Shown: piece by piece, positions 1 to 64,000 of the stretch
Numbering within the stretch: the stretch's first letter is position 1
Layout: each line of letters starts with the position of its first letter
Assembly: GCA_965649295.1 (NCBI GenBank)
Contig: CBFGKH010000002.1
Span: 64,001-128,000, forward strand
DNA: 64,000 bases
Reading direction: 5' to 3'
DNA from: a candidate division WOR-3 bacterium
GTDB taxonomy: Bacteria; Hydrothermota; Tepidihabitantia; Tepidihabitantales; Tepidihabitantaceae
The notes under the pieces: generated by a model
The model's input: the letters and a program-made list of their open reading frames with translations, nothing else
What the model was told of the DNA's origin: nothing
Databases searched by the model: none
Translations under genes and position numbers: made by a program

Positions 1-286
1 GGTTGTCGTAGAGCGAACGGGCAACGTGTGATTCGGCGGCAAAGTGGACGACGAGGTCAGCGCGACCCACCAGCGCAGTGACAATGTCTGGGTTACAGAC
101 GTTGCCATACCAGAACTCGTAGCGGTCGCGGTCGTCGCGAATGCGGGCCGGGATGTTGTCGGGGTTGCCAGCATAGGTCAGCAGGTCGAGGTTGAGGATG
201 CGGTCACCCGGATGGGTATCGTACCAGTAACGGATGAAATTGGAGCCAATGAAGCCGGCGCCGCCAGTTACAAGAATCGTTCGCAT
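1..286 (-). CDS. rfbB: dTDP-glucose 4,6-dehydratase, 5' part (runs off window)
   Basis: Manual translation: MRTILVTGGAGFIGSNFIRYW...LDLLTYAGN...VVHFAAESHVARS, the RfbB/RmlB N-terminal motifs. Not in the ORF track because it is truncated. Confidence 0.92.
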   Translation of the reverse strand, partial: MRTILVTGGAGFIGSNFIRYWYDTHPGDRILNLDLLTYAGNPDNIPARIRDDRDRYEFWYGNVCNPDIVTALVGRADLVVHFAAESHVARSLYDN

Positions 287-637
287 CGGGCAAGTGTGCC
301 CAAACCAGCGCCCAAGTCAACTGGTGGCAATAATGCCACCGGGTAATGCCATTGGGATTATGGTAGTCGTGGCTCCCTGCTCTCCGGTCAGCGCCAGCAG
401 ATACTAGACTTCGCCAAGCACAATGGCTGCTATTCTGTCGAAGCCTTGGCCGAGGAGTAGCAGACCAGGCTCAACCCGACTCCGGACTACTGGCACTTAC
501 TTCTGTGTCCCGAAGTAGGCGGCTAGCGGTTGAGTCGGAACGTGGTCTTGGCCGACTGGGCCGTCACCAGCCTAAGTACCCGAGAAACCTGCGGATAGGA
601 GCCGGGTTCAGGCTGGCATCGTCGCGACAATGGTCAA

Positions 638-917
638 GGGGGGAGTGACTCCCGGGGTGAGTCGCCAAGGCAGGGTCAGGGCGAGTTTTGGTTCGGATTG
701 CGGGTCGAGTTACGTGTGCAAGTCCTTGGTCAGTAGCGAGTTGAGTTGAGCTAACAGGGTCGGGTCGAAGTCGTAGCGCAGCGGCGGAGCAAGGTGCGGG
801 CGCAGATTCAGGTCGAGGTTGGGCACGAGGATGGAGTCGAGGTGGGAATGGAGCTCGGGCAGCAGCGAACAGGTGAACTGAGCGATGAGCTCGGTATGGG
901 CAGCCGGGACCGATTTC
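638..917. repeat. 12-bp-phased degenerate array 1 (23 units) with palindromic cap GGGAGTGACTCCC
   Basis: Cut into 12-mers from 642: A at position 7 in 20/23 units and G at position 8 in 16/23. Abuts the helicase stop codon. Confidence 0.85.
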
Positions 918-2927
918 TTAGAACCGGCGGTTCCAGGGATTTCGTCTGATGATTGCCTGAATCTGTTCGTCGGTGGGTGGGCCGGTGTGGGTTTCGAGCG
1001 AACAGAGGCCGTCGGACTTCATCAGGGCCTGGGCTTCGGGTGTGAGGAACCGGGTTAGCTGGGCATAGGCGTGGCCGTCGCCCAGGGCAAAGCGTTTGTA
1101 GTAGTAGCGGAGCGGAAAGAGGACATAGAGCCAGTCGCGGGCGCGGGTGAGCGCGACATAGAAGAGCCGTCGTTCTTCCTCGATGCTCTCTTCGTCTTCG
1201 GTGGCCATATCCGAAGGTATCATTCCGTCGGCAGCGTGAATCACATAGACGACCTTCCATTCACAGCCCTTGGCAGAGTGCATTGTCGAGAGTACGAGCC
1301 AGTCTTCGTCGCGGTGGGGCGGGCCGGCAAGGTCGGCGGTTGAGTCGGGCGGGTCCAGGGTCAGGTCGGAAATGAAGTTGGCGCGGCTGCGGTAGCGGCC
1401 GGCAACGCCGACGAGCTGTTCGAGGTCGCGTTCGCGGGGCACGGGATTGTCGTAGAGGCGGAGCAGCAATGGCGCGTAGAACTCGCGCACCCGTTCGACT
1501 TGGGACGCAACCGAGAGGTGCTCGTCGGCGCGGAGTTCAACGAGCAGCCGGGCAAGCCGGTGGTAGTCAGGCTGGGCAGCCGCGGGCAGTTCGATGTCGC
1601 CGAGGCGGGCGAGGTCGTAACCGCGTTCCTCAAGGTCGGCCATGAATCGCTCGGCGGTGCGCGGACCAATGCCATCGAACATCTCGAGCACGCGGAACCA
1701 GCTCATCTCGTCGCGCGGGTTCTCGACAATGCGTAGAAACGCGAGCAGGTCCTTGACGTGGGCGGCTTCGAGAAACTTGAGTCCGCCGTACTTGTGATAG
1801 GGGATGTTGCGCCGGGTGAGCTCGATTTCGAGTTGGTCGGAGTGGTGGCCGGCGCGGAAGAGGACGGCCTGGTGCTGGAGCTTGATGCCGTTCTCGCGGT
1901 GCTGGAGGATGGTGTCACAGACCACCCGTACCTGTTCGTCTTCGTCGCGACAGACGATTAGCCGTGGCCGCTCCTGGCTTTCGCGGCGCGACCAGAGGTT
2001 CTTGGTGTAGCGGAACCGGGCCGGCTGCATCACGGCGTTGGCCAGGGCGAGAATCGGGCCAGTGGAACGGTAGTTCTCTTCGAGTGTGACGACGGTTGTG
2101 CCCGGGAACTGGTTGGGGAAGTCGAGGATGTTTTTGATGGTGGCGGCGCGGAACGAGTAGATGGATTGGGCGTCATCGCCGACCACGGTGATGTTGCGGT
2201 TCTGCTGGCGCAGGCGCTGCAGGATTTCAGCCTGGATGATGTTGGTGTCCTGGTATTCGTCAACCAGGATGTGCTCGAACCGACCCGCCATCAGCTCGGC
2301 AATCGCCGGTATTTCGAGGGTCGCATTCCAGAAGAGGAGCAGGTCGTCGTAGTCAAGGGTCTGCTTCTGCTGCTTGCGTCGGTTGTACTCGTTGAAGATG
2401 AGGCGCAGGCCGGGTTCGGCTTCAAGGCACCACGGGTATTCGCGCCTGAGCACTCGGTCGAGCGGCTCGCGGGAGTTGACGACGCGCGAGTAGATGGCGC
2501 GGATGGTGTGTTTGCGGGGAAAGCGCTTCTCCTTGGCCGCAAACCCGAGCCGGGTGCGGATAAGACCGAGCAGGTCAGCGGAGTCGCCTTCGTCCATCAC
2601 CGTGAAGTCAGGGGAGAGACCGACCGCGCGGCCATATTGGCGAAGGAGGCGATTGGCGATGGCGTGGAACGTGCCGCCCCAGACTTTGGCGGTGGAGTGG
2701 CGGCTGACCGATTCGGCGCGGCGTAGCATCTCCTGGGCAGCGCGGCGGGTGAAGGTCAGTAGCAGGATGCGTTCGGCTGGGACGCCGGAGCGAATCAGAT
2801 AGGCGACGCGGTAGGCAAGGGTGTTGGTCTTGCCGGTGCCGGCGCCGGCGATGATGAGCAGCGGGCCGTCACCGTGGGTGACTGCCTGGCGCTGCTGGGG
2901 GTTGAGTTTGTCGAGCCAGTCGGACAT
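918..2927 (-). CDS. ATP-dependent DNA helicase, UvrD/PcrA/Rep family
   Basis: LNPQQRQAV, AGAGTGKT, VDEYQD, VGDDAQSIYSFR, STMHSAKGCEW and EERRLFYVALTRA motifs. Start taken at MSDWLDKL. Confidence 0.95.
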   Translation of the reverse strand: MSDWLDKLNPQQRQAVTHGDGPLLIIAGAGTGKTNTLAYRVAYLIRSGVPAERILLLTFTRRAAQEMLRRAESVSRHSTAKVWGGTFHAIANRLLRQYGRAVGLSPDFTVMDEGDSADLLGLIRTRLGFAAKEKRFPRKHTIRAIYSRVVNSREPLDRVLRREYPWCLEAEPGLRLIFNEYNRRKQQKQTLDYDDLLLFWNATLEIPAIAELMAGRFEHILVDEYQDTNIIQAEILQRLRQQNRNITVVGDDAQSIYSFRAATIKNILDFPNQFPGTTVVTLEENYRSTGPILALANAVMQPARFRYTKNLWSRRESQERPRLIVCRDEDEQVRVVCDTILQHRENGIKLQHQAVLFRAGHHSDQLEIELTRRNIPYHKYGGLKFLEAAHVKDLLAFLRIVENPRDEMSWFRVLEMFDGIGPRTAERFMADLEERGYDLARLGDIELPAAAQPDYHRLARLLVELRADEHLSVASQVERVREFYAPLLLRLYDNPVPRERDLEQLVGVAGRYRSRANFISDLTLDPPDSTADLAGPPHRDEDWLVLSTMHSAKGCEWKVVYVIHAADGMIPSDMATEDEESIEEERRLFYVALTRARDWLYVLFPLRYYYKRFALGDGHAYAQLTRFLTPEAQALMKSDGLCSLETHTGPPTDEQIQAIIRRNPWNRRF

Positions 2928-2979
2928 CGGTGGAGTATACAAAAGAGAGGAGAAGGGATACAGGACGGAGCAAGGCAGA

Positions 2980-3028
2980 GGGCGAGAAGCCAGAGCGCAG
3001 AAGCCAAGAGGCAAAGGTCAAGAGGCAA
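2980..3028 (+). repeat. Degenerate heptamer tandem repeat (RAGNCAA-like)
   Basis: gggcgag aagccag agcgcag aagccaa gaggcaa aggtcaa gaggcaa. Confidence 0.6.
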
Positions 3029-3192
3029 GGTGCCAGTTGCAGAGCGGGGCAGGTGGAAGGAGGGGGCGAAGGTCAGGGCGAGGCGGATTGGGGGTTGACG
3101 CGAGCTAGGTGGGTCGTATTCTCTTGCAGTAACGCACAGTCGCGCCAGTCAAGACCAGTCAGTCGGTACGTGCGTTATGTAAGGAGGACAGG

Positions 3193-4422
3193 ATGAAGGG
3201 CAAGAAGTCCGTCAGGAAGGCGGCCAGACCGGCCGCAACCAAATCTCCGGACCGGTAACCAGCCGAACCAATCCCGGCTACCAACGCCGACGACTGGGTC
3301 AACCAGATGCTTATCCTTGCGACGCGCGAGCGCGCCGACACAATCCACGTCGAGCAAGGAGTCGAGGGAGTGACCGTTCGCTTGCGCATTGACGGCACGT
3401 TGCGACCAATCCGAGCACCGGAGCAGGCCTTGCAGGAGGCGGTGATTACGCGGCTCAAGAAGATGTCAAGGATGAAGACAGAAGACGACCGGGTGCCCAA
3501 GGATGGACGATTCGGTGCGATTATTGACGGCCGCGAAATCGACTTCCGAGTCTCCAGCTTCCCGACCGCCTACGGCGAAAGCCTGACCCTGCGGGTGCTG
3601 GACCGCGCCACGCTCATTCCGATAGACCAGCTGGGATTCTCGCCCGCAGCCCTGACCAGCGTGCGCGGGATGCTGAGCAAGCCGCGCGGCCTGATTCTTG
3701 TCACCGGTCCGGCCGGCAGCGGCAAGACCACGACCCTTTACGCATTGCTGAGCTACATCGCAAAGAGCGACAAGAAGGTCGTCTCGCTCGAAGACCCGAT
3801 TGAATTCGTCCTGCCGAACGTGACCCAGTCGCAGATTGACCCGCGTTCCGGGTACGACTATCCGACCGCGCTGCGCTTGGTCGCGCGTCAGGACCCGGAC
3901 GTGGTCATGGTTGGCGAGTTGGGCGACGCCGACACGGCGCAAGCGGCCCTGGATACCGTGCTCGGCGGCAATCTGGTACTAGGCTCCATCTCCGCGAACG
4001 ATGCAGGCGAGGCGATTGGCCGCCTGTTGGGAATGGGAATCGACCCGTTGCTGGTTGCTACCGGCCTGGAAGACGTGATTGGGCAGCGACTGGTTCGTCA
4101 AGTCTGTCCGTCCTGCAAGCAGAGCTTTGCGCCGACCAAGACGCAGAGCCTGTGGCTGGGACTCAAGCCCGGGCAGAAGCTCGCCAAGGGCCGCGGCTGC
4201 AAGGAGTGCAAGGGCACCGGTTACAGAGGACGCATTGGGGTCTTCGCGGTGCTGCCGATGACCGAGGAGCTTCGCGACCTCGTGCTCGCGCGGCCGCAGT
4301 TGAGTGAATTGCGTCGGTCCTTTGGCCAGATTGAAGCGGGAGCCCTGAACAAGGACGGGATGGAGAAAGTCAAGGCCGGGCTCATCACTGTCGAAGAGCT
4401 GATGCGGATGGGAAAGGCGTAG
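3193..4422 (+). CDS. GspE/PilB family secretion ATPase; in-frame TAA at 3256 after the strong-RBS start (possible pseudogene, or start at 3307)
   Basis: GPAGSGKTTT, EDPIE, RQDPDVVMVGE and CxxC...CxxC GYRGR motifs. AAGGAGG precedes ATG 3193, in frame with 3307. Confidence 0.85.
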
Positions 4423-4513
4423 CAGCACCCCGGGCAAGCGGTCTGAACCGACCGGCTGTCGGTATTTCGCCTTGGCGCCGGTTCTGCCGGTCATTGTGCC
4501 CGGGTGGGACTGA

Positions 4514-4541
4514 TTGACACTCCAGTACTGGCGGCTAGAAT
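4514..4541 (+). promoter_or_regulatory. sigma70-type promoter of tRNA-Met
   Basis: TTGACA-16nt-TAGAAT just upstream of the tRNA. Confidence 0.65.
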
Positions 4542-4554
4542 CACGGTCCGGCAG

Positions 4555-4627
4555 GCCGGCGTAGCTCAGTTGGTAGAGCAACGGAATCATAATCCGTGTG
4601 TCAGGGGTTCGACTCCCTTCGCCGGCA
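4555..4627 (+). tRNA. tRNA-Met (CAT), probably elongator; CCA not encoded
   Basis: Acceptor stem GCCGGCG/CGCCGGC, D arm TAGCTCAGTTGGTAGAGC, anticodon arm ACGGA-ATCATAA-TCCGT, T loop GGTTCGACTCC. Confidence 0.92.
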
Positions 4628-4725
4628 TCGCGAGACATGATACAATGAAGATTCTGCTGATTGTCTTGAACTTACGGAGCGCGGCGGGGCCTTGGGCCCC
4701 GCTTTTGCCTTGACAGGAGGACGCC

Positions 4726-5655
4726 ATGGGTCTGGAAGAGACCAAGTCGCAGTACATCTGGATGAACGGCAAGTATGTGCCGTGGGACGATGCCAAGATT
4801 CATATCTGCTCGCATGTCATCCATTATGGGACCGGGGTTTTTGAGGGGATTCGGTGTTACAAGACACCGACCGGGCCAGCGATTTTCCGGGCCAAGGACC
4901 ATACCGACCGACTGTTCAACTCGGCCAAGATCTACCGGATGGATATCCCGTTTACCAAGGACGAGATAAATGCGGCAATGGTTGACCTTATCAAGAAGAA
5001 CAACCTGCAGGAGTGCTACATCCGGCCGATTGTCTATCGTGGGTACAAAGAGCTGGGGGTGAATCCGTTCGGCTGCCCAGTTGACGTCGCCCTGATTACC
5101 TGGTACTGGGGCAAGTATCTCGGGCCGGAGGCGCTCGAACAGGGTGTTGATGTGATGGTGTCTTCCTGGAACCGAATGGCGCCGAACACCTTCCCGGCTA
5201 TGGCCAAGACCTGCGCGAACTATATGAACTCGCAGCTCATCAAGATGGAGGCAATCAAGTATGGGTTTGTCGAGGGAATCGCGCTGGACGTGAACGGCTT
5301 CCTTTCCGAGGGCTCGGGCGAGAATCTGTTTGTGGTGAAGGACGGCGTCATCCACACGCCGCCCTTGCATGCCACGGTGCTGCCTGGTATCACTCGGGCA
5401 ACGATAATCACGCTCGCCCGGGAGCTCGGTTATACGGTGATTGAGACGATGATGTTGCGGGAGTTCCTCTACATTGCCGACGAGGTGTTCTTCACCGGTA
5501 GTGCGGCTGAGGTGACACCCATCCGATCAGTGGACAAGATTCCGATCGGCACGGGCAAGTGTGGGCCGATAACGAAGCGGTTGCAGGAGGAGTTCTTTGC
5601 CGTCATTGATGGCAAGAAGCCGGACAGCCACGGCTGGCTGACGTTCGTCAGGTGA
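4726..5655 (+). CDS. ilvE: Branched-chain amino acid aminotransferase
   Basis: HYGTGVFEGIRCY, EGSGENLF, LPGITR and FFTGSAAEVTPI motifs; GGAGG RBS. Confidence 0.96.
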   Translation: MGLEETKSQYIWMNGKYVPWDDAKIHICSHVIHYGTGVFEGIRCYKTPTGPAIFRAKDHTDRLFNSAKIYRMDIPFTKDEINAAMVDLIKKNNLQECYIRPIVYRGYKELGVNPFGCPVDVALITWYWGKYLGPEALEQGVDVMVSSWNRMAPNTFPAMAKTCANYMNSQLIKMEAIKYGFVEGIALDVNGFLSEGSGENLFVVKDGVIHTPPLHATVLPGITRATIITLARELGYTVIETMMLREFLYIADEVFFTGSAAEVTPIRSVDKIPIGTGKCGPITKRLQEEFFAVIDGKKPDSHGWLTFVR

Positions 5656-6089
5656 AGGTTGCGCTCGGAGCCGACCATCGGGGCTATGCCTTGAAGGAAC
5701 GGCTACGAAAGTTGCTCATCAGTCTTGGTCACGAGGCCATTGACTTTGGGCCGACCAGTGCCGAGCCGGTTGATTATCCTGACTATGCGTTGGTTGTGGC
5801 CAGGGCGGTAAGTGAGGGCCGGGCCGATCGGGGAATCCTCATCTGTTCAACCGGTATCGGCATGTCAATCGCTGCCAATCGGCTGCCAATGGTGCGGGCA
5901 GCGCTTTGCGACAGCGTTCGCCTGGCCAGGCTGAGCCGCGAGCACAACAATGCCAATATTCTCTGCTTGGGAGCCGATGTTGTTAGCCCGGCGTTGGCCC
6001 AGCGAATTGTGCGGGTCTGGCTCCGGACTGAGTTTGCGGGCGGACGGCATGCTCGCCGGCTGGGTAAGATTGAGCGCGGCCGCGGCTAG
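5652..6089 (+). CDS. rpiB: Ribose-5-phosphate isomerase B
   Basis: GADHRG, DYPD, CSTGIGMSIAAN, REHNNAN and GGRH motifs. Confidence 0.95.
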   Translation: MKVALGADHRGYALKERLRKLLISLGHEAIDFGPTSAEPVDYPDYALVVARAVSEGRADRGILICSTGIGMSIAANRLPMVRAALCDSVRLARLSREHNNANILCLGADVVSPALAQRIVRVWLRTEFAGGRHARRLGKIERGRG

Positions 6090-7319
6090 CTACTGCCGCA
6101 GCATCAGGGTGATGAGAATCGTGGCGACCGGGATGCCGACCGCACTGATAATAGTCACGTAGTCCTGCCACCACTTGAGGGAGACGCGCGGTATCATGAT
6201 GATGTCGCCCGGCTCGACGATAGGGTTGTCGCGGGTGCTGATCGTGCGGCCGTCGCGCTGAATGTGAGCGTATTTCAGGTTGGCGTAGTGGGTTGGCCCG
6301 CCCGCTTGACCGAGATAGTCGCTGAAGCGCTGGTTGGGCGAGTAGGCGTAGGCCTTGGGCTCGCGGACTTCGCCTTCAACATAGACTAGCGTGTTGACCG
6401 GCGGCACGACGACGATGTCGCCGTTCATCAGTTCGATGTCGAGGTCGGTATTCTGCTCGTAGATGATGCGGCGCAGGTCAACCGGCAGGCGTTTACGTGC
6501 GCCGTTGCCGCCGACGATCAGCCGTTCGACATAGGCGTTGGACATGTCGGCCCAAGGGGTTATGCCGCCAGCCCGACCGATAACACCAGATACACGCTCA
6601 CCGGGCCGTAGCTCATAGATGCCCTCGCTGACGCGCTCTTTCTCGGTGGTCAGGGTTGACGACCGGAGCCGGTATTCGCCCCGACCAAAGACCGCTCCTT
6701 TGACTGTGACCAAGGCTTCAACCGGCGGCACCCGAATGATATCGCCGGACTGAACAAAGGGATTGGCCGACAGGTCACCGTCATTCTCGAACCGTTCCAG
6801 GTCAACGGTCGTATAAAGCGCACCGTCGCGAATCAACTGAATATTGGAGCGAGAGCCAAGCGGCGCCAAGCCGCCGGCCCGGGCAATTATCTGGGAGACT
6901 CGCTCGACCGGCGAGGCCAGGACTGTGCCCGGATTCTGGACTTCACCGGTCAAAAAGACGACGGCGGTGCGCAGGCCGGTCAGCGTCAGTTTCACCCGCA
7001 CCTGCTTGTAATAGCGGCTCATCGCCAAGGTCAGGGTCTCTTCGGCCGCGGTTACAGTCAGCCCACTTACGGGCACGGCGTCAACGATTCCAACCTTGGG
7101 GATGCTGATGGGAACGCGGCCTTCATAGGTGACAGCGGCCTCGTTGCTGAAGGTTATGCTGCCGGTAACCGTGATGAGCAGCCGGTCCCCAGGCATCAGG
7201 ACGTACTGTTCAGAGATGATTGGGCTCTCGACACCAGTGGCTGACGGTATTGGCAGCGCTGCTTCCTGAGCGATTGCGGGCAGGAGCAACACAAGCAGTA
7301 GCAGGGAGTTCCGCGTCAT
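6090..7319 (-). CDS. Polysaccharide export protein with SLBB domains (Wza/KpsD-like)
   Basis: Signal peptide, YVLMPGDRL Poly_export motif, repeated GEV..PG...AGG SLBB motifs. Confidence 0.85.
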   Translation of the reverse strand: MTRNSLLLLVLLLPAIAQEAALPIPSATGVESPIISEQYVLMPGDRLLITVTGSITFSNEAAVTYEGRVPISIPKVGIVDAVPVSGLTVTAAEETLTLAMSRYYKQVRVKLTLTGLRTAVVFLTGEVQNPGTVLASPVERVSQIIARAGGLAPLGSRSNIQLIRDGALYTTVDLERFENDGDLSANPFVQSGDIIRVPPVEALVTVKGAVFGRGEYRLRSSTLTTEKERVSEGIYELRPGERVSGVIGRAGGITPWADMSNAYVERLIVGGNGARKRLPVDLRRIIYEQNTDLDIELMNGDIVVVPPVNTLVYVEGEVREPKAYAYSPNQRFSDYLGQAGGPTHYANLKYAHIQRDGRTISTRDNPIVEPGDIIMIPRVSLKWWQDYVTIISAVGIPVATILITLMLRQ

Positions 7320-7343
7320 CGCGGCAATTGTAGGTTGGTGGTT

Positions 7344-9530
7344 CTAGACTGTCAAATCGCCACTTGTCTGTGCCAGCAGCAGACCGAGAGAGCTTGTTAG
7401 CTTGATTGCGAGCGCGGCCAGGGCTGCTGCGGCCAGACCAAGGGCGGGAACCAGTACCAGGCTTGTTGCCAATCCGCCGACAAAGCCACCGGTCAGGTCA
7501 AGGGCAGTGATGAGGCCGGTGCGACGGCGAACTGGCTGGCCGGCAGTTGCCAGTGAGAATTGGAGGCCGAGCGCGATACCGACGAGGAGATTGAGAAGTA
7601 GAAGGAGGACTGCCGGCAGCGAAGTCAGCCAGACGAGACTGGCGAGCAGGCCGAGCAGGATGTCGGCAACCAAGAAGGCTCTTGGTGAGACACGACCGCC
7701 AATCGAACTGCCGAGTACGGTTCCGGCCATGAACGCGGCAGTAAGCACTGCCAGGCTCCAATAGACTGAGCCATAGCGCAACTGCCAGGAGAAGAGAACT
7801 AGTATCGGCAGGGCGGCGCCGGTGAATCCCGAGGATAGAATTGCCCACGGCACGGCGAAGGCCGAACGCCGGCGCCAGGCCAGAATTAGGACGACGAGAG
7901 CCAGTCCGGCAGCCATCAACCCCAGCGTCGAGGGCCGGATGCGGCTGACTGCTGTCCAGAGTCTTGCTGATGCTGGGGATGCGAGTCGGCTTTCCCTAAT
8001 CAGTGTAGCGAGAAGTTCTGACCGGGCAGCGTCGGCTGACCCTTCGACTGCGGCCTGCAACTGCTGCTGGCGCAGCGGACTGAAAAGCGAGGCGAGGTAG
8101 CCACTGTCGAGCAGCAGCCAGTTGCCAGGCGGAAGTGGTCCCGATAGAACTGGGCGATTCGCGGCGATGAGCAGCGGAAAGTCGAGGGCCAGTAACTGAA
8201 CGTGAGGAAAGATTGCTGCCAGTTGGCGGCGGCGGTGGGCAAGGAGAGTGGTCAGGTCGCTACTGAGTGCGGCTGGGTCACCAGGGCCAGGAATTGCCAG
8301 TGTTCCGGCAGGGGTCAGCCTTGTTCGACAGCGACGGTAGAAGTCTGGGGTGAAGAGGCGGCTGCTAGCGAGTGTTGTCGGCGCGGGTAGGAGCAGGATG
8401 ATGCAGTCGAAGGAGTCCCTGGTATTGCGTAGAAACGCGACCGGGTCCTGAGCCAGTACCCGGACATGCGGGTCGGCAAGCTGACTAGCAACAGTCGGGT
8501 CAATCCTCTTGATGGTGCTGGTCAGGCGAGCGTCAGGCTGGAGAATTGTAATCGCCAGTTCTGGCCAGTTGCGGGCAGCAGCCGCGGGCGCGCCCAGGCC
8601 TTGGCCGATGAGGAGGAGCTGGCGCGGATTACTAGCAGCGAGCAATGGCACTGCCACGAGCTCTTCGGCGGCAAGCGGGTCTAGCGCCGGAATTGTGTGA
8701 ACCGGGACGCCGTCGTAGAGCACGGTCGGACTGCCGGCTCGCTCGATGACAACAGTCAGGCCGTAGCGGGATGGTGTCAGGCTAGTTGCCTGGTAGCCAG
8801 GCCAAGCAAGCTGCCAGCATCCTAGTTCGAGCCTCGGTCCGGCAATCGCCAGCCCAAGGAGTATCGGTACCAGAAGCCAAGGCAGCATCCTGTGCTCGCT
8901 ACTGCCTGCGCCATTCTCCTTTTTCGGCGAAGGAGCGGGCAGGAAGAGAACAAGCGGCAGGGCGCTAGCAGCGAGCGTGGACAGGGTTGGGGCGCCGAGC
9001 GCGAAGAGCACCGCGAGCAGCAGTCCGGCTGTGACCGTGCCGGCACCGCGCCAGCAATAGGCTCGGCCACCCGAGCCAAGGCGGCTAGCAGCCCAGACAA
9101 ACAGCCAACCATGGCTCCAAGCCGGGATGAGTGTGAAGGTGAAGAGTATGGCGATTAGCGTTGGGATGGTCAGGGTTTGGCCTGGAGCAAGGCCGATGAT
9201 TCGGCGCACTGGGACGATTGCTGCTGCGGCTAGGACAGTGCCAACGATGGCGACGATGACAATCAGCGATAGATAGCGGGTCTCTTGCCTGGCCTTGATT
9301 TCTTCTTGCAGTGGCAAGGAAACGGTAAGAGAAGGGCCAGGATGGCGTGCGGCACCGGTCCAGCGGGAGCGACCAGCGATGGCAGCGCCAATTGCCTCCC
9401 AGAGGAGCCAGGCTGAGACGGCGATGCCGAGGGTCAGTTCGTTGCCAGCAAACGTGGCCATGAACTGGCGCAGGAGCACGGCTTGGGCGACAAGGCCGAA
9501 GAGTCCAAGGCTGAACAGCAGGTCTGGCAC
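7344..9530 (-). CDS. Membrane protein with spermidine-synthase-like SAM domain
   Basis: Multi-TM N- and C-termini (GNELTLG...; GGFVGG) flanking LLIGQGLG...DPVAFL...FDCII...FTPDFY. Confidence 0.7.
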   Translation of the reverse strand: MPDLLFSLGLFGLVAQAVLLRQFMATFAGNELTLGIAVSAWLLWEAIGAAIAGRSRWTGAARHPGPSLTVSLPLQEEIKARQETRYLSLIVIVAIVGTVLAAAAIVPVRRIIGLAPGQTLTIPTLIAILFTFTLIPAWSHGWLFVWAASRLGSGGRAYCWRGAGTVTAGLLLAVLFALGAPTLSTLAASALPLVLFLPAPSPKKENGAGSSEHRMLPWLLVPILLGLAIAGPRLELGCWQLAWPGYQATSLTPSRYGLTVVIERAGSPTVLYDGVPVHTIPALDPLAAEELVAVPLLAASNPRQLLLIGQGLGAPAAAARNWPELAITILQPDARLTSTIKRIDPTVASQLADPHVRVLAQDPVAFLRNTRDSFDCIILLLPAPTTLASSRLFTPDFYRRCRTRLTPAGTLAIPGPGDPAALSSDLTTLLAHRRRQLAAIFPHVQLLALDFPLLIAANRPVLSGPLPPGNWLLLDSGYLASLFSPLRQQQLQAAVEGSADAARSELLATLIRESRLASPASARLWTAVSRIRPSTLGLMAAGLALVVLILAWRRRSAFAVPWAILSSGFTGAALPILVLFSWQLRYGSVYWSLAVLTAAFMAGTVLGSSIGGRVSPRAFLVADILLGLLASLVWLTSLPAVLLLLLNLLVGIALGLQFSLATAGQPVRRRTGLITALDLTGGFVGGLATSLVLVPALGLAAAALAALAIKLTSSLGLLLAQTSGDLTV

Positions 9531-9806
9531 TGCAGCCCAATCGTAGGTCAGGTTCGGGTCAAGTCAACCGGCCAGTGTCGGGGAGCAGTTGACGACTGCC
9601 AGCGTGGTCAGCGTGGTAGGCCGGCAGCGACGGTCAAGACAGAGAGTCTTGTGACTAAGAGCAGCGAGGGGCGCAAGCACAGGGTTAGCAGGATGGGGGT
9701 AAGTCTGAGACCCTGGGCCTGCTGTCGGCAGCCGCAAATTGGCCATTGACAGTTGTAGCTAGTCCAACCGATACTTGTCCGGGACAGTAACTATAAAGGA
9801 GGCCCT

Positions 9807-10256
9807 GTGCTTCGTGAGTTCAAGGAGTTCATCGCTCGCGGTAACGTGATGGACATGGCCGTAGGGATCGTCATCGGTGCGGCGTTCGGTGCGATCATCA
9901 ATTCCTTTGTTAAGGATGTGATCATGCCGCCGATTGGGCTGCTGCTGGGCAAGGTTGACTTTGCCAACCTGCATGTGGTCCTAAAGGAAGGCACAACACC
10001 AGGTCCATATCCGACCCTGGCAGCGGCACAAGCAGCCGGAGCGACAACCCTGAATTACGGGTTGTTCATCAACGCCGTCATTAGTTTTCTAATAATCGGC
10101 CTGGCGGTGTTCATCATGGTAAAGGGTGTGAACCAGCTCAAGCGACCCAAGCCAGCGCCGGCAGCAGTGCCGACAACTAAGTCGTGTCCATACTGCTGCA
10201 CCGAGATACCAATTAAGGCGACCCGCTGCCCGCACTGCACGTCGCAGCTCGGTTAG
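9807..10256 (+). CDS. mscL: Large-conductance mechanosensitive channel with C-terminal zinc ribbon
   Basis: [30 protein letters not shown]; tail CPYC...CPHC. Confidence 0.96.
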
Positions 10257-10340
10257 CTGGTTGTGGTCTAGCTTGACCGCAACCGGCCAGCGGTCATAAT
10301 TGCCGACGACTGCTAAGAATAGCTGCCCAAAGGAGGCAAG

Positions 10341-10574
10341 ATGGCTGACAACGCGGCGCCGGCAACTGCTCCGGCGGCAAAGAGTAGGACAACCGCCCTG
10401 ATTCTCTGTATTCTGCTTGGCGGGCTTGGGGTCCATCGGTTCTATGTCGGCAAGGTCGGAACCGGCATCGTCTGGTTGCTGACAGCCGGTGTGTTTGGTA
10501 TCGGCTGGCTGGTGGACATCATCATGATTGCCACCGGCAAGTTCAAGGACAAGCAGGGCAACTCCCTCGCTTAG
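10341..10574 (+). CDS. TM2 domain protein
   Basis: [24 protein letters not shown] motif; AAGGAGG RBS. Confidence 0.9.
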
Positions 10575-10709
10575 CTGATTGCGAGTAGTCTCCGGCCGCT
10601 GCCCGCGCAGCGGCCGGACGGCTTTCCGGTGCTTGACTTGGCGCAGCGTGACGGGCATAGTGAGGGCCGAGGCCGGTGAATTGAGGTCAACGTGGAGCGC
10701 CGCTGCCGG

Positions 10710-11420
10710 ATGAGCACGCTACTGCTGCTTGGGCTTGCGGCCGGGCCGATCGAAGCCGATGTCATCGAGCAGATTTTCGCTCGCCAGGCAGTAGTGGCAG
10801 CCCAGGTCTGCTCGCTCAGCTACCTAGCTCTGTACCAATACCGCGAAACCGACTATCGCCAAGACCGTCGGCAGGAGGTGAGCTGTTTTCGGCGGGTGAC
10901 GATGCGCGGCTACGATAATCAGCGGCACGACTTCCTCCGGGTTACCGTTGATGGCCGCGAGCTGGTCGGTGAGGAGATGGAGCAGGAGATTAGTGACCTG
11001 CGGGCCAAAGGGCTGATTGCCACCGGCACGAGGATGCCGTTTTTGCTCGAAACCCGCAACGAATATCGCTATCAACTGCTTGGCACAACCGAGCTGGCTG
11101 GTCAGGACTGCTGGCTTGTCGGTTTTGAGCCGGTGCGACCTTCGGGCAGGACGGTGCGCGGCCAGAGTTTCGTGCTCCGGGCGACCGGCGACATCATTCG
11201 CACCGAGTTTCGGCCAGCCCGAGTACCGTTTGTCGTGCAGGATATCGGGCTCGTGCTCGAATATGGTCGGGTCGGTTCCTACTGGCTACCGAGCCGATTT
11301 ACCTTCCGGATGGACTTGCGGCTGCGGTTGCTGGTAACAATGCTCGACCGCCGAATTGAGGTTGACGACAGTTACACCGACTACCATCTCTATCTCGGCG
11401 AGGCCAGTGGCAATGAATAG
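10710..11420 (+). CDS. Hypothetical exported protein (LolA/outer-membrane-sorting-like beta fold possible)
   Basis: Long ORF with a hydrophobic N-terminus and a YWLPSR motif; overlaps the next gene. Confidence 0.55.
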   Translation: MSTLLLLGLAAGPIEADVIEQIFARQAVVAAQVCSLSYLALYQYRETDYRQDRRQEVSCFRRVTMRGYDNQRHDFLRVTVDGRELVGEEMEQEISDLRAKGLIATGTRMPFLLETRNEYRYQLLGTTELAGQDCWLVGFEPVRPSGRTVRGQSFVLRATGDIIRTEFRPARVPFVVQDIGLVLEYGRVGSYWLPSRFTFRMDLRLRLLVTMLDRRIEVDDSYTDYHLYLGEASGNE

Positions 11421-11982
11421 CCTGCTGGCGGCGACGCTATTCAGCGGAGTCGGTTTTCTCTTTGGGGCGCTGCCGTTCTCGGTCTGGCTGGCACGATTGC
11501 GCGGCCGGGAGGTGCGGGCGTTCGGAGACGGCAATCCTGGTGCGGCCAATGCCTTTCGGGCTGGTGGCGCGGTAATCGGTATTGCCGCGTTGCTATTGGA
11601 CTTTCTCAAGGCCGGGCTGCCAGTAGCGGCTGCCTGGTGGTGGGCGCGGCTGCGAGGCTGGCCGATTGTGCCAGTCAGCCTGGCGCCGGTGCTTGGTCAT
11701 GCCTTCTCGCCATTCCTGCGCTGGCGGGGCGGCAAGGCGATTACCGCGACATTCGGAATCTGGGCCGGGCTAACACTTTGGCAAGGGCCGTCACTGCTGG
11801 GCGCGGCGTTTCTCGTTGGCAAGTTTCTACTGCGGCTGGCTGATGCCGGGACAGTGCTCTTTGGTATGGGCGTACTGCTGCTGGGGGCGATAGTGTGGTG
11901 GCGGTCGCCAGTGCTGGTCTTTCTGGCAATGGCGAACGCACTGCTTTTGGCCTGGACCCACCGGCGCGAGCTAAGACGATGA
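11413..11982 (+). CDS. PlsY-family acyltransferase
   Basis: GDGNPGAANAFR, LDFLKA, GHAFSPFL and GGKAI motifs. Confidence 0.85.
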   Translation: MNSLLAATLFSGVGFLFGALPFSVWLARLRGREVRAFGDGNPGAANAFRAGGAVIGIAALLLDFLKAGLPVAAAWWWARLRGWPIVPVSLAPVLGHAFSPFLRWRGGKAITATFGIWAGLTLWQGPSLLGAAFLVGKFLLRLADAGTVLFGMGVLLLGAIVWWRSPVLVFLAMANALLLAWTHRRELRR

Positions 11983-13130
11983 ACGTCTGGAACCTATTTG
12001 TTGATGCCTGGCGGGTGCTCATCTTTGTCGGGGTGCAGGGCCTGATTGCGGTTACCAACGCATTACTGATGCGGCGGCCAGCAAGGTATCCTGCCGCAGC
12101 CAGGCAGCCGCTAGTCTCGGTGCTGGTGCCGGCGCGAAACGAGGAGGCGACAATCGGCGCCTGCCTCTGGTCGCTGCTCGACCAGACCTATCCGAACATC
12201 GAGATTTTTGTCCTCGACGACAATTCAACCGACCAGACGACCTATCTGGCAGCGAGCTTTGAGAAGCCCAAGGTGCACCTAATCGGTGGCCGGCCCCTGC
12301 CCAATGACTGGACTGGCAAGGCTTGGGCCTGCCATCAACTGGCCCAGGTTGCAAACGGCGAGCTACTGCTATTCCTCGATGCCGATGTGTTTTTGGAGCC
12401 AGCCGCAATTGAACAACTGGTCAATGCGCAGGCAGCCACCAATGCCCAATTCGTCACTGCGCTCAACCGGAACGAGGTTGTTACTTTTGGCGAACAACTG
12501 ACAGTACCGTTTGTGGTCTGGAGCATTGTCACCTTGCTGCCGCTCGGTCTGGCCTACTGGCTGCGGCGGGCGACAGTCTTCTCGGCGGCCAACGGCAAGC
12601 TACTACTCTTCACCCGGCAGGCGTATGAGCAGACCGGCGGCCATGCGCAAGTGCGGCAGGATGCGACCGAGGACTTGGCCCTGTGTCGGCAGGTGAAAAA
12701 GCTGGGGCTAGGCTGGCGCTTGCTCGACGGCAGCGAGATTGCCCGGGTGAGGATGTACAACGGTTTCGCGGACGCAGTAGCGGGTTTCTCCAAGAACTAC
12801 TTTGCCCTGTTCGGCTACCGAGTGGTGCCGGCCTTGTTTGTCTGGTTCTGGATTATGCTCATCACCTGGCACCCAATCTTCACCTTGGCGGCAACGATTA
12901 CCGCACCAACCGGCAGCACGCTGGCCAGTGCTCTCACGCTGCTACTGGTGGCTGGGCAGTGGTTGCTCATCAGCAGCAAGTTCCGACTGCCGCGGCGGCT
13001 AGCGCTGTTCCATCCGCTGATAATGACCGTCTCGGCATTCATCGGTGTCCGTTCGCTGCTACTGGCGCTTGGCAATCAGACAACCTGGAAAGAGCGAGTC
13101 CTGCCGCGGCGGCGACCGCGGCTGTTCTAG
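11979..13130 (+). CDS. Glycosyltransferase family 2 (CrtQ/CruC-like)
   Basis: VSVLVPARNEE, DDNSTD, WTGKAWACHQL, FLDAD, EDLAL and RMY..GFSKN motifs. Confidence 0.88.
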   Translation: MNVWNLFVDAWRVLIFVGVQGLIAVTNALLMRRPARYPAAARQPLVSVLVPARNEEATIGACLWSLLDQTYPNIEIFVLDDNSTDQTTYLAASFEKPKVHLIGGRPLPNDWTGKAWACHQLAQVANGELLLFLDADVFLEPAAIEQLVNAQAATNAQFVTALNRNEVVTFGEQLTVPFVVWSIVTLLPLGLAYWLRRATVFSAANGKLLLFTRQAYEQTGGHAQVRQDATEDLALCRQVKKLGLGWRLLDGSEIARVRMYNGFADAVAGFSKNYFALFGYRVVPALFVWFWIMLITWHPIFTLAATITAPTGSTLASALTLLLVAGQWLLISSKFRLPRRLALFHPLIMTVSAFIGVRSLLLALGNQTTWKERVLPRRRPRLF

Positions 13131-13156
13131 ATTCGGTGCCGACTATCGGGGCGGGT

Positions 13157-13185
13157 TTGATTCGGACCGCCCCAGCAGCTATAAT
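13157..13185 (+). promoter_or_regulatory. sigma70-type promoter upstream of serpin
   Basis: TTGATT-17nt-TATAAT. Confidence 0.55.
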
Positions 13186-13355
13186 TAGTATCATGGCTGG
13201 GGCAGGATGCCGATGATAACACTGGGAATGGACCGAGGCTAGGCCTGGTAGATGGTAACGATGGGTGCAAAGCCGCTGCCAGTCCTAAAAGGCCGGTGCC
13301 CACAGACCCACAAACAGCCGCAAGCAAAGAGCATAGCTTACGTTTGGGAGGAAAT

Positions 13356-14564
13356 ATGCAGAGAATCGCCCTGACAGCATTACTATCGGTCGCCTTGCTC
13401 GGGATGCCCGGGCTTGCCCAAGAGCCGGAGTCAACCGATGTAACACCGATTGTCAATTCCGGTAACAACCTGGCCTTCAAGCTGCTGGTCCGGCTTAGTC
13501 GGACTGGCAACGAGAATGTCTTCGTGTCGCCCACCAGTATCGCAATGTGTCTAACCATGGCCTACAACGGTGCCGCCGGAACCACGCTCGGCGCAATGAT
13601 ACAGACACTGGGCTACGACGGCCTTGACCCAGAATACGTCAACCGGGCCAATAGCTTCCTGCGCAAAGAACTGACCGGCGCTGACCCCAAGGTGCGGCTC
13701 GACATTGCCAACTCGCTCTGGGCGCACAAGACCGTCGGGCTGCAGGAGCGGTTTGTCAGCCTCAATCAGAACTACTTCAACGCCCGGCTGAGTGTGATTG
13801 ACTTCGCCAGTCCAACAGCAGTGCCCGCCATCAACAACTGGGTGAGCCAGAACACCAATGGCCGCATCACCCAGATAGTGAACAAGCTCGACCCGGCCGA
13901 CCGCCTGCTGCTCATCAACGCCATCTACTTCAAGGGCAAGTGGACCGAGCCGTTCGACCCCAAGAAGACCGCGCCCCGCGACTTTTACCTGACCAAGACA
14001 AAAACGGTAAAGCGGCAGATGATGCGGCGCGAAGGCAGCTTCAACTATCTTCAGGACAACGGTTTTCAGGCAGTCAGCCTGCCTTATGGCGATGGCCGGC
14101 TGGCGATGTACATCTTCTTGCCCGACAGCCGCGACGGCATCATTGACCTGCTCGCCCAGATGAGCAAAGAGAACTGGGATGAGTGGATGGGCCAGTTCCG
14201 GCGGCGCGAGGGTGAGGTAGTCCTGCCGCGGTTCCGCATCGAGTATGACACGAGCCTGGTCGAGCCGCTGAGCCTCTTTGGCATGAGCGTCGCCTTTGAC
14301 CCGAAAGAGGCGAACTTCAGCTACATGGTCAAGCCGCCCGAGAACCTCTTCATCGGCGACGTCATTCATAAGACATTCGTCGAGGTAAACGAGGAAGGCA
14401 CTGAGGCAGCCGCGGTCACCGGCGTCAAGATGATGGCCACTGCCGTACCGACGAAGACCGACAAGTTCACATTCATCTGCGACCATCCGTTTGTCTGCGC
14501 GATTCGGGACAACGTGACCGGCGCAATCCTCTTCATCGGCACGATTGCCGATCCGAAACAGTAA
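13356..14564 (+). CDS. Secreted serpin (serine protease inhibitor)
   Basis: Signal peptide, NVFVSPTSI, NAIYFKGKW, EVNEEGTEAAA hinge, DHPF. Confidence 0.96.
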   Translation: MQRIALTALLSVALLGMPGLAQEPESTDVTPIVNSGNNLAFKLLVRLSRTGNENVFVSPTSIAMCLTMAYNGAAGTTLGAMIQTLGYDGLDPEYVNRANSFLRKELTGADPKVRLDIANSLWAHKTVGLQERFVSLNQNYFNARLSVIDFASPTAVPAINNWVSQNTNGRITQIVNKLDPADRLLLINAIYFKGKWTEPFDPKKTAPRDFYLTKTKTVKRQMMRREGSFNYLQDNGFQAVSLPYGDGRLAMYIFLPDSRDGIIDLLAQMSKENWDEWMGQFRRREGEVVLPRFRIEYDTSLVEPLSLFGMSVAFDPKEANFSYMVKPPENLFIGDVIHKTFVEVNEEGTEAAAVTGVKMMATAVPTKTDKFTFICDHPFVCAIRDNVTGAILFIGTIADPKQ

Positions 14565-14597
14565 AAGGCCAGACCTAGCAGTAAGAGCCTACTAGGA

Positions 14598-14634
14598 CAG
14601 AATCGCCGAGCAGGACTCGGCGATTCTGCTTTCT
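14598..14634 (+). terminator. Intrinsic terminator after serpin
   Basis: 13-bp stem CAGAATCGCCGAG/CTCGGCGATTCTG followed by CTTTCT. Confidence 0.75.
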
Positions 14635-14648
14635 ACGCAGCACAGCCG

Positions 14649-14965
14649 ACAAGGTGAATTGCTGGCCTGTCGTCAGGCAACGCCAGCAGTAGTCTTCGAA
14701 GCCTGACCGCAAGCTAGTCCTCTGGCAGCTTCCGGAGCAGAATCAGGCACGCGTCCCCAAGCAGTGCGAATAGTCGTCACTGGCGTAGCCAACGAAGCGG
14801 CCTGGCAATGCCAGTCAGGGGCCGTCGCGATGGCACATCCGCAGGCCCAGTTGCAGGTGGTCATGCAATAAGACCGGCAAGCCGACTTAGGAGCGATGTC
14901 AGGACAGGCTTGTGGACTGGCCGAACAAGAGGCTCGGGAGACCATCCCGGGGATGGAGGAGGGGG
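14649..14965. repeat. 12-bp-phased degenerate array 3 (24 units plus GC-rich cap)
   Basis: 12-mers from 14649: purine at position 4 in 22/24 and G at position 5 in 19/24. Ends in GGGAGACCATCCCGGGGATGGAGGAGGGGG. Confidence 0.75.
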
Positions 14966-15423
14966 AGAGAAGGGAAGCAATATATCACATTGTAAGGCCT
15001 AGATTTAGGCTAATAGCGACCCTGCAGGTTCTGCACCCGAAAAGGGGTGCAAAGCCCTGACCATCAGTCTTCAATATTGAGCGGGTCTGTGTCGCGTCGG
15101 CCGTGAAACGACGTGCGCCAGCCGCGAGCTGGTCAGCGATAGTTGTACCTTGTTGGTCGCGTTGCGTGGAAGACCGGTCTCGTGGGCCTACTGGCGGTAA
15201 TTGAGTCGAACGCAAGTTCGCAATAGTGAGCTTGAGTGGGATGTCAAGCGCAGTCAGCAGCGGCTTGGCTGGTACCTGTGTAGCCGGTGTAGAACATGGC
15301 TTGCCGAGGGTTGACAGGCAAGCTATGATTGGCCTGTGGCGGAACCGAGCAACGTGACTCCTGAAGCGGTGAAGCGCTTGTGCTGGAGTTCGAGCGCGAG
15401 CTGCTAGCCTAGTCGCTCGTGGT

Positions 15424-15451
15424 TTGACTGGCTCGGGCAGTAGATTATAAT
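15424..15451 (+). promoter_or_regulatory. sigma70-type promoter of rpmA
   Basis: TTGACT-16nt-TATAAT. Confidence 0.65.
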
Positions 15452-15489
15452 CTCGGTCCGACAATCCAACCTGTTTAGGAGTCAATCAG

Positions 15490-15747
15490 ATGGCACACAA
15501 GAAGAGTGGCGGTTCTGGTAAGAACGGACGTAATAGTCCGGGCCAGCGGCTGGGTATCAAGGCCTTTGGCTCGGAGCGGGTGACCTGCGGTTCGATCATT
15601 GTCCGGCAGCGGGGTACGGTGATTCTGCCGGGAGTGAACGTCGGCCGCGGCAAGGACGACACGTTGTTTGCGCTGGCGGACGGAGTGGTCAAGTTCGAGC
15701 AGTGCGGCAAGTCGAAGAAGCGCGTGTCGGTGGTCGCGGCTTCCTAG
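15490..15747 (+). CDS. rpmA: 50S ribosomal protein L27
   Basis: [16 protein letters not shown]...IIVRQRGT...GKDDTLFAL. Confidence 0.98.
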
Positions 15748-15826
15748 CCACTACGAACGCAGTTTCTTTGTCGCTGCTAGGGCCTCTTCGCAGAAGAAGA
15801 GGGGGCAGCGGTATGCGGAGGTTGGC

Positions 15827-16549
15827 GTGAGAATCAAGTTTCTGGGGCATGCCGCCTTTCTGCTGACGGCGAGCGACGGCACGCGGATAGTTACTGACCC
15901 GTATAAGCCGGGTGCGTTTGACGGTGCTATCAAGTATGGGCCAATCCGGGAGGCTGCCGATTATGCGACGGTCAGCCACGACCATCTTGACCACAACAAC
16001 GCGGCTGAGCTGCCGGGCAAACCGGTAGTGATAGGGCCAAGCCAAGAGTCAAAAGCCAAGAGTCAAGAGCCAAGAGGACGAAGCGAGAAGCTAGAGGGGC
16101 GCGAGCCGATTATCCGAACCCGGGCCGGCAGCGTGGTGATTACCGGGTTTGATTCGTTTCATGACACCGAGCAGGGAGCGCAGCGGGGGAAGAACATTAT
16201 CTTTCTGTTTGAGGATGCGGGGCTGCGGCTGGCGCATCTTGGTGACCTCGGGCATGTGCCCAAGGAGCAGGCGGCGGCGATTGGCCGGGTAGATGTCCTG
16301 CTGCTGCCGGTGGGCGGCTATTACACGATTGGGCCGAACGAGGCGGCGAAGGCAACTGAGCTGCTGGGTGCCCGGGTGATTATTCCGATGCACTTTGCGA
16401 CCAAGAAGACGAATATGCCGATTGCCGGTGTTGAGGAGTTTCTGCGCGGACGGCCGAATGTGAAGCGATTGGGGACGAGTGAGGTTGAGGTGACGCCGGC
16501 CAGTCTGCCCCCAGCACCGGAGATTTGGGTGCTGGAACACGCACTCTAG
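15827..16549 (+). CDS. MBL-fold metal-dependent hydrolase
   Basis: LGHAAF, TDPY, SHDHLDH, HLGDLGH and IPMHF motifs; GTG start after GGAGG. Confidence 0.88.
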   Translation: MRIKFLGHAAFLLTASDGTRIVTDPYKPGAFDGAIKYGPIREAADYATVSHDHLDHNNAAELPGKPVVIGPSQESKAKSQEPRGRSEKLEGREPIIRTRAGSVVITGFDSFHDTEQGAQRGKNIIFLFEDAGLRLAHLGDLGHVPKEQAAAIGRVDVLLLPVGGYYTIGPNEAAKATELLGARVIIPMHFATKKTNMPIAGVEEFLRGRPNVKRLGTSEVEVTPASLPPAPEIWVLEHAL

Positions 16550-16606
16550 TGACTGCTGATTTGTGGCGGCCGATTTCCGATTGGGCAGGATGAAGCGAGG
16601 CAAAGC

Positions 16607-17449
16607 ATGAGAGAGATTGGGTTTGATGTGATCAGGGATACGGTTGCCCGGCTGTGTATCGAGGCGAACTGCTATCTTGGTGATGATGTGGTGCAGGCGT
16701 TTCGGCGCGGCCTGGAGATTGAGGAGTCGCCGGCTGGCCGGGATGTGTTGAATCAACTGCTCGAGAATGAGCAGATTGCCCGCAAGGAACTGCTGCCAAT
16801 CTGTCAGGACACGGGCTGGGCCGTGGTCTGGGTTGAGATTGGCTCGCAGGTGCGGGTGACGGGCGGCGAGCTTTATGACGCGATTCAGCAGGGCGTGGCC
16901 AAGGGTTATACCGAGGGCTACCTGCGCAAGTCAATTGTCGAGGACCCGTTGCGGCGCAAGAACACCGGCAACAACACGCCGGCCATCATCTACACCGACA
17001 TTGTACCGGGCGACAGGCTGAAGCTCGTGGTCCAGCCCAAGGGTGGCGGTTCCGAGAATATGAGTGAGGTGAAGATGCTTTCGGCGGCGGACGGCGCCGA
17101 GGGGATCAAGAAGTTTGTGGTTGACCGGGTGGCGCGGTCGAAGGCCAATCCGTGTCCGCCGATTATTGTCGGCGTCGGCATCGGCGGGACGTTTGAGAAG
17201 TGCGCGATGCTGGCGAAGAAGTCGCTGCTTAGGGAGATTGGTTCAGTTCATCCTGACCCTTTCTATGCGGAGATGGAGAAGGAGCTGCTCGAACGGATTA
17301 ACAAGCTTGGCATCGGGCCGCAGGGACTGGGTGGCAGGGTGACAGCGCTGGCCGTCTTTATCGAGGCATTTCCTTGTCATATTGCGACGATGCCCTGCGC
17401 CGTGAATATCAACTGCCACGCCGCGCGGCATAAGACAGTGGTGCTCTAG
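16607..17449 (+). CDS. Fe-S fumarate hydratase, alpha subunit
   Basis: PICQDTG, KGGGSEN, CPP..GVGIGG and CHIA...CHAAR motifs. Confidence 0.93.
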   Translation: MREIGFDVIRDTVARLCIEANCYLGDDVVQAFRRGLEIEESPAGRDVLNQLLENEQIARKELLPICQDTGWAVVWVEIGSQVRVTGGELYDAIQQGVAKGYTEGYLRKSIVEDPLRRKNTGNNTPAIIYTDIVPGDRLKLVVQPKGGGSENMSEVKMLSAADGAEGIKKFVVDRVARSKANPCPPIIVGVGIGGTFEKCAMLAKKSLLREIGSVHPDPFYAEMEKELLERINKLGIGPQGLGGRVTALAVFIEAFPCHIATMPCAVNINCHAARHKTVVL

Positions 17450-17457
17450 GGGGCGAG

Positions 17458-18009
17458 ATGGCAAAGAAGATTCAGGCTCCGCTGACAGTTGATACCGTGA
17501 AAGACCTGCGGGCTGGTGATTCGGTGCTGATTTCGGGCATCATCTATACCGGCCGCGACCTTGCCCACAAGCGGCTGACCGATGCCATCAAGGCCGGGGA
17601 GAAGCTGCCGTTCGACCTGACCGGTGCGGTTATCTACTATGTCGGGCCGTCGCCAGCCAAGCCCGGACAGGTGATTGGTTCGGCCGGGCCGACAACGTCG
17701 TATCGGATGGACAGCTACTCGCCGCTGTTGATGGAGAAGGGGATGCGCGGCATGATTGGCAAGGGCAACCGCACCCCGCCGGTGATTGAGGCGATGCAGC
17801 GCTACGGTGCGGTCTATTTTGCCGCAGTTGGTGGTGCCGGCGCCTTGATTGCGCGCAGCATCAAGGAGGCAAAGGTCATCGCCTATGAGGACTTGGGGCC
17901 GGAGGCGGTGCGCGAGCTGCGCGTCGAAGACTTTCCAGCGATTGTCATCAACGACAGGTACGGCGGCGACCTGTACGAGCAGGGCGTGGCCAAGTACCGG
18001 AAGGACTAG
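17458..18009 (+). CDS. Fe-S fumarate hydratase, beta subunit
   Basis: GRDLAHKR, GPTTSYRMD, IGKG and EDLGPEA motifs. Confidence 0.93.
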   Translation: MAKKIQAPLTVDTVKDLRAGDSVLISGIIYTGRDLAHKRLTDAIKAGEKLPFDLTGAVIYYVGPSPAKPGQVIGSAGPTTSYRMDSYSPLLMEKGMRGMIGKGNRTPPVIEAMQRYGAVYFAAVGGAGALIARSIKEAKVIAYEDLGPEAVRELRVEDFPAIVINDRYGGDLYEQGVAKYRKD

Positions 18010-18012
18010 GCG

Positions 18013-18819
18013 ATGGCAGACGAGACGAAGAGCCCAAAGTCAAAGTCGAGGAGCCAAAAGCCAAGGGCCAAGGCGACCAAGCCCGAAACCCGGGCTGGCA
18101 GCGGTCAGCCGAAAGCCGAAAGCCCTACTGTCGCTCCTAGTGACCTCGTAACCATCTACGTGATGGGCGAGGCTTACCAGGTGCCGAAAGAGCTGACGAT
18201 AATGAAGGCGATGGAGTATGCCGGTTTTCGGTTTATCCGCGGGTGCGGGTGCCGGGGCGGGTTCTGTGGCGCTTGCGGCACGGTCTATCGCAAGAAGGAT
18301 TCGTACAAGCTGCGGGTGGGTCTGGCGTGTCAGACCGTGGTTGAGGACGGAATGTATCTGACCCAGATTCCGTTCTATCCTGCCAACAAGGCGCAATACG
18401 ACATCGCCACCGAGCCGGCCAATACTCAGGTGCTGGTGCGCCGCTATCCGGAGATAATGCGCTGCATCGCCTGTAACTCGTGTACCAAAATCTGCCCGCA
18501 GGATATTGACGTGATGGGCTACATCAATGCGGCGATTCGCGGCGACATTGCCAAGGTGGCCGACATGTCGTTCGACTGCATCATGTGCGGGCTGTGCGCG
18601 AGCCGCTGCCCGGCCGAGATTGTTCACTATAACGTCGCCCTGCTGGCGCGGCGGCTGTATGGCGCCAAGCTGGCCAAGCGGGCACCGCATCTGGCCGAGC
18701 GGCTTCGGGAGATTGCGGCCGGCAAGTTTGAGCCGGGACTGGACCGGCTCTGCCAGCTCGACGAGAAAGAACTGGCGAAGCTTTATTACGACCCGAACAC
18801 GAGGGATGTGGAGCCGTAA
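18013..18819 (+). CDS. Fumarate reductase/succinate dehydrogenase-like Fe-S subunit
   Basis: CGCRGGFCGAC 2Fe-2S motif and two CxxCxxCxxxCP motifs. Confidence 0.85.
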   Translation: MADETKSPKSKSRSQKPRAKATKPETRAGSGQPKAESPTVAPSDLVTIYVMGEAYQVPKELTIMKAMEYAGFRFIRGCGCRGGFCGACGTVYRKKDSYKLRVGLACQTVVEDGMYLTQIPFYPANKAQYDIATEPANTQVLVRRYPEIMRCIACNSCTKICPQDIDVMGYINAAIRGDIAKVADMSFDCIMCGLCASRCPAEIVHYNVALLARRLYGAKLAKRAPHLAERLREIAAGKFEPGLDRLCQLDEKELAKLYYDPNTRDVEP

Positions 18820-18825
18820 GGAGGA

Positions 18826-20478
18826 ATGATGTACCCGGAGAGCATGCAGCAGTCAATCAAGCGACTGGAGGCCACTCGCGAGGAACGGATTCGGCAGGGC
18901 AAGATTCCGCTGCTCGGGGCCGAGCAGAAGAAGGAGCTGCTGCAGGGTTTCCATCCCGATTACATCGAAGCCTCGATGCGAGCGCTGGCAGTGGGGCCGA
19001 ACAAGGGTGACCGCACGCCCCACGAGATTGCCGACGTGTTGGAGGCGTGGCCGCTGGTTGACCGGCGGCGGTTTGATGTCGAGAACCCGAAGTTCGATGT
19101 TGATGTGCTGGTGATTGGCGCGGGCGGGGCAGGCGTGGCAGCGGCCCTGGTTGCTGCTGAACGCGGTGCCCGCGTGCTGACGGTGACCAAGCTGCGGATT
19201 GGCGATGCCAACACGATGATGGCCCAGGGCGGGATTCAGGCGGCAGACAAGCCGAACGACTCACCGGAACGGCACTACCTCGACGTCCTCGGCGGCGGCC
19301 ATTTCAAGAACATTCCCGAACTGGCGCGGGCACTGGTTACCGATGCGCCGGGAGTGATTGCCTGGCTCGAAGAGCTCGGCGCGATGTTCGACAAGGAAGA
19401 GGACGGGACGATGATTACGATTCACGGCGGCGGCACCTCGCGCAAGCGGATGCACGCGGCCCGTGACTACACTGGCGCCGAGATTATGCGCACCCTGCGC
19501 GACGAGTTCCGCAACCGGAACCTGGAACTGCTCGAATACTGCGCGGCAGTGGAACTAGTGACCGATGCGACCGGCGCCTGCGCCGGGGCGGCATTTGTCA
19601 ACCTTGAGACCCAGGAGCTTTTTGTGGTCCGGGCCAAGACAACGATTGTCGCGACCGGTGGCTGCGGCCGGTTGCACATTCAGGGCTTTCCCTGTACGAA
19701 CCACTACGGTGCGACCGCGGATGGACTGGTGCTGGCCTACCGGGCCGGCGCGAAACTCGCCTTCATTGACACGATTCAATACCATCCGACCGGCGCGGCC
19801 TATCCAGAGCAGATATTCGGCCTGCTCATCACCGAGAAGGTGCGTGGCGTGGGTGCCCACCTAGTCAACGACGAAGGCAACCGCTTCATCTACGAACTGG
19901 AGAGCCGCGATATCACTGCCTCGGCGATTATCCGCGAGTGCCAGGGCCGGGGCAAGGGCGTCAGGACACCAGCCGGCCGCGTTGGGGTCTGGCTCGACAC
20001 ACCGCTGATTGAGGTGCTCAAGGGGCCAGGCGCAGTGAAGAAGAACCTGCCGGCGATGTATCACCAGTATGAGCGGTTCGGAATCTATATGGACAAGGAG
20101 CCGATTCTTACCTATCCGACTCAGCACTACCAGAACGGTGGCATCCTGATTGATGCAACCGGCCTTACCGGTGTGAAGCGGCTCTATGCGGCTGGTGAGG
20201 TTGCCGGTGGCATTCACGGTCGGAACCGGCTGATGGGCAACTCGCTGCTCGACATCCTCGTGTTTGGTCGCCGGGCCGGTGCCGCTGCTGCCGAAGCAGC
20301 GCGGGCTGTCACTCCGAGCGAGCTCGGGAAGATTGGCTTCAGACACGTCGAGGCGTTTGAGTCCGAACTCAGGGCGGCAAAGATACCGCGGGAGCGCCAG
20401 TCGCCGATGCTTTTGCCTGACTACCGGCGGCCGGAGCTGAAGAGTCCGTTTCCGTTCGCCGGGCTCGGCTGCGAGTAG
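18826..20478 (+). CDS. Fumarate reductase/succinate dehydrogenase flavoprotein subunit
   Basis: IGAGGAG, AQGG, QYHPT, TEKVRG, HYQNGG and HGRNRLMGNSL motifs. Confidence 0.9.
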   Translation: MMYPESMQQSIKRLEATREERIRQGKIPLLGAEQKKELLQGFHPDYIEASMRALAVGPNKGDRTPHEIADVLEAWPLVDRRRFDVENPKFDVDVLVIGAGGAGVAAALVAAERGARVLTVTKLRIGDANTMMAQGGIQAADKPNDSPERHYLDVLGGGHFKNIPELARALVTDAPGVIAWLEELGAMFDKEEDGTMITIHGGGTSRKRMHAARDYTGAEIMRTLRDEFRNRNLELLEYCAAVELVTDATGACAGAAFVNLETQELFVVRAKTTIVATGGCGRLHIQGFPCTNHYGATADGLVLAYRAGAKLAFIDTIQYHPTGAAYPEQIFGLLITEKVRGVGAHLVNDEGNRFIYELESRDITASAIIRECQGRGKGVRTPAGRVGVWLDTPLIEVLKGPGAVKKNLPAMYHQYERFGIYMDKEPILTYPTQHYQNGGILIDATGLTGVKRLYAAGEVAGGIHGRNRLMGNSLLDILVFGRRAGAAAAEAARAVTPSELGKIGFRHVEAFESELRAAKIPRERQSPMLLPDYRRPELKSPFPFAGLGCE

Positions 20479-20982
20479 ATGGGCCGCGGACGACTGCCAG
20501 CCACACTCCAGATTGAGTCAGCGATACTGCTCTTGCGCGGCCAGCGTGTCATGCTTAGCACTGACCTCGCACAGCTTTACGGCGTTGAACCACGGGTATT
20601 GGTGCAGGCGGTGAAGCGCAACATCGAGCGTTTCCCGCCGGACTTCATGTTTCAGCTCAGTCGTGATGAAGCCGCGCGTTTGAAATCACAATCTGTGACT
20701 TCAAGTTGGGGTGGCATCAGGCGGGCAATGCCCTATGCCTTCACCGAGCAAGGTGTGGCGATGCTGTCGAGTGTGCTACGTAGCCCGCGGGCAGTGCAGG
20801 TCAACATCGAAATCATGCGGGCGTTTGTTCGGCTGCGACAGTTGCTGGCGACCCACGCTGATCTTGCTCAACGCCTTGACGAGCTGGAGCGGAAGTACGA
20901 TAAGCAGTTCCGGGTCGTGTTTGATGCTATCCGGCAATTGATGACGCCGCCGGAGCCGAAGCGGACGCGTATCGGGTTCTAG
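20479..20982 (+). CDS. ORF6N domain DNA-binding protein
   Basis: [50 protein letters not shown]-terminal IGF. Confidence 0.92.
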
Positions 20983-21683
20983 CTGACAGGCAACTTAGCT
21001 AGACCTGTCCGATGATTGCGCCCCACTTTGCTCAGGTTTAACTGTCAAACCACAACGATTCTGTCATACCGAGACCACGGCGAGAAAGTCACAGAACTCT
21101 TCTTGGCAAGATGTTGGAGTCTCGCGGGTAGCAGTGTGGCCACCATTGTTCCTGTCGGTTCATGGCAGACGTGGATCGAGCCGGCAGGCGACGCTTGAAT
21201 AGAAACCAGCAAGCCGGCAATGGCGGCACTGCAAGTATTAGGCTTGAGCTGGTAGCACTGCCATCGGCGGCGTGGTTTTCTGCGTTGAGCCGGAATGGGG
21301 GGGCGGGCTCTCAGACCCAGCATGTCAGCTGCGGCCTGCGCCGAGAGTCCCGAGAACGTCCGCTGGATGACGGTGAGCCGTCTCACTTCCGGCTCCGCGG
21401 AGTATGCGCGTTCCAACATGCACCGGCATACCGTCATCCCGCCCGTTACTGTCAATATGACATAATCGCTGTGCCGTTACCCTACGACATTATCGCTGCT
21501 GTTTCACAGCACGCACTCTTTCTGCTTGACAGCCCCCCTCCCGTCGTACTATTCCACAGTTGACTTGGCGAAGTCTATCCGGTGTGATTCCGGATAGGGG
21601 ACAACATGAGCGGTCTGGTCTCGTAGTCGAGAAGCGTGTGCGTCCGCTTGGCGCACGGATCGCAGTCTAAGGAGGATCGAGCG

Positions 21684-23225
21684 ATGGTTCACTTGATGCG
21701 GGACCGGCGCTTGTACTTGGCGCCGCTTGCTGTCATCTGTGCGTACCTGATGATGTTTTCCTGTAGGCCTGTTACGCCGGATGACGGCATCAACCCCAGG
21801 ACTCGGGTCCCTGAAAACAACGCTGCTCTGAGGAACGTCATCGTGTCCGGGGACACGGTTCGTCTCGTCTATGCTCCGGGAGCAGCCAAGCCGAACTACA
21901 CCGCTGGTGATGTCATTGTCGGGCGGCATGGGGATGGTTACCTGAAGAAGGTCGTCTCTTCCTCAGTCCGAGGCGACACGCTGGTGTTGCGAACTTCGCA
22001 GGCGGCATTCACCGACGCGGTGGACTCGTGTACCTTTGATACGACCGTGGCACTTGTCGCCGAGACTATGACCTTGCCAGCGATCAAGCGGGACTCGGAG
22101 TACACGGACGCGGCTGGGGTGATGCATAAGGTCTCGGTCTCTTGTGATGGTCTGGAGGTGCTGCCAACTTCCGACGGCAGGACTTTTGTTGTCCGGCTGC
22201 CCAATGTTCGAGTGGAGATATCCAATGGCGGCAATCTGGCAGCATTTGTGGCCTGCGATACAGTCGTCCTTACCAAGGGTATTGATATTGACCTCGGCTT
22301 GAGAGTTCGCGGCGCAGCGGTGAGTGAGTTTCGGGCAATCGCTCAGTCAACCGAGGGGGTGAGCTTCCGGCACCTGCGGCTTGGGTTCACACGAACACTC
22401 TACAACGACACCGCACAAGTCAAGCTGGCAACGGTTCGTCTCGGACACGCTGTGGTTATGGTCGGCTTCGTTCCGGTGGTCTTCGCCTTCGAGATGGGGG
22501 TCTATGTTGGCATCGGTGCGAATCTATCGCTAACCGTCTCCGGCGAGATCGCCAACGAGGCGTCAGTTTCGTCGAGCCTGACCGTCGGGGCAATCTACGA
22601 GAACCGTGCCTATCGTACGGTCTATGACAAGACATTGTCGTCCAGCCTAACGATGTCATTTGTGCCAGTAGGTGTGAGCGCGGAACTACAAAGCTTCCTG
22701 CGTGGAAGTCTCGACATGAAGATCTACGGTGTTGCCGGTCCGACCGTGTACGCGCAGCCGTACATCTACGACGAGATTTCCTCCCCGCCGATTTCGGTCG
22801 AAGCCGGCTATGGCATATCTGCCGGGCTTGGGTTCAAGGCCGAGATACTTGATCGGAGGATTGTTGAGTTCAACTGGACCTTTGCCGACTTCAGGCGTGC
22901 GCTGGTGGACACGACCTTTGCGGCAAACCAGCCACCAACTACGCCAACCACACCATCTGGAACATCGAGTGGTCAGGTTAACGTGTCGTACACATACTCT
23001 TCATCAACCACTGATCCTGAAGGCGGACGCGTTGCACTTCGCTTTGATTGGGGCAATGGTGATACATCCAACTGGACGGCATATGTGAATAGCGGCGTGG
23101 TAGCAAGTCAACCTCACGCGTGGTCGGCTGCCGGTACCTATAGTATACGAGCCCAGGCCAAAGACGAGGCCGGCAACCTATCCGGGTGGTCGAGTGCAAG
23201 GACGGTTTACATCGGCGTTCAGTAG
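21684..23225 (+). CDS. Lipoprotein with C-terminal PKD-like domain; probably 5' part of an amber-interrupted gene
   Basis: AAGGAGG RBS, lipobox-like MFSC, NQPPTTP...DPEG...FDWGNG...YSIRAQAKD. Confidence 0.7.
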   Translation: MVHLMRDRRLYLAPLAVICAYLMMFSCRPVTPDDGINPRTRVPENNAALRNVIVSGDTVRLVYAPGAAKPNYTAGDVIVGRHGDGYLKKVVSSSVRGDTLVLRTSQAAFTDAVDSCTFDTTVALVAETMTLPAIKRDSEYTDAAGVMHKVSVSCDGLEVLPTSDGRTFVVRLPNVRVEISNGGNLAAFVACDTVVLTKGIDIDLGLRVRGAAVSEFRAIAQSTEGVSFRHLRLGFTRTLYNDTAQVKLATVRLGHAVVMVGFVPVVFAFEMGVYVGIGANLSLTVSGEIANEASVSSSLTVGAIYENRAYRTVYDKTLSSSLTMSFVPVGVSAELQSFLRGSLDMKIYGVAGPTVYAQPYIYDEISSPPISVEAGYGISAGLGFKAEILDRRIVEFNWTFADFRRALVDTTFAANQPPTTPTTPSGTSSGQVNVSYTYSSSTTDPEGGRVALRFDWGNGDTSNWTAYVNSGVVASQPHAWSAAGTYSIRAQAKDEAGNLSGWSSARTVYIGVQ

Positions 23226-23690
23226 GTGCAGTACACGGTTGCTCTGACGTGGGGAGCAGAGCCGCTGGACCTCGATGCACACACCTGGACGCCGAGGGTG
23301 GGCAACGACTCCCACCATGTCTACTACGCCAATCGCGGCAGGCTATCGGTCGCCCCCTATTGCTCGCTTGACGTTGATGATGTGAATGGCTATGGGCCAG
23401 AACATACGTCGTTATCCCAGCTTTCGGCCGGAACCTATGCGTACGCCGTCCATCGCTACTCCAGCGGCGCCCTGCAGACATCACAGGCGGTTGTCGAGGT
23501 GTACCGTCAGGGAAGTCTTATACGAACATTCACAGTGCCTACCAGTCCATCGGGCACCACCCTGAGTTGGTGGCATGTATTCAACATTGACGGCTCGACC
23601 GGCAATGTTCAGTCCGTCAACAGGCTCGACTCCCTGCCACCGCGACCGTGGTGGGTAGACTCGGGGTTCGGGGTCGGAGAAGCGGCAATA
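23226..23690 (+). pseudogene. YfaP/DUF2135-like domain continuing in frame after TAG; 3' end uncertain
   Basis: LTWG..DLDAH...HVYY...LDVDDVNGYGPEH motif; same frame as the upstream CDS and no RBS. Confidence 0.6.
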
Positions 23691-23751
23691 GGATGGCCGT
23701 GGTCCGCGATTGATTCGTATGTACCAGGTAACCAAACAAAAGGAGGCCTGT

Positions 23752-24207
23752 ATGAGAAAAGTCATCGCAGTCTGTGCGGTGCTGCTCGGCATCTCGGCAA
23801 TTGCGCTGGGAAAGGAGTAGTCTGTTCAGCCGGCAGCGGGGCAAGATGGTGCGGAGATAGCAGCTCCCGCCGCGGCTGAATGTGCATCTCATAATGAGTT
23901 TGCCAGTGCCGAGGAAGCGTACTTGGCTGGCAAACAGGCTGGTTATGAGGCAGGCAAGCAGGTGGCGCTTGCCTCTGTGCGATTGAAGGATGCTACCCGA
24001 GTGGGTGAGCCGATAGAGCTCTCCAGCCGCGCGACATACAGCGGAGGGTACGATGCCGACTATGACCGTGGCTACCGCGAAGGCTACGATGTCGGCTACC
24101 GCGAAGGACTGGAGAAGGGCAAGCGCGCCAAACCAGGGTGGGGTGTTGGTTTTGTTCTAGGGTTCTTTCTTAATTTGATCGGCGTAATCATTGCCGTCGT
24201 CATATAG
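23752..24207 (+). pseudogene. Exported/membrane protein interrupted by in-frame TAG at 23818
   Basis: AAGGAGG + ATG 23752, signal peptide MRKVIAVCAVLLGISAIALG, stop, then in frame with ORF 23923-24207. Confidence 0.65.
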
Positions 24208-24215
24208 GGGGCAAT

Positions 24216-24668
24216 ATGGCAGTCCTGATGTATCGCAAAAGCTATTTGAAATCGGTGGTCATCGCAGTCATCGCCTGCTTTGTCCTTGCCAGCGCCGAGA
24301 CTATTACGTTACACGACGGATCGGTGGTTACAGGGACGATAACCGGGCAGACGGAGACCAAGATTACGGTGAAGACGCCGCACGGTACTTTGACAATCGA
24401 CAAGGCGAACATCTCGTCCGTCGATTACGGCAGCGGTGGCAAACGCGACTCGCAGCAACAACAGAATGAATCGAGAATCGCTGTTTCTACGGAAGGCAAT
24501 TACAGGAGTGGCTATGATCAGGGCAAGTTGAAGGGCTACGAGGATGGCCACGCGGCGGGGGTGTCCGAACAGCGGTCGGCTCGCCTGTTGGGCTCCATTG
24601 TTGGCTGGCTCTGCTCGCTTGCTGTCGTGGCTTTCGTCATGGCGATCGCGACCGCGTCGACGTACTAG
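24216..24668 (+). CDS. Hypothetical membrane protein
   Basis: Signal peptide, ETITLHDGSVVTG beta domain, GY..G repeats, C-terminal TM. Confidence 0.65.
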   Translation: MAVLMYRKSYLKSVVIAVIACFVLASAETITLHDGSVVTGTITGQTETKITVKTPHGTLTIDKANISSVDYGSGGKRDSQQQQNESRIAVSTEGNYRSGYDQGKLKGYEDGHAAGVSEQRSARLLGSIVGWLCSLAVVAFVMAIATASTY

Positions 24669-24914
24669 CTGGTGAGACGGTGGAACATCCTGTGTGCTCT
24701 TGCCGTGACCGTAACTCTCGGCAGAGATGTGCCGTGACAAGTAGAACAGGGTAGGTTCTTCGTGAGGCCAGTGTAACGAGATGAGATTCTATCAGACGCT
24801 CAACGCACATTTACGCGTGTCGTGAGGGGTACGCCACTTGAGGCTGGACCGCAGTGGCCCGTCTTGGAGTTGTTCTGTAGGAATACGTGGCAGACCTGAA
24901 GCGAAAACTTGCCG

Positions 24915-24955
24915 ACACTCGCGGGGCGCCAACTGGCGCCCCGCCAGTGTTTCTT
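24915..24955. terminator. Hairpin between convergent genes (likely terminator)
   Basis: GCGGGGCGCC-AACT-GGCGCCCCGC stem, extended by ACACT/AGTGT, followed by TTCTT. Confidence 0.65.
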
Positions 24956-24963
24956 GCCCCTAG

Positions 24964-25872
24964 TTAGCGTTTCTTTTTGGGTCGGAACCGGCCGATGCGG
25001 AGGATTTCGGCAAGGTTTGCATGCGGGGTGACTTTGGGCACAAGGAGCGGCTTGGCGCTGGCAAGGAGCGTGGTCACGCCCGGGCCGTGGCCAGCCACGA
25101 CGCAGTCAGAGTGAACCACAATCCCGATGGTGACAGCACCGCGTCGCCAGGACCGGCCGTAACAGTTGTCGTGGTCGTTGATAGCAACGAAGTCGCCGAA
25201 CCGGAGACGGTCGAGGCCGAGTTTCTTTATCTCGTTGCGATCGGTAGTCATCACGTCATAGTCGCCAGTGCCCATCGAGGTGGAGCCGGTGCCTGAGCCC
25301 ATGAGGTAGCCGGGCACGATGGCAGCGACCGGTACCTCGAGGCGGCCGTCACCGAGTTCGCGAATTCCCATCCGCTGGAGCAGCCCGGGGTCAAGGTTGG
25401 TAACCTGAATGTCGGGATAGTCGATTAAGGCCAGACCCTGGCCAAAGCCGCGGATGAGGAATCGGTCGTCGAGGGTGAGCTTGTTGAGGACGTCGTCGGC
25501 AAAGTCAATCAGCACGTGCTCGGCACCGCCGTGATGGCCGGTGACTATTCCTTTAGCACCTTTGGCATCGCCCGAGACGACGCGCGCCTCGTTGCCGACG
25601 CAGGAGTAGAAGTGGAGCGAAGTGTTTGGATGGTCCATCCGCTTCTCCCAGTCGGCGATACAGGAGACACCGGGTTCGATGTGGTCGCCAGCCCAGCCGA
25701 AAGCCGGGTCGCCAACCTTGACGTTGTAGGTGATGCCGCCGATGCTCGGCAGCAGGAACGGCCGACCATCAGCGTCAACGCCGTGACCGCGACGGCCAGA
25801 GGGGTAGGAGACTTTGCCCTGGACTGAGAGCATGACGACTCGGTCAGAGTTAGTGCGTAGCTTCTTGGTCAT
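24964..25872 (-). CDS. DUF4438 family protein
   Basis: [31 protein letters not shown] and GHGPGVT motifs. Confidence 0.8.
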
Positions 25873-25953
25873 GGCAGGAGTATAGGTGCTACAGTGGCAG
25901 AGACAAGTATGCCCGACGCTGGGCTGGAGAATGACCGAGAAGTTGCTAGAAAG

Positions 25954-27063
25954 CTAGCGGAGCAGGCAGCCGCGGCGCTCGTATTCCTGGAATAGCCGGC
26001 CCCAGCCAGTATTGGCCAGCCATTGCTTGTACAGCCGTTTGCCCTTGAACGGCCAGAAGATGAGGTCGTGGTTGATGGCCGAGACAAGAATTGGGATATA
26101 GACGACCGGCTTGCGGGTGACGATTTTCTGCAGCACCCGGGTGGGGCCGTACCAAGAGAGCCAGCCTAGGAAGCGGTGGAAGTTGTAGCCGACGCGGAAT
26201 CCCCAATTGACGTCGCGGATGTCGTCGCCGACTACCTCAATCTCAGCCGGGTCGCCGATGCCCAAGCCGGCTTCGTGGGCAAGCCGGATATATTTGATGC
26301 TCATCGGCTCGAAGCCCATCATCTTGGCCGATATCGCGTCAATTGCGACCTGGTCAGCCGATGCCATGATGACATTCTTTACCACCGGCTCGATGGTGCG
26401 CGGCCCAGGGCCATTGCCGGCAGTGGTGCCGTCCATCACCGCGAAGATGCCGGGATGAATCTCTTTCTGGATGGCGAGTAGGTCAACAAGGGTTTCGTGA
26501 ATCCAGGTGTGGGTGTAGTGGCGGTTGGTTGAGAGGAGGCCGCCGAAGGCGTTCTTCATGGCGCCGGTCGTTGTCGTGTAGATGTGACACTTCATCGTCG
26601 GCATATGGACGATGTTCTTGCCGATAAAGTAGTCGGGTATCCTGATGCCCTTGGGAAAGACTCGGTCGAGGGCAAGCATCTTGGCCTTGGGCCGATAGAC
26701 AATCCAGGACATGTCCTCGGGCCGGAAGTTGTAGAGCACCGGCAGGCCGCATTTGCGGAAGATGGGAACGTAGCGGTTGAGGTCCTCGCCTTTCTCAGTA
26801 TCAACGACGACGGTGCGGTTCTGGACAACAGAGAGGTCGCGCAGGCCGATGTCGCCCAGCCCGAGGATGGTGCCTTCGAGCTGCCAGGGCGTGGTGTTGC
26901 AACCGGGCATCGGATAGTGCCAGGTGATGTTGTCTTTGAGGATTGTCGGTTTGGTGGGGTCGAGGTGCTGGCGGGCATCGGCGAGCACGAACAGACGCCG
27001 ATAGTCGTCGAGCACGGTCTCGGGTTTGGTATAGAGAACAGCGACTTTGGCCTTGGCAGCCAT
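25954..27063 (-). CDS. DUF362 domain protein
   Basis: PTMKCH..TTTTGAMKNAFG, DGTTAGNGPGP and DQVAIDA motifs. Confidence 0.82.
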   Translation of the reverse strand: MAAKAKVAVLYTKPETVLDDYRRLFVLADARQHLDPTKPTILKDNITWHYPMPGCNTTPWQLEGTILGLGDIGLRDLSVVQNRTVVVDTEKGEDLNRYVPIFRKCGLPVLYNFRPEDMSWIVYRPKAKMLALDRVFPKGIRIPDYFIGKNIVHMPTMKCHIYTTTTGAMKNAFGGLLSTNRHYTHTWIHETLVDLLAIQKEIHPGIFAVMDGTTAGNGPGPRTIEPVVKNVIMASADQVAIDAISAKMMGFEPMSIKYIRLAHEAGLGIGDPAEIEVVGDDIRDVNWGFRVGYNFHRFLGWLSWYGPTRVLQKIVTRKPVVYIPILVSAINHDLIFWPFKGKRLYKQWLANTGWGRLFQEYERRGCLLR

Positions 27064-27169
27064 AGGGGTTATTATAGCCACCAGTTGCGGCAGGACAACT
27101 GTCGTAGCCATTGCACCGGCGCTGGTCTCGTGCTAAGATGCCAGCAGTGAATCCAGACAGGCGGCGACA

Positions 27170-28234
27170 TTGGCAGCCGAGCCGCTGAACGGCAACGGCA
27201 GCACCGATACCAGTGCAACCCGGCGGGCAATCACGCGCGGGGTGCGTATCTTTGTGCTCTTGGCGGTGGTTGCTGCGGTCCTGGTGATTGCGCTCACTGC
27301 CAGCCGTGAGACATTGGCCGGGTTGACTCGGGTCAAATGGTACTGGCTGGTGGTGACGGTTGTGCTCTGGTTTGCTGCTGCCGGGCTCGATGGTCTGCGC
27401 CTGGCCGTGCTTTCACGGGCCGGTGAGCATCCGTTGACCGCCTTTCAGGCGTTCCAGGTAATCTACATCGGCTACTTCATGGCGGCAGTCACGCCGTTTC
27501 AGGTCGGCGGCCTACCCTTGCAGCTCTACATTATGCACCGTTGGGGCATCAGTCCGGGCAAGGCCTCGGCGATGCTGATTATGCGGGGAATCCTGTTCTA
27601 CGGACTGCTCTTTGCTGTGGCGCCGTTTGTCGCAATTCGGCTCGGGGCTGCCACCGCCCTGCTCAAAGTTCTTGCTGCCTACATTGCCGTGATTATTGCT
27701 GCCGGGACGGTGCTGGTACTTGTCAGTCTGGTATTTCCGGCCAAGCTCGAGGCCTGGCGTGAGCGGCTGGCAGCCAAACCGCATCCCGGTCGGGTCCGAC
27801 GTTGGATTGTCTGGTTATTGGGCGAGCTGCATGGCTTTACCGATGGCTTGCGGCTCTATCTGCGCGGTCGGAATCTTGGGCATCTCGCACTGGCGACAGT
27901 GCTGACCGTTGCCTGCATGAGCTCGCTGTTTGCGATGAGCGCGACACTCTTGGCCGGGCTGGGCGTACATACCGAAGCGTGGCGGGCCATGGGCCTGAAC
28001 CTGCTTCTTTGTTCGGTCATGCTCTTTGTGCCGACGCCGGGCGCAAGCGGCGTGGCCGAGGCCGGCGCCGCCGGACTCTATTCGCTAATCTGTCCGCGCT
28101 ACATGCTCGGCGTCTATGTCGTGCTCTGGCGGCTCTTTAGCTTCTATCTGGGTGCGATTGCCGGCGGCATCGCCACCCTACCCCATCTTTCCCGGCGCAG
28201 TCCAAAACCGTTACCCAACCAGAACCAGAGCTAG
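27170..28234 (+). CDS. Lysylphosphatidylglycerol synthase-like flippase domain protein (UPF0104)
   Basis: TPFQVGGLP, PTPGASGVAE and LWRLFSFY motifs; multi-TM. Confidence 0.85.
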   Translation: MAAEPLNGNGSTDTSATRRAITRGVRIFVLLAVVAAVLVIALTASRETLAGLTRVKWYWLVVTVVLWFAAAGLDGLRLAVLSRAGEHPLTAFQAFQVIYIGYFMAAVTPFQVGGLPLQLYIMHRWGISPGKASAMLIMRGILFYGLLFAVAPFVAIRLGAATALLKVLAAYIAVIIAAGTVLVLVSLVFPAKLEAWRERLAAKPHPGRVRRWIVWLLGELHGFTDGLRLYLRGRNLGHLALATVLTVACMSSLFAMSATLLAGLGVHTEAWRAMGLNLLLCSVMLFVPTPGASGVAEAGAAGLYSLICPRYMLGVYVVLWRLFSFYLGAIAGGIATLPHLSRRSPKPLPNQNQS

Positions 28235-30882
28235 GCGCGGCGGCGACTACCCAAGAGTTTGCGCAGTTCGTCAACCAGCAGGATTGAACCAGCCAGGGCG
28301 ACGATGCGCAGCCAGTCGGCCAGGCCGAGCGGGACAGTGCCGAAGACTGCCGGGCCAATAGGCGTGTAGATGACCAGCAGTTGCAGCAAGACCGCAATGA
28401 TGATGCCCGCGGCCAGCGAACGATTGCCAGCAAGACCGATGGTGAATATCGAACGGTCGGCGGAGCGCATGGTCAGGGCCTGAAACCACTGAAACGCGGC
28501 CAGCGTGGTAAAGGCAATGGTGCGGGCGTGGGCAAGTGGGCGTGTCTGCCGGTCGAGTAGGAACTGGATGAATGTTCCGGCGGCCATGGTCAGGGCAAGC
28601 AGGGCAATTCGGCCGAGCATTGGCCTGCTAATCAGCCGTTCCCGGGGCGAGCGCGGCGGCTCGGCGAGCGCGCTGCCGTGGCCGGGTTCAACGCCGAGCG
28701 GAACCGTGCAGGCACCATCGGTCACGAGATTGACCCAGAGCACCATCACCGGCGTCAGCGGTTTGTCTAGCCCAGCAATGATGCAGGCAACAAAGGTCAG
28801 CATCTCACCGAGACTGGTGGCAACGAGATAGGTCACGACGCGACGGATGTTGCGGAAGATGATGCGGCCTTCTTCGATTGCCCGGACAATCGTCGCGAAG
28901 TTATCATCAAGCAGCACCATATCGGCCGCTTCTTTGGCGACCTCAGTGCCTGCCCCACCCATCGCAATGCCGATGTCGGCTGCCTTCAGAGCCGGCGCGT
29001 CATTGACGCCGTCACCAGTCATCGCCACAACCTCACCCTGACGGGTGAGTGCGTTCAGAACTCGCAGTTTGTGAGTCGGGCTGACCCGGGCAAAGACTGA
29101 CACCGAACCCAGTCGCCGGACCAGTTCTTCGTCAGACAACGCGTCGAGCTCGCTGCCGGCGATGACACCGGCGCGGCTGCGGACGATGCCGGTCTGCTGG
29201 CCGATGGCAGCCGCAGTCTGGACGTGGTCACCAGTGAGCATCAGCACCCGAATCCCAGCATTCTGCGCTGCCCGTACTGCCGCCTGAGCCTCGGGTCGCA
29301 GCGGGTCGGCCATTCCCCAAAGTCCAAGCAGTACGAAATCGGAGCCGAGGTTCTCGCCGTCAAGGCGGTCGGTGTCGGGCGCGACTTCCTGCACCGCGGC
29401 TGCCACCACGCGCAAGGCATTGGCGGCGAGCTGCTCGACCGTGTCGCGAATCTCCCAGCAGAGCTCGTCGGTAAGCTCAACTCTCCTGCTGTCCGGGCCG
29501 GCAAGATAGCGGCAGCGGTTGAGAACTCTTTCCGGTGCACCCTTGAGGTAGATGCGTCGGCCCGTGTCCGACCCAACCAGCACAGCCATGAACTTGCGGC
29601 TGCTGGAGAAAGGTATCTCGGCGATGCGCGGCAGCGCGGCCCGGGCCGCGGCGATGTCAATGCCGCAGGTAAGTGCTGCGTTGAGGATTGCCCGTTCGGT
29701 CGGCGTGCCCTCAAGGCGGCCATCCGGGCCGACAATCGTCGCATCGCTGGCAAGTGCACCGGCCAGAAGCAGGTCGCGGACAGGACCAACCGCTTCAACT
29801 GGAACACTCACTTCAGTCCCGGCAACCCAGAGCCGAGTCACGGTCATCTCGTTGCGGGTCAGGGTACCGGTTTTGTCAGTGCAGATGACCGTGGTCGAGC
29901 CAAGCGTCTCGACTGCCGGCAGGCGGCGGATTACCGCGTTACGTTGAGCCATCCGGCGAACACCAAGGGCTAGCGTGACGCTGACCGCAGCCGGTAGGCC
30001 GGCTGGCACCGATGATACTGCGGCGGCGACCGCAAAGAGAAGCATCTCGCCGGTCGGGTAGCCGCGCAACAGACCGAGCGCGAAAAGTACGGCGCCGAGC
30101 GAGACCGCGACGATGCCGAGGGTGGTGCCGAGGTTGTTGATGCGCTGCTGGAGTGGGGTTAGTGGTCGTCGTGTCGCCCGCATCTGGGCGGCGATGCTGC
30201 CGAGCGTCGTCTCCATCCCGGTTGCGACGACGACCGCTGCTGCCCGGCCGCCGGTTACGACGGTCGAGAGCCAGACCATATTCAGTCGGTCAGCAAGCTC
30301 GGTAGCGACAGGGAGGGGTTCTGGATTCTTGGCAACCGGCTCGGACTCGCCGGTCAGGGCTGCTTCGTCCACCTGCAGTTCTTCGGTCCAGAGCAGTCGG
30401 GCATCGGCTGCCACTCGGTCGCCGGTCGCGAGTTGGAGGATATCGCCGGGGACGACTTCGGTTGCCGGAATCAGAAGTGATTGGCCGGCACGGAGGACCC
30501 GGGCGCGGGGCGCAGCCAGCTTTTCGAGCGCGGCGAGGGCCTGTTCTGCTCGCCACTCCGATACGACACCCAGCGTAGTGTTGAGTACAACGACCACGGC
30601 AATTGCCGCGGCGTCAACCAGGTTGCCGCTGAGTAGTGATGCGGCGGCAGCAGCGAGCAGGACATAGCTGACCGGATTGTTGATGTGGTGCAGGGCCAGC
30701 CGAATAATGCTCGGTCGTTCTTCGGCAACAAGCTGATTGGGGCCGTGGCGGATGAGGAGTTCGGCTGCTACTGTCGGGTCGAGTCCTTGCGGGTTGGACT
30801 GGAGCCGGGCCAGCACGTCGTCGGCCGCGAGTGAGTGCCAGGGAGTAGGCTTGGTCTCATTCCGTGGCACTGGCTGGCTCAT
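28231..30882 (-). CDS. Cation-transporting P-type ATPase (P2A-like)
   Basis: LTGES, DKTGTLT, KGAPE, TGD and GDGVNDAPAL motifs. Confidence 0.95.
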   Translation of the reverse strand: MSQPVPRNETKPTPWHSLAADDVLARLQSNPQGLDPTVAAELLIRHGPNQLVAEERPSIIRLALHHINNPVSYVLLAAAAASLLSGNLVDAAAIAVVVVLNTTLGVVSEWRAEQALAALEKLAAPRARVLRAGQSLLIPATEVVPGDILQLATGDRVAADARLLWTEELQVDEAALTGESEPVAKNPEPLPVATELADRLNMVWLSTVVTGGRAAAVVVATGMETTLGSIAAQMRATRRPLTPLQQRINNLGTTLGIVAVSLGAVLFALGLLRGYPTGEMLLFAVAAAVSSVPAGLPAAVSVTLALGVRRMAQRNAVIRRLPAVETLGSTTVICTDKTGTLTRNEMTVTRLWVAGTEVSVPVEAVGPVRDLLLAGALASDATIVGPDGRLEGTPTERAILNAALTCGIDIAAARAALPRIAEIPFSSSRKFMAVLVGSDTGRRIYLKGAPERVLNRCRYLAGPDSRRVELTDELCWEIRDTVEQLAANALRVVAAAVQEVAPDTDRLDGENLGSDFVLLGLWGMADPLRPEAQAAVRAAQNAGIRVLMLTGDHVQTAAAIGQQTGIVRSRAGVIAGSELDALSDEELVRRLGSVSVFARVSPTHKLRVLNALTRQGEVVAMTGDGVNDAPALKAADIGIAMGGAGTEVAKEAADMVLLDDNFATIVRAIEEGRIIFRNIRRVVTYLVATSLGEMLTFVACIIAGLDKPLTPVMVLWVNLVTDGACTVPLGVEPGHGSALAEPPRSPRERLISRPMLGRIALLALTMAAGTFIQFLLDRQTRPLAHARTIAFTTLAAFQWFQALTMRSADRSIFTIGLAGNRSLAAGIIIAVLLQLLVIYTPIGPAVFGTVPLGLADWLRIVALAGSILLVDELRKLLGSRRRA

Positions 30883-30930
30883 GCCAGAGCATATTTGCCT
30901 TGATTAGCAAGGTCAAACCAGGGCGGTTGG

Positions 30931-32730
30931 CTAACGGCCCAACGGCCAAACCCGGAGTACCAGCAAGACAGTAGTAACCGTGGCGATAACACTCAAGGGC
31001 AGACCGCTTGGCCAGTAGTCGCCGAATCGGTATCCGCCCGGGCCGAGTACGAGCGTGTTCGACTGGTGGCCGATCGGGGTCAAGAAGGCACAGGAGGCGC
31101 TAACCGCGACGGTCATCAGGAATGGGTCGGGCGAGGCGCCGAACCCGATGGCAAGGTCGTAGGCGACCGGTGCCATCAATAGCGCAGCAGCCGCATTGTT
31201 GATGACGTTCGAGAGTAGCATCGTGGCGACAAAGAGTAGGGCGAGGGTTGCGGTTGGCGGCCAGGAGTGGCCGAGTACGAGCAGGCCGTGGGCAAGCAGC
31301 CGCGCCGCGCCACTGGTTTCGAGCGCTTGGCTCAGCGGAATCAGCGCCCCCAGCAGAACGATGACCGACCAATCAACCGCGTTGTACACCTCGCGTGGCG
31401 GCACGATGCCGGCGAGCACGTTCAATGCAGCAGCCAGCATCAGCGCGACAGCCGGCGAGAGCAAGCCGGTGAGGATGGCGACCAGGGCAGCGACAAAGAT
31501 AGCCAGGGCTAGAGTCAGGCGGCGCGGCTGGCCGACAGACAGACCGCGACTGACAAGCGGCAGGCAGCCGAGCTCGACTAAGCTGTCGGCTATCATTGCC
31601 TGGTCGCCCTGGAGTAGCAGGACGTCGCCGGCCTCGAACCGAATTTGACTAAGGCGTTGGTTCAGGCGGGAGCCGTCGCGGGCGACTGCCAGTAGATTGA
31701 GGCCGTGGCGGTCGAGTAAGGCCAGGTCGCCCGCAGTGCGGCCGACAAGTTGCGAGCCAGGTCGGACAACCGCCTCGGCGATATCGATGCCGGCGATATC
31801 GCTCAGCTTGCCGGTGAATCGTCTGCTTCCAATCTGTAGTCCGGTTCGCGCAACGAGGTCCTGCAGTTCCTCTGGTTCGGTCTCGACCAGCAGGGTGTCG
31901 CCTGGCATCAGGCGATCGTTGAAGGTGTGGGGCGGTTGATTGATGCCGTTACGCACGATCGCGACCAACGGCACTGGTTCACCGTAGGCTTGCCGTAGCT
32001 GGGTGATGGTCCAGCCTACGGCCTTTGAGTCGACCAGCACCGTAAGCTCGCTCAGATAGCGGCTGGTCTCAAACAGGTCCTCGGCGCTGCGGCGGCTGCG
32101 GCGGCGCGGAATCAGTCGCCAGCCGATTAGGGCAAGATAGAGAATGCCGGCCAGGGCCACGCCGCCACCGACCGGTAGGAAAGCGAACATGCCGAAACCG
32201 GAGCCAATCCGTTCAGCCCGGAATGTCGAGATGATAATGTTGGCTGGTGTGCCAATCAGTGTCAGCAGGCCACCGAGTAGTGAGCCAAACGCCAGCGGCA
32301 TCAAGAGCTGGGATGCAGGCTGGTTACGGTCGCGGGCCAGCTTCATCGCTGCTGGCATCAGCAGGGCGAGAGCGCCGACGTTATTCATGAAAGCGGAGAG
32401 AATGGCAATTGCAGTAGTCAGGGCACCGACCTGCAGGGTTACGCTGCGGCCAATCCTGGCCAACTGTCGTGTCAGCAAGGAGACAACGCCGGCAAGTTGC
32501 AGCCCACGGCTGAGGACAAGGACAGCAGCGACCGTTATCACTGCCGGGTGACCGAACCCGAGAAACGCCTTGTTAGCCGGAACTGCGCCGGCGAGTACGG
32601 CGGCGAGCAGGGCCAGCAGGGCAACGACGTCGTAGCGCAGCCGGTTCCAGATGAAAGCGGCGAGGGTCAGCCCTAGTATCGCCAGGACGACAATCGCCCG
32701 GCCGACACCAAGCAGAGAGTCAGCAGCCAA
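30931..32730 (-). CDS. SLC13/CitMHS-type permease with two TrkA-C domains
   Basis: SAFMNN, LIGTPANII and FLTPIGHQSNTLV..PGGYRFGDY motifs. Confidence 0.9.
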   Translation of the reverse strand: MAADSLLGVGRAIVVLAILGLTLAAFIWNRLRYDVVALLALLAAVLAGAVPANKAFLGFGHPAVITVAAVLVLSRGLQLAGVVSLLTRQLARIGRSVTLQVGALTTAIAILSAFMNNVGALALLMPAAMKLARDRNQPASQLLMPLAFGSLLGGLLTLIGTPANIIISTFRAERIGSGFGMFAFLPVGGGVALAGILYLALIGWRLIPRRRSRRSAEDLFETSRYLSELTVLVDSKAVGWTITQLRQAYGEPVPLVAIVRNGINQPPHTFNDRLMPGDTLLVETEPEELQDLVARTGLQIGSRRFTGKLSDIAGIDIAEAVVRPGSQLVGRTAGDLALLDRHGLNLLAVARDGSRLNQRLSQIRFEAGDVLLLQGDQAMIADSLVELGCLPLVSRGLSVGQPRRLTLALAIFVAALVAILTGLLSPAVALMLAAALNVLAGIVPPREVYNAVDWSVIVLLGALIPLSQALETSGAARLLAHGLLVLGHSWPPTATLALLFVATMLLSNVINNAAAALLMAPVAYDLAIGFGASPDPFLMTVAVSASCAFLTPIGHQSNTLVLGPGGYRFGDYWPSGLPLSVIATVTTVLLVLRVWPLGR

Positions 32731-32733
32731 CCG

Positions 32734-35442
32734 TTAGCGCCGCACGATTTTGGTTACGCCTGATCCGTGCCGAACAAGGTACACACCAGCAGCAAGGCCG
32801 GAGATGTCGTTGGGGCCAGGGCGAAGGTCGAGCACCTTGCGGCCGGTGGCGTCGAGCAGGGCGATTGGCGATTGCCAGTTGCAAGGTGCAAAGGGCAAGT
32901 TGAGGATGTTGCCGACGATGGTTGGACCGGCAAGAGAGCTGGTGGTGAGTGCTGAACCCTCTTCGATGCCGATGGCTTCGCCAAGGTCGGTGAGGATGCG
33001 GATTGCTGCCTGCCGGGCAGCACCGTCGTTCATATAGTAGAGCGGGAACCCAAGCAGCACGACGCGGCCCGGCTGACCAAGCCAGCGGATTCCGACCGGC
33101 TTATCCTGGAATGTGTCGCCGGCCGCGGAGTTGAAGGTGTAGATCGGTTCGGCGTCGCGCGGATAGGTAATCTCGACACCGGGCAGCCGGCCATGCTGGC
33201 TTGGAAACATCTTGGCTGAATCAGTGGCGAGGTCAGGGTAACCACTAGCGCCAGTCGCGCCGATGAAGCTGGCGGCTGCACAGAGACCGGCCTGGCCGAG
33301 GTGCAACCAGTCGTAGCCAAAGCTGCCAGGAGCGAACGTGACCGGGAAAGTTGGGTTGGGCGGCAGTATGCCGGTCAGCGGCTTCCAGCCAGAATACCAG
33401 AGTCGCCCGCCCTGGCTTAGGTAGTTGGCAAGGCCGTTGAGCGCCGGTCGAATCTGCTGCTGGGTGTAGTCATCGGCTATCCAGACAACGGTTGAATAGG
33501 GGCCGATATCGCCGGCCAGCGGCACAGCGCCGCGCTCGAGGCAGTCCCAGTCGGTATAGGTTGTGCCACGAAGGCAGTGGTGATAGAAAGCGTCCTGCTG
33601 GGCATCAGACGGGCTGCCGGGGTTGCCGCTGCCGTCGCGGGTCTCGTCAACGAGCAGGATGCCGTGGTCAAGGGTGATTGGTTTGGCGCGACCGTGGGCT
33701 GAGCTGTCGCTTTCAAGCCCCTGAGTATCAACGGCAGTGGCGTAGTAGTAGTACATCGTGTCAGCGAACAGTCCAGAATCGGTGTAGGTAGTGTCGGCCA
33801 GCAGGCCGGAATTGATGCGGATGAAACCGGTGCTGGCCTGGGTTGAGCGGTAGAGGTTGTAGCCGTCAATGTCAAGTTCCTGATTGGCCTGCCAGGTCAG
33901 CCGGTTGCCCCAGCGAATCGGCAGGACCGCAAAACCGGCTGGCGCGAGCGGTGTGGTGCCGGGTACAGCGGAGCGTTCGGGTGTTGGGAATCCTTCGCGG
34001 CCTGAAGAGTCAATGGCAACGCCGATTGCGTAGTAGCGGGTGCCGTTCACCAGCCCGGTTATGTCGTAGCTCGTGGTGTTGGGCAGAATAATCGAGTCGG
34101 TGTAGGTCTGAGATGTGGTGCCCCAAAGGAGCTTGTAGCCAACAACGTCAGCGGACGGACTTGGCCGCCAGCGAGCCGCGAGGCTGCCGCCAGTGCCATT
34201 GTCGCGCAGTTCGAAGCCGACCGGCGCTGCCGGAGCACTGCCGAGCGAGGCAGCAGTGGCAACAGCCATCCGGCAGACTTCGGCGGCGAGGTTGAAGTCG
34301 AGGTTGCCGATGGTGTCGGCAGTGGTGTGGTACCAGGGATAGAAGCTGCCATATTCGGCTCCGGCAGTTGCCGGATAGCCGAAATACATGAAAGCAATCT
34401 GATCACTGCCATACGAGCGCTGGTCAACCGAGCAGTCGAGGCCGGTGTAGGTTGCGGCCATGCGGGCCTCAAACTCGGCCAGCGGTTGGGACAGGGTGTC
34501 GCAATGGATACTGACCCCGAACTGGCCGCCCGGCCAGGCAATCATGTCGAAGTTGAGCGCGCCGACAACCGGCCGGCGCTGCAGGGCGAGCTTGCGGACA
34601 AAGTTGAAGCTGCCCCAGAGTCCTTGTTCTTCGCCGGAGAAGCCGATGAACATCACTGATGTCTCGAATCTCTCGCCCGCCAGGACTCGGGCGGCTTCGA
34701 TTGCCATAGCTGCACCAGAGGCGTTGTCTTCGGCGCCCGGGGCATAGGTGGTTGGGGTCTCGGACGTGCAGTCGAGGTGGCCGCAGACGATGACAAGCTG
34801 GTCTGGGTTCGTGGTACCGCGAATCATTCCGACCGCGTTGTAGAGGGTTTCACCCTGGGCAACATAGGGGTCGAGCGCAACTGAGTCAAGGCCAAGTCGG
34901 GTGAAGTAGTCGCAGATGTAGCGTTCGGCACTGCGGCAGGAGTCGGTGAAGGTGTAGCGGGTGCGGAAGTCAACCAGCCGTTGGATGTGGCTTCGCACCG
35001 AGTCAGGGCTGACCCGGCTCACCAGCCGGCCGATTAGGGTGTCCGGCCGCAAGGCCCGCGGATAAACCGGGGGTTCGGCAGCGGGCAGCGGAATCGGTTC
35101 GTCGGGGAGCTGGAACAGCTCGGCACCGGCAAGGCTGACCGCCTGGCGCTGGGCCGCATCAAGCTGCATCAGCAGGACGCGGCCATCCTGAAGAAGTATT
35201 GGGCCGATTTGGGCAATCGTTGGTTCGATTCCGGGTCGGTGGAGATAGACAATGTAGGTCGGCCGGTCCGGATTGAGCGCTAGCAATCGGCCAGTTGGGG
35301 CGTCTTCGAGGAGCAGGTAGCGGCCAACGCGACCAAAGTAGCGAACCGGTGATTGCGGAGCCGCATCGGCAATGACCAACTTCGTTGGCCGGGCAGCCAC
35401 TAAGGCCACGGCCGCAAGCACCATAAGCAGAATACGTTTCAA
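32734..35442 (-). CDS. Secreted M28 peptidase with FN3 domains and C-terminal sorting module
   Basis: GHLD, PGAEDNASG, SGEEQGLWGS, NFDMI and YHTTAD motifs; two FN3 domains; LLDATGRKV...GVY. Confidence 0.88.
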   Translation of the reverse strand: MKRILLMVLAAVALVAARPTKLVIADAAPQSPVRYFGRVGRYLLLEDAPTGRLLALNPDRPTYIVYLHRPGIEPTIAQIGPILLQDGRVLLMQLDAAQRQAVSLAGAELFQLPDEPIPLPAAEPPVYPRALRPDTLIGRLVSRVSPDSVRSHIQRLVDFRTRYTFTDSCRSAERYICDYFTRLGLDSVALDPYVAQGETLYNAVGMIRGTTNPDQLVIVCGHLDCTSETPTTYAPGAEDNASGAAMAIEAARVLAGERFETSVMFIGFSGEEQGLWGSFNFVRKLALQRRPVVGALNFDMIAWPGGQFGVSIHCDTLSQPLAEFEARMAATYTGLDCSVDQRSYGSDQIAFMYFGYPATAGAEYGSFYPWYHTTADTIGNLDFNLAAEVCRMAVATAASLGSAPAAPVGFELRDNGTGGSLAARWRPSPSADVVGYKLLWGTTSQTYTDSIILPNTTSYDITGLVNGTRYYAIGVAIDSSGREGFPTPERSAVPGTTPLAPAGFAVLPIRWGNRLTWQANQELDIDGYNLYRSTQASTGFIRINSGLLADTTYTDSGLFADTMYYYYATAVDTQGLESDSSAHGRAKPITLDHGILLVDETRDGSGNPGSPSDAQQDAFYHHCLRGTTYTDWDCLERGAVPLAGDIGPYSTVVWIADDYTQQQIRPALNGLANYLSQGGRLWYSGWKPLTGILPPNPTFPVTFAPGSFGYDWLHLGQAGLCAAASFIGATGASGYPDLATDSAKMFPSQHGRLPGVEITYPRDAEPIYTFNSAAGDTFQDKPVGIRWLGQPGRVVLLGFPLYYMNDGAARQAAIRILTDLGEAIGIEEGSALTTSSLAGPTIVGNILNLPFAPCNWQSPIALLDATGRKVLDLRPGPNDISGLAAGVYLVRHGSGVTKIVRR

Positions 35443-35457
35443 GTTCTCTTCCTCCAA

Positions 35458-36654
35458 TCAGCGGACAAGCAATAGCGAGCGGATGGCAGCAGTTTCGGGC
35501 AAGGCGAGGCGCAGAAAGTAGCTGCCACTGGGCAGGCTGGTCTCTGGCTGCCAGACGACTGTCCGGATGCCGCTCGGCTCGAACCGGCTGACCAGCCGCG
35601 AGACGAGCCGACCCTGGGCATCGTGGACAGTGAGACGAACCGGTCCTGGCTGACAGACCGAGTAGCGGATGAACACCCGGTCGCGCACCGGCGCGGGCGA
35701 GAGGGTGATTCTTGATTCGAGAAGGCCGCTGGCCGATTCATAGCAGCCGACTGGCGGCAGCAAGACCTCGACCGAATCGAAGACCGGGCTGCGGAGCACC
35801 GAGTCGCCATAGGTGAAGTTGTAGTTCCAGTCGCTTGAGTCGCCGTGCAGGTAGCGTTCGAGGAAGGCGGTCAGATGGCGACGGATAATCCGCTGCTGTT
35901 CGGCCCGGGTTATCGTGGCGGTGCCACCGTTCTCCCAGAAGTAAGAGTAGTCCATCACGTAGCCGTGATTGGCGCCGGTGATTACCGCAAAAGTGCCGGG
36001 CGGGTTGCCGCCCTGCCAGAACGCGGTTCGGACATCGTTCCATGGCGCGATATTGTCCACGCTGCCGGCCAAAACGAGCCGCGGCTGGAGAATGTGAGCC
36101 GGGTGGGTTGGCGGCGTTGTCTGAGGCGAGTGGATGGCCACGACAACGCGCAGGGTCTCGCGTAGGCCGAAGGTGTCGGCCGCGAGCATGGCCAGGCCGC
36201 CGCCCATCGAGTGGCCGGCAAATCCCCAGTTCCAGCGGTCGAGCCGGCGATAGAACCGGTCACCAGGAACTGTGTCAAGGCCGGCGGTGAAGCGGGCAGC
36301 GTCAATCATCAGCCGGGCTCGGGCATAGTGGTCAGGGACAATCAGCGGGTTGGAGATGGTCGGCAGCACGACAACATAGCCCCAGGACGCCAGGTGCCGG
36401 GCATAGCTGTAGTAGCGGTCAATGCCCATCTGCCAGCCGTGGCCGAACACGACAATCGGCGCGGGCACAGCTCGGCCCGGGAAGGTGCCGGCTGAGTCTG
36501 GAAAGTAGATGCGCGAGTTTTCCATCGTTTCGGTTGTGCCGGGAATGTCCTCGACCCGGAACGTGTCGGCATACGGGCCACGGGCAGCAAAATCAGGCTG
36601 CTGGGCAACAAGGACTGCTGCCAGCAGCAACAACGTCAATAGCAGGTGACGCAC
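35458..36654 (-). CDS. Secreted alpha/beta hydrolase (chlorophyllase/cutinase-like) with T9SS-type C-terminal domain
   Basis: RGPY, FGHG, LASWGYVV, GHSMGGG, GSVDNI and GANH motifs; SPAPVRD...GSYF tail. Confidence 0.82.
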   Translation of the reverse strand: MRHLLLTLLLLAAVLVAQQPDFAARGPYADTFRVEDIPGTTETMENSRIYFPDSAGTFPGRAVPAPIVVFGHGWQMGIDRYYSYARHLASWGYVVVLPTISNPLIVPDHYARARLMIDAARFTAGLDTVPGDRFYRRLDRWNWGFAGHSMGGGLAMLAADTFGLRETLRVVVAIHSPQTTPPTHPAHILQPRLVLAGSVDNIAPWNDVRTAFWQGGNPPGTFAVITGANHGYVMDYSYFWENGGTATITRAEQQRIIRRHLTAFLERYLHGDSSDWNYNFTYGDSVLRSPVFDSVEVLLPPVGCYESASGLLESRITLSPAPVRDRVFIRYSVCQPGPVRLTVHDAQGRLVSRLVSRFEPSGIRTVVWQPETSLPSGSYFLRLALPETAAIRSLLLVR

Positions 36655-36667
36655 AGCGCCTCCTTGG

Positions 36668-37405
36668 TTAGTAACGGTGCAGACCCCATTTGAGCAGGTT
36701 GATGCCGATGAATGTAAAGAGCATGGCCAAAAAGACGAGGACGTGCCAAGTAGCGGCCAGCTTGCGGCCCGGCCGAATGTGCACGAAGCCGAGCATCAAT
36801 GCCCAGGTGAAGAGGGCCCAGGACTCTTTTGGGTCCCAGGACCAGTAGCGGCCCCAGGATGAATCAGCCCAGGCCGCACCGGTGATGATGCCAGCGCCAA
36901 GCAGTAGCAGGCCGGCCAGGGCCAGCTTCAGTGGTACGGCAGGGTTGAAGTCGAGGCGGCGGTCAAAGAGATGGACGATGCTCCAGCCCAGGCCAGCAGC
37001 AAAGCAGCCATACCCGGCAAAGGCGGCAAGAATGTGCACCGAGAACCAGGGGCTGGCCAGAATCGGGTTCAGTTCAGTGCCCGGGTGAAACCCGACCGGC
37101 AGTAGGGCGGCGGCGAGGATGATGATGCCGAGGATGTCGGTGCCGAACTTCGGCCAGCGCTGACCGGTTATGAGATAGATAAGAAAACCGGTGCCGAAGA
37201 TGGCAAGCGAGAACAGGGCCATCGCCTCAAATCGTGAGGCAAAAGGCAGCACACCGGTCGCCAGGGTGCGCAGCACGGTGAAGAGCACCTGGAGAGCGAT
37301 GCCAAGGCCGGATAGCACAATTGTCGGGCCGCGGCGACTGGCCAGAATCGCGGCGGCGATGTGGGCAGCCAGCGCCAAATAGAGGAGAACGGGGCTACTG
37401 TTCAT
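36668..37405 (-). CDS. ccsA: Cytochrome c biogenesis protein (system II)
   Basis: GAAWADSSWGRYWSWDPKESW WWD motif; GLHRY. Confidence 0.9.
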   Translation of the reverse strand: MNSSPVLLYLALAAHIAAAILASRRGPTIVLSGLGIALQVLFTVLRTLATGVLPFASRFEAMALFSLAIFGTGFLIYLITGQRWPKFGTDILGIIILAAALLPVGFHPGTELNPILASPWFSVHILAAFAGYGCFAAGLGWSIVHLFDRRLDFNPAVPLKLALAGLLLLGAGIITGAAWADSSWGRYWSWDPKESWALFTWALMLGFVHIRPGRKLAATWHVLVFLAMLFTFIGINLLKWGLHRY

Positions 37406-38295
37406 TGCTGGGGACGGCGAAACAACTGGAACAAAAGACCAAGCAGGACAAGCCCGGCACCGGCAAAGATTGGTGGCCGATAGCGAGTGTCGTTGACCAC
37501 GAGAATCGCGCCGGGGTTGGCTGCGAACCTTGCTGACCGGAGCACCAGTCGGGTGCTGCCAACTGTGGCGGTGTCACCGATACCAAGCCAGAATCGCTCT
37601 CGACCATGGGCAAGACCGATCTTTTGCTCCTCCTGGTCATAGCCGAAGCTGTAGAGCGGCGGCCCTTGCGGAATCTCGACCTGCTGATTGTGGAGCAGCA
37701 GATACTCGGTTGAGTCAACCACCAGCTCGTATTCGGCTAAGAAACCGGGTTCGGTCAACTGGCCGAGCAGGATGCGGCGGCCAGCCGTAACCAGCGGCTG
37801 GTTGTAGGTGACACGATGGGTTCGGTCGTCAACCGCCAGCCGCACGACCGGCGCTGGTCGGAAGCCGCGCTGTTGCTGCTGCTCGATGCCCTGCAACTGG
37901 ACCGGCACCGGCAGTTCGGCAATCTGCCGCAGGTCATCGCGCAAAAAGAAGCCGGGCGAAGCAGCCCCCAGCTCAAGAAAGAGATAGCCGCTCTTACTCT
38001 GCTGGCCAGAAATCAGGACACCGGCCAGCAGCACCACCGGCCCAAAGTGCAGCAGGACCAGGCCCGGGTTGCGACGCAGTAGTGCCCGGACTGCCATTAT
38101 CAGCGCTAGGACGCCTGTCAAGATTGCTCCGGCGAGAAAGGCCGGCGAACCGGTCACTGCCGAAACCGATTCCGGTCCGAATAGTGAGGCGACCGCTGCC
38201 ACTCCGGAAAGTAACGCGGGCAGCAGGCCAACTATCGCTATTGCCTTGGAACTGGTCACGTCAACTGATTGTAGGCCATCTCCGGGTAAGTGCAA
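37402..38295 (-). CDS. Putative ResB/CcsB-like partner; start uncertain
   Basis: Three N-terminal TMs with LLHFG, periplasmic YNQPL, C-terminal TM; overlaps ccsA. Confidence 0.55.
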   Translation of the reverse strand: MHLPGDGLQSVDVTSSKAIAIVGLLPALLSGVAAVASLFGPESVSAVTGSPAFLAGAILTGVLALIMAVRALLRRNPGLVLLHFGPVVLLAGVLISGQQSKSGYLFLELGAASPGFFLRDDLRQIAELPVPVQLQGIEQQQQRGFRPAPVVRLAVDDRTHRVTYNQPLVTAGRRILLGQLTEPGFLAEYELVVDSTEYLLLHNQQVEIPQGPPLYSFGYDQEEQKIGLAHGRERFWLGIGDTATVGSTRLVLRSARFAANPGAILVVNDTRYRPPIFAGAGLVLLGLLFQLFRRPQQ

Positions 38296-38386
38296 ATCGT
38301 GGGCCGGCAGCGAGACTGTTCGGGTGATGCCGACAAGGGCGTCGGCATCGAGTATCAGGATTAGGCCGGAGCCGGGCTAGTAGGGG

Positions 38387-38764
38387 CTAGGGCGAGGGTG
38401 GAGCGCTGATGTCGAAGACACCGGTGCGGATCTGAGCGAGCACAGCCGGGTCCAGGCCGCGGGCAGCCCACTTGGCGATGAGTATCTCGGCAGCGCGGGC
38501 AAAGGCGTCACCGGAGATGCCCTGCTGCCGCGAGAGGCGAAAGAGCTCGCGGCCAAAGTCGAGATACGGAACATAGAGCACGGTCTGGACACCGTTCTGG
38601 TTGAGTACGGTCTTCACCGCGGTCTCCATCTCGCAGAGCGAGACCACGGCGGCAGCGTAGCGTTCGAGCATCTGTTGCCGCAGTTCGTCGAGTGTCTGCT
38701 TGGTGCGGCCAGTGTCGAACTTCCGGTTCCAGCGCCTGATTCTACTGTTGGCATCAGCGGCCAT
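38387..38764 (-). CDS. Small basic helical protein resembling rudivirus (SIRV2-type) major capsid protein
   Basis: Strong AAGGAGG RBS; motifs R..W..KF, V..VL...G, Y..FG....R and LDPAVL. Compared by eye with the SIRV2 coat protein recalled from memory. Confidence 0.7.
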   Translation of the reverse strand: MAADANSRIRRWNRKFDTGRTKQTLDELRQQMLERYAAAVVSLCEMETAVKTVLNQNGVQTVLYVPYLDFGRELFRLSRQQGISGDAFARAAEILIAKWAARGLDPAVLAQIRTGVFDISAPPSP

Positions 38765-38920
38765 TGTTCTCCTCCTTTCTTTTGGGGCTTACTGTCTCTT
38801 CATCTGGTTATACGCGCAGGTGAGGAGTCTAGAGCAGAAGGAATGATAGCAAGTGATAACTCGTCGGTTCTCCATTGGTTATGCCGATACAGGGCTGGGC
38901 AGGAAGCAGAAGGGCTGGAA

Positions 38921-39163
38921 GGGGGAGTCACTCCCGGGATGAGATGGGGTACTGGTTGCGGGGCTATTTGACACAGCAGGGTGAGAAGCTGTCGCAAGGC
39001 GACGGCGAAGGCTTGGGCCGGAGGCAGGCGTGGCTTGAGTTGCCGGAACAAGGGCGACACGAGAACCGCAATTAGCGGCGAGGGCTGTGGGCTAGCGAGC
39101 AGCAGGGGCAGTCAGGAATCGAGCGATGGTGGCAGCGCTAGGGCTAGGGCCGGGTGCAGGCTT
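38921..39163. repeat. 12-bp-phased degenerate array 2 (20 units) with palindromic cap GGGAGTCACTCCC
   Basis: 12-mers from 38924: A at position 7 in 16/20 and G at position 8 in 16/20. Cap is 21/23 identical to that of array 1. Confidence 0.85.
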
Positions 39164-39166
39164 GGC

Positions 39167-41239
39167 CTAATTGCTGGTGAAGCCGGCGCGGCGGCGACGG
39201 CGGGGCCGAATCGCGTCGCCATAGACTTGGCGGATGGTTTCGTCAACGACAGCGTCCATCTGGCGGGATGTTGGGGTCGGGCGGCCAAAGGGGGTGCCGA
39301 AGTTGATACGGGCGAGGAGTCGGTCAGCCAGCGAGGAGCGCTCGCGGCCCAGTTCTTCGAGGACAGCGACGAGCCGGTCAACATCGGCTTCGGTGTTCTC
39401 GATGCTGAAACTCACCCGGACTAGGCCGATGAGCAGCCGCTCCATCAGGCGGGGCCAGACCGCAAGGCCCAAGTGGGCAATCGTGTCCTTGGTGCGGCCG
39501 ATGCCGAGCAGCTTTTTGACATACATGTTGACGCAGAAGCAGCCGTTGCGGACGCCGATGCCGCCGCGCTCGGCGAGCAGCCGGGCAGCCCGGTTGTGAG
39601 GAATGTGCCTGATAGCAAAGCTGAGGATGCCGCCCTTGCAGCCGAACCGACCGCATTCTGGGTCCTGAACACCGTAAAGGCGCAGGGCCGGGTTCTGGCG
39701 CAGCTTTGCTAGGGCATAGGCGGTGAGCCGGGTCTCTTCGGCATTCACCAGGTCCATGCCGATTCTTTCGAGCAGGTCAATTGCTTTGCCCAGGGCAGCG
39801 ATGCCGGCGACATTCTCCTCGCCGGAAGGACAGGCAGCAGCCAGTTGCTCGTTGACAAGTTCGCGGCGAATGATGAGGCCACCGGAGCCGAACGGCGCGT
39901 GCATCTTGTGGGCGGAGAAGGCGAGCAAGTCAATGCCGGTTTCAGCCATTCGAACCGGACGGTGGGCGGCAAGCTGGGCCGCGTCAACAAAGAGGAGGGC
40001 ATGGTAGTGACGACAGACCGCACCAATCGCGGCGAGGTCGTTGAAGGTGCCCATCACGTTGGAGGCACCGCAGACCGCGACGAGCCGGACCCGGGGTGAG
40101 TCGGGGTTTGAGTTCGCGTTGTAGTGGCGCAGCCGGGCTTCGAGGGCGTCAATGTCAATGAAGCCCTCGTCGTCAACCGGCACCCGTTCGAGCTGGACAC
40201 CTTCGAGATGACGCCAGGGCAGCTCGTTGGAGTTGTGCTCGACCATCGTGTTGAGGACAACGGTCGCGCCGGCCGGAGCAGCAGCGGCAATTGCCGCAGT
40301 GGCGACGTTGACGGCTTCGGTGGTGTTGCAGGTGAAGAAGACCGCGTAGTCGGCAGCCGGTGCGCCGAAGAAGCGGTGGCAGCGGTCGCGTACCGCGGCG
40401 ATGACCTCGGGCCAGGCAGATTCGGGCAGGCGCCAGGCCCGACAGAAGGTCTGCCAGACCGGGATGAAAGTCGGTGTGCTCGCGCCATTGTCAAGGTTGG
40501 TGTAGGGCTGTTCGCCTTTGTCAGTGGGCACGGTCAGCTCGCGGCCAACCAGCAGCTCGCGCAGGCGATAAAGCAGCTCAGCCCCCACAAGACCATTGAG
40601 GCCGTCGGCGAAAACCTGGTCGGGCGTTAGGGCGGGGCCGCGGGCGTTGATGAACGTATCCGGGCCGCGCTGCCGGGCAATGAGCAGGGCCCGGGCTAGG
40701 GCAATGACACCGATGATGTTCGGCGTACCGGCTTCGAGCCGGTCAGGCAGGTCAGCCCAAGCGATTGTTTCGGGTGAGACCATCTTGATGGTGCCGCCGC
40801 CGGTCTCGTAGGGCACGCCAGCCGGAACGGCGCGGCGCGGCACTGCCGCGGCGTGGACTCCAAGCGGCAGGCCGAGGTCGGCACTGGTTACTGTCCTTAG
40901 TCGGGTGCCGGGCCGGAGGCTCGCTTCAAGCCGGCGCAGCCGGCGTTCGGTGCAGAAGACAACGATGTAGTCGCCGTCGGCGAGGCCGAGATGGTCGAGG
41001 ATGATGGAGCGGGCCGCTTCGTAGAGTTCGGTGGTGATGAGCGAGTGAAGACCGGTGCCGCGGTGGACATTCGAATAGCGGCCAAGTGCAAGCAGGATTG
41101 ACTGCTCGAGTTCGTCAAACGGCCCGGTCGTAGCGGTCGGATTGGAGTCTGGCACAGGCCATTGTAGCAGAACTGCCGGGCTCTGGCGAGTTCTGCCGGT
41201 TTGGGTTTTCGGCGCCGGGTGGGTAGGCCCGGAGGCCAT
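39167..41239 (-). CDS. Class V PLP aminotransferase (SufS-like), internally duplicated
   Basis: LDNGAST, NTTEAVN, EHNSNELPW, VDAAQ, SAHK and RNGCFC motifs; extra N-terminal half with NVHRG and EAGTPN. Confidence 0.85.
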   Translation of the reverse strand: MASGPTHPAPKTQTGRTRQSPAVLLQWPVPDSNPTATTGPFDELEQSILLALGRYSNVHRGTGLHSLITTELYEAARSIILDHLGLADGDYIVVFCTERRLRRLEASLRPGTRLRTVTSADLGLPLGVHAAAVPRRAVPAGVPYETGGGTIKMVSPETIAWADLPDRLEAGTPNIIGVIALARALLIARQRGPDTFINARGPALTPDQVFADGLNGLVGAELLYRLRELLVGRELTVPTDKGEQPYTNLDNGASTPTFIPVWQTFCRAWRLPESAWPEVIAAVRDRCHRFFGAPAADYAVFFTCNTTEAVNVATAAIAAAAPAGATVVLNTMVEHNSNELPWRHLEGVQLERVPVDDEGFIDIDALEARLRHYNANSNPDSPRVRLVAVCGASNVMGTFNDLAAIGAVCRHYHALLFVDAAQLAAHRPVRMAETGIDLLAFSAHKMHAPFGSGGLIIRRELVNEQLAAACPSGEENVAGIAALGKAIDLLERIGMDLVNAEETRLTAYALAKLRQNPALRLYGVQDPECGRFGCKGGILSFAIRHIPHNRAARLLAERGGIGVRNGCFCVNMYVKKLLGIGRTKDTIAHLGLAVWPRLMERLLIGLVRVSFSIENTEADVDRLVAVLEELGRERSSLADRLLARINFGTPFGRPTPTSRQMDAVVDETIRQVYGDAIRPRRRRRAGFTSN

Positions 41240-41408
41240 TGCTATTGACAGCGACCTGCCGCTGATTACAGAATATGATGTGCCGTGTGGGCTCTGAACA
41301 TCAGTCTTTAATGGTATGATTGCTGTGCAGTCTAGTGAAGACCCGAAAGGTGAGCGTCTAGGTCAATTGCTGTTATCGTCTTTTCAAACGATAGGAAAGG
41401 GGTTCGCA

Positions 41409-42734
41409 ATGCGTCAGGTCCTCTTGTCCCTTGTGCTGGCCGTAGCCGCAGCGTTGGGCGCGGAACTGCGCTGGCTCGGTTCGCTGAACACGCCCTATGC
41501 CGAGGCCCACGGTGTAGCGGCTGACGGCAGCACGGCAGTCGGCTGGGCCGGAGTGCTGAGTCCGCACCGTGCCTGGCTCTGGATTCGGGACTCGGGTATG
41601 ACGGTCATCCGGCCGCCGGCACCCGACCGGGATTGTGAAGCGTGGGGAATCTCGGCTGATGGCCGGGTGGTTGTCGGCTGTACCCATCCCGACAACACCA
41701 GCAACTACCGGGGGTTCTGCTGGAATCGCGACACGATGATTGTGCTGGGAACGCTGGGTGGCCTGACAAGCTGGGCGTATGCGGCGTCGGCCGACGGCTG
41801 GGTTGTTGTCGGCGGTGCCGAGCATTTCTCGGGCTACAATCACGCCTTCCGCTGGCGGCCGGATTCAGGGATGCAGGATTTGGGCGTGCTGCCCGGCGCC
41901 CTGCGCAGTGTTGCCCGGGCGGTGTCGCTTGATGGCGGAGTTGTGGTCGGCTGGTCCGGCTTTCCCGGCCAGATTCACAATGCCTTCCGTTGGGAAGACG
42001 GCCAAATGACAAACATCCACAACCCGAGCTTCGGCGGCAGCGAGGGGCTCGGCGTATCGGGCGACGGGCAGGTCGCAGTCGGTGCTTGGGGGCCGCAGTC
42101 ATTGACCCCCTGCCGGCCGTTCCGTTGGACCGCGGCTACTGGCATGTACGACTTGGGAACGCTGGGTGGCGATTGGGGTGAAGCTTGGGCCGCCAATCGC
42201 GATGGCTCGATTGTTGTCGGCTGGTCAGAAAGAAGCCAAGGCAACTGGGCCGCCTTTCGTTGGAGCGAAGCAACCGGAATGGAAGACCTCAACGCCGTCT
42301 ATCCCGATCTGCTGAGTCCAGGTTCAGTGCTCAGGGACGCAATGGCCATCTCGCCTGATGGCCGATTTATCGCCGGCCGCGGCTACAATGCTGCTACCGG
42401 TGTTGATGAGGCATACCTTCTTGACACTGGTAGTTCAGCGTTTAGCACCGAGAATCATCGGCCGGCCGCAAATAGCGGTGCACAACTGACCAGTTCGCCT
42501 AACCCATTCCGGCAGAGTACAACCTTGAGTGTGTCCGTTCCGTTCCGGACTGCGATTGAACTGGCGGTTTTTGATCTGAGCGGCAAACCGGTCGCCGAAC
42601 TGCTGAATGCGGTTGTTGAGGCCGGCAGTTATGCCCTACCGCTGACTTCTGTTGGACTGGCCAGCGGTACTTATGTCTGCGTCCTCAAAGCCGGTACTAG
42701 CGTCGTTAGCACCCGACTGGTGAGGACGAACTAG
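41409..42734 (+). CDS. Secreted HAF-repeat protein with T9SS-type C-terminal domain
   Basis: Repeated SADG.VVVG...HAFRW...MQDLG; SPNPF...GTYV tail. Confidence 0.85.
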   Translation: MRQVLLSLVLAVAAALGAELRWLGSLNTPYAEAHGVAADGSTAVGWAGVLSPHRAWLWIRDSGMTVIRPPAPDRDCEAWGISADGRVVVGCTHPDNTSNYRGFCWNRDTMIVLGTLGGLTSWAYAASADGWVVVGGAEHFSGYNHAFRWRPDSGMQDLGVLPGALRSVARAVSLDGGVVVGWSGFPGQIHNAFRWEDGQMTNIHNPSFGGSEGLGVSGDGQVAVGAWGPQSLTPCRPFRWTAATGMYDLGTLGGDWGEAWAANRDGSIVVGWSERSQGNWAAFRWSEATGMEDLNAVYPDLLSPGSVLRDAMAISPDGRFIAGRGYNAATGVDEAYLLDTGSSAFSTENHRPAANSGAQLTSSPNPFRQSTTLSVSVPFRTAIELAVFDLSGKPVAELLNAVVEAGSYALPLTSVGLASGTYVCVLKAGTSVVSTRLVRTN

Positions 42735-42804
42735 CCGCTGTTCCCAGTTAGCAGCGGTCAGTCTCGGCGGTGGCGGGATGCAAACACCGCCGCCGTCCTG
42801 TTCG

Positions 42805-44397
42805 TCAGCGAAGTATCGCTATCCTGCTTGTCAATGTCTGCTTGCCGTTCTCACTCGTTGCCGTGTGCAAGAAGTAAACTCCGGGTGCGAGACGGGAGAT
42901 GTCGTTCGGGCCGGGCAAGAGGTCGAGTACCTTGCGGCCAGTGGCGTCGAGCAGGGCGATTGGCAATTGCAAGTTGCAGGATGCAAAGGGTAAGTTGAGG
43001 GTGTTGCGGACGATGGTCGGGCCGGAGCGCGGCGCCGGGATCGCATCGTTCATCGCTTCGGTGACGCCGAAGGTCTGGACGTACTTGACGGTCAGGTAGT
43101 CAAAGCCCTGAGCGTTGCTCATGCTGAACCCGGTGACGTAGACGTTGCGTTCGGAGTCGAGCGCGATGGCCACAGGCTGGTCCCAGTCGTCGGCATAGCC
43201 GCTGTAGCGAATCTGCCAGCGCGGTCGGCCTTCGGGGGTGACACTGATGGTGTGGTAGTCGTACTGGGTTGCCGGGTCGAACCCGTAGCCGGTGACATAG
43301 CTGTTGCCGTCTTCGTCCACGGCGAAGGCAGTGGGCCAGTTGCCATAGCCGGAGTAGTCCCAGCGGAAGGCCCAGAGCGAATCGCCGAGCGGGCTGTAGC
43401 AGACCACGACGTAGTCGGCAAATGAGCCAGTGTAACAGGCGTGACCGGCAGCGTAGATGCGGCCGCGGCCGTCCACGCCGATGCCCACGACTTCGTCATC
43501 CTCGCTGGCCGAGCCGTCGAGGCGGCGGCTCCAGAGAGTGTCACCATGAGTGCTGAACTTGACCACCGCGACGTCCCGGCCGGTGCTCGGGCGCTCGCTG
43601 TAACCGCCGACGTAGATGTTCTGGGACTGGTCAACCAGCAGGCAGGTCGGCCTGTCCTCGGTGAAGCCGCCGGCTCCGGCCCAGCGGCCGGTCCAGAGCG
43701 TCTCGCCGGCCGAGTTGTACTTGATGAGGACGATGTCCTGGCTGGTGCTGCCGCCGTAGCTGGTTCCTGTCACATAGATGTTGCCGGCCGTATCGAGCGC
43801 GAGCGCGACGGCTTCATCGGCCTGGCTGGCCGGGCCGTCGTAGTGCGCGGTCCAGAACGTATCGCCCTGGGCCGAATAGCGGATTGTCGTGATGTCCCAG
43901 TTGCGGGCCGGGCCAAAGGCCGCGCCGGTGACAACCACGTCACCATTGGAGCAGACAGCAATCGCCCGTGGTTCGTCATCGTGGTGCAGGCTGCCGTCGT
44001 AGTAGGTGGTCCACCAGATGACACCATTGGTATCGTGCTGAGCGGTCATCCAGTCGTAGCGGCTGCCGCTCACCCAGACCCGGCCGGTCACATAGCAGTT
44101 GCCGGCCGCGTTCACAGCCAGGGCCTTGGCCTGAGCGCTCGTATCGCCGCGGCCGTCGTAGCGCCGGAACCAGCGGGAAGTGCCGTCGGCGTTGTAACAG
44201 AGCGTGGCGAAGTCCTCAATTGAGTCATCGTCGAAGCTGTGGCCGGTAACGTAGAGCCGACCGGCGCGGATCGCGAGCGCCGCGGGCCAGTCGGTTGAAT
44301 CGCCGGCACCGTTGAACCGGCGCGACCAGGTAGTGTCAACGCCATCGGCCAGTGCCACGGCGAACAGCAGCAGGGGCAGAAGCAGGCAGCGGTGCAA
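42805..44397 (-). CDS. Secreted beta-propeller (SBBP-like repeats) with C-terminal sorting module
   Basis: Repeats of D..GNIYVTG...D...KY...G...W. Confidence 0.82.
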   Translation of the reverse strand: MHRCLLLPLLLFAVALADGVDTTWSRRFNGAGDSTDWPAALAIRAGRLYVTGHSFDDDSIEDFATLCYNADGTSRWFRRYDGRGDTSAQAKALAVNAAGNCYVTGRVWVSGSRYDWMTAQHDTNGVIWWTTYYDGSLHHDDEPRAIAVCSNGDVVVTGAAFGPARNWDITTIRYSAQGDTFWTAHYDGPASQADEAVALALDTAGNIYVTGTSYGGSTSQDIVLIKYNSAGETLWTGRWAGAGGFTEDRPTCLLVDQSQNIYVGGYSERPSTGRDVAVVKFSTHGDTLWSRRLDGSASEDDEVVGIGVDGRGRIYAAGHACYTGSFADYVVVCYSPLGDSLWAFRWDYSGYGNWPTAFAVDEDGNSYVTGYGFDPATQYDYHTISVTPEGRPRWQIRYSGYADDWDQPVAIALDSERNVYVTGFSMSNAQGFDYLTVKYVQTFGVTEAMNDAIPAPRSGPTIVRNTLNLPFASCNLQLPIALLDATGRKVLDLLPGPNDISRLAPGVYFLHTATSENGKQTLTSRIAILR

Positions 44398-44573
44398 AGA
44401 GCCTCCTTAGCGGGTAACTACGACACGAATGACATCCGGTCCGAGACGGAAGAAGTACACACCGGGACTGAGGCCGGAAACGTCGTTCGGGCCGGGCAAG
44501 AGGTCGAGTACCTTGCGGCCAGTGGCGTCGAGCAGGGCGATTGGCAATTGCAAGTTGCAGGATGCAAAGGGTA
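42901..44573. repeat. 92-bp identical direct repeat pair (42901-42992 and 44482-44573) within C-terminal modules
   Basis: Base-by-base comparison. Diverged copies near 32780-32925, 45860-46007, 47452-47601, 50196-50344 and 53766-53895. Confidence 0.9.
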
Positions 44574-45783
44574 GGTTGAGGGTGTGGCTGACGATGGTTG
44601 AGGACCAAGGCGGCGTTTGTATCTCGCCTGGCCGTTCTTCTTGTTTTCCTGTACCGGCTTCAGTGCGGAGAAGGCAGATGTCATACCTGCCCGCTGTCTG
44701 CCAGTCGGTTCGGCCGCAGAGGACGTAGCCGCCGCTAGATACTTCTTGCGCCGAGTAGCAGTAATCGTAGCCCGAGTCGGTGCCGTAGCTGGCGGTCCAG
44801 AGCGTGTCGCCAGCAGAGTTGAACCGCACCAGCCAGATGTTGATGTCGTTAGGATGGGGATAGTGCCAGCCGCCGCAGAGAAATCCGCCGTCAGTAGTTG
44901 GCGCGACCGAACCGAATTCCTCTCCCAGTTCGTAGGTGCCGATTCTTCTTGTCCAGAGCGTGTCGCCGTTGGCCCGAGTGCGGACGATGTAGCCATCGCT
45001 GTACAGGCCGCGGGCAACATAGCCGGCAAAGACGAGACCGCTGTCCGGTGTCTGCAGCAGCGAGACAGCCGACGAGACTCCGGAACCGAAACCGCGGGTC
45101 CAGAGGGTGTCGCCATTCTGATTCAGCCGGAGCAACCAGATGCCGCTGCCCTGGATGCCAACAACAGCGTAGCCACCGTCAGCGGTGTTGATGACTGCCT
45201 CACCCCGCTCGTAGTACTGCGGCCGGCCGTAGATCCTCTCCCACTCAACGTAGCCAGCCGCATCGGTCTTGAGCAGATAGAGGTTGTGGTCCGAGCCGTC
45301 ATAGCGGTGACCGGTGGCAATGAAGCCGTTATCAGGAGTCTCGGCCACCTCGAACAAGTAGTCGGCTTCAGTACCGCTGCCGCCGTAGTGGTTCCGCCAC
45401 AACTCGTTACCCAAGCTGTCGAACCGCCAGAGAACAGCATCGTAGGAGTAATAATTGGTGTAGCCAAGAACGACATAACCGTTGTCGTGAGTTTGGCGAA
45501 CGCAGTAGGTTTGACAGATGTCGCCGGTGCGGAAGTTCAGGATGCGATTCCAGAGCTCGCGACCGAGATTGTCGGTCCGGATTAGATAACCACACATGCT
45601 TCGCGGCGGATAGGAGTTTGACCAGCCGGTGAGAACAAACCCGCCGTCGTGGCATTCTTCAACCCACCAGCCCCATTCATCCTGTTCACCGCCGAACAGC
45701 CGCAGCCAGAGCGTGTCCGGCGGTTCGGCATGAAGGAGGCTGCAGAGCAGGACAGCAAGTAGTAGGACTGCCCTGCGTGACAT
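44407..45783 (-). CDS. Secreted repeat protein (beta-propeller) with C-terminal sorting module
   Basis: Repeats of T.DGG...G...LLR...GDTLW.. Confidence 0.82.
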   Translation of the reverse strand: MSRRAVLLLAVLLCSLLHAEPPDTLWLRLFGGEQDEWGWWVEECHDGGFVLTGWSNSYPPRSMCGYLIRTDNLGRELWNRILNFRTGDICQTYCVRQTHDNGYVVLGYTNYYSYDAVLWRFDSLGNELWRNHYGGSGTEADYLFEVAETPDNGFIATGHRYDGSDHNLYLLKTDAAGYVEWERIYGRPQYYERGEAVINTADGGYAVVGIQGSGIWLLRLNQNGDTLWTRGFGSGVSSAVSLLQTPDSGLVFAGYVARGLYSDGYIVRTRANGDTLWTRRIGTYELGEEFGSVAPTTDGGFLCGGWHYPHPNDINIWLVRFNSAGDTLWTASYGTDSGYDYCYSAQEVSSGGYVLCGRTDWQTAGRYDICLLRTEAGTGKQEERPGEIQTPPWSSTIVSHTLNLPFASCNLQLPIALLDATGRKVLDLLPGPNDVSGLSPGVYFFRLGPDVIRVVVTR

Positions 45784-45798
45784 GATTTCCTCCTTGAC

Positions 45799-47202
45799 CT
45801 ATTTCAGCTTTATCACTTTGCTTGTTGCGGGTCGTCTGTCGGCTACCGGCGTGTCGAGAAAGTAGATGCCGGGACTGAGGCGGGAGAGGTCGTTCGGGCC
45901 GGGACGCAAGTCGAGCACCTTGCGGCCGGTGGCGTCGAGGAGGGCGATTGGAGATTGCAGGCTGCAAGACGCCGAAGGCAAATTGAGGGTGCGACGGACG
46001 ATGGTCGAATTGCGTCCTGGCAATTGCACCGTGGAGCTTGATAGTTCCGCGACTGCGCCGGCAGCAAGGTTGCGCTTGTGGTAGATTTCGAAGTTGCCCT
46101 CGCGGTTGTCGTAGAAGAGGACGTGCGCCCGGGCGCCGGTTGCGGCAATGTTCGCGGTGCCCATTCCCGGGACTGTAGTTAATGTGGTTTCGGCAGACCA
46201 GGTCTGACCGTTGTCGGTAGAGCTGCGGTAGGCGATACCGAACTGGCCTGCGGACCAAGCGCGATAGACGATGTGAACATTGCGGCCGGCCGTGGCGAGG
46301 GCAGGATAGTCAGAGCCGTAGAGCGTGTCGGCGAGATACTGTTCGGCCGACCAGGTTTGGCCGTTGTCGGTCGAGCCGCGGTACCAGATGCCGTAGCCGC
46401 CGTCACGGCCGTCCCACCAGCAGATATGCACGTTCGGGCCGGACACTGCCACCATCGGTTGGTTCTGGGCGGTCGGGTCGCTGGTGACGCGCGTTCGCGG
46501 CTCCCATGTCGTACCGTTGCTGGTCGAGCGCATGAACCAGACCGAGTTGACGCTCGTGTTCCAGCCAACTCGGGTCCAGACCAAGTAGCGATTGGTGCCA
46601 GCGAGGACAAGACACATCTCCTTGTCCAGTACTGAGTCGGTGTCAATAGTCAGACGGGTGTCAACCGTCCAGTGCTGGCCCGCATCGCTCGACTGCTTGT
46701 AGTAGAGTTCGCCGTTCCAGTTGCCGTCGCGGCTGTCGCACCAGGCCAGGCCAACGTTCTGGCCCGCGGCAGAAAGGAATGGGCTGCTGCAGCTCCGGGT
46801 TGATACGACCAGCGATTCCTCGGCCAGCCACGATGCGCCGCCATCGGTCGAGCGGCGGTACTTCATTATCCGGTAGCCGCTGATTTCCCAGACGACGTGA
46901 ACGAACTCGCCGGATGCAGTCAGAGTTGCACCAGAGACATTGCCGTCGGTCTGCGGACTCAGGCGGAAAGGAGCGGACCAGGACTCGCCAGCGTCGAGCG
47001 AGCGGGTGTAGTAGAGGCTGAAGGTGTCGGTTCGGTTGTCAACAAAGATGACGTGCAGGGTGTCGCCGCGGGCGACGATGCACTGCTGGCCGCAAAGATA
47101 GGAATCGGCGGGGTCATCGGTCAGGCGTTGGTCCGGCTCCCACTGGCCGAGCGCAATGCCGGCTACGGCACCCAGAATCATCCCAACTAGAGAAACTCGC
47201 AT
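45799..47202 (-). CDS. Secreted BNR/Asp-box (sialidase-like) repeat protein with C-terminal sorting module
   Basis: Six S.D.G..W Asp boxes. Confidence 0.82.
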   Translation of the reverse strand: MRVSLVGMILGAVAGIALGQWEPDQRLTDDPADSYLCGQQCIVARGDTLHVIFVDNRTDTFSLYYTRSLDAGESWSAPFRLSPQTDGNVSGATLTASGEFVHVVWEISGYRIMKYRRSTDGGASWLAEESLVVSTRSCSSPFLSAAGQNVGLAWCDSRDGNWNGELYYKQSSDAGQHWTVDTRLTIDTDSVLDKEMCLVLAGTNRYLVWTRVGWNTSVNSVWFMRSTSNGTTWEPRTRVTSDPTAQNQPMVAVSGPNVHICWWDGRDGGYGIWYRGSTDNGQTWSAEQYLADTLYGSDYPALATAGRNVHIVYRAWSAGQFGIAYRSSTDNGQTWSAETTLTTVPGMGTANIAATGARAHVLFYDNREGNFEIYHKRNLAAGAVAELSSSTVQLPGRNSTIVRRTLNLPSASCSLQSPIALLDATGRKVLDLRPGPNDLSRLSPGIYFLDTPVADRRPATSKVIKLK

Positions 47203-47392
47203 TACTCCTCCTTGGAGTCACGACGTTATCGGCTTGCCGGACACGTCGCGCCCGCTGTCTGCCAACCCGCAAGTGTGACGGCGGTCCGCCGTAGCCGTTG
47301 CCAGATGGTAAGCCGAAAAGGATGGCTGTCAATAGCGCTGCTGGCAGCCGCCTATTGCAGCTGCCAGCAGGCGTCTTGCTCAGGCGCGAAAG

Positions 47393-50137
47393 CTACTTCA
47401 AGATTATCTTGGCTCCTGATTTCAGGGGCGAGAGCGCAGATGCTCGGTGGATGAAATAGACTCCGGGCGCGAGGCCGGAGACATCATTGGGGCCGGGCGC
47501 AAGGTCGAGCACCTTGCGGCCGGTGGCGTCGAGCAGAGCGATTGGCGACTGCAAATTGCAAGATGCAAAAGGCAAGTTGAGGGTGTTGCGGACAAGGGTC
47601 GGGCTCGCAACTGGTGTTCGAGCATCGGTGCGCGGCGTTTCGGCAATGCCGGGCACTGGGTTCAGCTTGCCCCAGATGCGGTGGGTGCTGTAAGTTCTGC
47701 CCCCAACCGTTCCGGCCCAGCCCTGATACACCAGAAACAGTTGGCCACCAGAGCCGCGCACCAAGGCTGGAAACCACTGACAGCCTCTCTGCCTGACTAC
47801 CGGTCCGCTGTCAAGGATAGTGCCAGCCGGGCTCACCCGCGCTCCGTAGATGTCAGTCTCGTCCCCGTCGTAGCGATTGTGCTCCCAGACAACGAGAAAC
47901 TCAGTACCGGTGAAGGCAACCTCCGGTGAGTATTTGTGATACGCTGTGGTGCAAACGACAATGCCCTGAGTGTCGAGCACAGTTCCATTCCGACTTACTC
48001 GGGCAGCGTAGATGTCGGTAATAGCGTTACCAGGATGGTACTCCCAGACAATAAGGAAGTTGGTGCCGTCAAAGGCAAGGGCTGGTACTTCTTCGCTACC
48101 GGCGGCCGTGCTTATCGGAATGCCCTGAGGGTCAAGGACGGTGCCGCCGGGCGTGACGCGCGCTCCGTAGATGTCGTAGTAAGTGCCACCGGTCCGGTAG
48201 TGCTGCCAGACTACAAGGTAGTTTGTCCCGTCGAAGGCAACCGCGGGGTCGTGCTGGTAGTTCGGGGCGGTCATGATGGGAATGCCGCCGGGGTCAAGGA
48301 CCTCGCCGTTCGGGCTAACTCGTGCGCCGTAGATGTCGTCGTTCCCCCAGCGTCCGTCGCTCCAGACAACAAGGTAGTTTGTCCCGTCAAAGGCGACCGC
48401 GCTTCCGTACTGGGCGCGCGCCGCAGTTGAGATGGGAATGCCCTGCGGGTCGAGCACCGCGCCGGTTGGACTTACTCGCGCGCCGTAGATGTCGGCATAG
48501 CCGGTATTGCTGCGAAAGTCAGTCCAGGTGACGAGGTAGTTCGTTCCGTCGAAGGCGACCGCCGGACAGTCCTGCCAGTGCGGCGCGGTAGAAACAGGAA
48601 TGCCTTGCGGATCGAGCACCGTGCCGTCGGGACCGACTCTGGCGCCATAGATGTCATCATAGAAGTCAACACTGTCGTTGCGGGTGTCGGTCCAGACGAC
48701 AAAGTAGTTCGAGCCGTCATATGCGCTCGCCGGCCACCAGTGTTCGTAGGTTCCGTACGACAGGACAACACCCTGCGGGTCGAGGACAGTGCCGCCAGGA
48801 CTGACACGCGCACCATAGATGTCGATGTCATCTTCGCCACGGCGATAGTCTTCCCAGACCACAAGGAAGTTGTTACCGTCGAAAGCGAGTGCCGGCCAAT
48901 CCTCGTCGTAACTGCCGGCAGATATCACGATAGCCTGCGTGTCAAGAACTGTGCCGCTGGGAGTCACCCGTGCACCATGGATATCAGTGTAGTCACCAAG
49001 AGTACTGGTCCAGACCACCAGGTAGTTAGAGCCGTCAAAGCTGACACGTGGTAATTCCTGGTCGTCGGCGGCAGTTGAGATGGCGATGCCCTGAGGATCA
49101 AGGACTGTCCCTTCAGGACTCACCCGCGCACCGTAGATATCCCAATAGCCATGGCGATAGTCCTGCCAGACTACAAACCAGTTGTTACCGTCAGCAAGAA
49201 CGGCAGGACTCTTTTCGTTGTAGGTCGAATCGGCTGAGACTGGTATGCCTTCAGGGTCGCGCACCACCCCGGCCGGACTGACCCGGGCAGCGTAGATGTC
49301 AGTCGCCCAAAGCCCTGTCTGTTTAATCCAAGCAACAAGGAAATCTGTACCGTTGAAAGCGATAACAGGCCAATACTGCCTGCCGGGTGCGGTTGATATG
49401 GGAATCCCCTGAGGGTCAAGCACATTGCCGCCAGGCGTTACCCGGGCGCCGTAGATATCGTCATTGGCACTCCAGACGACGAAGTACACCCCTTGGGCAA
49501 AGGCAACTGACGGCCCCAATGCACCTGTGTTCAAGGAGATAGGGATGCCGTCAGTGTCAAGAACAGTGCCGTCCTGGCTGACTCGTGCACCGTAGATACT
49601 CGGATTTAGCCGATCATGGCGCCAGTCTTCCCAGACTACGAAGTAGTTGACTCCATCGAACGCGACCCCACCCGTCCACTGGTTATCAGGTGCGGCGCTG
49701 ATGACGACCGGGAGTGTGTCAAGCACGACGCCGCTGGGGCTGACTCGTGTGCAATGTATGTCGTAATTACCAGAACTGCCGTCCTGCCACACGACCAAGT
49801 AGTTGGTTCCGCCAAATTCCACCGCCGGATAGTCCTCACTACCTTGGGCGACTACGACAGTCCGGTTGGTGTCCAATAGAAACTCGCCGTCGTCGGCGAG
49901 CTGCTCTTTGCCTGTTGTCCGCTCTTCTATTCGGCCGCGGTGCTGGTGCGGCTTTCCTGTTCGGCCTGACTCCAGGGTAGTAGCTCCACCAAATCTTCGG
50001 TTGCGACGCACCGACCGTACGACTTCCTGCGGGTCAAAGCCGGTGGGAGCGCAATCCTGCTGGCAAAACAGGTCATAGGGCGCTGCCAGCGCGACCAGGG
50101 CCAGACTCAGAAGTAGGGTCATCACTACTCTTTTCAT
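47393..50137 (-). CDS. Large secreted tandem-repeat protein with C-terminal sorting module
   Basis: 13 clear and 1 degenerate ~58-aa repeats of AFDGTNYLVVW...DIYGARV.P.GTVLDPQGIPIS. Confidence 0.88.
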   Translation of the reverse strand: MKRVVMTLLLSLALVALAAPYDLFCQQDCAPTGFDPQEVVRSVRRNRRFGGATTLESGRTGKPHQHRGRIEERTTGKEQLADDGEFLLDTNRTVVVAQGSEDYPAVEFGGTNYLVVWQDGSSGNYDIHCTRVSPSGVVLDTLPVVISAAPDNQWTGGVAFDGVNYFVVWEDWRHDRLNPSIYGARVSQDGTVLDTDGIPISLNTGALGPSVAFAQGVYFVVWSANDDIYGARVTPGGNVLDPQGIPISTAPGRQYWPVIAFNGTDFLVAWIKQTGLWATDIYAARVSPAGVVRDPEGIPVSADSTYNEKSPAVLADGNNWFVVWQDYRHGYWDIYGARVSPEGTVLDPQGIAISTAADDQELPRVSFDGSNYLVVWTSTLGDYTDIHGARVTPSGTVLDTQAIVISAGSYDEDWPALAFDGNNFLVVWEDYRRGEDDIDIYGARVSPGGTVLDPQGVVLSYGTYEHWWPASAYDGSNYFVVWTDTRNDSVDFYDDIYGARVGPDGTVLDPQGIPVSTAPHWQDCPAVAFDGTNYLVTWTDFRSNTGYADIYGARVSPTGAVLDPQGIPISTAARAQYGSAVAFDGTNYLVVWSDGRWGNDDIYGARVSPNGEVLDPGGIPIMTAPNYQHDPAVAFDGTNYLVVWQHYRTGGTYYDIYGARVTPGGTVLDPQGIPISTAAGSEEVPALAFDGTNFLIVWEYHPGNAITDIYAARVSRNGTVLDTQGIVVCTTAYHKYSPEVAFTGTEFLVVWEHNRYDGDETDIYGARVSPAGTILDSGPVVRQRGCQWFPALVRGSGGQLFLVYQGWAGTVGGRTYSTHRIWGKLNPVPGIAETPRTDARTPVASPTLVRNTLNLPFASCNLQSPIALLDATGRKVLDLAPGPNDVSGLAPGVYFIHRASALSPLKSGAKIILK

Positions 50138-50149
50138 CTTTCCTCCTTC

Positions 50150-51403
50150 TCATCGTTGAATGATGACCTTACGCATATCGGATTTCTGGCAGACGAAATA
50201 GACTCCGGGTGCGAGGCGGGAGAGGTCGTTTGGGCCGGGTAAGAGGTCAAGCACCTTGCGGCCCGAGGCGTCGAGGAGGGCGATGGGGAAATGCAAGCTG
50301 CAAGTTGTCGAAGGCAAGTTGAGGGTGTTGCGGACGATGGTCGGGCTGACGAGGTGCGGGGCAGAAGGTGAGGGGTGTGGTTCAGCGGTTCCGGTGGTAA
50401 TGCCGGTGCCGCGGTAGTGGACAGCAAGGGTTCGGTAGCCGCAGACGCAGTGCAGGCCGAGAGTGCCGGCGGAGTCGAGCACGCCATAGGCTGCGGCCTG
50501 AATGTTCTCAGGCAAGCTGGTCTCGTTGGACCACTGGTTGGTATGCTTGTCGTAGCAGGCGACGCCGTTCGTTGATGTCCAGCCGTTGCCGCCGCCCCAG
50601 GCCCAGATGTAGCCGCCGGCAGCGCCAAGGCAGCAGGAGTTGCCGGCAGTGTTTGGCGGGGCGTCGGGCAGTATCTTCCAGACGCCGGTGGCAGGATTGT
50701 AGCGCTGAAACCCGAGTGAGTTCTGCCAACCGCCAAGTTGCCAGACCTGGTCGTCGGCAACACAGATAGCACCGTAGTAGTTGCCGGGCAGGGCGGGTTG
50801 GGGACGCGCTTCCCAGGTGCCTTCGCGGATGCTATAACGATGAAACTCGCAGACCTCCTGGCTCAGGCGGTGGATGAGAAAGACCGAATCGCCGACCACG
50901 GCGGCCATATTGCCGGTCCAGGGATTGCCCGGATACTCAGGCACTTCGGTGCTGGACCAAGTGTTGGTTGCTTTTGTCCAGTGGTAACAGGTTTTGTAGG
51001 TGGCAGCCGGGGTGTAGCGGCCGAAGACGTAGATGCCAGATGAGTCGGTGCCAACGCCGTCATCGGTCCACCAGACCGCAGCCTGATTGCAATTGGGCTC
51101 GGGCAAGGGCGCAATTGTTGACCACTGGCCGGTGCGGATGTTGTACCGGTAGCAGTCGCTGTAGATTTCACCGTTGCGACCGCCGATAACATACAAGTAT
51201 TGTGTGTCGCCGGGTTCGACGCAGGACATTGGCCGGAACCGACCGCTGGCAGGATAAGTCGGTTGGCTATACCAAGTGATACTGAAAAGCTCGACCGCGG
51301 TTGGGGCTGGCAGTTGGATAAGCTCGGACGGACCGTCAGCCGGGTCGGGCATTGCGGTGACCAGTGACACGGCCACCAGCACGAGCAGTGTCAGCTTAAT
51401 CAT
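50150..51403 (-). CDS. Secreted Kelch-like repeat protein with C-terminal sorting module
   Basis: YVIGG...YN...W and WQLGG...RYNP..W motifs; signal peptide; AAGGAGG RBS. Confidence 0.8.
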   Translation of the reverse strand: MIKLTLLVLVAVSLVTAMPDPADGPSELIQLPAPTAVELFSITWYSQPTYPASGRFRPMSCVEPGDTQYLYVIGGRNGEIYSDCYRYNIRTGQWSTIAPLPEPNCNQAAVWWTDDGVGTDSSGIYVFGRYTPAATYKTCYHWTKATNTWSSTEVPEYPGNPWTGNMAAVVGDSVFLIHRLSQEVCEFHRYSIREGTWEARPQPALPGNYYGAICVADDQVWQLGGWQNSLGFQRYNPATGVWKILPDAPPNTAGNSCCLGAAGGYIWAWGGGNGWTSTNGVACYDKHTNQWSNETSLPENIQAAAYGVLDSAGTLGLHCVCGYRTLAVHYRGTGITTGTAEPHPSPSAPHLVSPTIVRNTLNLPSTTCSLHFPIALLDASGRKVLDLLPGPNDLSRLAPGVYFVCQKSDMRKVIIQR

Positions 51404-51422
51404 CAAGCCTCCTTGCACGATG

Positions 51423-51450
51423 ATTGTAGGCTGACGATGTTTTGTGTCAA
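51423..51450 (-). promoter_or_regulatory. sigma70-type promoter of the secreted-protein cluster
   Basis: TTGACA-16nt-TACAAT on the minus strand. Confidence 0.65.
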
Positions 51451-51650
51451 TAATGGAGGGGCAGGGTTTGGCCCTAATCTATGTTATAGGCGCTGGTGGA
51501 GGGAATTGAGCGGGGAAAATGAATGTCTTGGGATGTGGCGTCGGGTTGCGGGGAACGGGTTGTATATCGGAAAGTACACAGGCCGCGGGCTAGGAAGCAT
51601 GGCCTAACTTCCGGTTTGTCAACTGATTAGCCGTAGGAATCGTTTCTTGG

Positions 51651-51950
51651 CCCCCCATCCCGGGGACTGTCCCGGGAGTGGTCTCGGATTGGCTCTACGA
51701 GCTGCTTGCTCGCGTGGTTTGTCCGGTTCTTGGTGGTGCTATTGCGCGAGGAGTTGCCCAAGCGGTCTGGGGCTGGGCCGGTTCGGCTGATTGGCTAACT
51801 GCTCCTAGGCCCGATTCGGCGATTGCTGGCCAAGACGTTCTTGCCAGCGCTGGGTAATGCTCTTTTCTAGCTCTCTCGGCTGCTGCTGGTCAGCATGTTG
51901 GGCAGCGGGCTGGTCAGCAGGTGCCGATAGGGGTCTGGTCGAGACCGATG
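51651..51950. repeat. 12-bp-phased degenerate array 4 (about 24 units, one 1-bp slip) with cap CCCCCCATCCCGGGGACTGTCCCGGG
   Basis: T at position 9 in 9/9 units from 51662 and in 10/14 units from 51783. Abuts the TPR gene stop. Confidence 0.75.
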
Positions 51951-53681
51951 CTAGTGGGGTAGCTGCTTTTTGGCGGCGAGCCGGTTGAAGCCGTCGGCAA
52001 GAAGACCGGCGACAGCAGTAATGAGCAGCGTGCTGCCAGCGGTGAGTGGCTCGCTTGGGCCTTCGAGGTGGATGCGGCCGACTGGTTTCTTGCCGTCAAT
52101 GACCGGCCAGCTTTGAATCTGAGCGGTGTCAATGATGTCGAAGGGGCCGAGCCGTTGGGCCGGAACGGGGTCGAGCCCGCCGTGCTTTGCTACAACCTGG
52201 CCGTTCTGCAGGGCGATGCCGTTATTGAAACGAAGGGCGGTACAGAGCAGGGTGAGGGCTTCGGCCAGGAAGTCGGCGGGTTCGAGATTGATGCCGGCAA
52301 GGCCGGTCAGTCCCAGTAGCAGAGCCTGCTCGCGGTCGCGGGCCAGGGCAATTTTGAAGAGCAGTCGGTTGGTGCTCACTGCCTCGGCAACGACCCGGAG
52401 CTTGCGAAAGGTTCGGCCAGCAGCTTCGAGCAGCTCCAAGGCTGCGTCGGTCTGGTTCTGGGCGAGGCGGAAGCAGCCGTATTGGAATCGGGCAGTGGCG
52501 AGGGCATAGCTCTCCTCGGCATCAGCCAAGAGTTCGATGGCGGCGTCAAAGGCGGCCGCGGCCTGGCTTGGTTCCTCTTGGGCAGCAAAGATGCGGCCGA
52601 GCACGAGCAGGGCACCAGCCTCGACTGGTCGCGCACCAGTTGCTTGGGCTAGGGTCAATGATTCGTCGCCGTGGTGTCGGGCAGTGGCGAGGTCGTGCTG
52701 GTCGAGGGCAAGCTCGGCCAGGCGCGAGTGGACGAGTGCCTGCAGCCGACGATCGCCAGCAGCGATTGAGCGGTCAAGGGCCTGCTGATAGGTGGTTCGG
52801 GCGCTGGTAAGGTTGCCCTGGCGTTGGTAAGCGAGGCCGAGATTGGCGAGGATGTCGCCGTAGGCGGATGGGGTGTCGGGTGTTGGCGCCCTGGTGAGCT
52901 CGTCAGCGGCCCGGCGAAAGAAGTCAATGGCCTGGCCAAGCTGATTGCGGTGAAGATAAAGCTCGCCGAGGCAGTTGCAGGTGTCGCTAATGGTCTCATG
53001 CCGGCCTTGGACAGCGTCGTCTTGCAGCACGCGTTCAAGGCAGTCAACTGCGTCTTCCCAGCGGCCGAGCGCTTCGAGCGCCCAGCCGAGGTTGTAGGTG
53101 ATGACAATCTTGGTGCGGATATCGCCCTGCTCTTCGGCGAGATTGTAGGCCTGCTGGTAGTAGGTGAGGGCGGTCTCATGGTCGCCTTGCAGGCCGGCAA
53201 TGTTGGCGAGCATCATCAGAACCGAATATTCGGCATCAGGTGGACCTTGTATCTGCCAGTGCTGGCGGGCCTTCTCGAAGAGGGCGCGGGCCTCGTCATA
53301 GGCGCCACGGGTGTAGGCGATTTCGGCCGCAACGTAGTCATTCGAACCGAGAATGTGCTCGCGTTTGGCGGGTGAGAGGTCGGCGGCCGCGCGGATGAGC
53401 TGGCGGAACTCTTCGGCTTCAGCGAGCAGGCCGATGCCAATCATCGCCTCGGCAGCACGGATAGCATATTCGCCCATCCGGCGCTGATTCCCGAGGCGGT
53501 GGGCAGTCATAATCGCTTGGTGGAACAGCTCGCTGGCCTGGGTTGGGTCTTGAGGACAGATGCGGCGGGCGGTCTGGAATTGCTGCTCGGCCCGCTCAGC
53601 CGAGTCGGTCACCGGGCTGGTGCCCGCAGGCGCGGTATCGGGACTCTCCTTGCCGGAATCGTCATCCATCGCTACGGCCAT
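51951..53681 (-). CDS. Tetratricopeptide repeat protein
   Basis: Repeated NLG...G...A...Y..A helices. Confidence 0.85.
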   Translation of the reverse strand: MAVAMDDDSGKESPDTAPAGTSPVTDSAERAEQQFQTARRICPQDPTQASELFHQAIMTAHRLGNQRRMGEYAIRAAEAMIGIGLLAEAEEFRQLIRAAADLSPAKREHILGSNDYVAAEIAYTRGAYDEARALFEKARQHWQIQGPPDAEYSVLMMLANIAGLQGDHETALTYYQQAYNLAEEQGDIRTKIVITYNLGWALEALGRWEDAVDCLERVLQDDAVQGRHETISDTCNCLGELYLHRNQLGQAIDFFRRAADELTRAPTPDTPSAYGDILANLGLAYQRQGNLTSARTTYQQALDRSIAAGDRRLQALVHSRLAELALDQHDLATARHHGDESLTLAQATGARPVEAGALLVLGRIFAAQEEPSQAAAAFDAAIELLADAEESYALATARFQYGCFRLAQNQTDAALELLEAAGRTFRKLRVVAEAVSTNRLLFKIALARDREQALLLGLTGLAGINLEPADFLAEALTLLCTALRFNNGIALQNGQVVAKHGGLDPVPAQRLGPFDIIDTAQIQSWPVIDGKKPVGRIHLEGPSEPLTAGSTLLITAVAGLLADGFNRLAAKKQLPH

Positions 53682-53729
53682 AATAGGGCCGGTTGAGCGG
53701 TTGTCAAAGACTATTTACCGGTTGGCGAA

Positions 53730-55523
53730 CTAGCGGGTGACGACGAGCTTGGTTACGCCGGTGCGGGTGGGAAAGAAATAGATGCCGGGCCGGATGGTGG
53801 TGGTGCCGACGCGGCGGCCAGTGGCGTCGAACAAGGCGTTGCTAGATTGGAGATTGCAAAGTGCAAATGGCAAGTGGGCGTTGTGGCGGAGGATGGACGA
53901 AGGGGTCGCGGCCACAGGTTCGGTAACGGCAGTGCTGGTGCCAAAGCTTAGGTCGTCCCAGTAGGCGAAGCCGCCGAAGCCGAGCAGCTTCAGATTGAGC
54001 CGGGCAAATTCGGTGCCGGCCGGAGCTACTACCGGGCCGGTGGTCAGTTCGATCCAGGCGCTACTGTCCCGGACGATTTCGGCCGAGCTGGCACTGGCGA
54101 TGACCTCGTGGTTTGCGTTGTACCACTCGATGACCAGTTGCAGGCGGTTGCCCCGGCCGTCGTCCTTGTAGGCCCAGCCACGGAACTCACACAGGCTGCC
54201 AGGAGTGACGCGGACATCCTGAAAGACAGAGGAGCGGACTGGCCAGGGATAGCCGAGCGAGTCGGGTTGCTGACCGATGCTGGCCGAACCAGAGTGAACG
54301 ATCGCGGTCTCGCGGTGGTAGCGCGCCTTGCGGCCTTCATACCAGCCAGCCGGATTGGCGGTGGTGTCGCTGGGCACGGCTAGGGTGTCAAGATACCAGG
54401 TCTCACAGTCGCCATTGGTGAAGGCGGCCAGCGGCGGGTTGAATGATTCGCGCAATGCGGCCCAGAGTTCGGGCCGAGCGCCGTCGTAGCCGAGCGCCCA
54501 GATGCCGGTCCCGAGCAGGTTGTGGCGATGGACCTCCTGATACTTGAGCAGGAGGCTCGTGTCGTCGTCGAACCAGCCCTGGTTCCAGCCGCCGTTGTAG
54601 AAGGCGTACCAGGGAGTCTGGGATTCAGCGTCCCAGCGGTAGCCGTGGGCAGCGGCCCGGCTTGGTGCGTCACGGTAGTAGAGCGCTTCGCCGTAGCCGG
54701 CAGTGGCTGAGTGGGTTGTCTCGGCGCGGGTCGGCCACTGAAAGCCGTAGTAGGGCAGGCCGAGATAGAGCTTGCTGCCGTTACCAATCTCGTTCAGATA
54801 GAGATTGAGGGTCAGCTGGAGATTGCCGTAGAAAGGCCAGCCGGTGAGTGGTGCGACCGGCCCGGCTTCAGGACCGCCCTGCCAGTGATAGTTATAGCCC
54901 ATAATGAAGAGGCCGTCGGTCGTGTCGGCCAGAGCGGCAAAGTCGTAGGCGTTGGCAGGGTCGAGCGGCATTGTGGCCATGGTCAGTTCGAGGCCGGCGC
55001 TGCGACAGGCGCGAGACAACGCCTGCATAAAAAGCACCACTGTGTCCCGGTCTGCCGGGAGAATCTCCTCAAAGTCAATGTTGATGCCGTCCATCCCGGC
55101 AGTAGTGGCAAGGGCAATGAGATTCGGAATCGCGGCCGGAGCGCGAATCGCGTGATGGATGTTGTACCAGCCGAAGCAGGTTGCCACCAGCTCGCACTTG
55201 ACGCCGTTACGATGGGCGCGGTCAATGGCCGCAGCCCAGCGAGTCGGAAAGTTGTTATCGTTGGTGATACTGCCGTCCGGGTTGAGGGTGACATCGAAGA
55301 TGCCGATGTGGGTAAGCAGGTCGTAGTGAAGCCAACGTTCGTCAACCCAGTAGGGCAGGTAACCGTAGATGCGGCGGATGGGCGGTGAGTCAGGACCGGG
55401 CTGGAGCGGTGTCGGTCTTGGCCCGGAATGGGGCGCGGCTGGCGCTGGTGGGTGGGTGATGGCTTCCTGCCAGTGAATAGAGCTGGGGCCGGACGCCGAG
55501 ATGAGAAGCAGCAGTAGTAACAT
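53730..55523 (-). CDS. Secreted glycoside hydrolase family 18 with CBM-like and C-terminal modules
   Basis: DGINIDFE catalytic motif; MGYNY, LGLPYYG and GIWALG. Confidence 0.88.
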   Translation of the reverse strand: MLLLLLLISASGPSSIHWQEAITHPPAPAAPHSGPRPTPLQPGPDSPPIRRIYGYLPYWVDERWLHYDLLTHIGIFDVTLNPDGSITNDNNFPTRWAAAIDRAHRNGVKCELVATCFGWYNIHHAIRAPAAIPNLIALATTAGMDGINIDFEEILPADRDTVVLFMQALSRACRSAGLELTMATMPLDPANAYDFAALADTTDGLFIMGYNYHWQGGPEAGPVAPLTGWPFYGNLQLTLNLYLNEIGNGSKLYLGLPYYGFQWPTRAETTHSATAGYGEALYYRDAPSRAAAHGYRWDAESQTPWYAFYNGGWNQGWFDDDTSLLLKYQEVHRHNLLGTGIWALGYDGARPELWAALRESFNPPLAAFTNGDCETWYLDTLAVPSDTTANPAGWYEGRKARYHRETAIVHSGSASIGQQPDSLGYPWPVRSSVFQDVRVTPGSLCEFRGWAYKDDGRGNRLQLVIEWYNANHEVIASASSAEIVRDSSAWIELTTGPVVAPAGTEFARLNLKLLGFGGFAYWDDLSFGTSTAVTEPVAATPSSILRHNAHLPFALCNLQSSNALFDATGRRVGTTTIRPGIYFFPTRTGVTKLVVTR

Positions 55524-56170
55524 CAGCTGGCCGGTTTGTACAGCAGCACGACGTCAGCATCGGCAAAGTCGCTGGTCCAGCCAAACCGGGCCGCGATGTG
55601 CCGGAACGTGGTCGCAGTGTAGAAGACGACGTGGGTAGGGTCGCGGCGATAGTGCCAGGTGGCGAAGTCCTGTCGAGGAGTGAGCAGCCGGGTCATCACC
55701 CCGAGCCAGCCGTTTGGTCGGAGCAGGCGATCGAGGCGGCGGAGTTCGACTGCCGGCTGGTGGAAGTGCTCGAAGACTTCAGAGCAGGTGATGAAGTCGT
55801 AGTGACCTTCGAGCGCGGCCGGGTCAGGCGCAAAGAACGGGTCGTAGCGCCGGACCGAGTGACCGGCAGCGGCGAGGATTGAGCCAAGCAGCGGGGTCGG
55901 GCCGCAGCCGTAGTCGAGTCCCGACTGCGATGAACCAAGGCGCCGAAGGAGTGGTCGGGCCAAACGTTCTAGAAACCGACGGTAGCCAGGGTCGGCAGGG
56001 TCGTTCTGGTGCTTTTGGTAGCGGGCAAGCTCGGTAGCCGGGTCGGGAAGACAGGCCGGGTCGAGAAAGACCGCCTGGCAAACCGGGCAGCGCCAGTAGT
56101 ACTGATTGGCGCTGGTGAAATAGGGCGCAGGTTCGGGTGCGCAGCAGACCGGACAGGATGGAGTCGGCAC
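55523..56170 (-). CDS. SAM-dependent methyltransferase with N-terminal zinc finger
   Basis: CPVC..CPVC, LDYGCGP, YDPFF and RRDPTHV motifs. Confidence 0.88.
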   Translation of the reverse strand: MPTPSCPVCCAPEPAPYFTSANQYYWRCPVCQAVFLDPACLPDPATELARYQKHQNDPADPGYRRFLERLARPLLRRLGSSQSGLDYGCGPTPLLGSILAAAGHSVRRYDPFFAPDPAALEGHYDFITCSEVFEHFHQPAVELRRLDRLLRPNGWLGVMTRLLTPRQDFATWHYRRDPTHVVFYTATTFRHIAARFGWTSDFADADVVLLYKPAS

Positions 56171-56171
56171 G

Positions 56172-56555
56172 CTAGTGGGGAGTGAGCGCTTTGTAAACCG
56201 CGGCCATCAGGCAGCGGCTCGAACCGGTCGCGCCGGCAACAACATCAACGTCCGGACTCTGGGCGGCAATAATCCGGTCGAGGGTGGCGCGGGCATCGTA
56301 GCCGGGGCCGCAGCGCTGGTCAATAACTTCGATGGCAGTGATGCGATGGTCGGCAACGCGGACCCGGACATGGGCTGCGACGAGAAAGTCACCGAACTTG
56401 CCCTCGTAGTCACCGTCAGCAATCCCGGACAGGTCAACCGTAGCCCGGGGCGCGTTGAGCATCACCGTGCGCATCTTGTTGAAGCGGAACGAGAACCAGC
56501 CGACTGCGCCGAGCAGCAGCACGACCGGCACGCCGATGAGGAGTGCGGGTTTCAC
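56172..56555 (-). CDS. FMN-binding domain protein
   Basis: DGDYEG and VDVVAGATGSS flavinylation-type motif. Confidence 0.82.
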   Translation of the reverse strand: MKPALLIGVPVVLLLGAVGWFSFRFNKMRTVMLNAPRATVDLSGIADGDYEGKFGDFLVAAHVRVRVADHRITAIEVIDQRCGPGYDARATLDRIIAAQSPDVDVVAGATGSSRCLMAAVYKALTPH

Positions 56556-56714
56556 AGGCCCAGTCTAGCCGGTGACTTGACTGGCGTCAATCGCAGAGGT
56601 GACACGGCGGGGCAAGGTTGTAAGGGCTTGATAATCAATGCCTAATAGGACTGGCACAACAGTTGCGCCAGTTTCGCCTTGACTTGCCTTGGGCGCCGGC
56701 TATGATTCGGCACC

Positions 56715-57746
56715 ATGGCGAAGAAATACACGGTGCTTGAAACCTGGATTGTCAACACGACCAAGCCGGTTGAGTCGAACTCGGCCGAGCAGACTTATGA
56801 GCGAATCGAACGCCAGGGCGGCGGCCGGCTGCCGGTGATTGACATACCGCAGGAGCTGCGGCGAGAGGAAGATTTTATTGACGAGGCGCAGGTGCGCGAC
56901 TTTGTGGCCCATCTTGGGTCGGCGCAGGAAGTGCTCGACATTGGGCCGGGTGACGGCTGGCCGCTACTGCGGCTGGCGCCGTTCTTTCGGGCGGTCACCG
57001 GGGTTGACGCCTCAGCCCGGCGGGTTGAGACGATCAAGGCCAATGCCGAGAAGCTCGGCTTGAAGAACGTGACGGTTCGCCTCGGCTCGGCGCTCGAACT
57101 GCCGTTTGCCGACAAGACCTTCGACGGCGCGGTTGCTAGTTGCAGCATCGAGGAGACACCAGACAGCTTTGCGGCCCTGCGCGAGGTCTATCGGGTGCTG
57201 AAGCCGGGCGGCAAGTTCCGGGTCAGCTTCCAGTCCTACGACACCAAAGACCGGGGTTTCAGTGAGGGGATGATGCTTTCCGAGACCGCTGATTCGCTCG
57301 GCTATCACTATTTCATCAAGCACCGGTTGCCGCCGTGGGAGCGAAACTACCTTGTCAAGTTTGCGGTCACGCCGGAGATGAAAGAGGCCTTTGCCAAGCT
57401 GGCCGACCTGGTCGAACGGCTGGGGACGAATCCGAGTGCTAATCCCGAAATCGGCTTGGAGTTTTTGGAGCGGCACCAGGCGCAGATTATCGGCGCGAGC
57501 TGGTATGAGCTAGAACACTTCACCAGCCAGACGATGAAGGAGAGCCTGGAAGAAGTCGGTTTTGTCAATGTCCGCTGCACCTATTCGGCAGGGACCTTGG
57601 CGCGGACGTGCTGGCCGCGGCTGCGCGATGTTGAGCTTGGCGACAGTCAGGCGCAGGCGGTCTGCGCCGGGCTGGCCGATGTCGCGCTCGGCCTTGAGGC
57701 ACCCGGCCACTCTGGCGAGCCGGTGACGGCAACCCGGCCGGCCTGA
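56715..57746 (+). CDS. Class I SAM-dependent methyltransferase
   Basis: VLDIGPGDG, LPFADKTFD and RVLKPGG motifs. Confidence 0.85.
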   Translation: MAKKYTVLETWIVNTTKPVESNSAEQTYERIERQGGGRLPVIDIPQELRREEDFIDEAQVRDFVAHLGSAQEVLDIGPGDGWPLLRLAPFFRAVTGVDASARRVETIKANAEKLGLKNVTVRLGSALELPFADKTFDGAVASCSIEETPDSFAALREVYRVLKPGGKFRVSFQSYDTKDRGFSEGMMLSETADSLGYHYFIKHRLPPWERNYLVKFAVTPEMKEAFAKLADLVERLGTNPSANPEIGLEFLERHQAQIIGASWYELEHFTSQTMKESLEEVGFVNVRCTYSAGTLARTCWPRLRDVELGDSQAQAVCAGLADVALGLEAPGHSGEPVTATRPA

Positions 57747-57827
57747 CAAGGGCTTGACGCACCGAGTCTGGCGCGTTACGCTTGATACCATCATGCGTGT
57801 CCTGCCCGAACGCAGACGGAGGTGCCA

Positions 57828-59108
57828 GTGACAAATCGGCTGTCGGCGGTTAGGTTTTGGCTGCTCGGGTTTTGCACCATTGCCCTGCTCTTCGCTGGGT
57901 GTCGGCGAGCGGAGCCGGGAACTCCTATCGGAACAACCTACGAACGAATCGCGCGGCCGGCGGTCTGGCGCGTACTGCCGCGGACGCAGGCCGAGTCGCT
58001 CGGTATCCTGCCTGGTGACCTAATCCTCGCCTATGCCGGCGTGCCGATAAAGTCGGTGAGCGAGCTTTGGCAGGCGCAGGCCCAGGCTGAGACCGCCACT
58101 AGCAAGGTCGAGATTACCTTGCTGCGCGACGGTCAGGAGGTGCGGATTGCGGCGCGGGGCGGCGGTTTGGGACTCTTGCTCGACGAGGACCGCTATCCTT
58201 CGAGCCTGGCAATTGCCCTCGAAGACGTCCTTGCCAACCACGGAGCGATCGCCGAATACGATTGGATTGCTGCGGCCCTGGGCGAGAGCTTCACCTTCAC
58301 GGCAATAGCCGGTGAGTGTCCACTACAGTGGCCAGGTGCCATCACCGATGAATACCTCGAATCGCTGCAGTCGGCATTCGGCCTATCGTTCAAGACCGTC
58401 TATCTGGCTCCGCCTGAGGATACACTGGCGGCAACCGAAACAGTCGCGGTGGCGGCAGTGCGCAAAGAGCTTGAGCACGGCGCGACCGTGCTCGTCCTCG
58501 GCGAATGGGCTGATGACCCAATCAGCCGGTGGGGAATCGTCACCCGTTTTGATGGGACCGACTCGCTGCTCTATGGCTTCACAACCGGCGCGGCCACCGA
58601 GGTTCCGGTTACCGGGCTTATTGATGAAGTGTTGACTGTCGGCTACGCGCCGACCGGTGAAGTTGACCCGGCAGCCCTGCTGGGACTGGTACTCGTCCAT
58701 GCCATCGAACTTGGTCAGGCCTACGAGCCGGGCGACTGGCAGTCAGGCATCGCGGCCTACGATGTCTGGCTCGCGGCCCTCGACAGTGTGCCGTTCTGTC
58801 CGGTTTGTGGCGACCAGAGTCAGGTCTGCTTTGATGCGCTGGTTTGGAACTTGATTGCCAATCGGGAGAGTGCCAATCGTTTCCTTGCCGACATGAAAGA
58901 GGCCCTGCCCGAACATGCCGACCTGATTGACGATATTCGCACCCAGCAGAGCGGAATCATTGCCCGGCTGGAGGGCATCACCCGCAGCGGCACCACTGTT
59001 GGTACCATCGCCAATCAGCAGAAGCTCGGACGGGTCGTCGGCGAGATTCAGCAGGCAGAGATTGATCTGCAGCTACTCTACCAAGAACTGCTCAGCGATT
59101 TGAAATAG
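57828..59108 (+). CDS. PDZ-domain lipoprotein, function unknown
   Basis: Lipobox FAGC; AESLGILPGDLIL...LLRDG PDZ signature. Confidence 0.7.
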   Translation: MTNRLSAVRFWLLGFCTIALLFAGCRRAEPGTPIGTTYERIARPAVWRVLPRTQAESLGILPGDLILAYAGVPIKSVSELWQAQAQAETATSKVEITLLRDGQEVRIAARGGGLGLLLDEDRYPSSLAIALEDVLANHGAIAEYDWIAAALGESFTFTAIAGECPLQWPGAITDEYLESLQSAFGLSFKTVYLAPPEDTLAATETVAVAAVRKELEHGATVLVLGEWADDPISRWGIVTRFDGTDSLLYGFTTGAATEVPVTGLIDEVLTVGYAPTGEVDPAALLGLVLVHAIELGQAYEPGDWQSGIAAYDVWLAALDSVPFCPVCGDQSQVCFDALVWNLIANRESANRFLADMKEALPEHADLIDDIRTQQSGIIARLEGITRSGTTVGTIANQQKLGRVVGEIQQAEIDLQLLYQELLSDLK

Positions 59109-59134
59109 GCCGACCCGGCACCAAAGACAATCGG

Positions 59135-61090
59135 CTAGCGGCCGGTATCGTAAATGTCGTCAAAGGCTGGATGCCAGTCGTGGAGGTTGTTCTGGAGGCG
59201 CAAGCTCTCCGGGTCGAGGGTGGTGTTGGTCAGATAGATGCACCAGTTGCTCGACCAACCAATCTCGTTATTGACAATTCGCGGTACGCAACTGTCAACA
59301 TAGACAATCCCGGTGCCGCCAGCCCCGCCGTAGAGGACGCGGCAGCGATCGAGGGTCGTTCCCGGCTGGGTCAAGGGATAGAAGGCCAGGCCGCGCCAGT
59401 GGCCGGGCACTGTGGCGGTGCCGCTGAAGGTGATGGTGCTGGTGGTACCGACTGCCCGCAACAGCGCCGAGCCGGTGCGGCCGACGACGAGCCCGGCGCC
59501 GGCAGCGAAGAGTAGTTCGGCACCGGGGTCAATTACCAGTTGCGGACTGTCACCACCGATCTCGACAACACCGCTGACAACATAGGGCGCACGCTGATTC
59601 CGCCACTGGTGGACACCGGCAGCAATCGTGTCGGCAAGGACCGCGATGCCGGGGCGGTTGTCCTTATAGGTATTGTCGGTACCAAGCGTGGTGATGGCCG
59701 AGGCCGAAAGTTCGAGGCCGTAGCCGGTGCAATACTCAATTGTGTTGCCGTTGAACTGGCGAAAGCCGCAGTTGCGCAAAGTGATGCCGTTGCCAGCGCA
59801 ATAAGCGATGCGCGAGCCGGAGAGAGCGATTGGCGCACGATAGCAGGTGACGCCGGCCCGACTTGACCGCTCGATAGTCGTGAAGCGAAAGAGCGAGCGG
59901 AGCGTGTCGGTGCGCTGGCGGAACTCGATACCGCGCCAGCGGCCGGTCGGGTTGAGGCTGGAAAAGACGATGGCGCTGACACTGCCGTCGCAGCGTAAGC
60001 CGCCAGGCCGAGCATCATCGGCCACAAACAGACCAGCCGAATCGGCAAAAAGGAGCGAGCAACCCTCGGCAACGGCCAGCAGCGGATTCGCACTGCCGGC
60101 AACAGCCAAATCAGCAGTAATGCACCAGGGCACGCCCGGATTGGGCCAGGTTGCCGACTGGCTGAGGGTACCACCCGGGACCTCGACGCCGTTGCGGCTG
60201 TTGTTGCGAAAGATATTGCCCGTACCGATGGTTGCTGCCCAAGGAGCGTCAACCCGCACCGGAATCTCGGCGCAATCCTCAAAATTGTTGCCCTCGCAGC
60301 GGCTGAACCCGCAGCCAATCAAAACAACCGCCCGACCGCTGCTGCCTAGCCGGCAGTCGGTAAGCGTGATGGCGCAAGACTCGGCGTTGATAAGCGCGGC
60401 GCTGCCACGTTCGAGGCGACAGCGCTGCAACCGGCAGCTATCCGCCACAGCGCGGCGGCGAAAGAAAATCCCGGCCCAGGAAGCAGAGTTACCAAGGCTC
60501 GTCAGCGTAATCAGCGAATCCTGCTTGCCAATGGCAATAAGGCCGGCTGGTGCGTTACTGCCGACCCTAATCGCCACACCCGGAGCGACCAATACCCTCA
60601 CTCCTGGTTCGAGACGAAGAAACGACTCAACAAAGAGGTCGCGGTCAATCACATGGGGATTATCAGCCGCTAGCCAGGTCTCGGGCGTGGCCACAATGCC
60701 GCCATGACGAAACCCGGCATCCGGGCCGACAACGACAACGACTGGTGCGGACCGGCCGACATTATCGGCCGCATCGCGGGCAGCACAGAGCAGGGTCTCG
60801 CTTCGGCCCGGCTCAAACCGAACCGTGTTCCAGACAAACTCAAAAGTGTCGCCCTGACCGGTCGAGTCGCGGCCAAGATAGCGGTTGCCGGCATAGAAAT
60901 CAGCCGCGACGACGCGGCTTTGGTCAGCGATAACCGCGCGAATCACCGTGCCGACTAGGACCGTGTCACCGGCCGCCGGCGCGATAATCGTCACCCGGGG
61001 AGGGTCAAAATCCCCAGGCGGGCAAGCGGTTATCAATAAACCGCCAACAGCAACAACCAAAGACCAAGGCCAGCCAGACCTAATCACCAT
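59135..61090 (-). CDS. Lipoprotein with Ig-like domain and right-handed beta-helix repeats
   Basis: ITAC lipobox, DPPRVTI..P, three W.GI.F repeat blocks. Confidence 0.72.
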   Translation of the reverse strand: MVIRSGWPWSLVVAVGGLLITACPPGDFDPPRVTIIAPAAGDTVLVGTVIRAVIADQSRVVAADFYAGNRYLGRDSTGQGDTFEFVWNTVRFEPGRSETLLCAARDAADNVGRSAPVVVVVGPDAGFRHGGIVATPETWLAADNPHVIDRDLFVESFLRLEPGVRVLVAPGVAIRVGSNAPAGLIAIGKQDSLITLTSLGNSASWAGIFFRRRAVADSCRLQRCRLERGSAALINAESCAITLTDCRLGSSGRAVVLIGCGFSRCEGNNFEDCAEIPVRVDAPWAATIGTGNIFRNNSRNGVEVPGGTLSQSATWPNPGVPWCITADLAVAGSANPLLAVAEGCSLLFADSAGLFVADDARPGGLRCDGSVSAIVFSSLNPTGRWRGIEFRQRTDTLRSLFRFTTIERSSRAGVTCYRAPIALSGSRIAYCAGNGITLRNCGFRQFNGNTIEYCTGYGLELSASAITTLGTDNTYKDNRPGIAVLADTIAAGVHQWRNQRAPYVVSGVVEIGGDSPQLVIDPGAELLFAAGAGLVVGRTGSALLRAVGTTSTITFSGTATVPGHWRGLAFYPLTQPGTTLDRCRVLYGGAGGTGIVYVDSCVPRIVNNEIGWSSNWCIYLTNTTLDPESLRLQNNLHDWHPAFDDIYDTGR

Positions 61091-61905
61091 GCCTTACCCA
61101 CTGACGCAAAGGCCCAGCCGTCTTTAGTACGCTTGAGATAGATTTGCTGGCCCCGGTTACGGCCAAATGAGCCGAAATCACGACGGCGGCTGGGCAACAG
61201 GTCAACCGCCACAACCGCCACCGTCTCCAACACCCGCACGCCCGAAATTGCCATCACGAACGGCGGTGGCTGCAACCGGCAGCGAGCGGTGAGTTCATCA
61301 GCGGTCAGCCAGATTAGCACGGTTTTGTCAACGCTGGGGATACGCACCGCAGTCGTTTCGCGCTGCAGCATTAGCAGTGTGTCCGGACGACGGAAGTTGC
61401 GTCCCAGCCGACTGAGCCCGGCTGGCGAGAGGGCGTGACGGAGTGCCGCCTCGATGACAAGGCGGACGTTGGCAGTGTCCTTGCGGCCGTAGTCGAATGA
61501 GCGGTCGAGCAGGCGCGACACCCAGACGAGCTGCCAGCCGGTGTTGGTGCGAATCCAGCTCTGAAACAGGTATTGATAGTCGCGGGCGCGTTCAAAAACA
61601 ACCCAGGTCGAGACGTGGCCGCCGAGGCCGGTGACTTCTTCGACCCGCCGCCGAGCGCGAGCGATGGTCCGGCCGGCAAACCAGCGCTGGAACGCCGAGT
61701 CAAAGCGGGCAAATGAGTGCTCTTGCCGAAACTCAGGGCAGAACAACTGGTAGATGTCTTGGCTCCGGCCGGCGACAAGCGCCTCGGTGAATTGTTGCGA
61801 GCGGACGCCCAGTTCGAGATTGTCCTGAAGCCGGCCAGCCCGCAGTAAGCCAAAGGCTGCCACCGTGACGATGAGCAGAACGATACGGAGGCAGCCTTTT
61901 TGCAT
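61084..61905 (-). CDS. Hypothetical exported protein
   Basis: Long ORF with N-terminal TM, downstream of tRNA-Asp, overlapping the next gene. Confidence 0.6.
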   Translation of the reverse strand: MQKGCLRIVLLIVTVAAFGLLRAGRLQDNLELGVRSQQFTEALVAGRSQDIYQLFCPEFRQEHSFARFDSAFQRWFAGRTIARARRRVEEVTGLGGHVSTWVVFERARDYQYLFQSWIRTNTGWQLVWVSRLLDRSFDYGRKDTANVRLVIEAALRHALSPAGLSRLGRNFRRPDTLLMLQRETTAVRIPSVDKTVLIWLTADELTARCRLQPPPFVMAISGVRVLETVAVVAVDLLPSRRRDFGSFGRNRGQQIYLKRTKDGWAFASVGKAW

Positions 61906-61919
61906 CAGTACGGACCCAG

Positions 61920-61995
61920 CGGGCTCGACCGGATTTGAACCGGCGGTCTCTGCCGTGACAGGGCAGCGTGTTAAACCAAGCTACACTACGAGCCC
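61920..61995 (-). tRNA. tRNA-Asp (GTC); CCA not encoded
   Basis: GGGCTCG/CGAGCCC acceptor stem, CTGCC-CTGTCAC-GGCAG anticodon arm, GGTTCAAATCC T loop. Confidence 0.93.
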
Positions 61996-62003
61996 AGCAC
62001 AGG

Positions 62004-62032
62004 ATAATATTCGGCAGCAGCGACTGTGTCAA
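62004..62032 (-). promoter_or_regulatory. sigma70-type promoter of tRNA-Asp
   Basis: TTGACA-17nt-TATTAT on the minus strand. Confidence 0.65.
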
Positions 62033-62101
62033 ATCACCGCAGTCGAGGCGAGAGCGTGACGACAGCGCCACCGTGGGGCGGGGAGTCCTTGCCATCAGGC
62101 G

Positions 62102-62959
62102 TTGGCTTGCTATCATCAGCCAGTAGTGCCATTTTCTGGTTTGCCTTTCGCCCGAAGTATTGTCGGCCAGGCTAGCAGGCCGGCGGCTGGCGGTTTTGTC
62201 TGGCAGCCGACGCGGATTGGCCCAAGGTTTGAGTGGCTCGACCACGAGCGGATTCGGATTTGTGAAGGTCGGCTTGCCGGCCGAAGTTTCTGGCTGATTA
62301 CCGATGTCCGGCCAGACCGGGCCGCGGGTAAGCTCTTTTCGCGGGATGTCGAGGTTGGTTCGATCGCGATTGAGCGCAACCCACCGGGCCGCGGTGTCAT
62401 TCTTTGGGATGTGGGGATCAGACCAGAGCTGCGTGGCTACGGACTGGCCTCGATTTTGACGTGGTGTATGTTTCGCGAGCTACTTGGCGATCAGGAGGAG
62501 GCGACGTTTCGCATCCGGATGGTGCGCTCCTTGCGAGCCGGGGGTAGAGGAAGCGGGGTTCAGAATGTTGGGATGTGTGTGATTGCCAGCCGGCTCGGTT
62601 TTGTGCCGGATTTGGACCTGGATGCGGTGCTGCAGCCGGACAATGTGCTGAAGACAAACCTGTTGCCGGCTCGCGATGAGAATCCGCCGGGCTTGGAGCT
62701 TGTGCTGGCAACCGACCCGCTAGTGCTGGTCTGTCTAGTACTTGACCCGGACACCGGCAGGCCGGTGCGCAGTACTGGTGTCTATCTCCAGTTGCTGCGC
62801 GAGGGGGGGGTGACGCCGGAACTGGTGCGGCGGGGGGTGATAACGATCACCAACGGCAATTTCAAGTTGCCGGCCGACAGCATTGGTCGGTTCGTGAACC
62901 GGATTGCGGTTGATGCCGACGAGGCCCAGCAGTTTCTTTCTAAAATTCAGGGTCTCTAG
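62102..62959 (+). CDS. Hypothetical protein with GNAT-like motif A; start uncertain
   Basis: VGIRPELRGYGLASIL. Confidence 0.55.
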   Translation: MACYHQPVVPFSGLPFARSIVGQASRPAAGGFVWQPTRIGPRFEWLDHERIRICEGRLAGRSFWLITDVRPDRAAGKLFSRDVEVGSIAIERNPPGRGVILWDVGIRPELRGYGLASILTWCMFRELLGDQEEATFRIRMVRSLRAGGRGSGVQNVGMCVIASRLGFVPDLDLDAVLQPDNVLKTNLLPARDENPPGLELVLATDPLVLVCLVLDPDTGRPVRSTGVYLQLLREGGVTPELVRRGVITITNGNFKLPADSIGRFVNRIAVDADEAQQFLSKIQGL

Positions 62960-63014
62960 GTCAAGCCAACGTCAGCAAGACAAGCGATTGTAAATTGTAA
63001 CTTGAGGAGCTTTA

Positions 63015-64000
63015 GTGGCGAGAGAGTTTCCGCTGGAACGGGTGCGTAATATCGGCATCATGGCCCATATTGACGCGGGCAAGACGACGGTGTCAGAACG
63101 GATTCTTTTCTACACCGGTAAGTCGCACAAGCTGGGCGAGGTTCACGATGGCGAGGCGATAATGGACTGGATGCCGCAGGAGCAGGAGCGGGGCATTACG
63201 ATTACCAGTGCCGCGACGACGACGGTCTGGCGTGGTCACCAGATAAATCTGATTGACACGCCTGGTCATGTTGACTTCACGGTTGAGGTCGAGCGCAGTT
63301 TGCGGGTGCTCGATGGGGTGGTGGCGTTGTTTTGCGGGGTGGGTGGCGTGGAGCCGCAGTCGGAGACAGTGTGGCGTCAGGCCGAGAAGTATTCGGTGCC
63401 GCGGATTGCGTTTGTGAACAAGTTGGACCGGCCGGGCGCCGATTTCTATAGCGTGGTGGAGCAGATCCAGGCCGAACTGGGCGCGAATGCGGTGCCGGTG
63501 ACCATTCCGATTGGAGGCGAGGAGAAGTTTGCCGGCATTGTTGACTTGGTCAGTGATGTCGCAATCTACTATGACGACACCGATTACGGAATGACTTGGC
63601 GGGAAGAGGCGATTCCGAACGAGCTGATCGAGACGGCGCGACATTGGAAGCAGTATCTGCTGGAGAAAGTGAGCGAGGTGGACGATAGGCTGCTGGAGTT
63701 GTTCTTGCACGACAGGCCGATTGGTGCTGAGGAGCTGACAGCGGCAATCCGGGGGGCCACGCTCAAACACCAGATTGTTCCGGTCATCGGCGGGTCGGCG
63801 TTTCGGAACAAGGGGATTCAGCGGCTGCTCGATGCGATTGTCGCTTATCTACCCAGTCCGGCCGATTTGCTGCCGACGGTGGGGGTGCATCCGGGCGGGG
63901 AGGAGGTGTTGCGGTTTCCGTGGGATGAGGGTCGGTTGGCAGCGTTGGCGTTCAAGGTGGTGGCAGATAGGCATGTGGGGAAGCTGGTCTATGTGCGGGT
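63015..64000 (+). CDS. fusA: Elongation factor G, 5' part (runs off window)
   Basis: Manual translation: [25 protein letters not shown]...[11 protein letters not shown]...DTPGHVDF...NKLD; GAGGAG RBS. Confidence 0.96.

Follow-up and report, generated by a model that had tools for sequence, protein, structure and literature searches.

Nucleosome-positioning sequences, parS and the sites of H-NS offer a weak periodic signal or a strong site to a wrapping or polymerising protein. REP and BIME elements, which go with RAYT, are short GC-rich intergenic palindromes present in many copies. The rut sites of Rho are 60-90 nt long with spacers of at least 7 nt and no exact period, according to the available part of the source (PMC5314796). 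The vrRNAs of VIPR, in the available portion of their description, are RNA guides in which NN alternates with an invariant GGY and which are read by a protein filament (10.64898/2026.04.26.720920). In the filamentous viruses AFV1 and SIRV2, every capsid dimer occupies 12 bp of DNA in the A form, one turn takes 9.3 dimers in AFV1 and 14.7 in SIRV2, and in SIRV2 the two-fold axis of the protein passes through that of the DNA, as stated in the accessible part of the report (PMC5517147).

The window analysed here is the whole stretch of 64,000 nucleotides, part of contig C2 of a candidate division WOR-3 genome that comprises 2.28 Mb in 19 contigs and is rated 100% complete. Near its start a phased track of 23 twelve-base units was found at 641..916 on the minus strand, scoring 43 bits in register and at most 1 bit in the other 11 registers, with the other tracks of its class (class D) in the same genome as the reference. 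A pyrimidine pair occupies one fixed column of the minus strand in 91% of the units. Unlike nucleosome-positioning, parS or H-NS sites, the tracks of this genome have a period of 12.0 and not 10-11, a fixed step count and sharp ends, and their candidate partner is of viral capsid type.

The track at 641-917 and its flanks

The original prediction had described the locus as 23 gap-free 12-mers, and in its frame (642-917) the units are indeed gap-free and all different (23/23), with A at position 7 in 20/23, G at position 8 in 16/23 and G at position 1 in 17/23. Position 7 is a purine in every unit (23/23), and position 6 is G or C in 22/23. The phased (G/C)AG was recovered, but it is not the only conserved element as had been claimed, since T at position 10 (14/23) and C at position 12 (13/23) are held too. 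A period-6 overtone accompanies the period of 12. The phased G-statistic reached 152 against 35 +/- 9 in 300 dinucleotide shuffles, none of which was as high (0/300; z 13), and the best non-integer period was 12.0. Adjacent units share 0.43 of their bases and distant ones 0.31-0.46, the mean over the units being about 0.42; identity does not fall with distance, so a slippage gradient is absent, and Tandem Repeats Finder listed nothing at 642-917. A slippage minisatellite was rejected on these two grounds, and a CRISPR array was rejected on the absence of near-identical repeats with unique spacers and on the distinctness of all units, in agreement with the prediction that the array is neither. 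The companion claim, that phase is kept while sequence is not, is supported here and also by the gaps between orthologous tracks at other copies. Absent from that prediction were the palindromic head, the genome-wide family and the capsid-like partner genes.

The track carries a head at 641..653, a perfect 13-bp palindrome centred on 647 as read from the sequence, and the unit next to it, 654-665, resembles it. This head type is common to 13 tracks of the genome. Beyond the head, the intergenic stretch 287..640 (minus strand) holds neither the leader motifs A, B and C of other tracks nor a promoter or terminator consensus, and its best IHF-like site has two mismatches. Promoter and terminator scans and RNA folding of both strands around the track gave nothing. 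The neighbour at the distal end, outside the element, is a UvrD/Rep helicase gene (918..2927, minus strand; Pfam UvrD-helicase, E 8e-69), whose stop codon at 918-920 abuts the track; the other flanking gene, on the minus strand, we take to be nucleotide-sugar dehydratase-like by its GGAGFIG motif.

The array had been thought to start right after the helicase stop. Its frame does reach the stop codon at 918-920, but the strong phase fades near 899, and it is the opposite end, at 641-653, that is conserved and palindromic, so the array ends, and does not start, at the helicase. The implied link to the helicase was not borne out: among 11 family orthologues, two had no downstream DNA, and none of the nine that were scored carries a clear array (best G 53), while the 84 copies of the track in this genome adjoin unrelated genes. 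No close orthologue of the 641-917 locus was found among the family orthologues and 44 metagenome helicase loci, the latter being too distant for orthologous strains, with near-full-length matches at most 71% identical. Strong period-12 stretches were seen near the same helicase in five distant metagenome contigs (L066, L067, L069, L073, L076). Downstream of the helicase at L011 (G017) there is a short inverted repeat like a class A-C head, with no track.

Genome-wide distribution and evolution of the tracks

A model-free scan of the genome revealed an excess of period-12 peaks, the strong ones largely intergenic. Many of the peaks have a palindromic head at one end and then, at a constant distance from it, leader motif A, B or C; a fourth group, class D, has a head of the 641-653 type without these leaders. 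A profile scan returned 106 peaks, of which 84 were kept at a score of at least 19, the 22 dropped ones lying nearly all inside long ORFs. The 84 tracks are nearly all intergenic, 70 belonging to classes A-C and 14 to class D; since the profiles were trained on 43 of the 84, only the other tracks are independent detections. Within the window, a second class D track with the same head lies at 38923..39162 (minus strand), about 160 bp upstream of a capsid-like gene, a track with leader motif B at 14650..14889 (plus strand), and one with an A/B/C-type unit profile at 51674..51913 (minus strand), the latter two given as cores of 20 units.

In pooled profiles the signal holds to unit 22-23 and then drops sharply. 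Track length has a median of 24 units and a range of 18-31, and all tracks pooled gave a period of 12.0 with no power at 10.5 or 11. Selection by leader motif only gave 62 hits, and 20 headless ones were set aside, 17 of them because motif A, a palindrome, had been read in reverse. This left 42 hits, of which 38 hold a single phase over 20 units, in both halves, and the other four have no track. An IHF-like site with at most one mismatch occurs in 26/70 class A-C leaders versus 37/365 background stretches, and in 3/14 class D copies. As a marker, leader motif A was found in 0/200 other genomes of the phylum, and none of its six viral matches has a track. The heads resemble REP and BIME palindromes, from which the tracks differ by a phased, non-repeating body and even spacing; a REP/BIME system with RAYT was rejected, with no Y1_Tnp (PF01797) match in the genome by a search whose control matched 6/14. 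The 12-mer counts of the genome are dominated by a ~30-base repeat, present 16-20 times, which may be of CRISPR or REP type.

The spacing of the tracks is far more even than chance. The 81 tracks without overlap with predicted ORFs define 66 gaps with a mean of 26.5 kb, a CV of 0.45 and a minimum of 11.7 kb, against a mean CV of 0.88 in 5000 random intergenic placements, where the CV never fell below 0.63 and the smallest gap was 4 kb at most. Even spacing was also found in 260 kb of a second genus, where 20 peaks merged to 15 sites had a CV of 0.39 (p 0.0008). The genes flanking the tracks are unrelated to each other across copies. The track strand splits 33 against 37 relative to GC skew in classes A-C, and 4 against 10 in class D. 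The rho gene (C3:33942-35014) sits on the head side of a track, which with 84 tracks may be chance.

Gene direction around the tracks bears on the proposal that 641-917 acts as RNA, namely as a rut-like tract in the helicase 3' trailer onto which Rho loads, with YC pairs fitting the Rho ring. On the helicase sense strand the tract is C-rich (skew 0.41) and unstructured (z 0.39) and begins at the stop codon, as a rut site might, and YC occurs at two columns, in 61% and 57% of the units. Rho is encoded in the genome, and the upstream gene runs into the track in 9/13 class D copies versus 38.5% expected (p 0.025). In classes A-C, however, the direction of flanking genes equals the background, the upstream gene running into the track in 25/70 copies and another 25/70 lying between divergent genes, so that 70 of the 84 copies show no transcription bias. 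Furthermore, the tracks keep strict phase over about 280 bp, 3-4 times the 60-90 nt given for rut sites in the available part of PMC5314796, and the even spacing, the palindromic consensus of the relatives and the link to capsid genes are left unexplained. A rut-like role fits the 641-917 copy better than it fits the track family; as an account of the locus we regard it as improbable.

How the tracks change was followed in four orthologous pairs, three of which come from the same three genomes. Identity is 75-87% within the tracks and 68-86% at fourfold sites of the adjacent gene; one pair has no gap, one a 1-base gap at the edge, one an 11-base gap near the edge and one a 12-base gap inside, versus 7-11 gaps in the flanks. 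Orthologous tracks thus drift at about the synonymous rate yet keep their phase. It had been suggested that indels restricted to multiples of 12 be looked for at orthologous loci; run at other copies, this comparison found that 9/22 gaps within tracks are multiples of 12 versus 2/89 outside, a count that comes from 18 partly dependent homologous pairs and is favoured by the choice of tracks for periodicity. Relatives hold near-perfect young tracks, and two copies in the source genome share just a 444-bp block of track plus leader, 82% identical, between unrelated genes. On these two findings the tracks were likely born by amplification or copying, followed by drift in which length and register are kept. 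A recent class D duplicate pair (C10:72058, C5:24723) shows a one-base difference in the G run of the head, so that exact register is not required of the last unit. Several young tracks have one stop-free frame and may be annotated as tetrapeptide-repeat proteins (cf. P0086). Different tracks are paired 500-700 bp apart in L134, L136, L143 and L148 (G215, G008) and in L178 (G004).

The near-perfect young tracks, and the drift of the free columns at about the synonymous rate, would also suit a neutral, decaying remnant of an old 12-bp tandem amplification. Neutral decay is opposed by the uniform length, the unbroken phase of the real leader-selected copies (38/38), the gaps that are largely multiples of 12 and the even spacing, for which selection is needed. 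We therefore regard this reading as largely refuted, with very little probability left to it.

Copying by a selfish or semi-selfish module was also considered, in which track and leader insert at intergenic sites, capsid-like proteins coat or package the DNA, and spacing results from exclusion near existing copies. The 444-bp block shared between unrelated genes is of the kind expected, the track sites differ between genera, and the proteins are viral in type. Four related copies lie within 100 kb of another genome, one right behind the end of a capsid-like gene. No mobilising enzyme came to light, however: Y1_Tnp, rve, DDE_Tnp_1 and RVT_1 went unmatched in a genome rated 100% complete, where the search of five transposase and reverse-transcriptase families left one weak partial match to PF02371, beside two tyrosine recombinases. 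As regards a MITE or a non-autonomous IS, the same five families yielded no convincing match to a cognate transposase, and the ends of the tracks were viewed by eye only, in one duplicate pair and the four related copies. In addition, no conserved distal end was seen, the protein family occurs in every tested genome of the order, and orthologous tracks persist between species under selection on phase. A selfish origin of the system is thus rather unlikely. The four related tracks, in genome G020 (L194:11929, L195:8743, L196:2905, L197:7129), have one common head; besides the one behind a capsid-like gene end, two seem by eye to keep a decayed piece of the gene end.

A coding function was weighed together with a guide function, the track being either a dead or cryptic gene of leucine tetrapeptide repeats or, as in VIPR, a guide RNA whose code is non-contiguous. 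One minus frame places leucine at most fourth positions, the dicodon score of 0.15 is within what real genes show (5th percentile 0.10, mean 0.31), and beyond the helicase stop codon the same frame runs on for >100 codons without another stop. The leucine frame nevertheless contains a stop and has no listed start, a stop-free frame occurs in 38/84 tracks versus 45 +/- 4 expected, and orthologous tracks are without the strong codon pattern of the adjacent gene, though their columns are uneven. The likeness to VIPR consists in a fixed motif alternating with variable letters, as far as the available part of its description goes (10.64898/2026.04.26.720920). The track motif is loose in comparison, its step is 12 and its letters drift; at 641-917 a VIPR array was rejected, with period 5 not significant while 12 is, and with no invariant column. 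A guide RNA is opposed by the absence of RNA structure and of any Rfam family match at the track, the matches of that scan being two tRNAs only. Moreover, 108 joined-column readings found no target in the own genome, the best reaching 38 bits against 42 in shuffled order. Both the cryptic gene and the guide RNA are considered highly improbable.

Capsid-like proteins and their linkage to the tracks

The capsid-like gene in the window, at 38387..38764 on the minus strand, encodes a 125-aa protein that is a candidate binder in trans. It matches Pfam PF12193 over most of its length at E 0.0015, below the cut-off, and a single-sequence PDB search returned chance matches only. With a 32-sequence profile of the family, the top PDB matches (E 0.003-0.04) were to coat proteins of SSRV1, SIRV2 and AFV1, with 6wq0, 3j9x, 5w7g and 3fbz among the first matches. 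In VIA, the structure model (pLDDT 90) gave Z 13.6, 12.9, 11.9 and 11.2 to viral coat proteins, which make up the six best rows (Z 9-14), the next row being unrelated at 7.8; Foldseek likewise ranked viral coat proteins first, none at E below 0.001. The modelled protein has the major capsid protein fold of SIRV2 type, the fold of the Adnaviria nucleocapsids (SIRV2 3j9x, SSRV1 6wq0, AFV1 5w7g/3fbz). The 12 bp per dimer reported for AFV1 and SIRV2 in the accessible part of PMC5517147 equals the track period of 12.0, a match of numbers and not of binding. The position of the two-fold axis described there for SIRV2 is what a palindromic step would need (PMC5517147, as far as available). The Adnaviria proteins coat a whole virus genome, whereas here chromosomal paralogues and HTH fusions are found together with discrete 23-step tracks.

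The family counts 1336 representatives at E 0.001 and occurs in 29/29 genomes of the order and in 0/121 others of the phylum. The possibility that these genes belong to a virus or provirus was rejected, the neighbours seen being cellular (an aminotransferase, a ResB-like gene and an ECF sigma factor, among others). Relatives that are 38% identical are found on two viral contigs (L208, L209), next to genes for a glycosyltransferase and a Holliday-junction resolvase; neither contig carries a track within 4 kb of the capsid gene. By eye, two further ORFs on these contigs have capsid-like ends, a possible bridge between the viral and bacterial families. At C5:142562-145159 (L054), four capsid-like genes that have diverged to different degrees lie in one run behind a track, and the run also includes a gene for an ECF-type sigma factor.

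In the source genome the eight capsid-like matches fall at six loci, and five of these six have a track within 800 bp upstream, compared with 112 of the 1906 predicted genes of the genome. In other genomes of the family, tracks were found upstream of capsid-like genes at 14/25 loci and were absent at 11/25, in a sample of the best 29 loci of several hundred matches, 25 of which had 500 bp upstream and several of which come from the same genera. Downstream tracks were found at 0/31 capsid-like loci elsewhere, and tracks in 0/126 control stretches; the head of the 641-653 type stands upstream of capsid-like genes at 9/31 other-genome loci versus 3/126 control stretches. Outside the family, 3/20 capsid-like loci have a track nearby, downstream in two cases. 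A second gene type shows the same arrangement. All four XRE-HTH paralogues of the genome adjoin tracks. Leaders A, B and C precede three of these paralogues, and the predicted start codons of XRE-HTH genes coincide with motifs A and C; in relatives the track is upstream in 21/27 cases and downstream in 1/24. The tail of the XRE-HTH protein aligns with the capsid family at a probability of 92-93%. Since Foldseek of the HTH-fusion model returned HTH domains only, none at E below 0.001, the fold assigned to the tail rests on the profile alignment and the helix layout. Tracks occur in samples from four of the order's five families, and none was found in 310 kb of sequence from four class-mates that lack the protein. 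This order-wide co-occurrence of tracks and proteins counts as one evolutionary event.

A different protein with a 12-bp step might bind the tracks, the capsid-like genes being only regulated neighbours. In fact, family f4 has capsid-like proteins and no track, at 7/7 loci and in 100 kb, and most tracks, 641-917 included, have no capsid-like gene nearby. The period, however, equals the known footprint of the capsid fold (PMC5517147, in its accessible part), and two different gene types with that fold sit behind tracks. A separate binder therefore seems to us a quite unlikely solution.

The internal symmetry of the step is visible in relatives. Taken alone, the 641-917 copy has a reverse-complement symmetry of r 0.32 versus 0.47 in the null, the tracks of the genome taken singly reach 0.45 versus 0.49 for the mirror, and the pooled class D profile of the source genome only 0.56. 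In contrast, the profile pooled from 16 class D tracks of other genomes, not all of them independent, gave r 0.95 against a mirror control of 0.53 and is centred on the same column as the head. The 641-917 copy fits that profile only in register, at 22 bits versus -23 or less. This register match, together with the palindromic profile, indicates that the conserved A of 641-917 is half of a T-S-A core common across genera. In relatives the symmetry might simply have been inherited from a palindromic unit that was amplified.

Proposed docking of capsid-like dimers

A reading of 641-917 as a docking track for capsid-derived, DNA-wrapping dimers that organise the chromosome is the one we lean towards, with a confidence somewhat above even. 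In this docking model, capsid-like dimers would nucleate at the palindromic head and assemble on the track, one per 12-base step. Each step may be a worn-down two-fold site, the consensus in relatives being a palindrome around T-S-A, of which mainly the T, an A when seen on the plus strand, would survive in the 641-917 copy. The product would be a short wrapped filament of about 276 bp, which makes 1.6 turns at the packing of SIRV2. Recurring every 11-60 kb, such filaments might act as structural marks of the chromosome. In classes A-C, the operator-like palindrome and IHF-like site of the leader may recruit the XRE-HTH protein with the capsid-like tail as nucleator; class D copies such as 641-917, which have no leader, would rely on the head alone. 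Copies beside capsid-like or HTH genes could give autoregulation, and the gene-less majority, including 641-917, would mark the chromosome at even intervals. It is the binding of protein to the tracks, the A-form geometry and the chromosomal role that we infer. A bolder version, offered tentatively and with clearly less than even confidence, would have a bacterial order domesticate the coat protein of an archaeal filamentous virus into chromatin. Capsid-like dimers, nucleated at heads or by HTH-capsid proteins at leaders, would wrap 276-bp tracks into A-form nucleosome-like coils every 11-60 kb and partition the chromosome into domains, 641-917 being one hard-wired position.

Neither such tracks nor relatives of this capsid encoded on bacterial chromosomes were found described in the literature searched, which lies outside most subscription journals; a paper citing PF12193 deals, in its available part, with archaeal viruses (10.1101/2025.08.23.671958). 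To the evenly spaced 12-base track system, 641-917 adds a gene-less class D member with a register match to the palindromic consensus. If the docking model is true, the organisation of a bacterial chromosome would be sequence-programmed and virus-derived, with a DNA positioning code of period 12 and not the 10-11 of B-DNA binders, and with A-form wrapping inside a cell. A capsid fold reported, in the searchable literature, only from archaeal viruses would then serve as a cellular DNA-binding module. Mechanism aside, there are 84 phase-locked, evenly spaced tracks under selection on length and register that no tested family explains. The claim is directly testable because its parts are small, a protein of 125 aa and 280 bp of DNA. 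Elsewhere in the window, two intergenic tracts rich in purines (2972-3040 and 16039-16076) show a rhythm of 7 bases.
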